Part shown: in pieces, positions 1 through 64,000 of the stretch
Layout: each line of letters begins with the position of its first letter
Numbering within the stretch: position 1 is the stretch's first letter
Origin: Nitrospirota bacterium
GTDB lineage: Bacteria; Nitrospirota; UBA9217
Length of the DNA: 64,000 bases
Assembly: GCA_963740085.1 (NCBI GenBank)
Contig: CAVUCU010000001.1
Span: 1,344,001 to 1,408,000 of the forward strand
Direction: 5' to 3'
The notes under the pieces: model-generated
Told to the model about the DNA's origin: nothing
What the model saw: the letters and a program-made list of their open reading frames with translations, nothing else
Database searches by the model: none
Position numbers and translations under genes: made by a program

Positions 1-96
1 GTTTGATGTTTTTTTTGAACAGCAGCATGCCGGGGTCCTGTTTCCCGGACGGTTTCACGGTCCCCGAACGTTTACCTGCTTATATGAAAGGCGCTC

Positions 97-1983
97 ATGC
101 AGGGTCAGACAAACAATAAACAGGAGGCAAGCGATCGCCATCTGTTCTATCTGTCCATTGCCGCGCTCGGCGTCGCGTATGGCGATATCGGCACCAGTCC
201 CTTATACGCTCTCCGGGCCTGTTTTTACGGCGCACATGCGGTCCCTCCGACGCCAAACAACGTGTTCGGAGTGCTTTCCCTCATTTTCTGGTCATTGGTC
301 CTGGTCGTAAGCGTCAAATACCTCCTGCTTGTTTTGAACGCAGATAACCAGGGTGAAGGGGGCGTCCTGGCGCTCATGGCCCTGGTCCTGCCGAAGAAAG
401 GCACGCAACGGACGGTGCTCCTTACCCTAGGACTCTTCGGCGCGGCCCTCCTTTACGGCGACGGAAGCATCACGCCCGCCATATCAGTTCTGAGCGCAAT
501 AGAAGGGCTCTCGATCGCCACGCCTGCCTTCACCTCATTCGTCGTTCCCCTTACGCTCATCGTCCTCTTTTTCCTGTTTCTCATTCAGCGCCGGGGAACC
601 GGAAAGATAGGCATGATGTTCGGTCCGGTCATGTTCATCTGGTTCCTCGTCCTGGGCGTTCTGGGGCTGGTGAACATCATCCTCAGAAATGAGGTCCTTG
701 CGGCGGTAAACCCCGCCTATGCAGTCCGCTTTATAGCAGTCGAGGGGTATCAAGGTGTATTTATCATCGGCGCTGTTTTCCTTGTCGTGACAGGAGCAGA
801 GGCCCTTTACGCGGACCTGGGGCATTTCGGCCGGGCTCCGATACGCCTCGCCTGGTTCGCACTGGCACTGCCTTGCCTGCTGCTGAACTACTTCGGCCAG
901 GGGGCTCTTCTCCTGGGAGACCCTTCCGGTTCTATCAACCCGTTCTATCACATGGCCCCGGCCTGGGCCCTCTACCCCCTGGTCGTTCTTGCCACGGCAG
1001 CCACGATCATTGCGTCACAGGCCATCATTTCCGGGGTCTTCTCTCTCACTTTTCAAGCCGTGCAGCTCGGCCACCTCCCGCGTCTGCTGGTCCTGCACAC
1101 GTCTGAAGGCGAGCAGGGACAGATCTTTCTTCCGCTGGTCAATTGGCTGTTGTTCTTCGCGACCGCCTCGATAGTCCTTGGCTTCCGGTCGTCGAACAAT
1201 CTCGCCGGAGCTTACGGTATCGCCGTGTCAACAACCATGGTCATAACTACGCTCCTTGCGTATGTGGCCCTCAGAAAACGCTGGCAGTGGCCGATGGGAG
1301 CGGCCGTCGTTGTTGCACTGCCCTTCCTCGCGGTCGACCTCGGCTTTTTCGGGTCGAACCTCATGAAGGTCGGCCATGGAGGGTGGGTTCCCCTGGTCGT
1401 GGCGGCTGTCATCTACCTGCTCATGTCCACGTGGACCGAAGGGCGGCGAGTGATCGCAAAACAGATACAGGATTTTGTCAGACCGCTGAAAAGCTATCTT
1501 CAAACGATCGACCTCAGGTCGGTTAAAAAAGTTTCAGGAACTGCGGTGTACCTGGCTGCCAGCCCGTTCTCGACACCGCCCGCCTTTGTCCATAATGTAC
1601 TGCACAACAAGATCATCCACGAACGCCTGCTTTTTCTGTATGTCGGCTACAAGAACGTCCCGCATGTCCGTGCCGACAAACGGGTCAACGTGAAAAAACT
1701 GATGGACAACGTCTATCGTATCGTGGTGCGCTATGGATTCATGGACCATGCCGACATCCGGGCCGTGGTCCGCATTCTGGACAACAAACATCTCAAGCTC
1801 GACCTGGAGGACACCACCTTCTTTGTAGGGCGCGATACGTTCATCCCCACAAAGTCCGTGGGCATGAGCAAGTGGCGCGGGATCATCTACCTGCTGATGA
1901 GGCGTAATTCGGCGCGGGCATTCCGGTATTTCAACCTGCCGCCGGAACGGGTGCTCGAGATCGGCGCTCAGATCAAGTTTTGA
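97..1983 (+). CDS. kup: KUP/HAK/KT family potassium transporter
   Basis: Signature motifs GVAYGDIGTSPLY, ADNQGEGG, GAEALYADLGHF and AYGIAV; about 12 hydrophobic segments plus a cytoplasmic C-terminal domain. Confidence 0.95.
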   Translation: MQGQTNNKQEASDRHLFYLSIAALGVAYGDIGTSPLYALRACFYGAHAVPPTPNNVFGVLSLIFWSLVLVVSVKYLLLVLNADNQGEGGVLALMALVLPKKGTQRTVLLTLGLFGAALLYGDGSITPAISVLSAIEGLSIATPAFTSFVVPLTLIVLFFLFLIQRRGTGKIGMMFGPVMFIWFLVLGVLGLVNIILRNEVLAAVNPAYAVRFIAVEGYQGVFIIGAVFLVVTGAEALYADLGHFGRAPIRLAWFALALPCLLLNYFGQGALLLGDPSGSINPFYHMAPAWALYPLVVLATAATIIASQAIISGVFSLTFQAVQLGHLPRLLVLHTSEGEQGQIFLPLVNWLLFFATASIVLGFRSSNNLAGAYGIAVSTTMVITTLLAYVALRKRWQWPMGAAVVVALPFLAVDLGFFGSNLMKVGHGGWVPLVVAAVIYLLMSTWTEGRRVIAKQIQDFVRPLKSYLQTIDLRSVKKVSGTAVYLAASPFSTPPAFVHNVLHNKIIHERLLFLYVGYKNVPHVRADKRVNVKKLMDNVYRIVVRYGFMDHADIRAVVRILDNKHLKLDLEDTTFFVGRDTFIPTKSVGMSKWRGIIYLLMRRNSARAFRYFNLPPERVLEIGAQIKF

Positions 1984-2218
1984 GCGAACGTACGGTGAAC
2001 CTTTTTTAAGCGGCGAAGAGGCGCCGGTCAGTCGAGGCGATCAGCCTTTACCATGAACCCAGGTTCGGAAACCCGCCGGGGTCTCTCCCGGGGCTGACCG
2101 GACGATTCTTGAAATTCGCGCTGCGGAACGACCGGTAAAACAAAAAAGAAGGGAAAAGCACGAAGACCCTCTGGCGAAAACCCGGGAGGAGCGGCCTGGT
2201 GGCAAAAAACAAGACCCG

Positions 2219-2227
2219 TGCTATAAT
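2219..2227 (+). promoter_or_regulatory. Extended -10 promoter element (TGcTATAAT) upstream of ftsH
   Basis: Perfect TGnTATAAT ending 6 nt before the ATG at 2234. Confidence 0.55.
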
Positions 2228-2233
2228 CATTCT

Positions 2234-4156
2234 ATGAATGCCGAACAGGGAAAATCCAATAAAATGATCGACCAGTTCAAAAGCCCGCAGACAAGGCTCA
2301 TGATCGCTGTCGTCTTGCTCACCGTTGTCTTTTACCTTTGGCAGCTATACGCGACACCTTCCATCTCTCCCCAGTACCCCGTCACCTACACGCAGTTCCT
2401 GGAGCAGCTCGACGCCTCGAACATCAAATCCGTATCCATCCAAAAACTGCGGGTAAACGGCGAACTGATAAAAAAAACGGATATAAAAGTTGCCGGCTCT
2501 CCGAAACCCGTTTCCGTGCAGTTCTTCCAGACCTTTCTCCCGACCTTCCAGGGCGATGACCTTTTGACCCGTCTGAGCGCGAAGAACGTTGCCATCACCG
2601 TCGAAGCGCCGGACGAAGGCTCTCCGTTCTGGAACTTCATTTTGAGCGTACTGCCCTGGGTGCTGATCCTGGGATTCTGGTTTTTCATCATGCGGCGCGC
2701 GCAGCAGCAGGTCCAGGGCGGGGCCGGAGGGCTCTTCACCTTCGGTCAGAGCAAGGCCAAACTGTATGACGTCAAGCGGCCGAAAGTGACGTTCGCGGAC
2801 GTGGCCGGGCTCGACAATGTCAAGCAGGAGCTCAGGGAGTCGATCGAGTTTCTGAAAGACTCCTCGAAGTATTCGAAGATCGGCGCTAAGGTCCCCAAGG
2901 GGGTGCTCTTGATCGGCCCTCCGGGCACCGGGAAAACGCTCCTGGCCCGCGCAACCGCGGGCGAGGCAGGCGTGCCCTTCTACAGCATCAGCGCCTCGGA
3001 GTTCATCGAGATGTTCGTCGGCGTGGGCGCCTCCCGGGTCCGGGATATGTTCAAGAAGGCGCGTGCGTCCCACCCCAGCATCATCTTTATGGACGAGATC
3101 GACGCCGTGGGCCGCACGCGCGGCGCGGGGCTCGGTGGAGGCCACGACGAACGCGAACAGACGCTGAACCAGCTTCTGAGCGAGATGGACGGCTTCGACC
3201 CCAACGAAGAGGTCATCGTCATGGCCGCGACGAACAGACCCGATGTCCTGGACCCGGCGCTCCTCCGGCCGGGCAGGTTCGACAAGCATATCGTGGTGGA
3301 CCGGCCGGGGTGGAAGGAGCGCAAGGCCATTCTCACGATCCACGTGAAGAACAAGGCGCTTGCCGGGGACGTGGATCTTGAGACCATCGCGCGGGGAACG
3401 CCGGGCATGACCGGCGCGGACCTGGAGAACCTCGCAAACCAGGCGGCGCTGGTGGCCCTGCGAAAGAACGAGAACATCATTCGTATGCACGATTTCGAAG
3501 AGGCGCGGGACACTATCCTCATGGGCACGGTGCGGGAAGAAACGATCACGGACACGGAAAAGAACATCACGGCATATCATGAAGCGGGGCATGCGCTTGT
3601 GGCCCGGGAACTCCCGGGAACGGACCCGATCTATAAAGTGAGCATCATTCCGCGCGGCATGGCCATGGGCGTCACCCAGCTCCTGCCGGAGGAAGACCGG
3701 CACTATTATCCCCGCACGTATCTGGTGAACAAGTTGTGCGTGGCCCTGGGCGGGAGAGGCGCCGAGAAGCTCGTGTTCAACGACGTGAGCAGCGGCGCGC
3801 AGAGCGATTTGAAGGAAGCCACCTCCCTCGCTGAAAAGATGGTTGCCCAGTGGGGTATGAGCGATAAGGTGGGGCCGATGAACCTGGGGAGAGGAGAAGA
3901 GCACCCGTTTCTCGGCATGGAACTCGCCCAGCCCAAGCGCTATAGCGATGAAATGGCATGGATCATGGACCAGGAGATCCAGCGAATGCTTCACGAAGCG
4001 GAAAGCAGGGCCATGGAGATCCTCAAGAAGAACCGGCACATTCTCGACCCCCTGGCTGCGGCGCTTCTCAAGGAAGAGGTCCTCGACAAGACGCAGATCG
4101 ACCGCATCATCGCGGAAGCCAGGGGCGGGACGGTTCAGGCACCCCCCGGGATCTGA
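2234..4156 (+). CDS. ftsH: ATP-dependent zinc metalloprotease FtsH
   Basis: Two N-terminal TM helices, Walker A GPPGTGKT, Walker [29 protein letters not shown] and zinc motif HEAGH. Confidence 0.97.
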
Positions 4157-4428
4157 CCGTGCGACATGCCGCACGGACCGCATGAAGCTTCACGCATCCG
4201 CTGTTGATCGATTTTTGTGGACAGGGTCAGAAAAAGAGAACGGTGAAGTATCAAATCCTGCGGCTTTTTGGTGCATTTCGCTCACCAAGGGCGTCGAGGA
4301 TCGGCCTGGCGTGCAAACGGTTGGATAGAGAGACAGGGCATCTCCGTACCCTGGCAGGTTGATGCTGTTACTCGGGTATAAATCACTTCGGACACCGGGA
4401 AAGGATATTGAACCCATGGGAGGCAAAT

Positions 4429-4662
4429 ATGATGCACTGGGGAGATTATGGATGTGGCGCGGGTTATGGATGGATTTGGATGGTGCTTTTCTGGGGACTG
4501 GTCATTGCCGGCCTCGTGTATCTCGTGCAGACAATAACCGGCCGCGCCGGAAAATCCAGTGCGGGAGAGACATCGCTTGATATTCTGAAAAAAAGATACG
4601 CGAGGGGAGAGATCTCCCATGAGGAATTTGACCGGATGAAGGACGAACTCATGAAATCCTGA
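4429..4662 (+). CDS. SHOCT domain membrane protein
   Basis: GGAGG RBS before ATG 4429; Gly/Trp-rich N-terminus, one TM helix and C-terminal LDILKKRYARGEISHEEFDRMK (SHOCT pattern). Confidence 0.85.
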   Translation: MMHWGDYGCGAGYGWIWMVLFWGLVIAGLVYLVQTITGRAGKSSAGETSLDILKKRYARGEISHEEFDRMKDELMKS

Positions 4663-4672
4663 GGGGAAAGTT

Positions 4673-4975
4673 ATGAAGCTTATCATTGCCATCGTAAGAA
4701 CCACCAGTCTCGAACGCATCGTGCGGGCGCTCGAAGAGGTCGGCATTAAGAGCATGACGATCTCAGCGGTTAAGGGGTTGGGTGAGGAGGTCCGCCTGCA
4801 TAATCCCTATACGATACACGACAAGATCGAGATCATCCTGCCCGATGACAAGGTTGAAAAAGCGGTTGCTCTTCTTCTGGCAAACAGCCGTATCGGCATG
4901 CCCGGCGACGGTGTTATCGCTGTCCAGTCCCTTGACTATGTCGTGAAGACCCGGACAGAGGAACGGAAGGCGTGA
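4673..4975 (+). CDS. P-II family signalling protein with shortened T-loop
   Basis: MKLIIAIVR...KG.G...KIEI...G.PGDGVIAV...RT pattern of the P-II fold; only 100 aa. Confidence 0.85.
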   Translation: MKLIIAIVRTTSLERIVRALEEVGIKSMTISAVKGLGEEVRLHNPYTIHDKIEIILPDDKVEKAVALLLANSRIGMPGDGVIAVQSLDYVVKTRTEERKA

Positions 4976-5011
4976 GGCTTGAGTGAAAGGGCAATAAGGA
5001 GGTGACGTACA

Positions 5012-5230
5012 ATGAAGGTCGCTCTGTTTAGCGTAAGCAATAATCTCTGCGCTGAGTGCTCGCTCGCATTGCGGCGGTTCGTCGGCGGCATGGACGGCGT
5101 GGAGTCCATTGACGTGGAGCACGGGAAGATCGCCGTCAAGTTCGATGAAGCCGCGATCGAAGAGGAAAAACTGACGAAGATCACTCGGGACAGCATAGAA
5201 AAATTGGGGTATCGACTTGAAGAAGAGTGA
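5012..5230 (+). CDS. Heavy-metal-associated (HMA/CopZ-like) domain protein
   Basis: 72 aa with CAEC metal motif, GV..V, and C-terminal IEKLGY typical of HMA domains; AGGAGG RBS. Confidence 0.75.
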   Translation: MKVALFSVSNNLCAECSLALRRFVGGMDGVESIDVEHGKIAVKFDEAAIEEEKLTKITRDSIEKLGYRLEEE

Positions 5231-5260
5231 GCATGCTTTTTAAAAATGGGTTGACGGGCT

Positions 5261-6343
5261 ATGAAGAAGGATCCTGTCTGCAACATGGAGGTGGGCGAAG
5301 ACACCGGCATTACCACCGAGCGCAACGGCAAAACCGTCTTCTTCTGCTCGGAGGGATGCCGCGAGAAGTTCCTGAAGGAGCGCGAGTGCAAGGTGCCGCG
5401 TTCCTCTTATGACCTCATCATCGTCGGAGGCGGCCCCGCCGGACTTACTGCCGCGGTCTACGCAGCGACCATGAAGATGGATGCGTTCCTTATCGCCAAG
5501 GACCTGGGCGGCCAGGCCGTGGACAGCACCAAGATCGAGAACTACATGGGCTACGACTTCATCACCGGACCGCAGCTGATCGAGAAGTTCCAGGAGCAGC
5601 TCGTGCGGTCCCACTATATAGACCATGTGATCAGCGAGGTCGAGAAGATCGAGCCCATGGGCGTCTGTTTTCGTGTAACGACGTCGGAGCTGAAGCAGTA
5701 CGAAGCGAAGGCCGTGATCGTCACCACGGGTATGGCGAGGCGCACGCTGGGTGTGGAGGGCGAGGAGCGGTTCCAGAGGAAAGGGGTGTTTTACGGGAAT
5801 ATCCAGGACCTTTCCTTCGTCCATGACAAGGACGTCGTGGTGGTGGGCGGCGGGAATTCGGCGCTCCAGACGGTCGAGAACCTGCATGAACTCGCGAGGC
5901 GCATCCACCTCGTGTCCGCCACGGAGCTCACGGCGGACGCGGCGATCATCGAGCGCGTCCGACACCTTTCCGGCCTGAACGTTTACGAGGAGTACAAGGT
6001 CGTTGAGTTTGTCGGGCAAGCGGCACTCTCCGGCGTGACGATCAGGAAGATGGCGGGTGAGGAAACGCTCTCCCTGCCCGCCGAAGGCGTCTTCATCGCG
6101 ATCGGATTCAAGCCGAATTCCGGCCTCCTTGCGCACCTGGTGGACGTGAACGAGCGTGGCGAGATCATCATCCATCCCGATTGTTCGACCTCTTATCCGG
6201 GCATCTTTGCGGCCGGGGACATCACGAATGCCTTCGGCAAACGGATCATCATCGCCTCGGGCGAAGGAGCGAAGGCCGCACTTGCCGCGCGGCAGTACCT
6301 CCTTGACCTCCGGAAGAAGAAGGATGCGGCAGTCTGCACATGA
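5261..6343 (+). CDS. YHS/TRASH-domain fused thioredoxin-reductase/AhpF-like FAD-dependent oxidoreductase lacking the active-site CxxC
   Basis: N-terminal KDPVCNM...FFCSEGC; GGGPAGLTAA (FAD), GGGNSA (NAD(P)H), TSYPGIFAAGD; GVFYGNIQD where GVSYCATCD is expected. Confidence 0.88.
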   Translation: MKKDPVCNMEVGEDTGITTERNGKTVFFCSEGCREKFLKERECKVPRSSYDLIIVGGGPAGLTAAVYAATMKMDAFLIAKDLGGQAVDSTKIENYMGYDFITGPQLIEKFQEQLVRSHYIDHVISEVEKIEPMGVCFRVTTSELKQYEAKAVIVTTGMARRTLGVEGEERFQRKGVFYGNIQDLSFVHDKDVVVVGGGNSALQTVENLHELARRIHLVSATELTADAAIIERVRHLSGLNVYEEYKVVEFVGQAALSGVTIRKMAGEETLSLPAEGVFIAIGFKPNSGLLAHLVDVNERGEIIIHPDCSTSYPGIFAAGDITNAFGKRIIIASGEGAKAALAARQYLLDLRKKKDAAVCT

Positions 6344-6915
6344 GCGTAGAGTTTCCGGCAGTGGGAGGCTGATGCGGGTCTCCGCTGACCTGTGCGGTCG
6401 GTTTCCTGGGACAAACAGTTCCTCTTGTACCGGAATTATACAGACTTAGACGTGAAAACCCCTGCTAAGAAGAAAGTACTACGCGTGTGATCTTCCTAGC
6501 GGATTGAAACCGAAGATCGGATAAAATGATGCATGTCTTCCTTCCCTTGTGAGAACATTCTGATATACTGGGATATATAAATAAAATTATTATAATCTGC
6601 TTTAGAGATTACGCAGGGAACTCAATCGAAAGATATTACCTTCTCTTTTGAACGCGGTGGTCGTAACGATCTCCTTTGCGTGTTGTCATGGACATCAGAC
6701 AGGGCAGACCGTGAAATAAAATTTCCCCATCGCGTGCACGGCGATAATCGGCGGGGGCCACGGTTATCCTGTTGAAAATCTAAATATTTTTTTCCCTCCA
6801 TTCAGAGGTGATTGAGACGGGCATGAACCGATCGCTCTCCGGCCAAGGCGTGACATGGTGGAAGCGTCGGGCAACCCTTGGCGGGGAAATCGGTCCCGCC
6901 CGCGAGGCAAAGATC

Positions 6916-7647
6916 ATGAATGAAAAGAGCCGTGTATTTGCGCTGTGCTGGGCAGTGGTGTTCGTTCTGTGCGGGACTGGCGTCCGTGCGGAACAGGGGC
7001 GTGGAGCATGCGTAACATGCCATACCTTTCTGGGCGGCGAACTTGGACGGCCCGTCGCGGAGTGGAGCGGTTCGATCCATCGGCAGAACGGAATTACCTG
7101 CGATCTCTGCCACGGCGGAAATGCAGGCGTTGAGGTGAGGAATGTACGGAATCTCACCGTGCAGGAGTTAGCGGACAAGAAATCGCGCGCGATGTCGAAA
7201 TCCCATGGCTTCATCGGTAAGCCTTCCGGCAAGGCGCTGTTTCACCTGTGCGCGCAGTGCCATGGCGACTCAACGGAGCGGTACGCCGGCAGCATCATGG
7301 GCAGGGCGTATCTTGACGGCAAAGGCGGACCCTCGTGCGTTACCTGTCATCAGGCACACAACAATATCATCCCTTCGGTTCCCAAGGTCTGTGAAAGCTG
7401 TCACAAGGACACGACCGGCTTCGACCGGATAGACCCTATGAACGTGACCGAATCGACTATCAACGAACTCTCAAGGATCCGGATCGGGCTTGCGGAGGAG
7501 AACGCCAGAGGAGTGAAGCCGCACCTGGTTTCCGAACTCCCGGAAGACCTGGATACCTTCCTGATAGGGCTTCTGGCATTCGGGGGGGTGTTCATCATGT
7601 TCCTCATCGGCTATATTGTGTACGTGACGCTGGAAAAAAGGAGATAA
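6916..7647 (+). CDS. Membrane-anchored pentaheme c-type cytochrome
   Basis: Signal peptide, five CxxCH motifs (CVTCH, CDLCH, CAQCH, CVTCH, CESCH) and a C-terminal TM helix. Start chosen at ATG 6916 after GAGG. Confidence 0.88.
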   Translation: MNEKSRVFALCWAVVFVLCGTGVRAEQGRGACVTCHTFLGGELGRPVAEWSGSIHRQNGITCDLCHGGNAGVEVRNVRNLTVQELADKKSRAMSKSHGFIGKPSGKALFHLCAQCHGDSTERYAGSIMGRAYLDGKGGPSCVTCHQAHNNIIPSVPKVCESCHKDTTGFDRIDPMNVTESTINELSRIRIGLAEENARGVKPHLVSELPEDLDTFLIGLLAFGGVFIMFLIGYIVYVTLEKRR

Positions 7648-7648
7648 C

Positions 7649-7912
7649 ATGGGCATCGAGGTCATTCAGGAAAAGAGGCCGACCTATTCTTCAGTCGCCA
7701 TGGGAGCGATCATCGTCCTCGGCGCCGCGATTCTCGGGATGGGAGCCGCCTTTGCCTATCTCTTGCTGTCGGGCAAGGGGAGCAATTATCTGCTGGGCAC
7801 GCTCCTGGCCTTCGAGTTTTTGTTCGCCGGCATCGAGGTCGTTCTCTATGCACGGTATTTCATCGCATTCAGAGAGGTTTCGGAAGACCGCGAGGAGGAG
7901 TTGTTATGGTAG
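7649..7912 (+). CDS. Small two-TM subunit of the Rieske/cytochrome b operon
   Basis: 87 aa, two hydrophobic helices, tightly coupled to the cytochrome c gene upstream and the Rieske gene downstream. Confidence 0.7.
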   Translation: MGIEVIQEKRPTYSSVAMGAIIVLGAAILGMGAAFAYLLLSGKGSNYLLGTLLAFEFLFAGIEVVLYARYFIAFREVSEDREEELLW

Positions 7913-8523
7913 ACGGGGTCGGCGGAGATACGGGTGAGAAAAAAGGGATTACCCGGAGACGGTTCACGCTCGCGGTGCTCATTGCGTCCGTTGCGGGCGC
8001 ATTCGGCTCTCTCTTTGCAATGCTCCGGGTGCTGGCCCCCGAAAAGAAGGGCGGAGGCTACGTAACGACGATTCAGCCGGGTGACAAACTCGTGTCTGCA
8101 AAAGGCGGCAACATGGGGTCTCTTTTGCGGGCCTCTTCATTCAACACCGGAGATGCCCTCCTTGCCTTTCCGGCCGGCAAATCATCGAACCCTGCAAATC
8201 TCGTCCAGGTGATCAAATTGCAGGAGGGTGACTTCAAGCCGCCCATACACCTTGATCTTACGGACCAGGGTTTTGTCGCTTACAGCGCCATCTGTACGCA
8301 CCTCGGATGCACGGTTTCCTGGGTTAAAAATGAAAAAGCGCCCGACGCGTCGTTCTCGGAATGTTTCTGTCATAACAGCATCTTCGATCCGGCGCAGGGG
8401 GCAAAAGTCATGGGCGGCCCAGCGCCTATCCCGCTCGCGCAGATCGGCGTCAAGGTGGCAGCCGACGGAACGCTCGTTTTCACCAGCGATTTTACCGGCC
8501 CGATAGGCCCGCAGGTAGGGTGA
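7906..8523 (+). CDS. Rieske [2Fe-2S] protein of a Rieske/cytochrome b complex
   Basis: Tat-like TRRRF followed by a TM anchor; box I CTHLGC, box II CFCHNSIF, then GPAP.PL. Confidence 0.93.
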   Translation: MVDGVGGDTGEKKGITRRRFTLAVLIASVAGAFGSLFAMLRVLAPEKKGGGYVTTIQPGDKLVSAKGGNMGSLLRASSFNTGDALLAFPAGKSSNPANLVQVIKLQEGDFKPPIHLDLTDQGFVAYSAICTHLGCTVSWVKNEKAPDASFSECFCHNSIFDPAQGAKVMGGPAPIPLAQIGVKVAADGTLVFTSDFTGPIGPQVG

Positions 8524-8529
8524 GGAGAG

Positions 8530-9795
8530 GTGAGTGACATGAGCATTTTTTCCTGGTTCGATGAAAGGCTGGATCTCAGGAAGTTCAAGGCGAAATTCCT
8601 GGTCAAGACGTTTCCAACCCATCCCACTTTTTTGCTCGGAGAACTGGCGCTGTTTTCCTTTGTCACGCTTGCGGCAACGGGCCTCTTTCTCGGCTTTCTC
8701 TACGAGCCCTCGACGAAAATGGTCTCGTTGTTCGGGGCCATGGTCCCGGCGGCTTATGCGAGCGTGGTAAAAATAGACATCCTGCCTTTCGGCATGATCA
8801 TGCGGCGTATTCATCACTGGTCGGCTATGCTCATGATCGCCGCCATTCTTGCGCACCTGATGAGGATTTACTTCACTTCGGCGTACCGGAAACCGCGGGA
8901 GATCAACTGGCTGATCGGGCTCGGGCTGCTGGGAACGGCGATGGTTGCCGCCTTTACCGGGTATTTATTGCCCTACAGTCAATTCTCGGTGACGGCCACC
9001 TCGATAGCCTATTACGTGTCGAAGTCGGTGCCGTGGGTCGGGGATTGGGCCGCAAGGCTCCTCTTTGCCGGCGAGTTCCCTTCGGACGGGACGGTCCCCC
9101 GCTTCTTCTTCATTCACGTTATGTTGATTCCGGCGGCGCTTATCGGACTCATCGGCCTTCACCTGCTCATCATCATAAAACAGAAGCATACGGAACCCCG
9201 GTCCAACAGGAACCGGAAAGAAGCACAGGGAGGCCGGAGGCTGATCGGAATTCCGGTCTGGCCGGAGCAGGGCGTGATCAGCCTGTCCTTTTACCTGTTC
9301 TTGCTTTTCGTGGTCGTTTTGATGGCGACCTACATCCCCCTGAACCCGATAGAAACGTACGGTCCACCGTCACCCGGAACTCCCGTTATGCGGCCTGACT
9401 GGTACTTTCTTCCTGTATACGGTTTTTTAAAATTGATACCCGGTGACCTGTCCTTCACTGTTCTGGGAGGAAATATTACACCCGAAACCATCGGCGGGGT
9501 CGTGTTCCCGGGATTGCTGTTCCTTGTTCTTGCATTGATCCCATTTCTCGACAGGGCAAGAGAGCCGCAGAATTATATCGAAAATCCGCTTCACCGGCCC
9601 TTTATGACGTCCCTCGGCGTCGGGGGCGGCGTTTTCCTCGGTATGACGGCCGCGGCAGGCTACATAGACGTGCTCCATATTACGCCAGGGAGAATGACGA
9701 TCTATGCGATCTTCGCGGCGTTGGCGGCGTGGAGCATCAGTTACGCGCTGCTGCGGCGATATAGCAGAAGGAGAATCGACCATGCCAAGACTTGA
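8530..9795 (+). CDS. Cytochrome b subunit (unsplit) of a Rieske/cytochrome b complex
   Basis: Heme b His pairs in RRIHHWSA...LAHLMR and FIHV...LHL; YRKPREINW, FTGYLLP and Qo motif PDWY. Confidence 0.95.
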   Translation: MSDMSIFSWFDERLDLRKFKAKFLVKTFPTHPTFLLGELALFSFVTLAATGLFLGFLYEPSTKMVSLFGAMVPAAYASVVKIDILPFGMIMRRIHHWSAMLMIAAILAHLMRIYFTSAYRKPREINWLIGLGLLGTAMVAAFTGYLLPYSQFSVTATSIAYYVSKSVPWVGDWAARLLFAGEFPSDGTVPRFFFIHVMLIPAALIGLIGLHLLIIIKQKHTEPRSNRNRKEAQGGRRLIGIPVWPEQGVISLSFYLFLLFVVVLMATYIPLNPIETYGPPSPGTPVMRPDWYFLPVYGFLKLIPGDLSFTVLGGNITPETIGGVVFPGLLFLVLALIPFLDRAREPQNYIENPLHRPFMTSLGVGGGVFLGMTAAAGYIDVLHITPGRMTIYAIFAALAAWSISYALLRRYSRRRIDHAKT

Positions 9796-10537
9796 TCATA
9801 TGCTTGTTTGCGCGCTTATATCGTTCAGCGTGCTCATTTTCTCCGCATCGGCGAATGCCGCCGATGCCGGCAAAACGGATAATACCTGCGTCGCTTGCCA
9901 TTCCGGGCTTCCGGGCAGCAGCTTTGTAGGCGTAAAATCCCACAGCTGGAGGGGATCAATTCATCAGAAACGCGGAGTGACGTGTGACAAATGCCACGGA
10001 GGAAATCCACGCGCCCCGGAGCAGAAAGCGGCCCATCAAGGTGTCCTCGGCTCCAGCGATTCCCAAAGCACGGTTTACTTCAAGAATATTCCGGCCACCT
10101 GCGGCAAATGTCACGGCGCCGAGTTTTATAAGTTCGGCCAGAGCCTGCACTACAAGATGCTGGAATCGACGGGAAAGGGCCCCGATTGTGTGACCTGCCA
10201 CGGTTCGATGGTCAACAGTATTTTAACACCGGACACAATCGCGGCTTTGTGCGAGCAGTGCCACAACGAGAGGATGGGCATCTTCCCGTACATCCCGCAG
10301 AAGGCGAAGGCGGTGCTTCTTTTACTGAGGGAGAGCACGGCCCTTCTCGACGCGGACGCGAAGCGTTATCGCCCTGCAGATGGAACTGCGAAGGCGCGCC
10401 ACCTGCGCGACGCCCGGACATCTCTACACTCCGCCCGAACGGATTGGCACAAGTTCGACCTTGATACGGTCACAGGACACTTGCAGAAAATGTATAATTC
10501 CCTGGAAAAGTTGTCCCCGGAAAAATCGCGCCAATAG
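9782..10537 (+). CDS. Soluble periplasmic pentaheme c-type cytochrome
   Basis: Signal peptide ending ANA, five CxxCH motifs (CVACH, CDKCH, CGKCH, CVTCH, CEQCH), helical C-terminus without a TM; AGGAG RBS before ATG 9782. Confidence 0.88.
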   Translation: MPRLDHMLVCALISFSVLIFSASANAADAGKTDNTCVACHSGLPGSSFVGVKSHSWRGSIHQKRGVTCDKCHGGNPRAPEQKAAHQGVLGSSDSQSTVYFKNIPATCGKCHGAEFYKFGQSLHYKMLESTGKGPDCVTCHGSMVNSILTPDTIAALCEQCHNERMGIFPYIPQKAKAVLLLLRESTALLDADAKRYRPADGTAKARHLRDARTSLHSARTDWHKFDLDTVTGHLQKMYNSLEKLSPEKSRQ

Positions 10538-10851
10538 CGCGTGCAGGGCATGTAAAAAGAGATTTGGACCGTTCCCTTCAACCAAAGAGGCATGCTTCAC
10601 ATTCACTGTCTGGCTGACGCCGCCGGCATCGTGATGGCGGCAGTGAACTTCTCCTCTTGAGCTTTCGTCCCTTCATGAACAGGGTTTGGAATATAAGTAC
10701 CCTGAACGTGAAGCCTGCCGAAATTCCATGTTCGAGCCTGACAGTGCGTGGATGGCGTACTTCATGAAAGACGTAGTCGCCGTGGTACAGAAAGGCGCTC
10801 ATTTTTTCGTATGAGCGGTGCGTGATGCTTCTCCGGCATCGGGAGGAATTG

Positions 10852-13323
10852 ATGAACGTCAAAGACCCGGTTTGCGGAATGACCATAGGAGAAGAGGATG
10901 CGGCGGGTACATCCACTTACCAGGGGAAGACATACTACTTCTGCTCGACCTCGTGCAAGGAAAAGTTCGATCAGGACCCTGAAGTCTATGCAAAAGAAGA
11001 GGCGTTGGAAGGAAAACAACAGGCTGCAGGAACCTGCCCGACGTGCAGCAGGCCGCTGATCCCTGACGAACCGCATACGCATTCCGCCAAACCCGAGTGG
11101 ACCTGTCCCATGCACCCGGAGGTCCGTCAGCCCGGTTCCGGCGCCTGCCCCAAGTGCGGCATGGCGCTCGAACCCGTTGAACCTGCCCCTGCGTCAACAG
11201 CATCATCGAAAATCGAATGGACCTGCCCCATGCACCCGGAGATCGTGCGCGACAAAGCGGGGGCCTGCCCTAAATGCGGCATGGCGCTGGAGCAGAAGAC
11301 GGTTTCTCTTGACGAGGAGGAGAACCCGGAGCTGATCGACATGATCCGGAAGTTCAAGGTCGGCGTCGTTCTTACGATCCCGCTGGTCTATATCGCCATG
11401 GGGAGCATGGTCCCGGCCATCTCTCCGGACAAGTTCATACCCGTGGGGTGGCTGAAGTGGCTGGAACTGGTCCTGGCGACCCCCGTGGTCCTCTGGGGCG
11501 GCTGGTCGTTCTTTGTGCGCGGATGGCGGTCCATCGTTACCTGGAACCCCAACATGTTCACGCTCATCGGACTGGGCACGGGCGTCGCATACTCATACAG
11601 CGTTGTGGCGGCGCTGTTCCCCGGGATCTTTCCCGCGTCCTTTCGCGGCAAAGGCGGTGCAGTAGGGACCTACTTCGAGGCATCGGCGTCGATTACGACC
11701 CTGGTACTGATGGGCCAGGTACTCGAACTCCGCGCGCGCAGCAAGACGGGTACGGCCATCAAGGCCCTGCTCGGCCTTGCGCCCAAGACCGCGCGGCGCG
11801 TGAAAGACGGGACCGAGGAGGACGTACCGCTTGAACAGGTCCAGGCAGGCGATCAGCTGCGCGTGCGGCCCGGTGAAAAGGTGCCGGTAGACGGCGTGGT
11901 CATCGAAGGAACAAGCGCCATCGACGAATCCATGGTCACGGGCGAACCTATCCCGGTGGAAAAAAATGCCGGCGACCGCGTTGTCGGCGCTACCGTGAAC
12001 GGTACAGGCTCGTTTGTCATGAAGGCAGAGAAGGTCGGTTCCGAGACGCTGCTTGCGCAGATCGTTCATATGGTGGCTCAGGCCCAGCGCAGCCGGGCGC
12101 CCATCCAGAAGCTCGCGGATATCATTGCGGGTTATTTTGTGCAGATCGTGGTCTCGATCGCAGTCCTTACGTTCCTGGTGTGGGCCTGGGTCGGGCCCGA
12201 GCCCCGCTTCGTCTATGGGCTCGTGAATGCGGTTGCGGTGCTGATCATCGCCTGTCCGTGCGCCCTGGGGCTCGCGACGCCCGTGTCCATTATGGTGGCC
12301 ATGGGCAAAGGCGCCAATGGAGGCGTGCTGTTCAAGAACGCCGAGGCCATCGAGCTGATGCGGAAAGTGGACACGCTCGTGGTCGACAAGACCGGAACGC
12401 TCACCGAAGGCAAGCCGAAATTGACTGAAGTGGCGTCGAATGACGGATACGACGAGAAATCGATACTTTTGTACGCTTCGAGCATCGAGCAGGGCAGCGA
12501 GCATCCCCTTGCGGCGGCTATCGTAGAAGGCGCGAAGGGAAAAGGCGTAACCCCGAAAAAGGCAGAGGACTTCAAGTCCAGGACCGGTAAAGGCGTTACC
12601 GGGAAAGTGGACGGTCATGATGTCGCGCTCGGCAACCAGGCCCTTCTCGATGAGCTGAACATAGACCCCGGTGGATTATCCGGAAAGGCCGAGGAACTGA
12701 GAAAGGACGGACAGACCGTCATGTTCGTTGCCGTGGACGGAAAGGCTGCCGGGCTCCTGGGGGTGGCCGATCCGATCAAGGGAACTACGGCCGAAGCGAT
12801 CAAACAGCTTCACGAGGAAGGCGTCAGGATCGTTATGATCACGGGCGACAACAAGACCACGGCTGAGGCGGTCTCGAAAAAACTGGGGCTCGACGAGGTG
12901 ATCGCGGGCGTGCTGCCAGACCAGAAGGTCGAAGCGGTGAAGCGCCTGCAGGGCGAAGGACGCTTCGTTGCCATGGCCGGCGACGGCATCAACGACGCCC
13001 CTGCCCTTGCCCAGGCCCAGGTGGGCATTGCCATGGGCACGGGTACGGACGTGGCAATGAAGAGCGCGGGCGTGACGCTCGTAAAGGGCGACCTTCGCGG
13101 TATCCTGCGCGCACGGCTCCTCTCCCGGGCCACGATGAAGAACATCAAGCAGAACCTGTTCTTTGCCTTTGTCTACAATGCCATCGGCATTCCCGTTGCC
13201 GCCGGCGTGCTGTACCCGTTCTTCGGCATCCTGCTCAGTCCCATTTTTGCCGCGGCGGCGATGAGTTTCAGCTCGGTATCGGTGATCGGAAACGCCTTGA
13301 GACTTCGAAGGGCAAAAATCTGA
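10852..13323 (+). CDS. copA: Copper-translocating P1B-type ATPase with YHS and two CPMHP metal-binding domains
   Basis: [34 protein letters not shown] and MSFSS (P1B-1 Cu+ signature). Confidence 0.95.
11095..11292 (+). repeat. Intragenic duplication of the WTCPMHP...CPKCGMALE domain (120-nt offset)
   Basis: tggacctg(t/c)cccatgcacccggag...gcctgccc(c/t)aa(g/a)tgcggcatggcgct occurs at about 11098 and 11218. Confidence 0.8.
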
Positions 13324-13361
13324 ATGCGCTGGAAATAATATCAATCGAGAGGAGGAAAACC

Positions 13362-13583
13362 ATGAAAAAGCGTCTACTCACAGCATCTGCAATTGTACTT
13401 ATGACAGCCACGGCTCATGCTCAGATGAGTGGTGGCCATAATGATGGAATGATGGGTGGTGGCCACGGTGATGGAATGATGGGTGGTAATTGGGGCTGGG
13501 GAATGGGCTATGGATGGGGTTTCGGGATCATTATCGTGATTCTCGTTGTTTTTGTTGTCGTTTATATGATGAAAAAAAAGTAA
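13362..13583 (+). CDS. Small exported Gly/His/Met-rich membrane-anchored protein, putative Cu-binding
   Basis: AGGAGG RBS, signal peptide ending AHA, tandem GGH(N/G)DGMMG, C-terminal TM followed by KKK. Confidence 0.75.
   Translation: MKKRLLTASAIVLMTATAHAQMSGGHNDGMMGGGHGDGMMGGNWGWGMGYGWGFGIIIVILVVFVVVYMMKKK
13431..13484 (+). repeat. 27-nt tandem repeat, two copies, encoding GGHxDGMMG
   Basis: ggtggccataatgatggaatgatgggt followed by ggtggccacggtgatggaatgatgggt. Confidence 0.85.
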
Positions 13584-13632
13584 AAACCTGAAAGACATGA
13601 AACGCTCTGTTCCGCTGAGTCAAGGAGGGAGA

Positions 13633-13881
13633 ATGATTACTACCCTGGTGGTCGTACTGATTGCCGTCGCTGTTATCTTTTCAGTTCAGAACGCCTCGCC
13701 CGTCGCCCTTTCGTTCCTTTTCTGGCATTTCGAGGCATCACTTGCCATAGTTGTTTTGCTTACGCTGGTGATGGGGATGATCATCGGTATGGCCATACTA
13801 TCCTGGTCGCGCGTAAAACGAACGATGCGAAAGAAAAAGGAACTTCCGGGAGATAGGACGGGGTCTTCAATGCCGTCGTGA
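13633..13881 (+). CDS. LapA (DUF1049) family small membrane protein
   Basis: IFSVQN..PV.LSFLFW.FEASLA pattern, two TM helices, basic tail; AAGGAGG RBS. Confidence 0.8.
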   Translation: MITTLVVVLIAVAVIFSVQNASPVALSFLFWHFEASLAIVVLLTLVMGMIIGMAILSWSRVKRTMRKKKELPGDRTGSSMPS

Positions 13882-13943
13882 CTGACCGATGCGGGTTCGT
13901 ACCGTGCCTTGCCTGGACGGTATCCCTGGAGAATTAATACAAG

Positions 13944-16499
13944 ATGAACCGCAAGGTCGTCAACACACTTGGCTCGTTTGCCGGATTGCTCCTTTTCCTC
14001 ATCGCCCTCTGGGTCCTGCACCATGTGCTTTCGGGGTATCACTACAGGGACCTCGCTGCGGGAGCACGCGCCGTTCCCGCACGACGTTTGTTTTTCGCAC
14101 TGCTGCTCACGGCCCTGAATTATTTCGTCCTGACCGGCTATGACTCCCTTGCGTTCCGTTACATCCACCGCACCCTCGCGTACAGCAAGATCGCCTTCGC
14201 GTCGTTCATCGGCTATGCCTTCAGCAACAATATCGGTTTGTCCATGCTTGCGGGCAGCTCGGTCCGCTACCGGTTGTACACGTCCTGGGGCCTCTCGGTA
14301 CTGGAGATCACGAAAATGGTGGCCTTTTACACCGCGACGCTCTGGCTCGGGCTCTTTTTCACGGGAGGTCTCGCCTTCGTGGCTGAACCGATCGCATTGC
14401 CGTCCCTGATGGATCTGCCCTTTACCTCGGCACGCCCGTTGGGTATTGTCTTCCTCATCATAGTGTTTGGATACATCGGCTTGAGCGCGATCCGCAGAAA
14501 GCCGTTCACGATCCTGAATCGCGAGATCGAACTCCCTTCGGCGCTCCTTTCCGTGACGCAGATCGCACTATCGTCCCTTGACTGGTTGCTTGCCGGATCA
14601 GTCCTCTATGTCCTCCTGCCGGAAGTTTCCGTGCTTACATTTCCGGGCTTTATCGGTATTTATCTTCTTGCCCAAGTAGCCGGTCTGGTGAGCCAGGTAC
14701 CCGGCGGACTGGGGGTGTTCGAGATAATCGTTCTCCTGCTTCTGCCTCCCGGGGTCCCGGCCCCCCGGGCAGTGGGAGCGCTTCTCCTCTATCGGGGCAT
14801 CTACTACCTGCTTCCGCTCATCATTGCGGCGGTGATGATGGGGATGTATGAGCTGGCTGCCGCGAGGTCGCCGGTCAAGGGTCTGGTCAGGTTCATGGGC
14901 CAGGAGATATCGGCCATTGCTCCCCGGGTGCTGTCGATCATCATTTTCGTGGGTGGCGCGTTGCTCTTGTTTTCGGGAGCGACGCCCGAGTTTCCTTCAC
15001 GGCTGGAGTGGCTTACGGACATCCTCCCCTTGCCTTTTCTGGAGGTATCACACTTTCTCGGCAGTCTTGCCGGCGTGGCTCTGCTGCTCCTGGCGCGCGG
15101 CATCCAGCGCAGGCTGGACGCAGCATATAATCTCACGCTTGTCCTGCTCGGAGCAGGCATCCTGTTCTCCCTGGTCAAGGGATTCGATTACGAAGAGGCC
15201 TTTATCCTGGCCATCATGCTCGGCGCGCTTCTCCCGAGCAGGAGGTTCTTTTATCGCCGCGCGTCGCTCCTGAGCCAGGGCTTTTCCGCGGGATGGATCA
15301 TGTCCATCGTGGCAGTCCTCGCCGGCTCTGTCTGGCTGGGGTTTTTCTCCTATCGTCACCTCGAATACTCCCAAAGATTATGGTGGCAATTCACCCTTGA
15401 TGGCGATGCGCCGCGGTTCCTGCGTGCCACGGTCGGGGTGATGACGCTCACCGTGATCCTGGGCGCGGTGCGGCTCCTCCGGCCGGCGCTGCGGGAACCG
15501 CCGACGATCGGCAGCGACGATAGAAAGCAAGTCCGTTCCATTGTCTCGGCCAGCACGGACACGACGGCGAACCTGGCGCTGTTGGGGGATAAAAGGTTTC
15601 TGTTCAGTGAAAGCGGGAAATCATTCATTATGTATGACATCGAGGGAAGGAGCTGGGTCGCCATGGGGGACCCGGTAGGACCCGAGGAAGAACGAAAGGA
15701 TCTGGGCTGGCGCTTCCGGGAGATGTGCGACCGCGATGGCGGATGGCCGGTCTTTTACGAAGTCGGGAAGGAAAACCTCTATCTGTATATCGATCTTGGA
15801 CTTACGCCCCTCAAGCTCGGCGAAGAGGCGAGAGTGCCACTCATGAATTTCTCCCTTGAAGGCAAGGGCCGGAAAGATCTGCGCTATGCGCATATGCGCG
15901 CTGCGCGCGAAGGTGCGGTGTTTTCGGTCGTGCCCGCGGCCGGCGTTCCGCCGCTCCTGCCCGAGCTCAGGAAGATTTCCGAGGCCTGGCTTGCGGCAAA
16001 GAACACGCGAGAGAAGCGGTTCTCCCTGGGGTATTTCAATGAGATCTATCTGCGGGAGTTCCCCGTGGCCGTTGTCAGGAGAGATGGTCACATCATAGCG
16101 TTTTCCAATATCTGGCAGGGAGCGGCCCGGGAAGAGCTCTCCATCGACCTCATGCGTCACGTCCCCGGCACGCCGGGCGGGCTCATGGAATTCCTCTTTG
16201 TAGAGCTGATGCTTTGGGGAAAAGAGCAAGGTTATCGCCGCTTCAACCTCGGCATAGCGCCGCTCGCGGGCCTCGAGGACCGGGCCCTTGCTCCTCTCTG
16301 GAACCGCCTGGGAGCCCAGCTCTTTCGTCACGGAGAGCATTTCTACAACTTCAAAGGACTGCGGCAGTTCAAGGAGCATTTCGACCCGGAGTGGGAGCCG
16401 AAATATCTCGTCTTTCCCCGGGGCTTTCTCCTGCCGCGCATTCTGGCGAACCTCGCCTCTCTTATATCCGGAGGTTTTACCGGGGTAATCAAAAAATGA
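13944..16499 (+). CDS. mprF: Bifunctional lysylphosphatidylglycerol flippase/synthetase MprF
   Basis: Multi-TM N-terminal part with VPGGLGVFE; C-terminal domain with GDPVG, LGEEA, EKRFSLG, DLMR and FYNFKGLRQFKE.FDPEWEPKYL. Confidence 0.95.
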   Translation: MNRKVVNTLGSFAGLLLFLIALWVLHHVLSGYHYRDLAAGARAVPARRLFFALLLTALNYFVLTGYDSLAFRYIHRTLAYSKIAFASFIGYAFSNNIGLSMLAGSSVRYRLYTSWGLSVLEITKMVAFYTATLWLGLFFTGGLAFVAEPIALPSLMDLPFTSARPLGIVFLIIVFGYIGLSAIRRKPFTILNREIELPSALLSVTQIALSSLDWLLAGSVLYVLLPEVSVLTFPGFIGIYLLAQVAGLVSQVPGGLGVFEIIVLLLLPPGVPAPRAVGALLLYRGIYYLLPLIIAAVMMGMYELAAARSPVKGLVRFMGQEISAIAPRVLSIIIFVGGALLLFSGATPEFPSRLEWLTDILPLPFLEVSHFLGSLAGVALLLLARGIQRRLDAAYNLTLVLLGAGILFSLVKGFDYEEAFILAIMLGALLPSRRFFYRRASLLSQGFSAGWIMSIVAVLAGSVWLGFFSYRHLEYSQRLWWQFTLDGDAPRFLRATVGVMTLTVILGAVRLLRPALREPPTIGSDDRKQVRSIVSASTDTTANLALLGDKRFLFSESGKSFIMYDIEGRSWVAMGDPVGPEEERKDLGWRFREMCDRDGGWPVFYEVGKENLYLYIDLGLTPLKLGEEARVPLMNFSLEGKGRKDLRYAHMRAAREGAVFSVVPAAGVPPLLPELRKISEAWLAAKNTREKRFSLGYFNEIYLREFPVAVVRRDGHIIAFSNIWQGAAREELSIDLMRHVPGTPGGLMEFLFVELMLWGKEQGYRRFNLGIAPLAGLEDRALAPLWNRLGAQLFRHGEHFYNFKGLRQFKEHFDPEWEPKYLVFPRGFLLPRILANLASLISGGFTGVIKK

Positions 16500-17902
16500 G
16501 ACGATCGTCCCCCCATTTCATCGTGATCGCGGCCCTTCTCCTGCTCTTCTGCAACGGCGTCTCCGCCGGCGAGGAGTCCTTTGCTTTCGGCCCGTTCGGG
16601 AGGGTCTTCCTTTACGGCTGGCAGACGAAACCATCGACGGTTGTGCTCCTTATTTCCGGTGACGGTGGATGGAACAAGGGTGTCGTCGACATGGCGCGTG
16701 AGCTCAGCAGTCTGGGTTCGGTCGTCGTGGGCGTGGATATCACGCGCTATCTCAAAAGCCTTTCATCGTCGAGCGGAACGTGCTCGTACCCGGCGGCTGA
16801 TTTTGAGACGTTGAGCAAATACGTGCAGAAGAAGCTGAATTACCCGTACTATACGCTTCCCATTCTCGTTGGCTATTCGTCCGGGGCCGCGCTGGTCTAT
16901 GCCGTGCTGGCGCAAGCGCCTCCGAACACCTTCCGGGGCGGCATCAGCATGGGGTTCTGTCCCGAGCTGAAACTTCGCAAGCCGCTCTGCAGGGGACAGG
17001 GACTCGACGCAAAACCGGGGATTCCCGGAAAGGGAGCGTTATTCCTGCCGGACAGAAAACTTGAGACACCCTGGATCGTCTTGCAGGGAGCGATCGATGA
17101 AGTCTGCGGCGCGGACGGAGCGAGGTCCTTCGTACGCATGATACCCGAAGCTGACATCGTTACTTTGCCGAAGGTTGGACACGGGTTTTCTGTAAAGAGA
17201 AACTGGATGCCTGAATTTAAAAATACCTTTGAACGGTTGAAGAACGACAAAGAGGTCGCGAACACAATGAACACTTCCCTGAACGACCTGCCGATCGTCG
17301 AGGTCCCTGCACAGGAAGGATCTTCCGACTTCTTCGCGGTCATCATCTCCGGCGATGGAGGATGGGCGGGGCTGGACCGGGAGGTTGGGGACGCGCTTGC
17401 CCAGCACGGCGTCCCGGTGGTAGGATTGAACTCCCTCCGGTATTTCTGGACCAAACGCACCCCTGAAGGCGCTTCGGAAGACCTCGCCCGGATACTCCGG
17501 CATTATCAACATGCATGGAACAGGAATACTGTTGTACTTGTCGGCTATTCCCTGGGCGCGGACGTACTTCCCTTCATGGCAAATCGCCTGCCTGCCGGCC
17601 TGCTCGACCACGTGCGCGAGATCGTCCTCCTCGGTCCGGGCAGAAAAACAGAATTCGAATTTCATCTTTCGGACTGGCTGTCCGGCATGGAAGATGCTTC
17701 GGCAAAACCTCTTTTGCCTGAACTCGAAAAGCTGCGTGGGAAAAGAATGCTCTGTCTGTATGGTGCCGGGGAGAAGGACAGCCTCTGTCCCGAGTTGGGA
17801 CATGATCTGGCCGAATCGATGCGTATGCCCGGTGGACACCATTTCGGCGGGCAATACGAATCAATTGCAGGGATGATTCTTAAGAGAATTGAGGGCAAAT
17901 AA
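16496..17902 (+). CDS. acvB: AcvB/VirJ family lysyl-phosphatidylglycerol hydrolase
   Basis: Two alpha/beta-hydrolase repeats, each with SGDGGW (nucleophile motifs GYSSG and GYSLG), C-terminal GGHHF; ATGA overlap with the mprF stop. Confidence 0.9.
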   Translation: MRRSSPHFIVIAALLLLFCNGVSAGEESFAFGPFGRVFLYGWQTKPSTVVLLISGDGGWNKGVVDMARELSSLGSVVVGVDITRYLKSLSSSSGTCSYPAADFETLSKYVQKKLNYPYYTLPILVGYSSGAALVYAVLAQAPPNTFRGGISMGFCPELKLRKPLCRGQGLDAKPGIPGKGALFLPDRKLETPWIVLQGAIDEVCGADGARSFVRMIPEADIVTLPKVGHGFSVKRNWMPEFKNTFERLKNDKEVANTMNTSLNDLPIVEVPAQEGSSDFFAVIISGDGGWAGLDREVGDALAQHGVPVVGLNSLRYFWTKRTPEGASEDLARILRHYQHAWNRNTVVLVGYSLGADVLPFMANRLPAGLLDHVREIVLLGPGRKTEFEFHLSDWLSGMEDASAKPLLPELEKLRGKRMLCLYGAGEKDSLCPELGHDLAESMRMPGGHHFGGQYESIAGMILKRIEGK

Positions 17903-17948
17903 GGATATTCTCAACTTCTCCGTGGCAAGAAAGAGAGGGGCCGCATCA

Positions 17949-19199
17949 ATGAAGAAGATCGGGGGATTTGCTTACTGGCTGCTGCCGCTGCTGTTGGGAG
18001 TCATGATCGGTATCGGTTTCAACCGCATGATACTCTTTGATCCCGTGCCGTCCGCCGATATCCCGAGCTCGGCGACCCGGGACTTTCAGTTGATGGCCGA
18101 AGCCTGGAACTCGATCGAGCAGCAGTATGTCGACCGATCCGCCGTGCAACCGCGCGTGATGACCTACGGCGCCATCAGCGGCATGGTGGATTCCCTGGGT
18201 GACACGGGTCATAGCGTATTTTTGACCCCCGAAATGGTGCGGACGTTGAGCGGCGTGGAGCGCGGCGAATTTGCCGGCATCGGCGCCGAACTCCGGATGA
18301 AAAATAACCGGGCGGTCATCGTCGCGCCCATGGACGGCACACCGGCGCAAAAAGCCGGTCTTCGTCCCGGCGACATCATCATTCGGGTGGACGGCCGGAA
18401 TGTGGAGGGCCTGCCGTTGCCGGAGGTTGTGGATAAAATAACCGGCCCCGCGGGCACGCGGGTGTCGCTGACACTGAAAGACCCGGCAACGGGGAAAGAG
18501 CGCGTAGTCGAGATCACCCGTGCGAACATATCGATCCAAAGCGTGACCTGGAACAGGCTCCCCGGCACAGATACAGCCCATGTACGGATCTCGCTCTTCA
18601 GCAAGGGAACATCCGATGCCCTGGAAAAAGCAATTGTCGAAATCGAACGGAGCGGGGCCACCGGACTGGTCCTCGATCTCCGGAACGATCCGGGTGGTCT
18701 TCTGGATATGGCGGTGGGCGTGGCGAGTCAATTCCTGAAAGAAGGAGACGCGCTGCGGGAAAAAGACGCAAAAGGAAAGGTCCGGCACGTACGAATTGAA
18801 CCTGGTATCAGGAAAAGCGTCCTTCCTCTTGTGGTTCTCATAAATTCCGGGACCGCCAGCGCTGCTGAGATCGTTGCCGGCGCGCTCCAGGATTCAAAGT
18901 GCGCGACCTTGGTGGGAGAAACCACCTTCGGCACCGGTACGGTCCTGAAAACGATCCCGCTCTCCGACGGATCGGCCCTGCAGCTCGCTATTCTGGAATG
19001 GCTTACCCCGAAGGGCCGCGCTATCTGGCATAAAGGCATCACGCCCGATGTCGTGGTTTCTCTTCCTGCTGAAGCAGGTCCGCTGGTTCCCGAAGCTGAG
19101 CAAGGCATGACCGCGGCGGAACTGCGGACGAGCAAAGACACTCAGTTGCTACGCGCTCTCGACATCTTGCGAAACAGGCCGCCGTCTCGGTGCATATGA
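17949..19199 (+). CDS. S41 family carboxyl-terminal processing protease (CtpA-like)
   Basis: PDZ domain (GIGAE...PAQKAGL), DLRNDPGG, TASAAEI and GETTFGTG. Confidence 0.92.
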   Translation: MKKIGGFAYWLLPLLLGVMIGIGFNRMILFDPVPSADIPSSATRDFQLMAEAWNSIEQQYVDRSAVQPRVMTYGAISGMVDSLGDTGHSVFLTPEMVRTLSGVERGEFAGIGAELRMKNNRAVIVAPMDGTPAQKAGLRPGDIIIRVDGRNVEGLPLPEVVDKITGPAGTRVSLTLKDPATGKERVVEITRANISIQSVTWNRLPGTDTAHVRISLFSKGTSDALEKAIVEIERSGATGLVLDLRNDPGGLLDMAVGVASQFLKEGDALREKDAKGKVRHVRIEPGIRKSVLPLVVLINSGTASAAEIVAGALQDSKCATLVGETTFGTGTVLKTIPLSDGSALQLAILEWLTPKGRAIWHKGITPDVVVSLPAEAGPLVPEAEQGMTAAELRTSKDTQLLRALDILRNRPPSRCI

Positions 19200-19212
19200 T
19201 CCAATCACTGAT

Positions 19213-19977
19213 TTAATCGTCGGGTGCGAACAGAGAATCAGGCAGCGGCGGATTCACACGGTACTCGGTGATGCGGACTTCCCCGATCCGTTGTCCCCCG
19301 GCGTAGTTCACGATCCGGAAAGGGAAAATCCGTCCGTTCACCTTCCTGAAGTCATGAAATTCCGACGACAGTTCCGTAACCGCGCCGTTCATCGAGAAAT
19401 CCCCGGAATCCTTGACGATCCTGCGGCTCTTCCTGTCGATGAATAACTTCATGGGTGGACCTTCACTGTCCCTGAGCAGCAGTATCCTCACCAGCCTGCC
19501 GTTTACCGTGCCTTTGCCTCCGTCAATGATCGAGAATGACGAGGTCATCAGCTGATGGGGCATGGTTAGCTCTTTGAATTGGTATGCCATGGAAAGAAGG
19601 CGCGAACCGGAAACCGCAATCAGCGGAGAACCGGTTGTCCGGTAATACCCCCGCTTTCCGTTCAGGATCCTGAGCTCAAGGGAGTCATCCGAGCGGATTT
19701 CCACGCGAAGTTTTCTGTCCCGCTTGAGTGCAAGTGAGTATTCCGCCGGTCTCTCGTACAAGGGCGACTCAAGCACGCCCCGTGCGGACAGGGAATGCAG
19801 GTTCTCCAGTACTGCCGGTCCCCCGTAGGCGTCGATGGTCTGTCGCACGAGGGTCCCGATCATCGGCGAAGAGCGGGGCGCTTCTTGCTGCGCGAAACCG
19901 GGATCCCCGCCAAAAAGCAGCGCCGTTGCCAGGAGAAGGGGAAAGACGTTTACAAGAGTGAAGAAAACGACGCGCAT
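19213..19977 (-). CDS. Exported beta-rich hypothetical protein, LolA/outer-membrane-sorting-like fold suspected
   Basis: Signal peptide from ATG 19977; IDAYGG...L...S at the N-terminus and DFRKVNG..FPF...NPPLPDSLF at the C-terminus. Confidence 0.6.
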   Translation of the reverse strand: MRVVFFTLVNVFPLLLATALLFGGDPGFAQQEAPRSSPMIGTLVRQTIDAYGGPAVLENLHSLSARGVLESPLYERPAEYSLALKRDRKLRVEIRSDDSLELRILNGKRGYYRTTGSPLIAVSGSRLLSMAYQFKELTMPHQLMTSSFSIIDGGKGTVNGRLVRILLLRDSEGPPMKLFIDRKSRRIVKDSGDFSMNGAVTELSSEFHDFRKVNGRIFPFRIVNYAGGQRIGEVRITEYRVNPPLPDSLFAPDD

Positions 19978-20183
19978 CGACAACCTCGGATCCAGCGTTC
20001 GAAACCATGCCCTTGACGTAGCGCAGCACGGGTACGAATCGTCATTGCATCTCATCGACAGAAAACACTTCTGTGCTCGCAAACTGCGATGGGTCCGTCT
20101 TTCTACGGCATCCCCCTGCCGCATGATCTCTCGAGGACCTGACCACGCACTCTTCGGGGAAAGTATTTCAGAGCAGGGCTTAC

Positions 20184-22853
20184 TCAGGGCTTCGCGATCG
20201 GTCCCACGGTTATTTGGGCAAAACCTGTCGGTCGAATCCACTTGGCAAAAGCCTCTTGAACCTGGCCGGCAGTCGTGTCAACAAAATGCCTGGCGGCTTG
20301 AATCGGTTCGTCGAGAGGCAGGTCTTCCTCCGAGCGGGACAGCAGTCCTCCCGCAATGGCGTCTGTGTTTTCTTCCGAGAGCGTCAGCCGACGGAGGAGA
20401 AGAATTTTGGCCCTCCGCAGTTCCGTTTCCGTAACGGGAACCGTCTGCAGCTCGCCGATGTCCCGATTCACGATGGCACGGGCACTCTCGACATTCGAGG
20501 GGTCGCATGCAAAGAAGACTCCGAAAACTGATCGTGTCTTTTTCGCCTCGATGAAGGACTCCACGGTATATACCAGGCCGGTCTGTTCGCGCAGGTCGCG
20601 GTACAGCCGCGAAGCATAAAACGCGCCCGACAGGACATGATTGCCAAGTACCAGTTTATAGTAGTCGGGGTGGGAGCGTCTGATGCCGATCGTCTCGGCC
20701 AGGGTTACCTCATCCTGGACCCTGCTCTCGTCAGGTACCCTGACCGCGGAGGGCTTGTTGGACGGCACCGGCGGGAGGTCTGTTTCCGGCTTTCTGCCCT
20801 GTGATTTCCATGAACCAAAATATTTTTCAACGACGGACCTCGCCTGTCCGGGAGTTATCCTGCCGATGACCACGATCGTTGACAGGTCAGGGCGAAACAC
20901 CTTGTCATAATACATTCTGACATCGTTCAAGGTCAACTTGCCTACCGTCTCAGGCAAGGCCTGACGGAGCGACGGATCATCCCGGGGATAGAGTGCTTCG
21001 CGAAGTGTGCGCCGTGAAACATAGGAAGGGCTCGAAAGAAGGCCGGGCAGTGAACTTAATTTTTCCTGCCGTACGATCTCAAAAGCGGAATTGGGAAGCG
21101 CGGGGTGAAGTAGATTGTCGGCAAGAAGCTCCATGCCGCGGTCTATCTTGTCGGCGATGACCCTGAGCGAAAAACCCGTTCCCGTCGAGATCTCCGCGCC
21201 GATATCGTCCTGTGCCTTCTGAAACGCCAGCCGGTCCAGGGACGTTGTTCCGTAAGAGAAGAGACTTTCAAGGACATCAGCGACCCCTTCCTTTCCCTTC
21301 GGCTCTTCAAGCTCCGGTTTGTTCTTGATATGCCCTGTGACGGTTACCGTGGGGCTTACGTTTTCCGGCTGAACGATCAGACGGATGCCATTGGATAACC
21401 TGAAGACCGTGGGTTGGACCCTTGAAACCGGAACAGCGGGCAAGGACTCGACTCTTTTTGCCCAATCAGGAAGTTTGGCCAGCGTGACCACCTTCGGGGC
21501 GAACGACTCCTTGCCGCCAAAACCTTTTGATGACACCGGTTTGCTCGAGGGGCGTGGTGTAAGAACTGCCGTGATCGCGGTATCATTCAAAAGATACTGC
21601 CTGAAAACGCGGTTCACATCTTCCACGGTTACTTTTTTGAATGCCGTGATGTCCTCATCCGGAGAGTATCGGCCCTCGACCGCAAGGGCTTGAGACCAGA
21701 TATTGGCGAGACCGGAAATAGAATTGGTCTGAAATTCAGCATCGGTGATTTCGTGACGCTTCGTGGCCTCCACGATGTCGGCCGGGACGCCCTTTTTTGC
21801 GTAATCGGCGATTACGCTCTTTATCGAGGAAATGAGACCGGAACCGTCCCCTCCGGCGGGGAAAGCCGCTGAGGCATAACCGAACGACGCTTTCGGAAAG
21901 GCCTCGCCGTCAAAACCGGTAAAGAGAGCCTTCCCTTCAGTGACCAGCGAATAAAGATTACCCCGGCGACTATCGAGTACGTCGGCCAGGATCTGTCCTG
22001 CCGCAAAATCCGGGCTGTCGTAGCCGGGAAGGCGAAATGCGACAACAGCAAGCCCGTAGGGCAGATCGGAGTCAAGATTGATCGCAGCGGGTTTGAGTGA
22101 CTCAAGATGAACATCCGTGCGGGGAGGGACCGGTCTTGAAGGAATCGGCTCAAACAGCGCCCTCACCTTTTCCAGTGTTCGCCCGGGATCGACATCACCC
22201 GCGATGATGAGGATGGCGTTATTCGGGGCGTACCATGCATTGTAAAAGGCCTTAAGCATGGCGCCGGTCGTCTTGTCGAACGAGGGGCGTGTGCCGAGGG
22301 CGTCATGGGAATAGGGCGTACCGGGAAACAGATCCTCGAGAAGTCGCGTGCTCAAAACATATTCGGGGCTCGAAAGGTCCCGGGCCACTTCTTGCTCTAT
22401 CGCTCCCCGTTCCTGTTCCCAAAGCTCCTCGGTGTCGAGTACGCCGCTCATGCGTACCGCTTCCAGATTCAATGCGACGTCGAGGTCATCCTTCGGTACC
22501 GTAAGGTAATACTGGGTAACGGCCTGCTGAGTGTCGGCGTTAAAGTCGCCTCCCATCAAGGCGATAATGTTCGCGAGTTGAGCGGCTGACAATCCCGGAT
22601 TGCCTCGAAACATCATGTGTTCCTGGGCATGAGCCATTCCGGGAAAGCCGTCAGGCGCATCATTCGAACCCACGAGGTAGTTCATTTCCGTCGTAACTAC
22701 GGGTGCCAGTGTATTCGGGATAATCACCACGCGCAGGCCATTGGTAAGCGTTGCGCGAAGAACACTGGCATCGTGGTACGCCCGCGCCTGCATCGGCAAC
22801 AGCAGCAGACACATGACTGTTGCACACGCGAAAAGGATCCTTCTCTTCATCAT
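20184..22853 (-). CDS. M16 (pitrilysin) family zinc peptidase, secreted, fused two-half type
   Basis: Inverted zinc motif HAQEH, two L.NG[LI]R repeats, YAPNNA and SRLYRDLREQTGLVY; signal peptide from ATG 22853. Confidence 0.92.
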   Translation of the reverse strand: MMKRRILFACATVMCLLLLPMQARAYHDASVLRATLTNGLRVVIIPNTLAPVVTTEMNYLVGSNDAPDGFPGMAHAQEHMMFRGNPGLSAAQLANIIALMGGDFNADTQQAVTQYYLTVPKDDLDVALNLEAVRMSGVLDTEELWEQERGAIEQEVARDLSSPEYVLSTRLLEDLFPGTPYSHDALGTRPSFDKTTGAMLKAFYNAWYAPNNAILIIAGDVDPGRTLEKVRALFEPIPSRPVPPRTDVHLESLKPAAINLDSDLPYGLAVVAFRLPGYDSPDFAAGQILADVLDSRRGNLYSLVTEGKALFTGFDGEAFPKASFGYASAAFPAGGDGSGLISSIKSVIADYAKKGVPADIVEATKRHEITDAEFQTNSISGLANIWSQALAVEGRYSPDEDITAFKKVTVEDVNRVFRQYLLNDTAITAVLTPRPSSKPVSSKGFGGKESFAPKVVTLAKLPDWAKRVESLPAVPVSRVQPTVFRLSNGIRLIVQPENVSPTVTVTGHIKNKPELEEPKGKEGVADVLESLFSYGTTSLDRLAFQKAQDDIGAEISTGTGFSLRVIADKIDRGMELLADNLLHPALPNSAFEIVRQEKLSSLPGLLSSPSYVSRRTLREALYPRDDPSLRQALPETVGKLTLNDVRMYYDKVFRPDLSTIVVIGRITPGQARSVVEKYFGSWKSQGRKPETDLPPVPSNKPSAVRVPDESRVQDEVTLAETIGIRRSHPDYYKLVLGNHVLSGAFYASRLYRDLREQTGLVYTVESFIEAKKTRSVFGVFFACDPSNVESARAIVNRDIGELQTVPVTETELRRAKILLLRRLTLSEENTDAIAGGLLSRSEEDLPLDEPIQAARHFVDTTAGQVQEAFAKWIRPTGFAQITVGPIAKP

Positions 22854-22929
22854 CAGGCCTCGTGTCGATCCCTTCATCAGCAGGAAAAGGCGATGGGGCT
22901 CCTCCCTCCCCCACCTGGCAAACGTTGCC

Positions 22930-24396
22930 TTACGGCTGTATCGTAAGATAGACCGACCCACCGTCCCTATAGATCAAAAGGAGGACGGTGTCATGCTCGC
23001 CGATCTTTGAAACGATGTCCTCGTACTCCTGCGCGTTCCGGACCGCTTTCCGGTTTATTTCCTGGATCACATCGTTAGCCTGCAAGAGCCCCTGTACCTG
23101 GCTGTCGGACGCTATTTCCGTGACCACCACTCCGGCCAGGCTCTCCGGAAGATTTAATTTATTTCGAAGGCTCGGCGTGAGTTCCTGGACCGTGACGCCC
23201 TTGAGCGCGTTGTTGAATTCAGTTTTTTTCACGACCCGCTTTTCCTGGTACTCGCCCAGCGTAACCGAAATGGTCTGCTCCTTGCCGTTCCTGATGACCT
23301 TGAAATCAGTTTTCGTTCCCGGCGCCATCGCGGCTACCATGTTGCGAAGGGTCGTCACATCGGCGATCTTTTTATCGTTCATCCCGATGACGAGATCTCC
23401 CCTCTTGAGGCCCGATTTTTCCGCAGGACTGTTGTTCTCCACCCCGGAGATGAGGGCACCCTCCGTCTCTTTGATCCCGAGTGATTTCGAGAGCTCGGGG
23501 GTGAGGTTCTGGATGCTTACGCCAAGCCAGCCGCGGATCACTTTGCCGTGCTTGATGATGCTGTCCATGACCGCCTTCGCCATGTCCGAAGGGATCGAGA
23601 ACCCGATCCCCATGTAGCCCCCGCTGGTTGAGAAGATCGCCGTATTGATGCCCACGAGCTCGCCGCTGCCGTTCACCAGCGCTCCTCCGGAATTCCCCGG
23701 ATTGATCGCCGCGTCGGTCTGGATGAAGTCCTCAAAATCGGCCAGCCCGATGTTCGAGCGTCCCACGGCGCTTACGATACCCATGGTTATGGTTTGATTC
23801 AGGCCGAAGGGATTGCCGACGGCAATGACGACGTCGCCGGTCTTCATTCTGCTGGAATCGCCGAACGCGAGCGTGGGCAGTCCTTTTGCATTGATCTTGA
23901 TGACGGCCAGGTCCGTTCGCGGATCAGTACCCACGACCTTGCCCTTGAATTCTCGTTTGTCGAAGAGTATGACCTTGATCTCGTCCGCTCCCTTCACCAC
24001 ATGATTATTGGTCAGGATATAACCATGTTCGGATACGATCACGCCGGAGCCGAGGGCCGATGATTTGAACTTTCGTTTCTGTCCCGGATGTCCGCCGCCG
24101 AACTGATCACCAAAATAGTGCCGGAAGAAGGGGTCGTTGAACATGCCGCCGAAGGGGTCGTCCTCCCTGGTCTCGACTGTTGTTGTTGATATGTTGACAA
24201 CGGCAGGCCTCACTGCTTCGGCAACATCGGCCAAGGCCTCACTCAGCTTGCTGAGCGTTTTGACAGATTCCGCGGAAATATCCTTTTCCCTGGCTGGTGC
24301 AAAGCCGGATGAGGAAAGGCCGGCTGCGAGAATTATCGCTGCAAAAAAAATAAGAATCCTCTTCAGTGTGCCTGTTTGCTTCCACGGTATCTTCAT
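22930..24396 (-). CDS. HtrA/DegQ family periplasmic serine endoprotease with two PDZ domains
   Basis: Triad motifs TNNHV, TDLAV and AINPGNSGG; two PDZ domains; AAGGAGG RBS before ATG 24396. Confidence 0.95.
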   Translation of the reverse strand: MKIPWKQTGTLKRILIFFAAIILAAGLSSSGFAPAREKDISAESVKTLSKLSEALADVAEAVRPAVVNISTTTVETREDDPFGGMFNDPFFRHYFGDQFGGGHPGQKRKFKSSALGSGVIVSEHGYILTNNHVVKGADEIKVILFDKREFKGKVVGTDPRTDLAVIKINAKGLPTLAFGDSSRMKTGDVVIAVGNPFGLNQTITMGIVSAVGRSNIGLADFEDFIQTDAAINPGNSGGALVNGSGELVGINTAIFSTSGGYMGIGFSIPSDMAKAVMDSIIKHGKVIRGWLGVSIQNLTPELSKSLGIKETEGALISGVENNSPAEKSGLKRGDLVIGMNDKKIADVTTLRNMVAAMAPGTKTDFKVIRNGKEQTISVTLGEYQEKRVVKKTEFNNALKGVTVQELTPSLRNKLNLPESLAGVVVTEIASDSQVQGLLQANDVIQEINRKAVRNAQEYEDIVSKIGEHDTVLLLIYRDGGSVYLTIQP

Positions 24397-24604
24397 TGAC
24401 GTCCTCCTTGAGTAATTAGTTTCATACGAATGGATCCCGACAGGTCTTCGCTCAACTTTAAGTATACTGCGAAAAACAGGGAACGGGTGCATGACCGGGT
24501 AAATTCCGGATTGTCCGTGCGATACTACTTTGGTTCTATCGTTCTCCTGTGCTCGTTGACTGCGGTCTTCCCGAGTGATATGCTTTCACCAAAGGAGGAT
24601 CATT

Positions 24605-25018
24605 ATGAATAGGATCATGAAAAAACTAATAATCATTATTGCGGGGACGCTCCTTATGTCAGCGGCATGGGGCGTGGAGACCAGGGACGTATTCACGGCT
24701 ACGGTCGACAGCAGCGGTGTACAGAAGGTTGAAATGGTCGGCGGCAGCTATTATTTCAAGCCCAATGATGTTATCGTGAAAGTAAATTTACCCGTGGAAA
24801 TTACGATTAAAAAAGAACCAGGAATTATCCCCCACAACATCGTCCTTCATGCCCCGGAGGCAGGGATCGACTTCAAGGTAGAGCTTAGCACCGAACCGAA
24901 GGTCATCAAGTTCACTCCGACGAAGGTCGGGAAATATCCTTTTTATTGCAGCAAGCGGTTTCTCTTCTGGACGCACAGAGCCAAAGGCATGGAGGGCGTG
25001 CTGGAAGTGGTAGAGTGA
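24605..25018 (+). CDS. Periplasmic cupredoxin-domain protein
   Basis: Signal peptide, PHN and C-terminal YC........H...GM type-1 copper ligand pattern. Confidence 0.8.
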   Translation: MNRIMKKLIIIIAGTLLMSAAWGVETRDVFTATVDSSGVQKVEMVGGSYYFKPNDVIVKVNLPVEITIKKEPGIIPHNIVLHAPEAGIDFKVELSTEPKVIKFTPTKVGKYPFYCSKRFLFWTHRAKGMEGVLEVVE

Positions 25019-25041
25019 GCCGGGCTGAGGATCTCCATGCT

Positions 25042-25713
25042 ATGAAGCGGATCTTCACGCCAGATGAAGCAAAACGATTTTACGACCGATTCGGTGCCAA
25101 GCAGGATCTGCAGGCTTTTTATGAAAATCCGGCTCTGGATGATCTTATTGCCTATGCTGACTTCGGTCATGCCAGAGCGGTTTTCGAGTTCGGCTTCGGA
25201 ACGGGCCGGTTGGCGGAGCTGCTGTTGTCCCGCCACCTGCCTCAGGACGCGTCGTATACCGGTATCGATATCAGCGCAACCATGTCACGGCTTGCCGGGG
25301 AGCGTCTGCGCCCGTGGCAGGAGAGGTCCGTGGTGAAGGTCCTCGATGGTACAAGAGGCATGGCTTTCCCCGACCAATCATTCGACCGGTTCGTGTCCGT
25401 TTATGTTCTTGATCTCCTGGCTCCTGAAAATATACGGAGCGTCACGGACACTGCACACCGGATCCTGGTCCCGGGAGGCCGCATCTGCCTCGTGAGTCTG
25501 ACGCGAGGGACCACTGCATGGTGCCGCGTCGTCACGCGGGCCTGGGAATTCGTGTATCGGAGAAGTCCCCGGTTGGTAGGCGGGTGCCGTCCCATAGAAC
25601 TGCTCAAGTATCTCAGACCTCATCTTTGGCGGACCGAGCACCATACCATCGTCTGTTCTTACGGAATATCCTCAGAAATCGTCGTCGCCTCGCGAGCGCC
25701 GTCCTTGGCCTGA
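25042..25713 (+). CDS. Class I SAM-dependent methyltransferase
   Basis: VFEFGFGTG, GIDIS, FPDQSFD and RILVPGGR motifs. Confidence 0.85.
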   Translation: MKRIFTPDEAKRFYDRFGAKQDLQAFYENPALDDLIAYADFGHARAVFEFGFGTGRLAELLLSRHLPQDASYTGIDISATMSRLAGERLRPWQERSVVKVLDGTRGMAFPDQSFDRFVSVYVLDLLAPENIRSVTDTAHRILVPGGRICLVSLTRGTTAWCRVVTRAWEFVYRRSPRLVGGCRPIELLKYLRPHLWRTEHHTIVCSYGISSEIVVASRAPSLA

Positions 25714-25808
25714 CCAGAAAGAGATTACGGAAGAAATGCTCGAGATACTCGGGAGCGGGGCATTCTACCGAAGGCAATCTCCAGTCGATTGAGAGGAGGT
25801 ACTTCACC

Positions 25809-27506
25809 GTGTCGATAGGAAAGTACGCTCGCAGCGTCATCCGTTTTATCAGGCTTTTCCTCATCCTGGCCAGGAAAGTCCTCATCAATTTGCCCTATCG
25901 GCTCATGTTCGTTCCCCAGCCGAAAAGCATAAAAGTGATCAGCAAATATCTGAAGACCAGAAGATCGAAGATCAGCGCTCCGCTCATTGCGAGGGAAACC
26001 CTGGAAAGCCTCGGGCCTACCTACGTAAAGTTCGGGCAATTCCTGAGCATCAGGCCGGACCTGATCCCGGCCGAATTCTGCAACGAATTCAGAAAACTGC
26101 AGGACAAGGTCCCCCCTTTTCCCTTCGCACACGCAAAGAGAGAGCTTGAGAACGAGCTGAAAAAGGATCATAACGAAGTATTCAGCGAATTTGACGAAAT
26201 ACCCGTAGCCGCGGCCTCCGTGTCCCAGGTCCACCATGCGAGGCTCCGGTCGGGCGAAGAAGTAGCGGTCAAGGTCCAGCGTCCGGGCATGCGGGCAGAA
26301 ATGGAGGAAGACATACTGATCATGCTGTTTTTCGCCATTCTTCTGGAGAAGTTCGTTCCCTCGCTCAGGAAGAACCGGCCCGTCATGCTGATCCATGAGT
26401 TCTCGCGATGGACCGACCGCGAACTCGATTTCTGCCAGGAGGGAAAGAATGCACTGCATTTTTCCTATTACTTTAAAGACTATCCGCAGGTAACTATCCC
26501 GAAGGTTTTTCTGGAGCATACGACAGAAAAAATCCTCGTCATGGAATTCATCCACGGCGTTAATACGCTCGAAGCCCTCCCGGAGTCCATCGACAAAAAA
26601 GCAGTTGCCCACCTCATTGCAGAGTCCATGCTGAAACAGATTTTCGTGGACGGGTTCTTTCATGGGGACCCGCATGCGGGGAACATCTTTCTCCTGGAGA
26701 AAAATACCATCGCCTATCTCGATTTCGGGATCGTCGGATATTTATCGGAAGACTTGCGGGCGTGGACATTCGACATCCTCTACGGCATGTCGGAGGGCAA
26801 CATCGAGAGGGTCATCGAATCGTTCATGGAACTCTGCAATGTCAGTGAAGAGGAAGTGAACGTCGCTGCCTATCGCCGCCAGATGAATGAGGTGCTTTGC
26901 GAACTGCATATTTGTGAAATGGCCAATATCCCCTTTACGCACATGATGGAGAAATTTTTAAATACGAGCCTCGAATACCGCATCAATATCCCGCATGATT
27001 TTGTGATGATGTCCAAGGCGATCGCGACGCTCGAAGGAACGTGCCTGTCGCTCGATCCGGAAATAAGGATCGTCGAGTATCTGAAGCCCTTTGTGCAGAA
27101 ATATCTGACGACCGTCCCGGAATGGGACGATGTCATAAAACAGCTGAAGGCCGGTCCCTTCGAGATGGGGCGGCTGAAGAGATTGATCGCCAAGCACGGC
27201 GTCAGGGCGCTGCACATCCTCGAGAGGCCCACCTTCCGGATCGAAGGCGGGGAATTCAGGAACATCGTGAGAGAAATGGAGAAGTCGAGCCTCAATGTCT
27301 CCTATGGACTTCTCATCGCCGCTCTGATCGTATTCGCGGCGTCACTGAGCAATGAGAGCGCCTTTGAGGCATGGCTGAAAACGGTCCTTCATTTGCCGGT
27401 GGTTCCGATTCTTCCGCTCATCAGCCTCGTGGCTGCCGGATATTTATGGCTGCGGCTCTACCTGCGTACGCGTCAAAAAAAAGGCGCGAACGATTCTTTG
27501 CGATAA
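25809..27506 (+). CDS. ABC1/AarF/UbiB family atypical kinase
   Basis: LGPTYVKFGQFLS.RPD, AAASVSQVH, VAVKVQRP, FFHGDPHAGN and DFG; GTG start after GGAGG; two C-terminal TM helices. Confidence 0.92.
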   Translation: MSIGKYARSVIRFIRLFLILARKVLINLPYRLMFVPQPKSIKVISKYLKTRRSKISAPLIARETLESLGPTYVKFGQFLSIRPDLIPAEFCNEFRKLQDKVPPFPFAHAKRELENELKKDHNEVFSEFDEIPVAAASVSQVHHARLRSGEEVAVKVQRPGMRAEMEEDILIMLFFAILLEKFVPSLRKNRPVMLIHEFSRWTDRELDFCQEGKNALHFSYYFKDYPQVTIPKVFLEHTTEKILVMEFIHGVNTLEALPESIDKKAVAHLIAESMLKQIFVDGFFHGDPHAGNIFLLEKNTIAYLDFGIVGYLSEDLRAWTFDILYGMSEGNIERVIESFMELCNVSEEEVNVAAYRRQMNEVLCELHICEMANIPFTHMMEKFLNTSLEYRINIPHDFVMMSKAIATLEGTCLSLDPEIRIVEYLKPFVQKYLTTVPEWDDVIKQLKAGPFEMGRLKRLIAKHGVRALHILERPTFRIEGGEFRNIVREMEKSSLNVSYGLLIAALIVFAASLSNESAFEAWLKTVLHLPVVPILPLISLVAAGYLWLRLYLRTRQKKGANDSLR

Positions 27507-27791
27507 GCGGCAGGTTACCGCATTGACCTTGCGGGAGACGGTACTTTGAGAATTGCCTCACGCCCGCCTCATTGAGAACTCAAAGGGGATACGGAAGGTG
27601 AAGCAGCAGAAGCCATTGTGAAATAACGAGGACATCATCTTGCGATCAATGAGCGTTGCGTATGTTGGATAGCCAGTCAAGGATAATGAGGGCATTCTGA
27701 ATCGCTTTTCGGATAACAATACCTTTCTGCGGGCTTGAAATATTGCTATGCTCATGTCTGTAACGCGTGCTTGAACGTTGCAGGTGAGCAC

Positions 27792-28661
27792 ATGAGCAAA
27801 AGGCGGTTTCCCGTGAAAATGCTGTTTTGCTTTGCTTTCGGGCTTATGCTTATTCTTGCTGTCACCCCGGTTATGATTGTTGGTGAGGATGCAGGATCGT
27901 ATGCAGCACCTGCAGTCGCAAATCATGCCGCAACAGAGAAGGACAGCTTGAGCGGCGGTTCCTACATCGAGGCCGAGATGGGCATGGAATTCGTGCTCGT
28001 CAAGGGCGGCTGCTACCAGATGGGCGACACGTTCGGGGACGGCTATGAGAATGAAAAGCCCGTGCATGAAGTGTGTCTTGGTGATTATTACATCGGCAAA
28101 TTTGAGGTGACCCAGGGCCAATGGAAAACCGTGCAGGGTAATAACCCATCGTATTTCAGAAATTGCGGCGACACCTGTCCTGTTGAGAATCTAAGCTGGG
28201 ACAACGCTCAGGCGTTCATCCGCATCCTGAACCAGCGGACAGGCAAGACCTATCGGCTTCCCACCGAGGCGGAGTGGGAATATGCAGCCCGGAGCGGCGG
28301 CAAGAGGGAAAAGTGGTCGGGTACGAGCAGCGAAGCAGAGCTTGGGGAGTATGCCTGGTACAGTGGCAACTCCGGCAACCAGACCCATCCTGTCGGCCGG
28401 AAGAAGCCGAACGGGATTGGGATCTATGACATGAGCGGGAATGTGTGGGAATGGGTGCAGGATATATACAGTGGTACTGCATATTCTTCTCCTGTCAGAA
28501 ACAACCCTGTATATGCGGGCAGCGGCCCCGGCCATGTGTTTCGTGGCGGCAGTTGGCTCTACCATCCGAGAGGCGTTCGGGCGGCCTTTCGCAACCGCCG
28601 CGCCCCGTTCAACATAATCAGGCACCACAATGTCGGCCTTCGCCTCGCCAGGACTCCGTAA
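27792..28661 (+). CDS. Formylglycine-generating enzyme (SUMF1/FGE-sulfatase) domain exported protein
   Basis: EVTQ, RLPTEAEWEYAAR, PNG.GIYDMSGNVWEW, RGGSW and GLRL motifs. Confidence 0.88.
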   Translation: MSKRRFPVKMLFCFAFGLMLILAVTPVMIVGEDAGSYAAPAVANHAATEKDSLSGGSYIEAEMGMEFVLVKGGCYQMGDTFGDGYENEKPVHEVCLGDYYIGKFEVTQGQWKTVQGNNPSYFRNCGDTCPVENLSWDNAQAFIRILNQRTGKTYRLPTEAEWEYAARSGGKREKWSGTSSEAELGEYAWYSGNSGNQTHPVGRKKPNGIGIYDMSGNVWEWVQDIYSGTAYSSPVRNNPVYAGSGPGHVFRGGSWLYHPRGVRAAFRNRRAPFNIIRHHNVGLRLARTP

Positions 28662-28763
28662 CGGTATGGTTTTTTGCGTTTTTCAGGACTCTGCAAAAAC
28701 GATTGCCCTTTTAAGGATAATGTCTATATGAGACTGTTTAAAACAGAGTGAGGGCCGTTTTCC

Positions 28764-29873
28764 GTGAAAACCGTTAAGGTCAGGAAAGAACATCTCAAGG
28801 TGGTCTTCGCTATACTCGAAGAAAGGTTCCGCATTATCGGACCGAAGATAGCGAAAAACACGGTTATCCTGTCAGAGATATCTGTACGCGACATCCCGGC
28901 CGGATACCGGGACCACCAGGGCCCTGCGAAATACCGGCTCGATCAGCAGAGATCCGATGGTGTCTTCACCTTCTCTCCCGGCCCTGATTCGTTCAAGAAA
29001 TTTCTGCATCCCTCTTCTGAAAAACTCTTTTCCTTCCGGAAGACCGCGAAGGGCCTTGTCGTTATAAAAGAAGTGAAGGAAGAAAAAACGATGGCTTTTG
29101 TAGGCGTGCGGGCTTGTGATCTCGCGGCCCTTGCACTTCTCGACAAGGCCTTCCTCGAAGGCCCTGTTCCGGAGCGGGGATACGAGCACAGAAGAAGGGG
29201 CATCTTCATTGTCGCCGTGAACTGTCTTGAGCCAAACGATACCTGTTTTTGCGATTCCCTCGGGACCGGCCCCGGGATAACGGTCGGGTTTGATCTTGGG
29301 ATCACCGAAACCGCTGATTTTTTCCTGATCGAAGCCGGCAGCGCCGAAGGCGAAGAGGTACTCGAAAAACTGCCCTACGAGGAAGCCTTGGATGCCGATC
29401 TCGATGAAAAAAAGACCGTCATCGCCCGGTGTAGGGAGATGATGAAAAGATCGATGAAGACCGGCGACCTCCCCGGCATCATCTACAGAAATCTTGAGCA
29501 CCCGCGGTGGGCCGAAATCGCGGCCAAGGACCTCGAATGCGGCAACTGCACAATGGTCTGTCCCACCTGCTTCTGCAACTCGAGCTTCGACACCGTCCCG
29601 GCATCGGGCATCACCGGCAGCGTCGGGGAATTTTCCGGCCAGAGGAAGAGGACGTGGGACTCCTGTTTCTCGAAGAATTTTGCCAGGGTCCACGGCGGAA
29701 ATTTCAGGCCCACCCGGAGGGCGAGATACCGGCACTGGATGACCCACAAGCTCGCCTACTGGATCGACCAGTTCGGAAGGCCGGGGTGCGTCGGCTGCGG
29801 CAGGTGCATCACCTGGTGTCCGGTCGGCATCGATATCACTGAAGAACTGGAGGAGCTGAGACGTGTACGATAG
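28764..29873 (+). CDS. Group 3b NiFe hydrogenase beta subunit (4Fe-4S, AsrA/HydB-like)
   Basis: GVRACD, C....TCFC, CGNCTMVCPTCFC, RTWDSC and CVGCGRCITWCPVGID. Confidence 0.9.
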   Translation: MKTVKVRKEHLKVVFAILEERFRIIGPKIAKNTVILSEISVRDIPAGYRDHQGPAKYRLDQQRSDGVFTFSPGPDSFKKFLHPSSEKLFSFRKTAKGLVVIKEVKEEKTMAFVGVRACDLAALALLDKAFLEGPVPERGYEHRRRGIFIVAVNCLEPNDTCFCDSLGTGPGITVGFDLGITETADFFLIEAGSAEGEEVLEKLPYEEALDADLDEKKTVIARCREMMKRSMKTGDLPGIIYRNLEHPRWAEIAAKDLECGNCTMVCPTCFCNSSFDTVPASGITGSVGEFSGQRKRTWDSCFSKNFARVHGGNFRPTRRARYRHWMTHKLAYWIDQFGRPGCVGCGRCITWCPVGIDITEELEELRRVR

Positions 29874-30696
29874 GTCAGTCCCCTTCGCGGCCACGATAAA
29901 GTGGATAAGGAAAGAGACCCGTGACACCTGGACCTATGCCCTCAGGATCAATGACCGGGAGATTGAAAGGGCCTACCGGTTTCTGCCGGGGCAGTTCAAC
30001 ATGCTCTCTGTGCCCGGCGTCGGGGAATCGGCAATATCGATCAGTTCCGGCGCTTCTGATCGCGACGTGCTTCATACCTTGAGGGTGGCCGGGGACGTGA
30101 CAACGGCGATATCCAAAATGAGCGAAGGAGATGTCGTCGGAATGCGCGGCCCCTTCGGAAAGGGCTGGCCCATGGAGGAAACGGGAAAGAGAAACGTCAT
30201 GATCATAGCGGGGGGAGTCGGCATCGCGCCGTTGAGGTCCGTCATGCGGTCTCTCTCTGCCGAGAGAAGGTCCTGCCCTGGAAAGGACATCATCCTCTAC
30301 GGTGCAAAGACACCCAAGGACATCGTCTATCGGGATGAATTCCCGAGGTACCGGGACATCTTCCAGGTCTTGCTCACCGTCGACAAAGCGGACCCCGAGG
30401 AATACTGGAGGGGAAATGTGGGACTCGTGACGCATCTGCTTGCAAAGGCCTCATTTGATCCCCTCAGAACGATCGTCTTTCTCTGCGGGCCGGAGGTGAT
30501 GATGCAGTCCACGATCAAAGAACTGCTTCTTCATGGTGTTCCCGGCGAGAAGATTTTTCTCTCAATGGAGAGAAACATGAACTGCGGGATGGGCCACTGC
30601 GGGCACTGTTTCTTCGGACCGAAATTTGTCTGCAAGGACGGGGCTGTCTTCAAGTATACCGACGTGGAGGATTTCCTGAGCATACGGGAGGCCTGA
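29863..30696 (+). CDS. Group 3b NiFe hydrogenase gamma subunit (FAD/NAD(P)-binding, 2Fe-2S)
   Basis: PGQFNML, RGPFG, AGGVGIAP, CGPE.MM and ERNMNCGMGHCGHC...VC. Confidence 0.9.
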   Translation: MYDRSVPFAATIKWIRKETRDTWTYALRINDREIERAYRFLPGQFNMLSVPGVGESAISISSGASDRDVLHTLRVAGDVTTAISKMSEGDVVGMRGPFGKGWPMEETGKRNVMIIAGGVGIAPLRSVMRSLSAERRSCPGKDIILYGAKTPKDIVYRDEFPRYRDIFQVLLTVDKADPEEYWRGNVGLVTHLLAKASFDPLRTIVFLCGPEVMMQSTIKELLLHGVPGEKIFLSMERNMNCGMGHCGHCFFGPKFVCKDGAVFKYTDVEDFLSIREA

Positions 30697-30697
30697 C

Positions 30698-31462
30698 ATG
30701 AAAAGACCGAGGATAGGGGTCTTCAAATTCACCTCGTGCGATGGCTGTCAGCTCGCGCTTCTGAATCTTGAAGAAAAGCTCCTTGACCTGCTTCAGTTTT
30801 TTGATATTGCCTATTTCCGGGAAGCGCTCGATAAAGCGGCGCTGAAGGAATACGATATCGGAATAGTGGAGGGGTCCATCTCGACCGACAGGCAGAAGAA
30901 GGAAATCGCCGAGATCAGAGAACGATCACGGTGGCTCATGACCATCGGCGCCTGCGCCGCAGCCGGGGGCCTCCAGGCATTGAGAAACTGGGCGAATATC
31001 GAGGAATACAAGCGATATGTCTACCCGTCACCGGACCTCATCAGCGCCCTCCCGATGTCAACGCCTGTCTCGGACCATGTCTACATCGACTATGAGCTTT
31101 GGGGCTGTCCGATCGACAAGGAGGCCCTTTCTGAGACGCTCGTCTCCCTCATTATGGGAAGGCGGCCGGGCATCCCGGTGTACAGCCTCTGCATGGACTG
31201 CAAGATGAAAGGCATCCCCTGCGTACTCGTCTCCCGCGGGGAACCCTGTCTCGGCCCGGTTACCCGGGCCGGCTGCGGAGCACTCTGCCCGTCCTTCGAG
31301 AGGCCGTGTTACGGCTGCTTCGGCCCCCGGGAAGGCGCGAATATCGATTCTCTTCTCAGTCGGTTCGAAGCAAACGGACTCGACAGGAAACAGGCAGATC
31401 TCCTTCTGGATACGATGAATACCTATGCCTACAGGAGGGTGCGGCTTGAGAAAGCTGATTAA
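30698..31462 (+). CDS. Group 3b NiFe hydrogenase delta (small) subunit
   Basis: SCDGCQ, EGS, GACA, GCP, C..C, CLGPVT.AGC.ALCP and CYGCFGP. Confidence 0.92.
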   Translation: MKRPRIGVFKFTSCDGCQLALLNLEEKLLDLLQFFDIAYFREALDKAALKEYDIGIVEGSISTDRQKKEIAEIRERSRWLMTIGACAAAGGLQALRNWANIEEYKRYVYPSPDLISALPMSTPVSDHVYIDYELWGCPIDKEALSETLVSLIMGRRPGIPVYSLCMDCKMKGIPCVLVSRGEPCLGPVTRAGCGALCPSFERPCYGCFGPREGANIDSLLSRFEANGLDRKQADLLLDTMNTYAYRRVRLEKAD

Positions 31463-32747
31463 GACGGACTACCTCGCAAGGGTCGAGGGTGAAGGCGGGA
31501 TCGTGATCGAGATAACGGACGGAGCCGTATCAAAGGTCCATATGAGGATCTTCGAGGCTCCCCGGTTCTTCGAGGCTTTTCTGAGAGGAAGGACCTATCA
31601 GGACGTGATCGATTTCACCGCGAGGATCTGCGGCATCTGCCCGGTGGCATACCAGATGAGTTCGGTCCATGCTATCGAGAAGATCTTTGGGGTAAAGGTA
31701 TCGCCTCCCGTACGGGAGCTCAGGAGGCTCATGTACTGCGGGGAATGGATAGAGAGCCACGCCCTGCACGTCTATCTCCTCCAAGGCCCGGATTTTTATG
31801 ATCTGGAGAGCGCCTGGGCGGGAAAGGACTACCTTGAGATCGCGAAGCGGGGCCTTGCATTCAAGAAGCTCGGGAACGAGATACTGACAATCCTCGGCGG
31901 GAGGCCGGTCCACCCGATCTCGGTGAGGCCCGGCGGGTTTTTCAAGGTACCTGATAGTAGGAGTCTCTCCTCCCTGCTGCCTGAACTCGAAAAGGCTTAT
32001 GCGGAATCCCTGCAGGAGATACGATGGGCGGCATCGCTCGACTTCGGGGATTCAGCTCTCGGGATGGAATGCATTTCTCTTGGCAACGCGGAGGAGTATC
32101 CGATGAATGAAGGGAGGATCGTTTCGACGATGGGGCTCGATGCATCGGTCGAGGAATTTCTCGGATTGATCCACGAACACCAGGTCGACTATTCAACGGC
32201 GCTCCATTCGGGGATCAAGAGGGAAGGCACCGTGAGTCCCTACCTTGTCGGCCCCCTATCGAGGCTCAATCTGAACCACGAGAGGCTTCCCGGCGCAATA
32301 CGAAGCACGATGCAGGAAGCCGGCATCGTTCCGCCGATCCGGAATATCCGGATGTCGATCATCGCACGGATGATCGAGATTTCCTACGCCTTCCATGAGG
32401 CGATGCGGATCATCAGGGCCTATGACGAGCCGGACAGGCCCTGCGAAGACTTTGAGCCTTCTGGTGGTGCAGCGACATGGGCTACGGAGGCGCCCCGGGG
32501 GATTCTGATCCACCGGTATGAGCTCGACGACAGAGGACATGTGAAGGGCGCGCTGATCATTTCACCAACGTCACAGAACCTGGCTCATATGGAGAAAATG
32601 GTCCGTGATTTTGCCGGGACGCATATCGGGAGCAGGCCAGATCACTTAAGGAAAGAGGCCGAAAATATCATTAGGAGCTATGACCCCTGCATCTCGTGCT
32701 CGGTACACATGATAACCATCGACAGGGGGAAGTCAAGTCAGGATTGA
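31446..32747 (+). CDS. Group 3b NiFe hydrogenase alpha (large) subunit
   Basis: ARVEGEG, L1 motif RICGICP, EAPRG, L2 motif DPCISCSVH plus a short cleavable tail; TTG start after AGGAGG. Confidence 0.95.
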   Translation: MRKLIKTDYLARVEGEGGIVIEITDGAVSKVHMRIFEAPRFFEAFLRGRTYQDVIDFTARICGICPVAYQMSSVHAIEKIFGVKVSPPVRELRRLMYCGEWIESHALHVYLLQGPDFYDLESAWAGKDYLEIAKRGLAFKKLGNEILTILGGRPVHPISVRPGGFFKVPDSRSLSSLLPELEKAYAESLQEIRWAASLDFGDSALGMECISLGNAEEYPMNEGRIVSTMGLDASVEEFLGLIHEHQVDYSTALHSGIKREGTVSPYLVGPLSRLNLNHERLPGAIRSTMQEAGIVPPIRNIRMSIIARMIEISYAFHEAMRIIRAYDEPDRPCEDFEPSGGAATWATEAPRGILIHRYELDDRGHVKGALIISPTSQNLAHMEKMVRDFAGTHIGSRPDHLRKEAENIIRSYDPCISCSVHMITIDRGKSSQD

Positions 32748-32790
32748 AATCAATACTATTTTACTAAACGTTATTTTGGGAGGGTCCAAG

Positions 32791-33048
32791 ATGAAGCTCA
32801 ACGTAAAGGCTTTTGCGCTGACGTGCGGACTGATATTTGGGTTCGGCCTTTTCTTCCTAACCTGGTGGATAATTGTATTTGATGGTGCAACAGGAGAAGC
32901 AACCTTCATCGGGCGCGTTTACCGCGGCTATACGGTAAGCCCCGGCGGCAGCGTCATCGGTTTCTGCTGGGCTTTTCTTGATTGGCTGGCCGGCGGCGCA
33001 ATATTTGCGTGGCTTTATAATGTCATTGCCGGCCGCATGCCTAAATGA
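32791..33048 (+). CDS. Small membrane protein of the family usually annotated bacteriophage holin
   Basis: KL....A...G.....Y.GY.....GS.IG..W.F.D...G...AWLYN pattern; no phage genes nearby. Confidence 0.65.
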   Translation: MKLNVKAFALTCGLIFGFGLFFLTWWIIVFDGATGEATFIGRVYRGYTVSPGGSVIGFCWAFLDWLAGGAIFAWLYNVIAGRMPK

Positions 33049-33095
33049 AAGGGGCATAAAATACTCACTGCATTTTTTGATGCGCGGAGAAAAAT

Positions 33096-35699
33096 ATGAG
33101 CCCACGAACAGATGATTATGCCCGGCAATCGATTGAAGACACCCTCAAGGCGCTGCATGCGGACGCTGAACGCGGCCTGAGCGCAGCCGAGTCGGCTAAG
33201 CGCCTCGCGCAGTATGGCTACAACGAGATCAGGGAAAAGGAAGAGCCGCTCTGGCACCGCGTTTTCCGCCGATTCTGGGGGCCGATCCCGTGGATGATCG
33301 AGACGGCGGCCGTGCTCTCGGCAGTGGTCCGGAAGTGGGAGGACTTTATCATCATCGCCATCATGCTGCTCGTGAATGCCGGACTGGATTTCTTCCAGGA
33401 ACATCGCGCACTGAACGCGCTCCGGGCCTTGAAGCAGCGCATGACCGCCGAAATCATCGTAATGCGCGACGGCGAGTTCAAGACGATCCCCTCACGGGAG
33501 CTCGTACCCGGCGACCTCATCAAGCTGCGGATCGGCAACATCGTGCCTGCCGATGTGAAGTTGATCAAGGGCGACTACGTGCTCATCGACCAGTCATCGC
33601 TTACCGGCGAGTCCCTGCCGGTGAGCAAGGGGCCCAAGGATGTCGCCTATGCCAGCACCATTGTCAAGCAGGGAGAGATGCTGGCGGTGGTGGTGAATAC
33701 GGGTGCAGAAACGAATTTCCATACCGTCGTGGCATTGGTGGCGAAGGCCTCTCTGGAGGAGCGCAGCCACTTTCAGAAGATGGTAATCAAGATCGGGGAT
33801 TTTCTGATCATGATCACCGTTGTGCTGGTGGTTTTGATCATCATGGTTGCCCTCTTCCGCCACGAGCATTTCCTCGAGATCGCGCGTTTTGCCCTCGTTT
33901 TGACCGTGGCGTCCATTCCCGTGGCGATGCCGGCAGTGCTGTCGGTGACCATGGCAGTCGGTGCGATGAACCTGGCACGCCGCCAGGCCATCGTCTCGCG
34001 GCTGACGGCCATTGAGGAACTGGCAGGCGTGGACGTATTCTGCTCGGACAAGACCGGCACGCTCACGAAAAATGAGATGCAGGTGGCCGAGCCGGTCGTG
34101 CTGAAGGGACAGAGCGAGCGCGACCTGTTCCTGGTGGCGGCCCTTGCGTCCAGGTTTGAAAACCGCGACCCCATCGAACTGCCCGTTTTTCAATATATCG
34201 ACACGCACTTCCCGGATGTGGACAGGAAAACCTACAAACAGCTCGTCTTTACGCCTTTTGATCCCATTCGCAAGCGTACCGAAGCGGAGATCGAAAGAAA
34301 CGGGGAACGTTTTGTGGCTGTGAAAGGCGCGGCGCAGGTCCTGCTCGGGATGACCCAGCTTTCTGACGACGAGGTGCATTCCATTAATCAAACGGTGGAC
34401 GAACTGGCCGGCAAAGGGTATCGGACCCTGGCCGTGGGCCGCAAACAAGGCGATGCGCCTCTGGACCTGCTGGGCCTGATTCCGCTTTACGATCCTCCGC
34501 GCGACGATTCCAAACAGGTCATCAAAGATATGCAGGACCACGGCGTCGACGTGAAGATGGTCACGGGAGACAACATGGCCATCGCACGCGAGATCGGCGG
34601 CCTCCTGGGGCTTAAGCAGCGCACCATGCGCTCCGCGCAGCTCTCCGGCACCGCCGGCAGCGAACTGCTGGCGCTGGTCTCGGTTCTTTCAGCGTCCATC
34701 TACCAGCGGCTTAAACCGGAGGTAACGCACAGGGAGGCGGGCCGCTTCGCCGATGAGGTGATGAAGTCGGTGGAAGCCGTGTACGACACCCGCATGCTGG
34801 AGCGGGAGTTCATCCACACCCATGAGTCCGCAATCATCGAAATGATCGAATCCGTGGAAATCTTCGCCGAGGTCGTGCCGGAAGACAAGTACCGTATCGT
34901 GGATACGCTCCAGAAGGGCGGACACATCGTGGCCATGACCGGCGACGGCGTCAATGACGCCCCGGCGCTAAAAAAGGCCGACTGCGGCATTGCCGTGTCC
35001 AACGCCACGGACGCGGCACGGGCGGCGGCGGACATCATTCTTACCGCTCCGGGCCTCATGGTGATCAACGAGGCGGTAAAGCAGGCGCGCATTACCTTCG
35101 AGCGAATGAAAAGCTACTCCATCTTTCGCATTGCCGAGACCATCCGCATAATCCTGTTTATGACGCTCTCCATCGTGGTGTTCAACTTCTATCCCATCAC
35201 GGCTCTGATGATCATCCTGTTGGCCCTGCTGAACGACATCCCCATACTGGCCATCGCCTACGACAACACAAAGGTGGATGTGAAACCCGTGCGCTGGAAC
35301 ATGCCGGAGATGCTTACGGTCTCCAGCGTGCTCGGGGTGGCCGGAGTACTTGCCTCGTTTCTCCTGTTTTTCCTGCTCAAGGAATACGATTTTTCCGAAG
35401 ACATGATCAGGACCATGTTGTTCCTCAAGCTGATCGTAGCCGGCCACAGCACCCTCTATATCACGCGCACCGAGGGCTGGTTCTGGCAGCGGCCCTTCCC
35501 TGCGCCGCTGCTCTTCGGCGCGACCTTCGGTACCGAGATCATCGGGACCCTGATCGCCGTGTACGGATTCCTGGTCGCGCCCGTCGGATGGAAATACGCG
35601 CTCTTGATGTGGGCCTATGCACTGGTGTGGTTCGTGTTCAATGACGTGGTCAAGATGTTAGCCTACAGGTTGCTGCGGCGGAGGGAGGTACTTGTTTAG
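33096..35699 (+). CDS. Plasma-membrane proton-efflux P-type ATPase (P3A)
   Basis: FWGPIPWMIE, LTGESLP, IPVAMPAVLSVTMAVGA, CSDKTGTLT, PFDP..KRT, GDGVNDAPALKKA and LLND..ILAIAYD. Confidence 0.95.
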   Translation: MSPRTDDYARQSIEDTLKALHADAERGLSAAESAKRLAQYGYNEIREKEEPLWHRVFRRFWGPIPWMIETAAVLSAVVRKWEDFIIIAIMLLVNAGLDFFQEHRALNALRALKQRMTAEIIVMRDGEFKTIPSRELVPGDLIKLRIGNIVPADVKLIKGDYVLIDQSSLTGESLPVSKGPKDVAYASTIVKQGEMLAVVVNTGAETNFHTVVALVAKASLEERSHFQKMVIKIGDFLIMITVVLVVLIIMVALFRHEHFLEIARFALVLTVASIPVAMPAVLSVTMAVGAMNLARRQAIVSRLTAIEELAGVDVFCSDKTGTLTKNEMQVAEPVVLKGQSERDLFLVAALASRFENRDPIELPVFQYIDTHFPDVDRKTYKQLVFTPFDPIRKRTEAEIERNGERFVAVKGAAQVLLGMTQLSDDEVHSINQTVDELAGKGYRTLAVGRKQGDAPLDLLGLIPLYDPPRDDSKQVIKDMQDHGVDVKMVTGDNMAIAREIGGLLGLKQRTMRSAQLSGTAGSELLALVSVLSASIYQRLKPEVTHREAGRFADEVMKSVEAVYDTRMLEREFIHTHESAIIEMIESVEIFAEVVPEDKYRIVDTLQKGGHIVAMTGDGVNDAPALKKADCGIAVSNATDAARAAADIILTAPGLMVINEAVKQARITFERMKSYSIFRIAETIRIILFMTLSIVVFNFYPITALMIILLALLNDIPILAIAYDNTKVDVKPVRWNMPEMLTVSSVLGVAGVLASFLLFFLLKEYDFSEDMIRTMLFLKLIVAGHSTLYITRTEGWFWQRPFPAPLLFGATFGTEIIGTLIAVYGFLVAPVGWKYALLMWAYALVWFVFNDVVKMLAYRLLRRREVLV

Positions 35700-36298
35700 C
35701 CGTGAACTGCGCGTTCGCTCTATTTCGATGCCTTTTCTGTGGGTCACTTAATTGCGTGTATCGCTTTTTATTCTTCATGAACAATCTGTTTCCTGAATGT
35801 TATCTAAGTTGGCGCTTGTCCCAGGTGTGCATTGATTTTTTTTGGGCAGCTCATCACTCGGCCACGCAGCATGCCGGGAAGATGTGCAGTACCTCCACCC
35901 TGATCTGCAGGACTCTCTCGCGTCAGAGCTACCCGGCGCAGGGGAACGGCAGAACTCTTTGCCTTTCCAGAAACCCCTGCATCCCATGAACAGGTTCGCG
36001 CACAAGCATGCCAGAGTAGAAAAAACCGAAGTTGCAACAAAGCCAGACAGACACACCGTGCTCTTGCGATAACGCGGGTGCAGGCGGCCAATCTAAGGGA
36101 AGTGCTGCGATGCTCGAAAGGCTTGTTGTCAGTACCGGCAATCATGCCCTGCGCGGAGCTGTGAACTGGGGTGCAGAAAAAAACAGGATCGTGACACGTG
36201 CTGCATCAGAAACAGATAAAAGCGACCCACATAAAACAGGGAAGACCCTTTATATTATAGAGAAGAGAAAAAAGCATGTCGCGGCCATCGGTGACGCG

Positions 36299-36360
36299 AT
36301 GCGCATCTTGACGATCAACAGCAGATCATCCAACAGCACGTTGCCGCTGTACCGCATGTT
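36299..36360 (+). pseudogene. Possible remnant of an acetate kinase N-terminus
   Basis: MRILTINSRSSNSTLPLY resembles the AckA start M.IL.IN.GSSS.K..LY; nothing recognisable continues after it. Confidence 0.35.
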
Positions 36361-36444
36361 CCTGGACAACGACGAGCTCACTGTCACTCCGGGATGGGAG
36401 ACAGAGATCTTTCTTGTTCTCCGGTGACGCCCTTCCGACAGACG

Positions 36445-37719
36445 TCATCCTTTACCAAAAACGTCCCGCATTTTTCGCATGAGCCGGTTCGGTTCCATAA
36501 GATACTTGACGCTCGATCCCTGGACCAGGATAGAGAACACCACCACGATATAGGTCATGGCGATAATGGTGTCACGTTCGGGTCCGCGAGGCAGGGAGAG
36601 CGCGAGCGCCACGGAGATACCTCCCCGCAGGCCGCCCCAGGTCATGATGGTCAGCGCTTGAGCGCCGAATGTCTTCCTTGACGGCAACAGAAGCAACGGC
36701 ACGCCGATCGATAATAAACGCGCGGTCAGGGCCGTAACGATCATGAGAAGCCCGGCAAAGATGTATGCACCGGAAAGGGAGACCACAAGAACCTCGAGTC
36801 CGATCAGGACGAAGAGAAGGGAATTCAGGATCTGGTCCACCAGTTCCCAGAAGGTGTCGAGGTTATGCCGGGTTTGTTCGGACATGGCAAGCCGGCGTCC
36901 GTGATTACCAATGAGGAGCCCGGCCACGACCATGGTGATGGGACCGGAGGTGTGAAGCGCGTTGGCGAGGGCGTATCCGCCGGTCACGAGTGACAGGGTT
37001 ATGAGTATCTCCACATGGTAATTATCGATGCTCTTAAGAAGGAGAAAGGAGATCCAGCCGAGGATAAGCCCGAGAATGATCCCGCCGCCGAATTCCTGGA
37101 AAAAGAGCAGAGCGGTTGCTCCCGCGGAAGTACCGTGTCCATTTGTGACCTCCTGCATCAAAACAAGGAACAGCACCACGCCGACGCCGTCATTGAACAG
37201 CGATTCGCCGGAAATAATAACCTCGAGATCTTTTGGGACCCCGGACGACCTCAGGATGCCGAGCACGGCAATGGGATCAGTGGGAGAGATCAGGGCGCCG
37301 AAGAGCATGCAGTGAAGAACATCCAGGTTCAAGCCGAGCCACTGACTCGCTCCAAACGTTATGGTCCCGATCAATACCGTGGAAAGAACGGTGCCTATGG
37401 TCGAAAGAAGAGAAACCTCCCATTTTTGGCGAAGCAGTTCGGTGAGGTTGACGTGAAGCGCCCCCGCGAACAGCAGGAAGCCGAGCATGCCCACAAGCAC
37501 AGTCTCGTTGAAATCGATGCTCTGGATCAGTGACAGCCAATGCTCCTTGATGTCAAATCCCAGTCCTCCGAAATGCCCCAGGACCACGATGCCGACGGAA
37601 ACGACCATGGAAATAAGCATGGTCCCGATCGTTGTAGGCAGCTTTATGTAACGGTGGTTCAGATAGCCGAAAGCGGCCGACAGGGTCAGCAGTACGGCGA
37701 TGATGTGAAACAATTTCAC
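36445..37719 (-). CDS. CPA1 family Na+/H+ antiporter (NhaP-like)
   Basis: LFGALISPTDPIAV, GESLFNDG and WGGLRG motifs; GTG start with AGGAG RBS. Confidence 0.93.
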   Translation of the reverse strand: MKLFHIIAVLLTLSAAFGYLNHRYIKLPTTIGTMLISMVVSVGIVVLGHFGGLGFDIKEHWLSLIQSIDFNETVLVGMLGFLLFAGALHVNLTELLRQKWEVSLLSTIGTVLSTVLIGTITFGASQWLGLNLDVLHCMLFGALISPTDPIAVLGILRSSGVPKDLEVIISGESLFNDGVGVVLFLVLMQEVTNGHGTSAGATALLFFQEFGGGIILGLILGWISFLLLKSIDNYHVEILITLSLVTGGYALANALHTSGPITMVVAGLLIGNHGRRLAMSEQTRHNLDTFWELVDQILNSLLFVLIGLEVLVVSLSGAYIFAGLLMIVTALTARLLSIGVPLLLLPSRKTFGAQALTIMTWGGLRGGISVALALSLPRGPERDTIIAMTYIVVVFSILVQGSSVKYLMEPNRLMRKMRDVFGKG

Positions 37720-37943
37720 GGCTCCTCCTGTTTTACAAAAAAGGAGATTTGTTCCCTGTGAAAGTGCGGCCGGGCAACGATGATAGTGTCAATTATACCA
37801 GAAGACCGGGAACAGGGCGCGGCCACGTCTACCTGTGCCCGGAGTCGCTGGAGATTGCCGGGATAGATCGTAACCGGTATTATGACGTGACGGATTAAAG
37901 CAGTCGGCCGGTCTTTTCTCCGCCCTCACCTGAATAGCAGGGT

Positions 37944-38996
37944 TTATGATTGCCGGTCGACTTCTTCATAAACAAGGCGGGTGATATCTCGGATAACTTT
38001 TTTCAACTGTTCATCACTGTTTCCCCGCGCCATAACTCCGAGGAGGAACGGTCGGTTCGGATGATAAATGATCCCGAATTCGTGCACCTGGATAAGCTCT
38101 GTTTCTTCATCGGATGAAGTTGCCGGGATTATCCTCTCTCCATACTTGCTTGCGATGCTGATGTTCGGTGGAATACCGGAAGCCATTCCCTCTCGAAAGG
38201 AGGACTTGGAAAGATAGCGGAGCGCCTTCTCTGACATTTCCTCGGAGAGATAGGACGCATTGAACAGGACGCGATAGAACGCGGCAAAGGAATTCAAGGA
38301 CAGGGCATCCTCCTGCTTGTGCGGATCATACTCTACATACAGGTCCCTGAATATCTTCTCAAGGCGGCCTGCGGGCAGGTTCGCATATAATATCGCGTAC
38401 GCTGCGGCATCATCGTGGGCGATCATCCGGTAGATAAGGTCATTGACGGTTGCGGTTTGCCCTGACTCAGGCTTTTTCACCGGCCCATCATGCCCCTCCC
38501 CGTCCTCTTCGTTCGTGCGGGTATAGGTCAGGGTCTTTCGCAGAACCAGCGGGTTCGTTTCCGCCCATTTGAAATAGGCGATCATAAGCGGTATCTTGAG
38601 CAGGTTCTTCGGCGAAAACTTTTCATGCTCATTGATGCCGAACCAGTTTCCGTTGTTCAGATCGCGAAAGTATACCGAAACAGCAACTGCATCCCCCTGT
38701 TTCAGCGTGTCTGCAATCAGGGTGTTCACTTTATACTGGAACGGCTTCAACTCGCTGCTCGCCGGCAGGCCTTGAGCCTCTTTCGTGTCCTTCGATTCGC
38801 GTATGAACGCGAAGGTTTCTTCCCTGCCCTCGGACGCACGTTCGCCCTTAACCGTGGAAAGCGGGGTGAACAGCCCCATGCCGGCACCGATGAATATCCC
38901 CAGCGCGAAGGACCCGGTAATGAGGGTCAGCAGGAGGGGCCTGGCAATCGACACCATTTTTCTCTCTTTTTTTTCAGTCATACCGATGTGCACCAT
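37944..38996 (-). CDS. Class A beta-lactamase-like serine hydrolase homolog with degenerate active site, membrane-anchored
   Basis: SVYFRDLNNG.W.GIN..F, L..MI, KYG and HE.GIIY....PFLL.VM; the SxxK position reads NLLK and SDN reads DDA. Start codon uncertain. Confidence 0.75.
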   Translation of the reverse strand: MVHIGMTEKKERKMVSIARPLLLTLITGSFALGIFIGAGMGLFTPLSTVKGERASEGREETFAFIRESKDTKEAQGLPASSELKPFQYKVNTLIADTLKQGDAVAVSVYFRDLNNGNWFGINEHEKFSPKNLLKIPLMIAYFKWAETNPLVLRKTLTYTRTNEEDGEGHDGPVKKPESGQTATVNDLIYRMIAHDDAAAYAILYANLPAGRLEKIFRDLYVEYDPHKQEDALSLNSFAAFYRVLFNASYLSEEMSEKALRYLSKSSFREGMASGIPPNISIASKYGERIIPATSSDEETELIQVHEFGIIYHPNRPFLLGVMARGNSDEQLKKVIRDITRLVYEEVDRQS

Positions 38997-39011
38997 GATT
39001 ACTGCATTTGA

Positions 39012-39521
39012 TCATGTTCCCGCCTGTTTCGATCTCTTCGATGGCTTGTTCACTTCCGGGGAAAGGATGAGCTGAGGAGGTATCCCCTGCGCACCGAGGA
39101 GCTCAACAAGCTGATCCAGGCCCTCCGCGATATTTTTGAGCCGTTTTAGCGGCAGCTCTTTAAGACCGGCGACCAGAAGTCCCTGCGCCACTTCGGGTGC
39201 TTTCATCATCAGGGCCTCTCCCCGGGCGGTCATCTCTACGCGCACCACGCGACGGTCTTCTTTTGAGCGCACCCGGGTGACAAGATCCTGTTTTTCCAGG
39301 CGATCAAGTATGCCCACCACGGTAGCGGGATGCAGATACATCTGCCGCGCGATCTCCGAGACCATGATCGGCGCACCCTGCGAGATGATCTTGATCGCCC
39401 AGAGCTGCGGACCGGTGAGCCCCGTCTCCCGCTCGGCTTTCTTCGACTGCCCGTTCACGACCTGGAAAACCCGCCGCAGATTATCGACGATCTCTGATAC
39501 CGTATCCGGATTGATGGACAT
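39012..39521 (-). CDS. MarR family transcriptional regulator
   Basis: GLTGPQLW, ATVVGILDRLE and R..S.EDRR winged-helix motifs. Confidence 0.92.
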   Translation of the reverse strand: MSINPDTVSEIVDNLRRVFQVVNGQSKKAERETGLTGPQLWAIKIISQGAPIMVSEIARQMYLHPATVVGILDRLEKQDLVTRVRSKEDRRVVRVEMTARGEALMMKAPEVAQGLLVAGLKELPLKRLKNIAEGLDQLVELLGAQGIPPQLILSPEVNKPSKRSKQAGT

Positions 39522-39564
39522 CCTGTCTCCTTATAAACAGCTTGACAAATAAACGCGTTCATGG

Positions 39565-39614
39565 TAAACAGTTTGTATTCAAATGATTTTAACACAAACG
39601 ATTTAGGCGGGCAA
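39565..39614. promoter_or_regulatory. Imperfect inverted repeat (putative MarR operator) overlapping the marR promoter
   Basis: TAAACAGTTTGTATTCAAAT-g-ATTTTAACACAAACGATTTA, 16 of 20 arm positions complementary. The minus strand reads TTGCCC-17 nt-TAAAAT. Confidence 0.55.
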
Positions 39615-39790
39615 GCGAAATCAGCCAGGAGTATTTTATTCTCTTTCATCGTCATTGAGCACCTCGCCGCCTTCACGCTCTGCGACGGCGAATCTGTTTC
39701 AGCGGCGAGCATCACGAGTACGCGGCAGCCCATTCACATCACCTCACTTGAAACACCGGGGAACGACCAAATTTAAAAGGAGGATTTTTT

Positions 39791-40354
39791 ATGCGGAAAC
39801 ATCTTCAACTGTATCTCTTGGCAATAACAGCACTGGCGTTGCTGGTACTTTGGGGGTGCCCAAAGAAGACGCAAATGACAACCTCGCAGGAAACGCAGAC
39901 GGAAAAAGTGACCGCCCCCGCGACGCCGTCGGCTGAGGCGAACGATATGGACAATAGGTCTGCGCCGGGGACTGGCGGCAGCAATGAACGGTACGGGGAG
40001 CAGGCGCTTGCTGCGGGCGGCGGCCTGAAGCCAGTTTATTTCGATTATGACAGATCATCCTTACGGGCCGATGCCGGAGCGACCATGAAAGCGAATGCTG
40101 AATGGTTGAAGGCACACCCTGCGGAGAAGATCAGGATCGAGGGAAACTGTGACGACCGGGGGACAAAAGAATACAACGTGGCGCTTGGCCAGCGGCGAGC
40201 CGCGGCAGCGAAGAAGTATCTCACGGACCTGGGCATTGCTCCCAGGAGAATATCCCTTTTGAGCTATGGCAAAGAAAAACCAGTCTGCACGAATGACGGC
40301 GAGGCGTGTTGGCAAAAGAACAGAAGAGATGATTTTGTTGTTGCAGGCCCGTAA
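39791..40354 (+). CDS. pal: Peptidoglycan-associated lipoprotein Pal
   Basis: Lipobox LWGC; VYFDYD, IEGNCDDRGTKEYNVALGQRRA, SYGKEKP and NRR. Confidence 0.93.
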   Translation: MRKHLQLYLLAITALALLVLWGCPKKTQMTTSQETQTEKVTAPATPSAEANDMDNRSAPGTGGSNERYGEQALAAGGGLKPVYFDYDRSSLRADAGATMKANAEWLKAHPAEKIRIEGNCDDRGTKEYNVALGQRRAAAAKKYLTDLGIAPRRISLLSYGKEKPVCTNDGEACWQKNRRDDFVVAGP

Positions 40355-40572
40355 TGGGGCAGTAAGAGAACAGGAACCCTCGTGACCAGGTTGTTGGCGC
40401 GATCGCGGCACGAGGGCTTCACGCGCATTAAAACGGCTCTGACCTGACACACCACACCGTATTGGTTTATTCTCAAGGTGCCGCATGCATTCAACGGCTT
40501 CCGGTACCTTCCTGTATTTCTATGATATAATAGCAGCACGCACTTGGATCTCATTCCACGAGGAGGATACTG

Positions 40573-40947
40573 ATGGCTTATTTTGAAGGTATCAACTGGG
40601 AAACAATAAAGAAGGATCTCCAGAAGGGTCTGGGAAAAGGCATGGTTGCGGTAAAAAAAGGTGCGCTTGTTGCGCAAAAAAAGGTCGGCGAACTCGGGGA
40701 TGAGGGAAAACGGCAGTATAAGGTTTTTGCCCTCAAAACGAAGGTCCACCAGGGGTTCTCTGATCTTGGCGCCCGCGTGTATGCGCTCATGGGCACCCGG
40801 ACAAAAAACCCGTCACTTGACGCGAAAGTGAGGGACATCGTCTCACAACTGAAAAAGCTCGAGGCGCAGATCGGAGCCCTCGAATCAAGAAAAACAACCG
40901 TGGCAAGAAAAAAAACCGCGGCAAGAAAAAAAACCGTCAAACGATAA
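40573..40947 (+). CDS. Hypothetical basic coiled-coil protein with a Lys/Arg-rich repeat tail
   Basis: GGAGG RBS, upstream TGaTATAAT, amphipathic helices and tail SRKTTV-ARKKTA-ARKKTV. Confidence 0.7.
   Translation: MAYFEGINWETIKKDLQKGLGKGMVAVKKGALVAQKKVGELGDEGKRQYKVFALKTKVHQGFSDLGARVYALMGTRTKNPSLDAKVRDIVSQLKKLEAQIGALESRKTTVARKKTAARKKTVKR
40885..40938 (+). repeat. 18-nt tandem repeat, three copies
   Basis: tcaagaaaaacaaccgtg, gcaagaaaaaaaaccgcg, gcaagaaaaaaaaccgtc. Confidence 0.8.
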
Positions 40948-41225
40948 ATCCGCCGCTCTTTGCATCAATGACCATACCGTTTCATAGCGCGGGCGCAGGC
41001 GTCACGACGCACGACCGGGGCGCCTGCCCCTTTTGCTGCGTTGTCCGATTTTACTGTGGCTCGCGGTGGCCGAGGACCGGTGCCTGTCTCGAACATTCGC
41101 CTGATCACTGCTGCACCATCGACCGTATTATTACCAGACCATACCCAATTCATACATAAGGCGCTGGCCCTGGCGACCGTTTTTTCTGGTTGTTGGCGAC
41201 CACCCGGGACAAGAGAGGAGGCTGC

Positions 41226-41477
41226 ATGATTGTGCTCGTGCTCCTGATAGCCGTGGTATCGGCAATGGTCGTTTTTTCGGCACAAAACGCGTTTCCCGTT
41301 ATGGTCTCTTTTCTGTCGTGGAAATTTGAGGCTTCACTCGCCGTTGTCATACTTCTCTGCGTGCTCACCGGCGTTCTGATCGGAGGAGCGTTGGTTTCTT
41401 ACTGGCAACTTAAGCGATCCATCAAAAATAGAAAGATCCGTGCGCAAGGACCGATGGAGAGCAAGCCGCAGCGATGA
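41226..41477 (+). CDS. LapA (DUF1049) family small membrane protein, second copy
   Basis: VFSAQN..PV.VSFL.W.FEASLA; paralogous to 13633..13881; GGAGG RBS. Confidence 0.8.
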   Translation: MIVLVLLIAVVSAMVVFSAQNAFPVMVSFLSWKFEASLAVVILLCVLTGVLIGGALVSYWQLKRSIKNRKIRAQGPMESKPQR

Positions 41478-41516
41478 CACGCGGTATCCGCTGCGAACAC
41501 TTCACAGGGAGGCACC

Positions 41517-42560
41517 ATGGTTTTTTCGGGACAGCACATAGTAATACCTTTCGTCATCGTCCTGGCGTCAGCAGCGGTCCTGCTGATCTTCCGTGCAATA
41601 CTGTTTCGCATTCTCCGCCAGTGGGCGGCGCGGACTGAAACAAAATTCGATGATATCATCATCGCGTCGACCAAAAATCCTTCCCTGCTCCTTGCGGTGG
41701 CGATCGGCGTTCATCTCGGATTGTCCTTCTCGGAGATTCCCGAGAAGCATCTGGTCTATTTAAGCAGGATCATCCATATTATTATCATTCTGGCCGTGAC
41801 GCTCGCCTCAGCGAATATGGCGGGCCAGCTGTTTAAGAATTACATCAGGAAATCCAACCTCCCCATTCCCACGACCGGTCTTGCCTACGGAATCCTCAAA
41901 GGGGCAATTCTGGTGATCGGGCTTCTGATCTGTCTGAGCGTGCTGGGGGTATCGATCGCCCCCCTGCTCACGGCACTCGGCGTCGGCGGCCTCGCCGTGG
42001 CCCTGGCGCTCCAGGACACGCTGGCAAATCTTTTCGCCGGCATCCATATCCTGATGGAAAAGTCCATCCGGATCGGCGATTTCGTCAAACTCGAGACGGG
42101 ACAGGAAGGATACATTGATGATATCACCTGGAGGACCACGCGGGTCCGCATGCTGCCGAACAACGTCGTCGTTATCCCGAACAACAAGCTCGCTCAGAGC
42201 GTGGTCACGAACTACTACCTTCCGGAAAAGCGGATGTCGCTCCTGATATCGATCGGGGTGAGCTACTCCTCTGACCCGGAACAGGTGGAGCGGATCCTTG
42301 TCGACGTGGCCAAGAAAGGCGCCCTGGATATCCCGGGGCTCCTTGCGGAACCGGAACCGTTTGTGCGTTTCATTCCCGGCTTCGGTGACAGTTCACTGGA
42401 CTTTACCCTTATCTGCCAGGTCAAGGAATTTGTGGACCAGTACCTTGCCCAGCATGAGCTCAGAAAAAGGATCTTTAAGCGGTTCAACGAGGAAGGCATC
42501 GAGATCCCCTTCCCCCACCGTACCGTGTACCTGAGGGAGGAAAAGGAATGGAAAAAGTAG
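41517..42560 (+). CDS. Small-conductance mechanosensitive channel (MscS family)
   Basis: LGVGGLAVALALQDTLANLFAG, IGD, IPN..L, FGDSSL and GIEIPFP. Confidence 0.93.
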   Translation: MVFSGQHIVIPFVIVLASAAVLLIFRAILFRILRQWAARTETKFDDIIIASTKNPSLLLAVAIGVHLGLSFSEIPEKHLVYLSRIIHIIIILAVTLASANMAGQLFKNYIRKSNLPIPTTGLAYGILKGAILVIGLLICLSVLGVSIAPLLTALGVGGLAVALALQDTLANLFAGIHILMEKSIRIGDFVKLETGQEGYIDDITWRTTRVRMLPNNVVVIPNNKLAQSVVTNYYLPEKRMSLLISIGVSYSSDPEQVERILVDVAKKGALDIPGLLAEPEPFVRFIPGFGDSSLDFTLICQVKEFVDQYLAQHELRKRIFKRFNEEGIEIPFPHRTVYLREEKEWKK

Positions 42561-43225
42561 GCGATATCTTCGAATTCCGCCAGAGCGTCAGCATTCTCAA
42601 ATCCACGGGTGCGAAGGCGGGGACCCTGCGTGAGCTTCAAGACAAAATATCAACGATCAGCGAAGAGTCGATCTACCACCATACGTACCAGTATTTTCGG
42701 AAGGGGCATGCGCGGGAATACACGAATGATTTTGCCCATTGGGCGGGAGAGAGCCTGGAAGAACGGGCCTTATCGGAGCGGTTATCGAACATCGATCCCT
42801 ATACCTATTCGGACATCGACAGCCTGCGCAAGGTGATCCTGACGGTGATCGACGACCATCTGGAGAAGTTTCCTGAGCCGCGGGAGGCGATGCAGAAGGA
42901 CGAATTCCATTTTACGCAGACGGTCACGCTTGTGTTCCCGGCAGGAACACGGGCAAGGAACCTGGCCGAATTTCTCATGGCGATCAAATACGTGGACAGC
43001 GGATGCATCTACTACCACTTCTACGAAGCGCGGAAACGGCTCGGTGCGACCGTGGATGATTTTACCGCCTGGCTGGAGGGCGCCCTTGACAAAAAGGTGC
43101 TGGCTGGCCGGATCCGCGCGATCGACCCGTTCATGCATTCGATCGAAGGGATCCGCGAGCACATTGCCACCCTGGTCGAAGAAGAGTTGAAGCAGGACAT
43201 GGAATTCGTGGGGATCGCTCGATGA
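42548..43225 (+). CDS. DUF5752-like protein with internal duplication
   Basis: Two repeats of L.E....I..(V/I)....IY.H.Y..........DF..W....L...L..R...IDP; coupled to the treT-like gene. Confidence 0.7.
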   Translation: MEKVGDIFEFRQSVSILKSTGAKAGTLRELQDKISTISEESIYHHTYQYFRKGHAREYTNDFAHWAGESLEERALSERLSNIDPYTYSDIDSLRKVILTVIDDHLEKFPEPREAMQKDEFHFTQTVTLVFPAGTRARNLAEFLMAIKYVDSGCIYYHFYEARKRLGATVDDFTAWLEGALDKKVLAGRIRAIDPFMHSIEGIREHIATLVEEELKQDMEFVGIAR

Positions 43226-44433
43226 TCGATCAATATAAAGGGATATCCCCGCGAGGGGACCTGGTCGCCCTCCGGAAACTCGGCGACCTTCTGCATGACC
43301 GACGCTTTCTTCACATCAACTCCACCAAGGAGGGAGGAGGGGTCGCCGAGATCCTGCACCGGATGATCCCCATACTCAAGGCACTCGGCATCAACGCGCA
43401 GTGGGAAGTGATCAAGGGCGATGCGAAGTTCTATGACATCACCAAGAAGATGCATAATTCTCTTCAGGGGAATGACGAGAACCTGACACGGGATATGTGG
43501 GAATACCACGGGGCGGTCAACAGGAAGAACGCGGCGATGCTTGACCTCGAGGCAGACGCCGTGCTGATCCATGATCCGCAGCCGGCGCCCCTTATCGCGT
43601 ACCGGAAGTCGGGCATCTGGATCTGGCGCTGTCATATCGACGTGTCTGCCCCGCAACAGGATACCTGGAACGCGCTGAAGCGTTCCTGCACGAAATATGA
43701 CGCGGCCATATTCTCCGTTTCCAAATTTGCGAAATCCATGCCGGTCGAGGAGTTCATCATCCCCCCCTCTATCGACCCGATAAGCGAGAAGAACCGGGAG
43801 CTTTCACCTGAGGAGGTCAAGGAGACGGCGGACCGGTTCGGGATCCCGCTGGACCGGCCGATCATCCTTCAGGTATCGCGGTTTGACCGGTTCAAGGACC
43901 CCATCGGCGTGATCCAGGCGTACCGGATGGCAAAAAAATACAACGACTGCATCCTGGTCCTCGCGGGCAGTCCGGCAACGGACGACCCGGAAGGAGAAGC
44001 AGTATTGGCGGAAGTGAAGGATTACGCGGCAAATGACGAGGACATCCGTATCCTGATGCTGCCGCCTTTCAGCGATCGGGACATCAATGCCCTGCAGCGG
44101 ATGGCGGCCGTGGTGCTCCAGAAGTCCCTCAAGGAAGGTTTCGGCCTCACGGTCGCGGAGGCCATGTGGAAAGGAAAACCGGTGCTGGGGGGCGCCAATG
44201 GCGGGATCCCGCTCCAAATCTCGCACGGCATTACCGGTTTTCTCGTCCATTCTGTGGAAGGCGCCGCGTTCAGGATCCGGCAGCTGCTGAACAATCCCGA
44301 GATGTCGAAACGCATGGGAGAACAGGCGAAAGAACATGTCCGCCGCAATTTTCTGATCACGAGACAGGCACGGGACTATCTGACCGTGTGGTATTCGCTG
44401 TTGAATAAAGGAAGGAGCGTGCTTGAACTATGA
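43222..44433 (+). CDS. treT: Trehalose synthase TreT-like GT4 glycosyltransferase
   Basis: HINST..GGGVAEIL, TKK.HN.LQG, HDPQP, WRCHID, SRFD.FKD, DDPEG and EGFGLTV.EAMWK. Confidence 0.88.
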   Translation: MIDQYKGISPRGDLVALRKLGDLLHDRRFLHINSTKEGGGVAEILHRMIPILKALGINAQWEVIKGDAKFYDITKKMHNSLQGNDENLTRDMWEYHGAVNRKNAAMLDLEADAVLIHDPQPAPLIAYRKSGIWIWRCHIDVSAPQQDTWNALKRSCTKYDAAIFSVSKFAKSMPVEEFIIPPSIDPISEKNRELSPEEVKETADRFGIPLDRPIILQVSRFDRFKDPIGVIQAYRMAKKYNDCILVLAGSPATDDPEGEAVLAEVKDYAANDEDIRILMLPPFSDRDINALQRMAAVVLQKSLKEGFGLTVAEAMWKGKPVLGGANGGIPLQISHGITGFLVHSVEGAAFRIRQLLNNPEMSKRMGEQAKEHVRRNFLITRQARDYLTVWYSLLNKGRSVLEL

Positions 44434-46703
44434 CGCCGGACGAACGGTCGCACACCATCCAGAATACTTTCTCCGGGGACAGGCTCATCATCGTCTCGAA
44501 CCGGGAGCCCTATGTGCACAAACGGTCAGGCCTGCGGGTAAGCCTGGAAATGCCTGTCGGAGGACTCACCTCCGCCCTGGACGATGTACTAAAGACCACT
44601 CACGGAACATGGGTCGCATGGGGCAGCGGCAACGCCGATCGGGACAATGTCGACATGCACAGCCGCCTGCAGGTCCCTCCCGACGACCCCGGCTATACCT
44701 TGAAGCGTGTATGGCTCAAACCGCAGGACGTGGACAATTATTATCACGGCTACGCGAACCAGGTACTCTGGCCGCTTTGCCATATCACCCTCGATCGCGT
44801 GACCTATCGGAAGAACTTCTGGTTTTATTACGAACGGGTGAACTCGGCCTTTGCCGAAGCAGTGCTGGAAGAGGCCGACGAACGGTCCATCGTCTGGGTT
44901 CACGATTATCATCTCTGTCTCGTACCGCGCCTGCTGCGCGAGCGACAGCCGGGGCTTACGCTGGTGCACTTCTGGCACATCCCCTGGCCGGACTGGAGCG
45001 TGTTCCGTATCTGTCCCCAGTCCCGCGAGATACTGGAAGGGCTTCTGGCGAACGACCTCATCGGATTCCAGATTCCTCTGTTCGTAAAGACTTTCATGGA
45101 CTGCGTGAGGGAATGCCTGGATGCCGACATCGATTTCCAGCGCCGGACCGTAACCTACCGGGAGCATACGACACGCCTTGAAGCGTTCCCCATCAGTGTG
45201 GACTACGGCAAGTTCAACGCGCTCGCTTCATCGATACACGCGGCGAGGGCCATCGAGAATATCCGGCAGGAGCATGGTCTCCAGGGTCTCCTCGTCGGCA
45301 TCGGCGTGGACCGCCTTGAATATACCAAGGCGCTCATTAAGCGTCTGCAGGCTATCGAGATATTCTTCGAGCGCTATGCCTCGTTTCGGCGGAAATTCAC
45401 GTTTATCCAGATCGCCGTACCCACCCGCATGCGCGAGCCGTATCTGAGCTATAGCAAGGCTGTTGAGGGCATGATCGAGCGGATCAACAAACGCTTCGGC
45501 CAGGGTGTTTGGCAACCGATCATTTACATAACGACAAAGATCGACCACAAGGACCTTGCCGTATATTACCGGTTGGCCGACCTTGCCGTCATCAGCTCGG
45601 TGTATGACGGCATGAATCTCGTGGCAAAGGAGTATGTAGCGTCCCAGGCCGACGGTCAGGGTGTGCTTCTGCTGAGCGAATTCACCGGTGCTGCCGAGGA
45701 ACTGGAAGGAAGCCTTCTGGTCAATCCTTACAATGTGGAGGAGTTCTCGGACAGCATCAAACAGGCTCTGACCATGCATGCCGATGAAAAGCGCGCACGC
45801 ATGATGTCGCTTCGCCGACAGGTGAGCGAACATGATATTAACGCTTGGACCAAAGACGTGATCGGCGCAGCCCGTGTGATCCATGAGTTGAAACAAAGGG
45901 AGTGTCGTCCGTGGATCGAGAGTATGGACGAGATGCAGTCACGTCTGGGCAGTCGTGAGGTCTTTCTCTTCCTTGACTTCGACGGCACCCTTGCACCCAT
46001 CGCTGATTCGCCGGACCGGGCCGTGCTTCCCGCGCCCCTGCGGACTTCCCTGGAGCGCCTTCCGCGCATAGCGCGGCTCGCCGTCGTGAGCGGCCGCGCC
46101 CTTGGCGACCTCAGATCACGGGTGGGCATCGATGGACTTGTCTATGCCGGGAACCATGGGTCCGAGATCTGGATCGACGGCGACGTTTTGCGTGCAGACG
46201 GCGTTGATAAGACTACACAGACCCTGCGGACCTTCCTCGACAGGCTGCGGACAGGGCTCTCCAAGGTCTCCGGGGTGCTTATCGAGGACAAAGGAATCAC
46301 CGCGAGCATCCACTTTCGGCAGGTCGACCCATCCCAGGCGGGAGATGTGCTCCGGATTTTCTGGGACATTGCCCGCGATTATGAGAAGGCGTTCCGGATA
46401 ACGACCGGGAAAAAAGTGCTGGAGATCAGACCGCAGGCCGCGTGGAACAAGGGACATGCCGTGGCGCGGATCATGGAGTTGAAGGGGCGCGGCATGCTCC
46501 CGCTCTATGTGGGCGACGACACCACGGACGAGGACGCCTACCGCGCCATCAAGGGAAGCGGCATATCCGTCTCGATCGGCGCGAATGCCGGGTCGGACTA
46601 CTGTCTCAGCGACCAGGAGGAGGTCGGCGACTTTCTGGATTGGATCGCCGATGTCTTGTCCCGTCGTCACAACCTGGACCATGACCGTACCGGCCTGTCC
46701 TAG
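44430..46703 (+). CDS. otsAB: Bifunctional trehalose-6-phosphate synthase/phosphatase (OtsA-OtsB fusion)
   Basis: SNREP, GGL, HDYHL, HIPWP and DGMNLVAKEY, followed by a HAD domain with DFDGTL, GNHG, EDK and GDDTTDED. Confidence 0.93.
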   Translation: MTPDERSHTIQNTFSGDRLIIVSNREPYVHKRSGLRVSLEMPVGGLTSALDDVLKTTHGTWVAWGSGNADRDNVDMHSRLQVPPDDPGYTLKRVWLKPQDVDNYYHGYANQVLWPLCHITLDRVTYRKNFWFYYERVNSAFAEAVLEEADERSIVWVHDYHLCLVPRLLRERQPGLTLVHFWHIPWPDWSVFRICPQSREILEGLLANDLIGFQIPLFVKTFMDCVRECLDADIDFQRRTVTYREHTTRLEAFPISVDYGKFNALASSIHAARAIENIRQEHGLQGLLVGIGVDRLEYTKALIKRLQAIEIFFERYASFRRKFTFIQIAVPTRMREPYLSYSKAVEGMIERINKRFGQGVWQPIIYITTKIDHKDLAVYYRLADLAVISSVYDGMNLVAKEYVASQADGQGVLLLSEFTGAAEELEGSLLVNPYNVEEFSDSIKQALTMHADEKRARMMSLRRQVSEHDINAWTKDVIGAARVIHELKQRECRPWIESMDEMQSRLGSREVFLFLDFDGTLAPIADSPDRAVLPAPLRTSLERLPRIARLAVVSGRALGDLRSRVGIDGLVYAGNHGSEIWIDGDVLRADGVDKTTQTLRTFLDRLRTGLSKVSGVLIEDKGITASIHFRQVDPSQAGDVLRIFWDIARDYEKAFRITTGKKVLEIRPQAAWNKGHAVARIMELKGRGMLPLYVGDDTTDEDAYRAIKGSGISVSIGANAGSDYCLSDQEEVGDFLDWIADVLSRRHNLDHDRTGLS

Positions 46704-46770
46704 CCGGAAGTCGGATATAGCGGTTCCTGAAAACGCCGTGGATCAGCGGTGAAGGAGCACGGAGTGAACT

Positions 46771-48078
46771 ATGAACAGGATTGTCGGAGAGGGTCGGTCC
46801 CCCACACCAGGAACAACCCTGGTGCTCCTCCTATTCGCGGTACTGTATGCCCTCGGCTTGAGCGGTTGCAGGAGCCCCGAACAGCGCGCCAATGGCTCGG
46901 TCATTGTTTTCAAACATGGCAAGATCGCGGGCGACCCGAGACCTTTTCGGGACCTGCTCGACCGGTTTGAGCGGGAGAACCCCGGCATCGTGGTAAGGGA
47001 CGAGACGCTCCCCGCGTCCACCGACGAACAGCACCAGTTCTACGCGATCAACCTCGATTCCCGGAGCAATGATTTCGATGTCCTCTCCATGGATGTCATC
47101 TGGGTCCCCGAGTTCGCACGGGCCGGCTGGCTCCGGGACATGACGGGCCTCCTGGCTGAAGGTGAACAGAGCGCGTTCTTTCCCGGGCCGATCCAGGCCG
47201 ATACGTATGAGGGCAGGCTCTTTGCCGTTCCCTGGTATATCGACGCAGGGCTTCTGTATTACCGCAGGGACCTCCTGAAGAAGTATAACCGTCCTGTTCC
47301 GAAGACATGGAAGGAGCTGGTCAGGACGGCCCGGGAAATCACCGGGAAAGAGAAGGGCCTTTACGGCTTCATCTGGCAGGGAAAACAATACGAGGGGCTG
47401 GTATGCAATGTCCTCGAGTACTTCTGGGGCAACGGCGGGGACGTGCTGAGCAACGGAACACCCGTCATCGACAGCCGGGAGAATATCGAGGCGCTCACGT
47501 TCATGAAGGATCTGATCGTTACGTATAAGATCACGCCGCCGCTCGTTACAACTGCAATCGAGGAGCCGACGCGTCATCTTTTCGGCAGCGGCAAGGCCCT
47601 TTTTATGCGCAACTGGCCATATGCCTGGAACATCTTCAACCGGCCGGGATCGGCGGTGAAGGGCTCGGTGGGCGTCGCGGTCTTACCGGCCTTTGCCGGC
47701 CACAAATCCGCTTCCACCCTCGGGGGCTGGCAGCTCGGTGTGAACCGGTATTCACAACACGCGGAAGAAGCAGAGAAGCTGGTCCGGTTCCTGACATCGA
47801 CCGCCGCCCAAAAGACCCTGGCGCTCACGGTCGGCTACAAACCGACGCGCAAGGCGCTGTACAAGGACCCGGACCTCCTGCGCGAACAGCCTTTTGTCGG
47901 CTCGCTCTACGGCATCTTCATGAACGCCCGGCCGAGGCCGGCAACGCCTTATTATATGATGATCACCCAGGTCATGCAGCCGGAGTTCAGCGCGGCGCTG
48001 TCCGGCGTGAAGACGCCGCAAGCGGCGCTTGATTCCGCCCAGAAGCAGATCGAGCATATACTGGGAGTTCAGCGATGA
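46771..48078 (+). CDS. Sugar ABC transporter substrate-binding lipoprotein (trehalose/maltose type)
   Basis: Lipobox LSGC; DVIW.PEFA..GWL, LYYR.DLL, QYEGL, FMRNWPY and TLGGW. Confidence 0.88.
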   Translation: MNRIVGEGRSPTPGTTLVLLLFAVLYALGLSGCRSPEQRANGSVIVFKHGKIAGDPRPFRDLLDRFERENPGIVVRDETLPASTDEQHQFYAINLDSRSNDFDVLSMDVIWVPEFARAGWLRDMTGLLAEGEQSAFFPGPIQADTYEGRLFAVPWYIDAGLLYYRRDLLKKYNRPVPKTWKELVRTAREITGKEKGLYGFIWQGKQYEGLVCNVLEYFWGNGGDVLSNGTPVIDSRENIEALTFMKDLIVTYKITPPLVTTAIEEPTRHLFGSGKALFMRNWPYAWNIFNRPGSAVKGSVGVAVLPAFAGHKSASTLGGWQLGVNRYSQHAEEAEKLVRFLTSTAAQKTLALTVGYKPTRKALYKDPDLLREQPFVGSLYGIFMNARPRPATPYYMMITQVMQPEFSAALSGVKTPQAALDSAQKQIEHILGVQR

Positions 48079-48926
48079 GCACGAGGGAAAAGGGAAACCG
48101 GTTCGTCATGCCGACCGTCGTCCTGCTTTCGCTTATCACGGTCTACCCGGTCATCTCGGTCCTGTATTTGAGCCTGCGCCGGAGGATGCTGATCTTTGAC
48201 ATATCTCAATTCGTGGGACTCGACAACTATCTGTTCCTGATGAAGGACAGCCGGTTCTGGAACGCCTTCTGGAATACCACGTACTTCACCGGGGTTTCCG
48301 TCACGCTGGAATTGCTCCTCGGTCTCTCCATCGCCCTCTTGCTCAACAGGACGTTCCGGTTCAAGGGCGTTGTGACCGCGATGGTCCTCGTTCCCTGGGC
48401 GGTCCCCACCGTCGTGTCCGCGCGGATGTGGGAATGGATGTATAACACGGACTTCGGCATTCTGAATTATCTGGCGGGAGTGAAGATCAACTGGCTCGGC
48501 AGTCCTTTCTGGGCCATGAACGCCGCGGTGCTCATGGACATCTGGAAAACGACTCCCTTCGTGGTCATCCTGCTCCTGGCCGGACTTAACATCATCCCTC
48601 GCGAGTTGTATCAGGCCGCACGCATCGACGGAGCGGGCGGCTGGTCGATCTTCAGGAGGATCACCCTGCCGCTGCTCATGCCCGTGATTCTCGTTGTCCT
48701 CCTCTTCAGGACCATGGACGCCTTCCGGGTCTTTGACGCCGTGTACGTGCTGACCGGCGGAGGACCGGCAAACAGCACGGAAACGCTTTCCATCTATGCC
48801 TACAAGGTCCTGTTCCAGACGCTTCAGTTCGGCTACGGCTCCACGCTCTCGATCGTCGTCTTCCTCTGTGTCAGCGCCATCAGCGTCCTGTACGTTCGTT
48901 TTTTGCAGGAAGAGGTGAGGCCATGA
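48075..48926 (+). CDS. Carbohydrate ABC transporter permease (MalF-like)
   Basis: FVGLDNY, WKTTPF, EAA-loop YQAARIDGA and LTGGGP. Confidence 0.92.
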   Translation: MSTREKGNRFVMPTVVLLSLITVYPVISVLYLSLRRRMLIFDISQFVGLDNYLFLMKDSRFWNAFWNTTYFTGVSVTLELLLGLSIALLLNRTFRFKGVVTAMVLVPWAVPTVVSARMWEWMYNTDFGILNYLAGVKINWLGSPFWAMNAAVLMDIWKTTPFVVILLLAGLNIIPRELYQAARIDGAGGWSIFRRITLPLLMPVILVVLLFRTMDAFRVFDAVYVLTGGGPANSTETLSIYAYKVLFQTLQFGYGSTLSIVVFLCVSAISVLYVRFLQEEVRP

Positions 48927-49735
48927 AACGCGCATGGTTCACGCTGACGCTGATCGCCGTGGTGCTCTGGTGCCTGGGTCCGTTCCTCTGGCAGGTCCTG
49001 ACGAGTCTGAAGCCCGATGCCGAGCTCACGCGTGTGCCGCCGCTGCTGCCCGTATCGCCGACAATCGCTCACTACCTCGCGGTCTTTACAAGCACTTCGT
49101 TCCCGAGGATCGTTGCGAACAGCGCGATCGTGGCCTTCTGCAGCACGGCGTTGTCGATCGCGATCGGTTCGCTGGCGGCCTATGGTCTGGCGAAGCTGAA
49201 CGTGCGCTATAAAGGGTTTATTCTGCTTTTTGTCCTGTCGGCGTCAATGTTCCCTCCCATCGCGACCGTGAGCCCGCTGTACCTCTTCATCCGGACACTG
49301 GGGCTCCGGGACACCTGGTGGGCGCTGATCCTGACCTACACCACGTTCACCCTTCCGCTTGCTGTCTGGATCATGACCAACTTTTTTCGGCAGATCCCTG
49401 ATGAGATCTATCTGGCGTCGCGCGTCGATGGCTGCACGCCCTTCCAGTCCTTCATCAGGGTCATGCTGCCCCTTGCCGCGCCGGGGATCATTACGGCGGC
49501 GATCCTGGTGTTCATTTTCTCCTGGAACGAGTTTCTCTTTGCGCTCACCTTTACGGCAACCTCCGCATCAAGGACCATCCCGGTCGCCATCGCGCTCTTC
49601 CCGGGTCTCCATGAAGTGCCGTGGGGAGACATTGCCGCGGCATCGGTCGTCGTCACCCTGCCGATCGTTGTACTGGTCTTCGTGTTCCAGCGGAGGATCG
49701 TCGAGGGGCTGACCGCCGGAGCCGTGAAGGGATGA
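48923..49735 (+). CDS. Carbohydrate ABC transporter permease (MalG-like)
   Basis: TSLK, ASRVDG, WNEFLFA and C-terminal GLTAGAVKG. Confidence 0.92.
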   Translation: MKRAWFTLTLIAVVLWCLGPFLWQVLTSLKPDAELTRVPPLLPVSPTIAHYLAVFTSTSFPRIVANSAIVAFCSTALSIAIGSLAAYGLAKLNVRYKGFILLFVLSASMFPPIATVSPLYLFIRTLGLRDTWWALILTYTTFTLPLAVWIMTNFFRQIPDEIYLASRVDGCTPFQSFIRVMLPLAAPGIITAAILVFIFSWNEFLFALTFTATSASRTIPVAIALFPGLHEVPWGDIAAASVVVTLPIVVLVFVFQRRIVEGLTAGAVKG

Positions 49736-49780
49736 GGTCAAGTGCGGAATGAGAGGGCGCGGCGAGCAAGGCTGGTGTCC

Positions 49781-49857
49781 CCGCAGAGGCGCAGAGCGCG
49801 CAGAGAAAATCCTCATTATTTCTACATGCAGTTCTCCGTGTCTCCGCGTCTCCGCGG
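49781..49857. repeat. REP-like imperfect palindrome with periodic CGCAGAG/CTCCGCG units
   Basis: CCGCAGAGGCGCAGAGCGCGCAGAGAA, an AT-rich spacer, then TTCTCCGTGTCTCCGCGTCTCCGCGG. Confidence 0.65.
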
Positions 49858-49923
49858 TAGATTATGACTTTGTTGACTTTGCACGGGTTTAACAACTGAG
49901 CAGGAGGAAGAGAACGAACCGCT

Positions 49924-50997
49924 ATGACGCAGATACGTCTTGAAAACGTAACGAAGAGCTTCGGCTCGACCACGGTCATCAAAGGCCTCGACCTGACGAT
50001 CAACGAGGGTGAGTTCTTCGCCTTTGTGGGGCCGAGCGGATGCGGCAAGTCCACGATCCTGAACATGATCGCGGGACTGGAGACGATATCCTCCGGCTCG
50101 ATCTTCTTTGATGACAGGCTGGTCAACCAATCGTCGCCAAAAGAGCGGGACGTGGCCATGGTCTTCCAGAGCTACGCGCTCTATCCTCATATGACGGTGT
50201 ACGAGAACATCGCGTTCCCGCTCAGGATGCAAAAGGCCGGGAGAGACCTGATCGACAGCGAGGTCCGGCGCATAGCCGGCTTTCTGGGCCTGGAGGACCT
50301 GCTTGGGAGAAAGCCAAAGGAGCTCTCCGGCGGTCAGCGGCAGCGCGTTGCGCTCGGGAGGGCGATCGTCCGGAAACCGAAGGTCTTTCTGATGGATGAA
50401 CCGCTCTCGAACCTTGATGCGCGCCTGAGGATCGAAATGCGGGCCGAACTGAAACGCCTCCACCAGGAGCTCGGCATCACGACCGTCTATGTGACCCATG
50501 ACCAGGGCGAGGCCATGGGACTCTCGGACAGGATCGCGGTATTGAACAAGGGCGAGGTTCAGCAGTGCGATACACCGCGGACCGTCTATCAGAAGCCCGT
50601 GAACAGCTTCGTGGGCGGGTTTATCGGTAGTCCGCCGATGAATTTTCTGCGCTGTGGCGTGAAACAGGGAAAACCCCTGATCGCGGACTGCAGCGGGGTC
50701 TTCTGGTCCCTGCCGGGAAACGTGCTCCCCGATACACCGGAGGTGCTTGTCGGGATCCGGCCCGAGGATATACTGGTTGAAAGTGTGAAACGGGACAACA
50801 GCATTGCCGTGATCGTTTCTGTGATCGAGCCTGCGGGCGCATTTAACTGGGTGAACGTCTCATGGAAAGGGATAAAGCTCACTGCCATGTCAAGACCCGA
50901 TGATGAGATCCGTCCGAGAACACAGGCATATCTGACGATTTCCCCGGATACGATGTCGGCATTCGACGCCACCTCAGGAGCCAGATTGAAGCCTTAA
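49924..50997 (+). CDS. Sugar ABC transporter ATP-binding protein (MalK-like)
   Basis: GPSGCGKST, VFQSYALYPHM, LSGGQRQR, DEPLSNLDA, YVTHDQ and FIGSPPMN. Confidence 0.95.
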   Translation: MTQIRLENVTKSFGSTTVIKGLDLTINEGEFFAFVGPSGCGKSTILNMIAGLETISSGSIFFDDRLVNQSSPKERDVAMVFQSYALYPHMTVYENIAFPLRMQKAGRDLIDSEVRRIAGFLGLEDLLGRKPKELSGGQRQRVALGRAIVRKPKVFLMDEPLSNLDARLRIEMRAELKRLHQELGITTVYVTHDQGEAMGLSDRIAVLNKGEVQQCDTPRTVYQKPVNSFVGGFIGSPPMNFLRCGVKQGKPLIADCSGVFWSLPGNVLPDTPEVLVGIRPEDILVESVKRDNSIAVIVSVIEPAGAFNWVNVSWKGIKLTAMSRPDDEIRPRTQAYLTISPDTMSAFDATSGARLKP

Positions 50998-51054
50998 GCG
51001 GAGCCGGCCGGAACAAGATTTCCTTCGACCACCCGGAGACGGAGACAAGGGCGT

Positions 51055-52401
51055 ATGAAAGTTCCCTCGAAAGCACTGCATCTTGGGCAGGTGTTGCTCC
51101 CCTTCCAGGAGTTCTTCCGCCTGGAAGCAGCAGGCGGCATCCTGCTCATGGCCTGCACGGTGGCGGCCCTGGTCTGGGCCAATTCACCCTGGTCAGGATC
51201 GTACAGCGCGCTCTGGCATACGGAGCTCAGCGCGGGGCTGGGCCCGTGGAGTATTGCGAAATCGCTTCACGCATGGATCAACGACGGTCTGATGGCGATA
51301 TTCTTTTTCGCGGTCGGTCTTGAGATCAAGCGCGAGGTGCTGGTCGGTGAGCTCGCCACCGTAAAGAAGGCCATGTTGCCGATCGCCGCGGCCTTGGGCG
51401 GGATGATGGTCCCGGCAATCATCTATTACGCATTGAATGCGGGAAGGCCGGGCATGAACGGCTGGGGAATTCCCATGGCAACTGACATCGCTTTCGCCCT
51501 GGGCGTACTGGCGATACTGGGAGACCGCGTCTGCCTCTCGGTCAAGATCTTCCTGACAGCCCTGGCGATCGTCGACGATATCGGCGCGGTGCTGATAATC
51601 GCATTGTTCTATACCGCAGAGGTCTCGCTATCCGCCCTTGGTGTGGGAGCTGTTTTTCTGGCCGCGCTTGTCATCGCGAACCGGGCGGGCGTGCACAACC
51701 CGCTCGTGTATACCGTCCTGGGCCTCGGCCTCTGGGCGGCCTTCCTGAAGTCCGGCGTCCATCCCACGGTCGCGGGCGTTATCGTCGCCATGACGATCCC
51801 GGCCCGACAGCAGATCAGCGATGCCGACTTTCTCACCAGGAGCCGGAATATCCTGACTTCCTTTCGGGAGGTGAGTGAAAAAGGCGGCAGAATGATCGCA
51901 AGCGAGAGCCAGCGCAAAGCGGCAGCCGCGCTGAACCGGGCGAGCCAGTTCGTCCAGACGCCGCTCCAGCGTATGGAACATGAGCTCCATCCCTGGGTAA
52001 CGTTCCTCATCGTACCGGTCTTTGCCCTGGCGAATGCGGGCGTGAATATCAGCGCCGGGTTCTCGGAAGCCTTGACGGACCGGATCTCGCTCGGGATCAT
52101 TGCGGGTCTGGTCGGTGGCAAACAAATCGGGATCACGCTCTTTGCCTGGCTTGCCGTCAAGGCCGGCTTGGCAGCGCTTCCCGGGGATATAGCCTGGAAG
52201 GACATCTATGCCGCGGGTTGGCTCGGGGGCATCGGCTTTACCATGTCGCTCTTCATCGCGAATCTTGCCTTTGATGAGACTTCATTCCTTACGGTTTCCA
52301 AGGTCGGCATCTTGACCGCCTCCCTCATAGCGGGCGGCGTGGGGTGGGCGACGTTCAAAAGCACGACGCCCTGCAGGCCGACCATGCCGCAAACCGATTG
52401 A
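51055..52401 (+). CDS. nhaA: Na+/H+ antiporter NhaA
   Basis: WINDGLMAIFF, GLEIKRE, GWGIPMATDIAF, LAIVDD and GIGFTMSLFI. Confidence 0.96.
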   Translation: MKVPSKALHLGQVLLPFQEFFRLEAAGGILLMACTVAALVWANSPWSGSYSALWHTELSAGLGPWSIAKSLHAWINDGLMAIFFFAVGLEIKREVLVGELATVKKAMLPIAAALGGMMVPAIIYYALNAGRPGMNGWGIPMATDIAFALGVLAILGDRVCLSVKIFLTALAIVDDIGAVLIIALFYTAEVSLSALGVGAVFLAALVIANRAGVHNPLVYTVLGLGLWAAFLKSGVHPTVAGVIVAMTIPARQQISDADFLTRSRNILTSFREVSEKGGRMIASESQRKAAAALNRASQFVQTPLQRMEHELHPWVTFLIVPVFALANAGVNISAGFSEALTDRISLGIIAGLVGGKQIGITLFAWLAVKAGLAALPGDIAWKDIYAAGWLGGIGFTMSLFIANLAFDETSFLTVSKVGILTASLIAGGVGWATFKSTTPCRPTMPQTD

Positions 52402-52529
52402 AGGAAGTCCGGGCGAAGCCGAAAATAACGCTGTCGCGACAGCGCGCCTCAGGGAGATTTGATAAGTCAGGAAGATAGGAAGGTCGCACGGAACAGACGG
52501 TCGCGGGTATCGAGTAAAGAGGAGGGACC

Positions 52530-53009
52530 ATGGACAACGAGGTCGTGTATTTATCGAAGGTCAGGATAGAGCGGGATAAAGGGCCGCTTCGGCGGGCCTG
52601 GCTGCCCGCGGAGAAAGAGCCCGTAGTATTCGGCGTTCATTCGGGAATAGCGGCGCATTACAAGGTCGACCCTGCGAAGTTCGAGCCGCATGCAGCGACC
52701 CTCGATTATGTCGTGGCCGCAGCCGCCGGCTGACTCACCGGCACCTTTGGCGGCGCGCTGGAAGCGCGCGGGATATCAGCATCGGAAGGGCGGCTTGCGT
52801 CGGAGGCCCGGGGAGAGATAGAGACCGAGGGCGGTGTGCTCGTAGTAAAACGGATCCACGTTACCTATCATCTCAAGCTCGGCCTCAAGGACCGGGAAAC
52901 CGCCGAACGGGTCCATGGTTTTCACAAGGAACACTGTCCCGTTGCCCGCACCATCGGCAATTGCGTGGACATCACTACTTCGCTCGATATGGAGGATACC
53001 CCGGCCTGA
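52530..53009 (+). CDS. OsmC-family peroxiredoxin-like protein, probable selenoprotein (in-frame TGA at 52731-52733)
   Basis: The 67-aa ORF ends DYVVAAAAG-TGA, and the same frame continues LTGTFGGALEARG...KRIHVTYHL...HCPVARTIG... to TGA 53007-53009, giving 159 aa. GGAGG RBS upstream and SECIS-like hairpin downstream of the TGA. Confidence 0.85.
52753..52769 (+). promoter_or_regulatory. Putative bacterial SECIS hairpin
   Basis: GCGCGCT-GGA-AGCGCGC is a perfect 7-bp stem with a G-initiated loop starting 27 nt after the UGA. Confidence 0.7.
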
Positions 53010-53208
53010 TCCGGGCAAGAGGGAACCGAATTCTTATTCACCACGAAGGTCATACTAGCCGCACAGAAATTCAAAAGGTCGGGCAGAGGGTCCCCTCTTG
53101 TTGTTGTGGGGTCACCCGGCAGTGACATCATGGCCGCCCGCGCGTGCGGACAAAAGCACGCTGGTTCCGGGCCGGCGAAAAAAAGAGAAGCGAACCGTCA
53201 TCTTCATC

Positions 53209-54381
53209 CTACAGCGTGACATTCTCCTGCAGCGCATGGTACGCCAGCAAGAACATGGCGGCGTTCCAGGACTGGCCGTTCATGCCCATGGGTTCGCCGG
53301 TCCTGCCGTGGAACCACTCGTTGAATGACCAGTTGTTCACCCGGCAGACCCCGGCGTAGCGCGCCAGTTCCTGCCAGGCAAGTTCCCTTCGCCCGGTCTT
53401 TGTCAGCAGCATGACCCAGAAGCCGGCGACAAAGGGCCAGATGCCGCCGTTATGGTACTGGTGCGGAAGATTTTGTTTATGACGCTCCATGTAGGGCCGC
53501 CAGAGGGGATTGGTTCTCGCGATGGGGAAGAGCACGGATCGGACGGGCCAGGGACGGTTCGCCTTTTCACGCAGCAGGGCATCAAGAATGCCCGTTCTTC
53601 TCTTCAACACCGGGATCGAGAAGAGGCAGGAGAGCACATTGCCGAAGACATCCACCTCTTCCCCCCAGAAGGAGAAGTTCACGAAGCTGAGGTAAAAGTC
53701 GCGCTGTTTCGCCCCGCTCTTTACATAGTCCGTGAGGACCCGGACGCGGCGGTGCCTGGAGCAGGACTTGTCAAAGGGATAGAACAGATGGCGGAAAAAA
53801 TGACGCGTCTTGTCGGCCGTGGCCACGTGGTAAAGCTTCTTGACATGGTACCACAGTGCGTTGGAGTAGAGCACGAAGCCCGAGCGCGGCATGATGTCGG
53901 CCCAGTCGCTGGCCTCGTTCTGCTGCAGCAGGTACATGCCCTGGTGCTCCTGGCAGAAGAGCCAGCCGAGGGCCTTACCGGTCTCCTGCTCCAGTTTCTT
54001 TTTTAATTCTTCCCCGGGGAAGGTGCGGTCGTAGAAGTCCAGGGCGATGAGCCACCAGAGCGTGGCGTCGATGCAGCCTGAATACCAGAAGTCCGTTTTC
54101 CGTGTCTGGGTCACGTACTTCGGGATCTGGCCGTTCGGGGCCTGGTATCGGGCGAGGGTGAGGATGCCTGTCTTCGCGGCGCGGGCGAGTTCACGGTCTC
54201 CCGATGTCACCATGCCCAGGGAACAGATCGCGGCGTCCCTGCCGAAGATGCTGGCATACCCCCTGTCCACGGCCTTCTTTGAACGGGCGCAGGCAATAAC
54301 ACCGGAGGCCGTGGAGTTCCGCTTCAAGAGTTCCAGGGAGCGGTCGTAGCATTCATCTATGAGATCGATGTCGGTCTTCAT
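53209..54381 (-). CDS. (alpha/alpha)6-barrel glycoside hydrolase (GH100 invertase-like or amylo-alpha-1,6-glucosidase-like)
   Basis: Y..IFGRD, GQIP, DATLWW, YHNGGIWPF, FNEW and QSWNAA motifs. Confidence 0.8.
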   Translation of the reverse strand: MKTDIDLIDECYDRSLELLKRNSTASGVIACARSKKAVDRGYASIFGRDAAICSLGMVTSGDRELARAAKTGILTLARYQAPNGQIPKYVTQTRKTDFWYSGCIDATLWWLIALDFYDRTFPGEELKKKLEQETGKALGWLFCQEHQGMYLLQQNEASDWADIMPRSGFVLYSNALWYHVKKLYHVATADKTRHFFRHLFYPFDKSCSRHRRVRVLTDYVKSGAKQRDFYLSFVNFSFWGEEVDVFGNVLSCLFSIPVLKRRTGILDALLREKANRPWPVRSVLFPIARTNPLWRPYMERHKQNLPHQYHNGGIWPFVAGFWVMLLTKTGRRELAWQELARYAGVCRVNNWSFNEWFHGRTGEPMGMNGQSWNAAMFLLAYHALQENVTL

Positions 54382-54387
54382 CGTAAC

Positions 54388-54413
54388 AGTATAGGGCAGG
54401 GCTATGATATAAT
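54388..54413. promoter_or_regulatory. Divergent -10 elements for the glycoside hydrolase (minus, TATACT) and glgE (plus, TGaTATAAT)
   Basis: agtata at 54388-54393 and tgatataat at 54405-54413. Confidence 0.5.
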
Positions 54414-54530
54414 GAAGTTACCATAGCATGTTTTTCCGTTTTTTTCCATAGCCCTGTAGCATCGGCTTTTTTGCACCCCTGTGCATCTCACGATCCGCAG
54501 GACATATCGATCAAGACCAAGGGGACTTTC

Positions 54531-56528
54531 ATGATTGAAGACGGAAGAAGGCGGGTTGTCATCGAGCGCGTGTATCCCGAGATCGATGGCGGTGCATTTC
54601 CGGCGAAGCGGGTGGTCGGAGAAAAGATCGAGGTGTCGGCTGATATCTTTTCCGACGGCCACGACTCGCTCTCCGCGCGGCTGCAGTACCGCCTTGCCTC
54701 GGACTCCGCATGGATCTCGGTTCCGATGGTTTCCCGGGTGAACGACCGTTGGCGTGCCGAGTTCACGGTCGCGGAGATGGGCGTCTACGTCTATACGGTC
54801 GAGGGATGGGTGGACCATTTCCGGACCTGGCAGCGGGACCTCAAGAAGAAGCACGAGGCCGACCAGGACCTGCGCGTGGATCTCATGACCGGCCTGCGGA
54901 TGGTCGCTGACGCGGTCAGCCGCATCACCGATGACAAGCCCCGTCAGGCCATCACCCTCCTTCACGGTCAGCTTGAGAAGGCGGCAGGCGGAAGTGATGC
55001 CGAGGCGGTTGCTCTTGCCCTGGGTAAGGACCTTACGGACCTCATGGAGCAATATCCCGATCGGCGTTTTGCTGTTACTTATGGCAGGGAGCTGCAGGTC
55101 ACTGTGGATATTCCCAAGGCGCTCTTCAGCACGTGGTACGAGTTCTTTCCCCGTTCGGTCCCGTCCGATAAGGGGGAACTCACGGCACCTTCAAAGACTG
55201 CGAGAGGTTCCTGCCCTATGTGGCCGGCATGGGCTTCGATGTCGTCTATCTTCCCCCCATCCATCCGATCGGCGACGACGAAACGAAAAGGAAAGGACAA
55301 TGCCGCAGAGGCCGCGCCGGACGACGTGGGAAGCCCATGGGCCATCGGAAGCGCCGAGGGTGGTCATGACGCGGTGCATCCCGACCTCGGTACTGCTGAC
55401 GATCTGGAACGGTTCGTCAGGAAGGCGAAGGAGCTGGGCATCGACGTGGCCCTGGACCTGGCGCTCCAGTGCTCTCCGGACCATCCTTACGTGAAGGACC
55501 ATCCGACATGGTTCCGCTGGCGGCCCGATGGAACGGTCCAGTTTGCAGAGAACCCGCCGAAGAAGTATGAGGACATCTTCCCGCTGAACTTCGAGACCGA
55601 GGACTGGCAGGGGCTTTGGGAGGAGGTCCTGCGGGTGGTGCGGTTCTGGATCACCAAGGGCGTGCGTATCTTCCGCGTGGACAATCCGCACACCAAACCC
55701 TTCGCCTTCTGGCACTGGCTTATCCGCGAGGTTCGGAAAGAACATCCCGAGGTGTTCTTCCTGGCCGAAGCATTCACGAGGCCCAAGATCATGTCCCGCC
55801 TGGGCAAGGTGGGGTTCGCCCAGTCCTATACGTACTTCACCTGGCGCTATACCAAGCGGGAGTTCGTCGAGTACCTGACCGAATTGACGCGCAGCGACCT
55901 CCGGGACCTCTACCGGCCGAACTTCTGGCCGAATACGCCGGACATCCTTCCGGAACATCTTCAATACGGGGGCAGGCCGGCGTTCATCATGCGGTATCTG
56001 CTTGCCGCCACGCTTTCGTCGAACATCGGGATCTACGGACCGGCCTTCGAACTCTGCGTGAACGAACCCGTGTCCGGGAAGGAAGAGTACCTCCACTCGG
56101 AGAAGTATGAGATCAGGAAGTGGGACCTTGATGATCCGAAGAGCCTGCGCGAGGTCATCGCCCGGATCAACCGCATCCGCCGGGAGAACAAGGCGCTCCA
56201 GACCACCTGGAACCTTGAGTTCTACGAGACCGACAACGACAATCTGCTGTGCTACGGCAAGGCCACGGAGGACGGCGAGAACGCGCTCATCATCGTGGTG
56301 AACCTCGATCCCTTCCATGCCCAGTCGGGCTGGGTCCGCATCCCGGTTCAGGAGCTCGGCCTGGGCGACCACCAGCCCTACCTGGTGCACGACCTGATCG
56401 GCGACGACAAGTACATCTGGGAGGGGGAGCGGAACTTCGTGGAGCTCAACCCGCAGGTAATGCCGGGCAATATACTCCGGGTTCGGAAGAAGCTGAAGCG
56501 CGAGACAGATTTTGATTATTTTCTGTAA
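54531..56528 (+). CDS. glgE: Alpha-1,4-glucan:maltose-1-phosphate maltosyltransferase GlgE, with a short compensated frameshift in this sequence
   Basis: [55 protein letters not shown] and PNTPDIL. Confidence 0.93.
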
Positions 56529-56572
56529 TCCGCGGGACTCGGTGAAATCGGTTTTTCCCGACAATGATGTTC

Positions 56573-56691
56573 TCGTAAAAAGTCAAGATCTGCCGCATAA
56601 GTCACAGAGAGCACATGGTAAGACCTTTTAAAAACCACAAAGATTCTTTCTGTGCCTTATGCGCTTTTTGTGGCTAAATAACTTTTTTCGA
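56573..56691. repeat. Nested inverted-repeat element (MITE/REP-like)
   Basis: Outer TCGTAAAAAGT pairs with ACTTTTTTCGA (1 mismatch). Inner CGCATAAGTCACAGAGAG (56594-56611) pairs with CTTTCTGTGCCTTATGCG (56646-56663) with 2 mismatches. Confidence 0.6.
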
Positions 56692-56755
56692 ATCTGTGAA
56701 CAATGGCGAGGCTGCCTGTTCACAAAATTCATGTTTGATCCAGTAATGGAGGCAG

Positions 56756-60094
<3,339 letters not shown>

Positions 60095-60246
60095 CAAAAA
60101 TATACCTGTAAATTCTTGACGCAGTTTTACGCTGAAAACAATCTTGATGTACCACGGTTCTTCATCGATTCACCTCGGCCGTTATCCGTGTCAAAGTTTT
60201 TCATATTTTATTCCTGGTTACGGCACCTGCACGAGAGGGAGACACC

Positions 60247-62224
60247 ATGGCTAAAAAGAAAGAGACAAAAAAAGAAACACTGCCGGCGGCAATTCGACCT
60301 GCGGATGTCGTCCCCGGGATAAGCCTCCTGACGGAACACGACATCTACCTGTTCAAGGAAGGGAACCATTTCACCCTCTATGACAAGCTCGGGGCTCATC
60401 CCTTGCTCCGCGAGAACGTGAACGGCACGCTATTCGCGGTCTGGGCGCCCGAGGCCGAGCGGGTATCGGTGATCGGCGAGTTCAACGACTGGAACAAGAA
60501 CTCGCATCCGCTGAGCGTGCGCTGGGACGGGTCCGGCATCTGGGAAGGGTTCATCCCGGGAATTGAAGCAGGGGCATTCTACAAATATCACGTCGTCTCG
60601 CGCTATGCGGGCTACCGCGCTGACAAGGGTGATCCTTTTGCCTTCTGTTGGGAGGCGCCGCCGAGAACAGCTTCCATAGTCTGCGACCTTGCGTATCAGT
60701 GGGAAGACGCGGCATGGATGAAGGACCGGCACCGTGCAAATGCCCTGAACGCGCCCTATTCGGTCTACGAAGTGCACCTGGGCTCGTGGAGACGGTCCGT
60801 GGAGCGGAACAACGGCTTTCTTACCTACCGGGAAATGGCGGAATCCCTCCCCGACTATCTGAAGGAAATGGGCTTTACGCACGTGCAGTTCATGCCGGTG
60901 ATGGAGCACCCGTTCTATGGGTCCTGGGGGTATCAGACCACGGGCTATTTCGCACCATCGAGCCGGTATGGAAAGCCACAGGACTTCATGTATCTCGTGG
61001 ACCGCCTGCATCAGAACGGGATCGGCGTTATCCTCGACTGGGTGCCATCGCACTTTCCGAGCGATGAGCATGGTCTCGCCTATTTTGACGGGACCCATCT
61101 CTATGAGCACGCGGACCCGCAAAAGGGTTTTCATCCGGACTGGAAGAGCTACATTTTTAATTACGGCAGGCACGAGGTCCGCGCCTTTCTGGTAAGCAGC
61201 GCCCTGTTCTGGCTTGAGAAATACCATGTTGACGGCATCAGGATCGACGCGGTCGCGTCCATGCTCTACCTCGACTACTCGCGCAAGGAAGGCGAGTGGA
61301 TCCCCAATCAGTTCGGCGGCAATGAGAACCTCGATGCCATCAACTTCCTCAGGCGGCTGAATGAAGAGGTCTATCGCAGGTATCCTGACGTCCAGACCAT
61401 TGCCGAGGAATCCACCTCGTGGCCCATGGTGTCGCGGCCCGTGTATGTAGGGCGGGCTCGGGTTCGGCATGAAGTGGAACATGGGCTGGATGCACGACAC
61501 CCTCGCGTATTTTTCGGTCGATCCGTTGTATCGGAAATACCATCACAACCAGCTGACCTTCAGCATCTGGTATGCCTTTTTCGAGAATTTCATGCTCTCG
61601 CTGTCCCACGACGAAGTCGTGCACGGCAAGGGCTCCCTGATGAATAAGATGCCCGGTGACGCCTGGCAGAAGTTCGCGAACATGCGGCTTCTCCTCGGAT
61701 ATATGTATACCCACCCGGGCAAAAAGCTCCTGTTCATGGGCGCCGAGTTCGGCCAGTGGAGCGAGTGGGGCCATGATAAGAGCCTCGACTGGCACCTGCT
61801 GCAGTATCCTCCCCATCGGGCGCTTCAGACCTGGATGAAACACCTGAACATCCTGTACCGCCATGAACCCGCGCTCTATGAGCTCGACTTCGTGAATGCA
61901 GGCTTTGCCTGGGACGACATCGGCGACTGGGAGCACAGCATCGTGAGCTATTTTCGAAAAGGCAACGCACCCGAAGACGTACTTCTTGTGGTCTGCAATC
62001 TAACGCCCGTGCCGCGGCATAACTACCGGCTTGGGGTCCCTGCGGGCGGATACTGGCGCGAGCTATTGAACAGCGATTCCCGCGAGTACGGCGGAAGCGG
62101 GCAGGGCAATCTGGGCGGGGTCGAGGCAACGCCGGTGCCCATGCACGGAAGATACCATTCCCTCTCGATCACCGCGCCCCCTCTGGGCATGGTCATTTTC
62201 AAAAAAGAGGGAAAGAAATCATGA
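60247..62224 (+). CDS. glgB: 1,4-alpha-glucan branching enzyme GlgB, frameshifted at about 61450 (assembly error or pseudogene)
   Basis: [34 protein letters not shown] and AEEST in ORF 60247..61647; [19 protein letters not shown] and PGKKLLFMG in ORF 61469..62224. Confidence 0.93.
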
Positions 62225-64000
62225 TGCCCGGTGCGCGATATCTCGGTGATGGTGCGTATGAATTCGCCGTCTGGGCTCCCCTCGTGAAGAGCATGGCCGT
62301 GAAGATCGTATCTGTCCCGGAACGCCTGGTCCCCATGGAACGGACGGGGTCCGGCTATTGGACGGCCGTGGCGAGTGGTCTGCCTGCGGATGTGCGGTAT
62401 CTCTATCGCCTCGACAATGACCGCGACCGACCGGACCCTGCATCGCACTTTCAGCCCGACGGTGTTCACGGTCCGTCACAGGTCGTTGACCATGGTGCCT
62501 TCCCGTGGACGGACAGTGGATGGAAAGGTCTCCCGCTGCCATCGATGGTCATGTACGAGATCCACACGGGAACGTTCACGCCGGAGGGAACTTTCGAGGC
62601 AATCATCCCGCGGTTGGCGGCCCTGAAGGCCCTGGGCATCAATGCGGTAGAGCTCATGCCGGTTGCCCAGTTTCCGGGAACGCGCAACTGGGGATACGAC
62701 GGGGTCTATCCGTACGCTGTCCAGAACTCCTATGGCGGACCCGGGGGATTGAAGCGTCTGGTCGACGCCTGTCATACGATGGAGATGGCTGTGATCCTCG
62801 ATGTCGTGTATAATCATCTCGGGCCGGAAGGCAATTATCTCTGGGATTTCGGCCCTTATTTCACCGACAAGTACCGGACGCCCTGGGGTCGGGCAATAAA
62901 CTTTGACGGCCCCTGCAGCGATGAAGTGAGAACCTATTTCACCGGCAACGCCCTGCACTGGGTGCGGGAGTATCACCTGGATGCCCTGCGGATCGATGCG
63001 ATCCACGGCATCTTCGACTTCAGCGCAAAACATATCTTGCAGGAACTGGGCGAGGCCGTGCATCATGCCGCCGGGGCGCTCGGCAGGAGTGTGCAGGTGA
63101 TCCCTGAGAGCGACCTGAACGATGTCAGGGTCATCGATCCCGCGGAGATCGGTGGCTACGGCCTGGATGCGCAGTGGAATGACGATTTTCATCATGCCGT
63201 TCACACCCTGATCACGGGAGAGTTGAAGGGATACTACGAGGACTTCGGAAGGATCGAACAGATGGAGAAGGCCCTGCGCGAGGGTTTCGTCTACTCCGGC
63301 CAATACTCTTCGTTCAGAAAAAGAAAACACGGCAACGATTCCAGGGACCGGCCTGCGCACCAGTTCGTGGTCTTTTCCCAGAACCACGACCAGGTGGGAA
63401 ACCGGATGCTCGGCGACCGGATGTCAAAGCTCGCCTCCTTCGAGGCGCTGAAGCTTGCGGCGGGCCTGGTCATCCTGTCCCCTTCTCTCCCGCTCCTGTT
63501 CATGGGCGAGGAGTATGGCGAGGACGCGCCGTTCCTCTATTTCGTGAGCCACGGGGACAGGGACCTCATCGATGCCGTGCGAAACGGCCGGCGCGAGGAG
63601 TTCAAGGCATTCTCCTGGGAGGGCGAGCCGCCGGACCCGCAGAGCGAAGGGACCTTCCGCGCATCAAAGCTCGACTGGGGCAAGCGTGAACGCGGTCATC
63701 ATCAACTCCTCCTCGGATTTTATAAGCAGTTGATCCGGCTGCGTAAAGAGATTGCCGCGCTATCAGAACTTGACCGGAGCCGCCTTGAGGTATCCGTCAT
63801 CCCCGAAGCAAACGTCATCACGATGCGACGATGGGACGGATCCAATGCAAGCCACGCCTATTGTCTGTTCAATTTCGAAAAGAACGATGTGAATATAGCC
63901 GTATCGATGCCTGCGGGGCTATGGAACAAGGTTATCGATTCGTCGGACAGCGCCTGGAACGGACCGGGCTCCCTGCTGCCCGAACAGATCCGGAACAACG
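62221..64000 (+). CDS. treZ: Malto-oligosyltrehalose trehalohydrolase TreZ, truncated by the window end and absent from the ORF track
   Basis: MMPGARY...[83 protein letters not shown] and LFMGEEY; ATGA overlap with the glgB stop. Confidence 0.93.

Follow-up and report, generated by a model that had tools for sequence, protein, structure and literature searches.

OsmC-like selenoproteins are described in marine selenoproteome surveys (Zhang, Fomenko & Gladyshev 2005, PMC1088965; GOS 2008, PMC2398784), and reviews list them under PF02566 and COG1765 with the motif UxxT (PMC9312934, PMC13188914). In the accessible text of these sources the family is a rare one, with 3–5 selenocysteine (Sec) sequences against 10–161 Cys homologues. 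Representatives of the published family are AACY01145085, MCS5647933.1 and MBR72571.1. A 2026 review generalizes that Sec forms are greatly outnumbered by Cys homologues and that Sec-to-Cys reversions in bacteria are rare, being documented mainly for FdhA and SelD. The kind of gene reported here is therefore already known, since such proteins have been predicted since 2005. The initial annotation of the locus held that they had been predicted computationally and that no biochemical characterization was known; this agrees with the literature searched, in whose accessible parts no biochemical characterization of any OsmC-type selenoprotein was found.

An OsmC-fold gene interrupted by an in-frame UGA

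The gene lies in the window, as we call the whole 64,000-nucleotide stretch of Nitrospirota DNA that was analysed. Under translation table 11 an open reading frame of 67 aa (52530..52733, + strand) is ended by the TGA at 52731–52733, beyond which the same frame stays open for 91 further codons, until a second TGA at 53007–53009. Translation of 52530–53009 with read-through gives a product of 159 residues that has U at position 68 and a single internal TGA, and that reads ...AAAG-U-LTGTFGGALEAR... around the Sec site. The stop, the open frame behind it and the peptide strings quoted in the initial annotation could all be recovered from the sequence. The features of the locus are as follows.

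52520..52525, + strand: Shine-Dalgarno-like AGGAGG, 4 nt upstream of the ATG (read from the sequence)
52530..53009, + strand: complete coding sequence of a predicted Sec-containing OsmC-fold protein, 159 aa and terminal TGA (translation, PF02566, AF2, Foldseek)
52731..52733, + strand: in-frame UGA, predicted to encode selenocysteine (U68), where the fold has its first (peroxidatic) Cys (paralogue alignment, TGA conservation)
52753..52769, + strand: candidate SECIS hairpin within the coding sequence, stem 52753–52759/52763–52769, loop GGA 52760–52762 (MFE, pairing, third-codon entropy, bSECIS constraints)
52935..52937, + strand: TGT codon for Cys136 in the C-P-V motif, presumably the resolving cysteine (homologue and paralogue alignment)
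53007..53009, + strand: terminal TGA, a real stop (homologues end at about the same position)
53085..53098, + strand: terminator-like hairpin with T-rich tail and a weak consensus match, ~75 nt past the stop

The last of these is not significant alone, since two terminator-like sites were found where 1.0 is expected in shuffles. At the other end, the N terminus (MDNEVVY...) aligns with the N termini of full-length homologues. The downstream half has, as first annotated, no convincing start of its own: the earliest in-frame start after the TGA is a GTG at 52836, the use of which drops 34 conserved residues. The TGA and the hairpin are covered by contigs of four public DNA runs from one study (depth 3–5), which show no difference in either and so answer the earlier concern about the base call at 52731; the same contigs do vary close by, for example at 52710, 52721 and 52820. 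Among the runs listed as carrying the stretch, none is of RNA. The upstream NhaA gene likewise ends in TGA, so the codon serves as an ordinary stop here.

Profile and structure comparisons treat the two halves as one protein. The PF02566 match (50.1 bits, cut-off 27.5) covers residues 58–150, corresponding to profile positions 9–99 of 100, and so spans the TGA. The AF2 model has a pLDDT of 96.1 and a pTM of 0.88, and Foldseek returned 64 PDB matches at E <= 0.001; the top matches listed are OsmC, Ohr or OsmC-like structures, headed by crystal structures of OsmC and Ohr (E about 1e-8 to 1e-6, TMt 0.64–0.85). Searched against PDB sequences, the family profile found a single weak match (2onf, E = 0.0045). 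These data bear out the proposal of one 159-aa OsmC-family gene running through the UGA. We are highly confident that 52530–53009 forms a single functional gene encoding an OsmC/Ohr-fold protein of 159 residues with a predicted Sec residue, and the apparently truncated 67-codon ORF of gene callers is very probably an intact 159-codon OsmC gene of the Sec type, for a small enzyme of antioxidant type.

The position of the UGA is informative as to function. U68 aligns with the first catalytic Cys (the cysteine of G-C) of the three Cys-type OsmC paralogues in the genome, where the initial annotation had placed it, and Cys136 aligns with their second Cys and is invariant in 120/120 homologues; an internal TGA is present in only one of the four OsmC-domain genes of this genome. 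The local motif is G-U-L-T-G-T, with Thr at +2 and +4 and Gly at +3. Sec68, in the long central helix, would thus occupy the peroxidatic Cys position of OsmC/Ohr, and Cys136 of the C-P-V motif the position of the resolving Cys. By analogy with the family, the selenolate would most likely attack a hydroperoxide to give a selenenic acid, Cys136 would resolve this to a selenenylsulfide, and a dithiol reductant (a lipoyl protein or one of thioredoxin type, as for Ohr/OsmC) would regenerate the enzyme. Peroxidase activity is in this sense suggested at the level of the family, by the fold.

The alternative that survives best concerns function only, namely that the product is a genuine selenoprotein that serves not as a hydroperoxide reductase but as some other selenol/thiol redox or carrier protein. 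YhfA-type proteins, whose function is unknown, have the OsmC fold too; the present protein scores 25.8 against a cut-off of 85.8 for TIGR03562 (OsmC) and 17.7 against 166.15 for TIGR03563 (SACOL1771 subfamily), reaching neither, and no Ohr-subfamily model matched it. Its identity to solved OsmC/Ohr structures is 10–20%, the acidic residue before the first-Cys helix is Asp59 in place of the Glu of the paralogues' P-x-E motif, and no conserved neighbour indicates a pathway. The protein nevertheless keeps both of the catalytic positions on which the two-Cys OsmC/Ohr mechanism relies. Moreover, selenoproteins of the thiol peroxidase type usually have their Sec at the peroxidatic position, and we count this too against some other function; such a function seems unlikely to us beside the preferred reading as a hydroperoxide reductase. 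A protein of such other function would be compatible with the Sec reading.

The gene had also been described as embedded in an osmotic-stress locus, and this part of the initial annotation did not hold. When four neighbours from the window were searched by tblastn, NhaA, the GH100/GDE-like gene and GlgE were found near the gene in 0/163 related loci, and MalK-like ABC ATPases in 7/163. All-against-all clustering of flanking ORFs, used to seek a conserved operon partner, gave none above 13/162 loci. An osmotic-stress context was therefore rejected as a conserved feature.

The hairpin downstream of the UGA

The sequence GCGCGCT-GGA-AGCGCGC forms a perfect 7-bp stem whose first loop base lies 27 positions past the A of the TGA, with 26 nt between them, just as initially annotated. 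Published bSECIS criteria, as given in the accessible text of PMC13188914, are a loop of 3–9 nt, a stem of 4–16 bp, a G in the first two loop positions, a spacing of 16–37 nt and an MFE <= -7.5 kcal/mol. The hairpin agrees with all of them, having a 3-nt loop that begins with GG, a 7-bp stem, a spacing of 26 nt and an MFE of -11.2 kcal/mol. Perfect 7-bp hairpins with loops of 3–8 nt number 35 in the 64-kb window (0.55 per kb; block-shuffle mean 26.6), at which density the chance that one falls in the ~20-nt allowed zone after a given TGA is ~1%; between 52000 and 53500 the SECIS candidate is the sole such hairpin. An Rfam search over 52000–53500 at E <= 10 gave four chance-level matches to unrelated families, with no SECIS or other relevant family among them.

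Comparison with relatives suggests that the structure itself is under selection, and that it is very unlikely to be a mere by-product of GC-rich genomes encoding the conserved peptide G-A-L-E-A-R, with no decoding role. Such a by-product would account for a stem made up of GGC GCG CTG GAR GCG CGY, the codons of a nearly invariant peptide. It would also account for the rarity of strict two-sided covariation in the main clade (1/7 pairs, 3/1050 cells), where the covarying-pair count was matched by shuffles in 94/500 trials, and for a 76-nt context MFE no better than that of shuffles (z = 0.31), which means that the thermodynamics of the wider region are not significant alone in GC-rich DNA. The conserved peptide does not, however, explain the constraint on synonymous sites. 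Third-codon entropy is 0.11–0.58 bits within the stem and at the base that opens the loop, whereas the other codons of the segment have 1.0–1.97 bits; for conserved Gly, Ala, Thr and Leu codons that lie outside the stem in this alignment it is 1.1–1.9 bits. Synonymous sites of the stem hardly vary, and neither does the first G of the loop (134–153 of ~150), in contrast to the free variation at other four-fold sites.

The variants that do occur also speak against a by-product. Cells are paired in 98.6% of cases across 150 sequences, compared with 20–71% when the partner is slid, and the frequent variants all preserve pairing, the two variable stem positions toggling solely between U-A and U-G and between G-C and G-U. 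One stem pair is kept through an amino acid replacement, G26-C34 becoming A-U via Ala-to-Val in 3/150 main-clade rows and in three further loci (L225, L226 and L228). One divergent clade of Nitrospirota, in which the peptide is not the same, carries another hairpin (CUGGCC...GGCCGG, loop GGYG) at about that distance. Erosion has affected the GCGCGC stem in the ALE[KT]R subclade (L216–L222), where the sole prediction is an alternative hairpin lying a few bases farther upstream. Since two-sided covariation is scarce, the case for the hairpin rests on synonymous-site constraint and on the divergent clades. These results, together with the agreement with published constraints, sustain the earlier proposal of a SECIS element.

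With the hairpin taken as a SECIS element, decoding may proceed as follows. The ribosome would meet the UGA at codon 68 with the hairpin (7-bp GC-rich stem, GGA loop) 20–36 nt downstream; SelB carrying Sec-tRNA(Sec) would bind the hairpin, and Sec would be inserted with no termination. The second UGA, at the gene end and without such a hairpin, would act as a stop.

Decoding of the UGA in this genome and its relatives

The TGA is conserved well beyond this genome. All contigs examined have it at the U68 codon, 80/80 from genomes and 80/80 from metagenomes, as do 4/4 copies from this genome and its relatives at 77–81% identity. Among Nitrospirota the gene is present in 13/401 genomes, with one TGA in 14/15 match rows; Acidobacteriota have it in 46/301 genomes, with TGA in 51/52 rows, the remaining row in each phylum being an N-terminal fragment. 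In Chloroflexota it occurs in 19/401 genomes, with TGA in 19/19 rows, all at the homologous column. Six-frame searches of these three phyla with Cys-form queries returned TGA forms only, and tblastn of a Cys form against plasmids gave no match; the protein atlas suggests that Cys-form clusters are mostly from Actinomycetota. At this column, then, homologues carry TGA or, in fewer cases, Cys, and both flanks are conserved, as the initial annotation had anticipated.

The genome encodes the whole apparatus for Sec insertion that was to be looked for: selA (522.6 bits), selB (wing domain, 75.3 bits), selC (tRNA-Sec, 66.7 bits; called by ARAGORN as tRNA-SeC with anticodon tca) and selD, which carries its own in-frame TGA (...SSCAGUAAKF...) and so serves as an internal positive control. 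Across Acidobacteriota, SelA was found in 43/46 gene-positive and 193/255 gene-negative genomes (Fisher p = 0.006), a co-occurrence that is weakly informative because related genomes are not independent and SelA is present in 236/301 of those sampled. The three gene-positive genomes in which SelA was not found are G484, G633 and G658 (completeness not given).

Database proteins give a different impression of the column, since full-length homologues have W there in 101/120 cases and G in 2/120; rows with C number 15. TGG is one transition from TGA, and on this basis the UGA could be decoded other than as Sec, through near-cognate read-through (Trp, Cys or Arg) or local reassignment, but we hold this to be highly improbable. 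TGG occurs in none of the DNA loci, and in three near-identical locus/protein pairs (94–97% identity) a TGA in the DNA corresponds to W in the database record; when database proteins were matched exactly to the loci, the only agreements were those of P0001 and P0122, translations from the window itself, with their own locus L014. Two cluster mates, P0064 and P0151, differ at exactly the Sec column (G vs W), as expected of one TGA read under table 25 vs table 4. The database W at the Sec column is a mistranslated TGA. Reassignment is also at odds with the use of TGA as a normal stop in this genome, Trp at a catalytic Cys column would be chemically senseless while the second Cys is invariant, and a complete Sec machinery accompanies a constrained hairpin of SECIS type.

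Annotation of this gene and of many relatives is accordingly wrong, giving either split records or Trp or Gly at the catalytic residue (table 4 or 25). A GenBank relative, for example, is divided into MCH8873500.1 (66 aa, "hypothetical protein") and MCH8873499.1 (90 aa, "OsmC family protein"), which fits with the finding that no NCBIfam model covers the branch. The number of records open to correction is large, given 2511 database proteins matched at E <= 0.001 and the presence of the gene in 46 of the 301 sampled Acidobacteriota genomes.

A nonsense mutation at the TGA, or a mistake in sequencing or assembly, with a pseudogene or two unrelated small ORFs as the outcome, might be suggested by the table-11 stop at 52733, the split of the relative in NCBI nr and a frame disrupted near the TGA column in one relative (G202) and one Acidobacteriota locus (L224), but is effectively refuted by the TGA at the same codon in all related loci examined from several phyla, with a conserved intact frame on both sides, as well as by the contigs of four runs, the Pfam match across the stop and a downstream half with no start that keeps its conserved residues.

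Evolution of the branch and comparison with described families

With the UGA read as Sec, the relationship of Sec and Cys forms can be considered. The few Cys forms are tips dispersed within Sec clades; parsimony requires 11 changes, at least five of them imposed by branches with good support, and monophyly of the Cys forms is rejected (p-AU 1.3e-65). One homologous SECIS hairpin is common to the Sec forms, a pattern that points to Sec having been replaced by Cys repeatedly. We tentatively suggest, at somewhat less than even confidence, that this is a widespread soil and sediment branch of OsmC proteins (G-U-L-T-G-T ... C-P-V) in which Sec is both ancestral and overwhelmingly dominant. If so, the branch would contradict both generalizations of the 2026 review, and survey methods that depend on Cys/Sec pairs would, together with curated models, under-detect it; with repeated losses it would also provide a well-sampled bacterial case for the debate on Sec retention. 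A small, easily expressed Sec/Cys enzyme of the OsmC fold with natural Cys-form relatives would in addition be handy for comparing Sec and Cys in peroxide chemistry. The basic picture, in which OsmC-type selenoproteins have been known since 2005, is unchanged, and the fresher angle is the dominant and seemingly ancestral state of Sec in this branch.

Other TGA-bearing OsmC genes help to place it. Genome G403 has a second such gene, which reads ...ALAT-U-MTTT... and has S-P-V instead of C-P-V; it fits the published UxxT motif and is clearly of a different branch from G-U-L-T-G-T. In the Olavius Delta-1 genome we found two TGA-bearing OsmC genes, compared with the "3" tabulated in 2007, counts which are suggestive of the G-U-L-T-G-T branch perhaps being among those tabulated. 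NF041052, "OsmC-related (seleno)protein", is likewise a curated model, built for an OsmC-superfamily branch that bears Sec. Membership of the present protein in NF041052 was rejected at 17 bits against a cut-off of 95, a score that no gene in G000, G034, G401, G402 or G403 reached; the only match in a six-frame search of this genome was a different, Cys-type paralogue (24.4 bits).

The two-Cys OsmC/Ohr reductases (E. coli OsmC, 1nye/1qwi; Xylella Ohr, 1zb9; Chromobacterium OhrB, 6eb4) have the same fold and equivalent redox residues, the first in a long helix after a run of small residues ending in G and the second in a C-P/S-V motif, as here. Unlike them, the present protein has predicted Sec for the first Cys and an extra N-terminal beta-hairpin region (residues 1–35), and its sequence identity to them is 10–20%. 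With the published OsmC-like selenoproteins it shares the PF02566 fold, a UGA-Sec at the first catalytic Cys position and a SECIS hairpin with a G in a small apical loop. It differs from the published UxxT family, compared here by description in the accessible text, in having G-U-L-T-G-T with an invariant second Cys (C-P-V); and whereas Cys forms outnumber Sec forms in the family as there described, Sec forms dominate in this branch.

Reading frame, fold and decoding machinery

The sequence at 52530-53009 is very probably a real gene for a predicted selenoprotein of the OsmC family, as the initial annotation had proposed, and all elements of that annotation's sequence description were found in the DNA:

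52530-53009, plus strand: OsmC-family gene with an in-frame TGA at codon 68
52753-52769, plus strand: hairpin GCGCGCT-GGA-AGCGCGC, its loop beginning 27 positions past the A of the TGA
53007-53009, plus strand: second TGA, which ends the OsmC frame on translation

In the table-11 ORF list a 67-codon ORF terminates at the TGA at 52731-52733. Translation of 52530-53006 with TGA as U yields a single open protein of 159 residues with U at position 68, bearing out the claim that the frame continues, and AGGAGG lies 4 bases upstream of the ATG. The earliest in-frame start past this TGA in the ORF list is a GTG 34 codons further on; the downstream half thus has no start that would spare its conserved residues, in agreement with the view that it lacks a convincing start of its own.

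The Pfam OsmC model PF02566 matched residues 58-150, hence spanning the TGA, at 50.1 bits (cut-off 27.5); by itself the C-terminal piece scored 34.8 bits and the N-terminal piece gave no OsmC match in the Pfam search. AlphaFold2, run on a 60-sequence alignment, modelled the read-through protein with a pLDDT of 96.1, placing U68 within a long helix (57-79) and the second cysteine, C136, where helices 119-135 and 137-142 meet. The top matches listed by Foldseek against the PDB were OsmC, Ohr and OsmC-like crystal structures (E 2e-8 to 1e-5, 10-20% identity). The genome has four OsmC-domain genes, only the studied one with an internal stop. U68 aligns with the first Cys (motif G-C) of the three Cys-type paralogues and C136 with their second (C-P-V or C-S-V), confirming that the UGA falls at the first catalytic Cys position. 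The OsmC-fold protein is probably a Sec/Cys enzyme that reduces peroxides.

The Sec machinery for which a search had been recommended was found in the same genome: SelA (522.6 bits), SelB (C-terminal winged-helix domain, 75.3 bits) encoded ∼2 kb from selA, tRNA-Sec (66.7 bits; ARAGORN: tRNA-SeC, anticodon tca) ∼5 kb further on, and SelD:

L011:1384-2607 (the window's own genome, G000:C1, ∼750.8-751.7 kb), minus strand: selD, selenophosphate synthetase, itself a selenoprotein (N-terminal ...SSCAG-U-AAKF...)

With its own in-frame TGA, selD therefore serves as an internal control for decoding of UGA as Sec in this organism. Elsewhere TGA is an ordinary stop, terminating both the upstream NhaA gene and the OsmC gene itself.

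The Sec column among homologues

A word-indexed search returned 2,511 proteins at E ≤ 0.001. In the best 120 of these C136 is invariant, and the U68 column holds W in 101, C in 15, L in 2 and G in 2. Most of the 120 stem from contigs of roughly 1 kb, which led us to suspect that metagenome gene callers using tables 4 and 25 had turned TGA into W and G. The DNA resolves this. Among contigs picked by patterns flanking the Sec column, the column itself excluded, 80 of the 80 best from genomes and 80 of the 80 best from metagenomes carry TGA, and none carries TGG. In three locus/protein pairs, 94-97% identical, TGA in the DNA corresponds to W in the protein, and within one 90% cluster two members part at precisely this column, one having G and the other W. 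Since the DNA reads TGA and never TGG, even in near-identical pairs, the W and G of database homologues are mistranslated TGA. The comparison of homologues that the initial annotation had called for thus gave TGA, or Cys in 15 of the best 120 proteins. Public annotation errs systematically on this branch, both in the W and G of these full-length homologues and in a GenBank relative split in NCBI nr into MCH8873500.1 (66 aa, hypothetical protein) and MCH8873499.1 (90 aa, 'OsmC family protein'). Two homologue clusters, P0057 and P0098/P0132 (one on a 5.86-Mb contig), have Leu at the column; we know of no genetic code that reads TGA as Leu, and these clusters, seen as protein records, may for that reason be catalytically altered variants.

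Census of the gene in three phyla by six-frame search
Nitrospirota: match in 13 of 401 genomes; TGA in 14 of 15 rows, the remaining row an N-terminal fragment beside a frame-shifted copy
Acidobacteriota: match in 46 of 301 genomes; TGA in 51 of 52 rows, the remaining row an N-terminal fragment
Chloroflexota: match in 19 of 401 genomes; TGA in 19 of 19 rows, every one at the homologous column

No stop-free copy was found by six-frame search in these three samples, Cys-form protein queries included. SelA was present in 43 of 46 gene-positive as against 193 of 255 gene-negative Acidobacteriota genomes (Fisher p = 0.006), in tallies that include the unpublished genomes G452, G555 and G427, which are SelA-positive and outside the 46; given the high SelA background and the non-independence of related genomes, this co-occurrence lends the Sec reading weak support.

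A relative in the same family-level group, G034, carries two copies of the gene, L016 (G034:C1:219807-220274) and L018 (G034:C8:50441-50908), which are 77% and 78% identical to the protein from the window and each have the TGA and the hairpin. The frame is broken at or near the Sec codon in L188/L198 (G202:C58:194641-195095), which consists of two overlapping pieces in different frames, and around the column in the Acidobacteriota copy L224 (G619:C21); both may be pseudogenes or assembly errors. An extra TAG or second TGA within the match in the Acidobacteriota loci L203, L204, L214, L216 and L220 is probably the terminal stop, the query having a longer C-terminus.

The hairpin and a proposed Sec ancestry

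According to the 2026 review (PMC13188914), the bacterial SECIS consensus has a loop of 3-9 nt with a G within its first two positions, a stem of 4-16 bp, a spacing of 16-37 nt and an MFE of at most −7.5 kcal/mol. The window hairpin (GGA loop of 3 nt, stem of 7 bp, spacing 26 nt, MFE −11.2 kcal/mol) fits this consensus, and its description as SECIS-like holds. As a bare sequence feature it is moderately unlikely: the window contains 35 perfect 7-bp hairpins (0.55 per kb) against a shuffle mean of 26.6, and this is the sole one in 52000-53500. Its 76-nt context folds no better than shuffles (z = 0.31).

The seven stem pairs are each formed in 150-155 of 155 distinct sequences, and on a 150-row alignment 98.6% of cells are paired, compared with 20-71% once the 3' partner is shifted. 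Such conservation alone proves little, because the stem is encoded by the codons of a conserved peptide, G-A-L-E-A-R; the informative signal lies in the synonymous sites. In the Gly, Ala, Leu and Ala codons from which stem bases and the initial loop G derive, third-position entropy is 0.58, 0.31, 0.11 and 0.12 bits; Gly, Ala, Thr, Leu and Ser codons of equal conservation in other parts of the segment have 1.1-1.97 bits. Within the stem two positions vary freely, Glu GAA/GAG and Arg CGC/CGT, and these do no more than toggle U-A/U-G and G-C/G-U. True double changes in the main clade amount to one pair in three sequences of the 150-row alignment, accompanied by an amino-acid change: G26-C34 becomes A-U via GCG to GCA and GCG to GUG (Ala to Val), recurring in loci L225, L226 and L228. 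The GCGCGC stem is eroded in an ALE[KT]R subclade, for which prediction gives an alternative hairpin lying upstream.

A second, divergent Sec-bearing clade was observed in Nitrospirota (L189-L196, from genomes G120, G321, G387, G397, G363, G377, G183 and G343), with 34-38% identity to the Cys-form query and C-P-A-A at the second Cys. In the peptide of this clade, ...ATLDHIVAATA[AG]-U-MMGTLA..., the TGA occupies the column that it has in the window gene; the clade's hairpin differs (CUGGCC...GGCCGG, loop GGYG, ∼15-35 nt past the UGA) and lies ∼5 bases nearer the TGA than that of the main clade.

A maximum-likelihood tree of 130 rows was built with the Sec/Cys column masked, from the best 120 matches to the Sec query and with the root set on a divergent clade inside the family. 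The 15 Cys rows, read from protein records, need 11 changes on this tree, at least five of them required by branches whose SH-aLRT is 95 or higher; the Sec state of protein rows was taken from W or G. Both of the deepest clades are all-Sec. A single Cys clade was rejected by the AU test (delta lnL 273.8, p-AU 1.3e-65), the Cys group having been set by residue rather than by the tree, although the tree had been seen beforehand. Terminal branches are long for several Cys rows (0.34-0.66, the median being 0.13). Given the single homologous hairpin common to the Sec rows, the simplest reading of these sequences is that the branch had a Sec-bearing ancestor, followed by repeated Sec-to-Cys replacement.

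Gene neighbourhood and known OsmC-type selenoproteins

The OsmC gene had been described as embedded in an osmotic-stress locus. Its neighbours are:

49924-50997: MalK-like ABC ATPase
51055-52401: NhaA Na+/H+ antiporter, upstream
53209-54381, minus strand: GH100/GDE-like glycosidase
54471-56528: GlgE-type maltosyltransferase

Together these form a plausible compatible-solute or alpha-glucan neighbourhood. However, NhaA, the glycosidase and GlgE adjoin the OsmC gene in none of 163 related loci, and the neighbour that recurs most often is seen in 13 of 162 loci. The Sec-type OsmC gene behaves as a free-standing unit, leaving the osmotic-stress reading without comparative support. Between the NhaA and OsmC genes, at 52428-52445 on the minus strand, a terminator-like hairpin, GCGCTGTCGCGACAGCGT, is followed by a T-rich tail; as no minus-strand gene ends there, it may be a bidirectional terminator of NhaA or a chance match.

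An 'OsmC-like protein' selenoprotein family (PF02566/COG1765, motif UxxT) was predicted in 2005 from Sargasso Sea data, the available text giving three Sec sequences and ten Cys homologues (PMC1088965). Corresponding excerpts give five Sec sequences and 161 Cys homologues for GOS (PMC2398784) and three OsmC-like Sec sequences for an Olavius symbiont data set, and the family recurs in the lists of the 2022 and 2026 reviews (PMC9312934, PMC13188914). A full-text literature search found no biochemical characterization of an OsmC-like selenoprotein. The Olavius Delta-1 genome carries the window gene's branch (L065/L254). Another TGA-bearing OsmC-domain gene, L232 (G403:C1:5729437-5729790, minus strand), was observed in a Desulfobacterales genome alongside the studied branch; it reads ...NALAT-U-MTTT..., in agreement with the UxxT motif, has S-P-V in place of C-P-V at the second Cys, and scores 46 bits, under the cut-off, on the NCBIfam model NF041052, 'OsmC-related (seleno)protein'.

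In contrast to the published UxxT motif, the window protein reads U-L-T-G-T and keeps the second Cys; it scores 17 bits on NF041052 (cut-off 95), and none of the NCBIfam models reaches its own cut-off with it. On these grounds, with the published family compared by motif, the window protein probably represents a distinct, predicted Sec-bearing branch of a superfamily already known for selenoproteins. OsmC-type selenoproteins are thus already known as a kind; what is new is one more gene, in a branch overlooked by public annotation.
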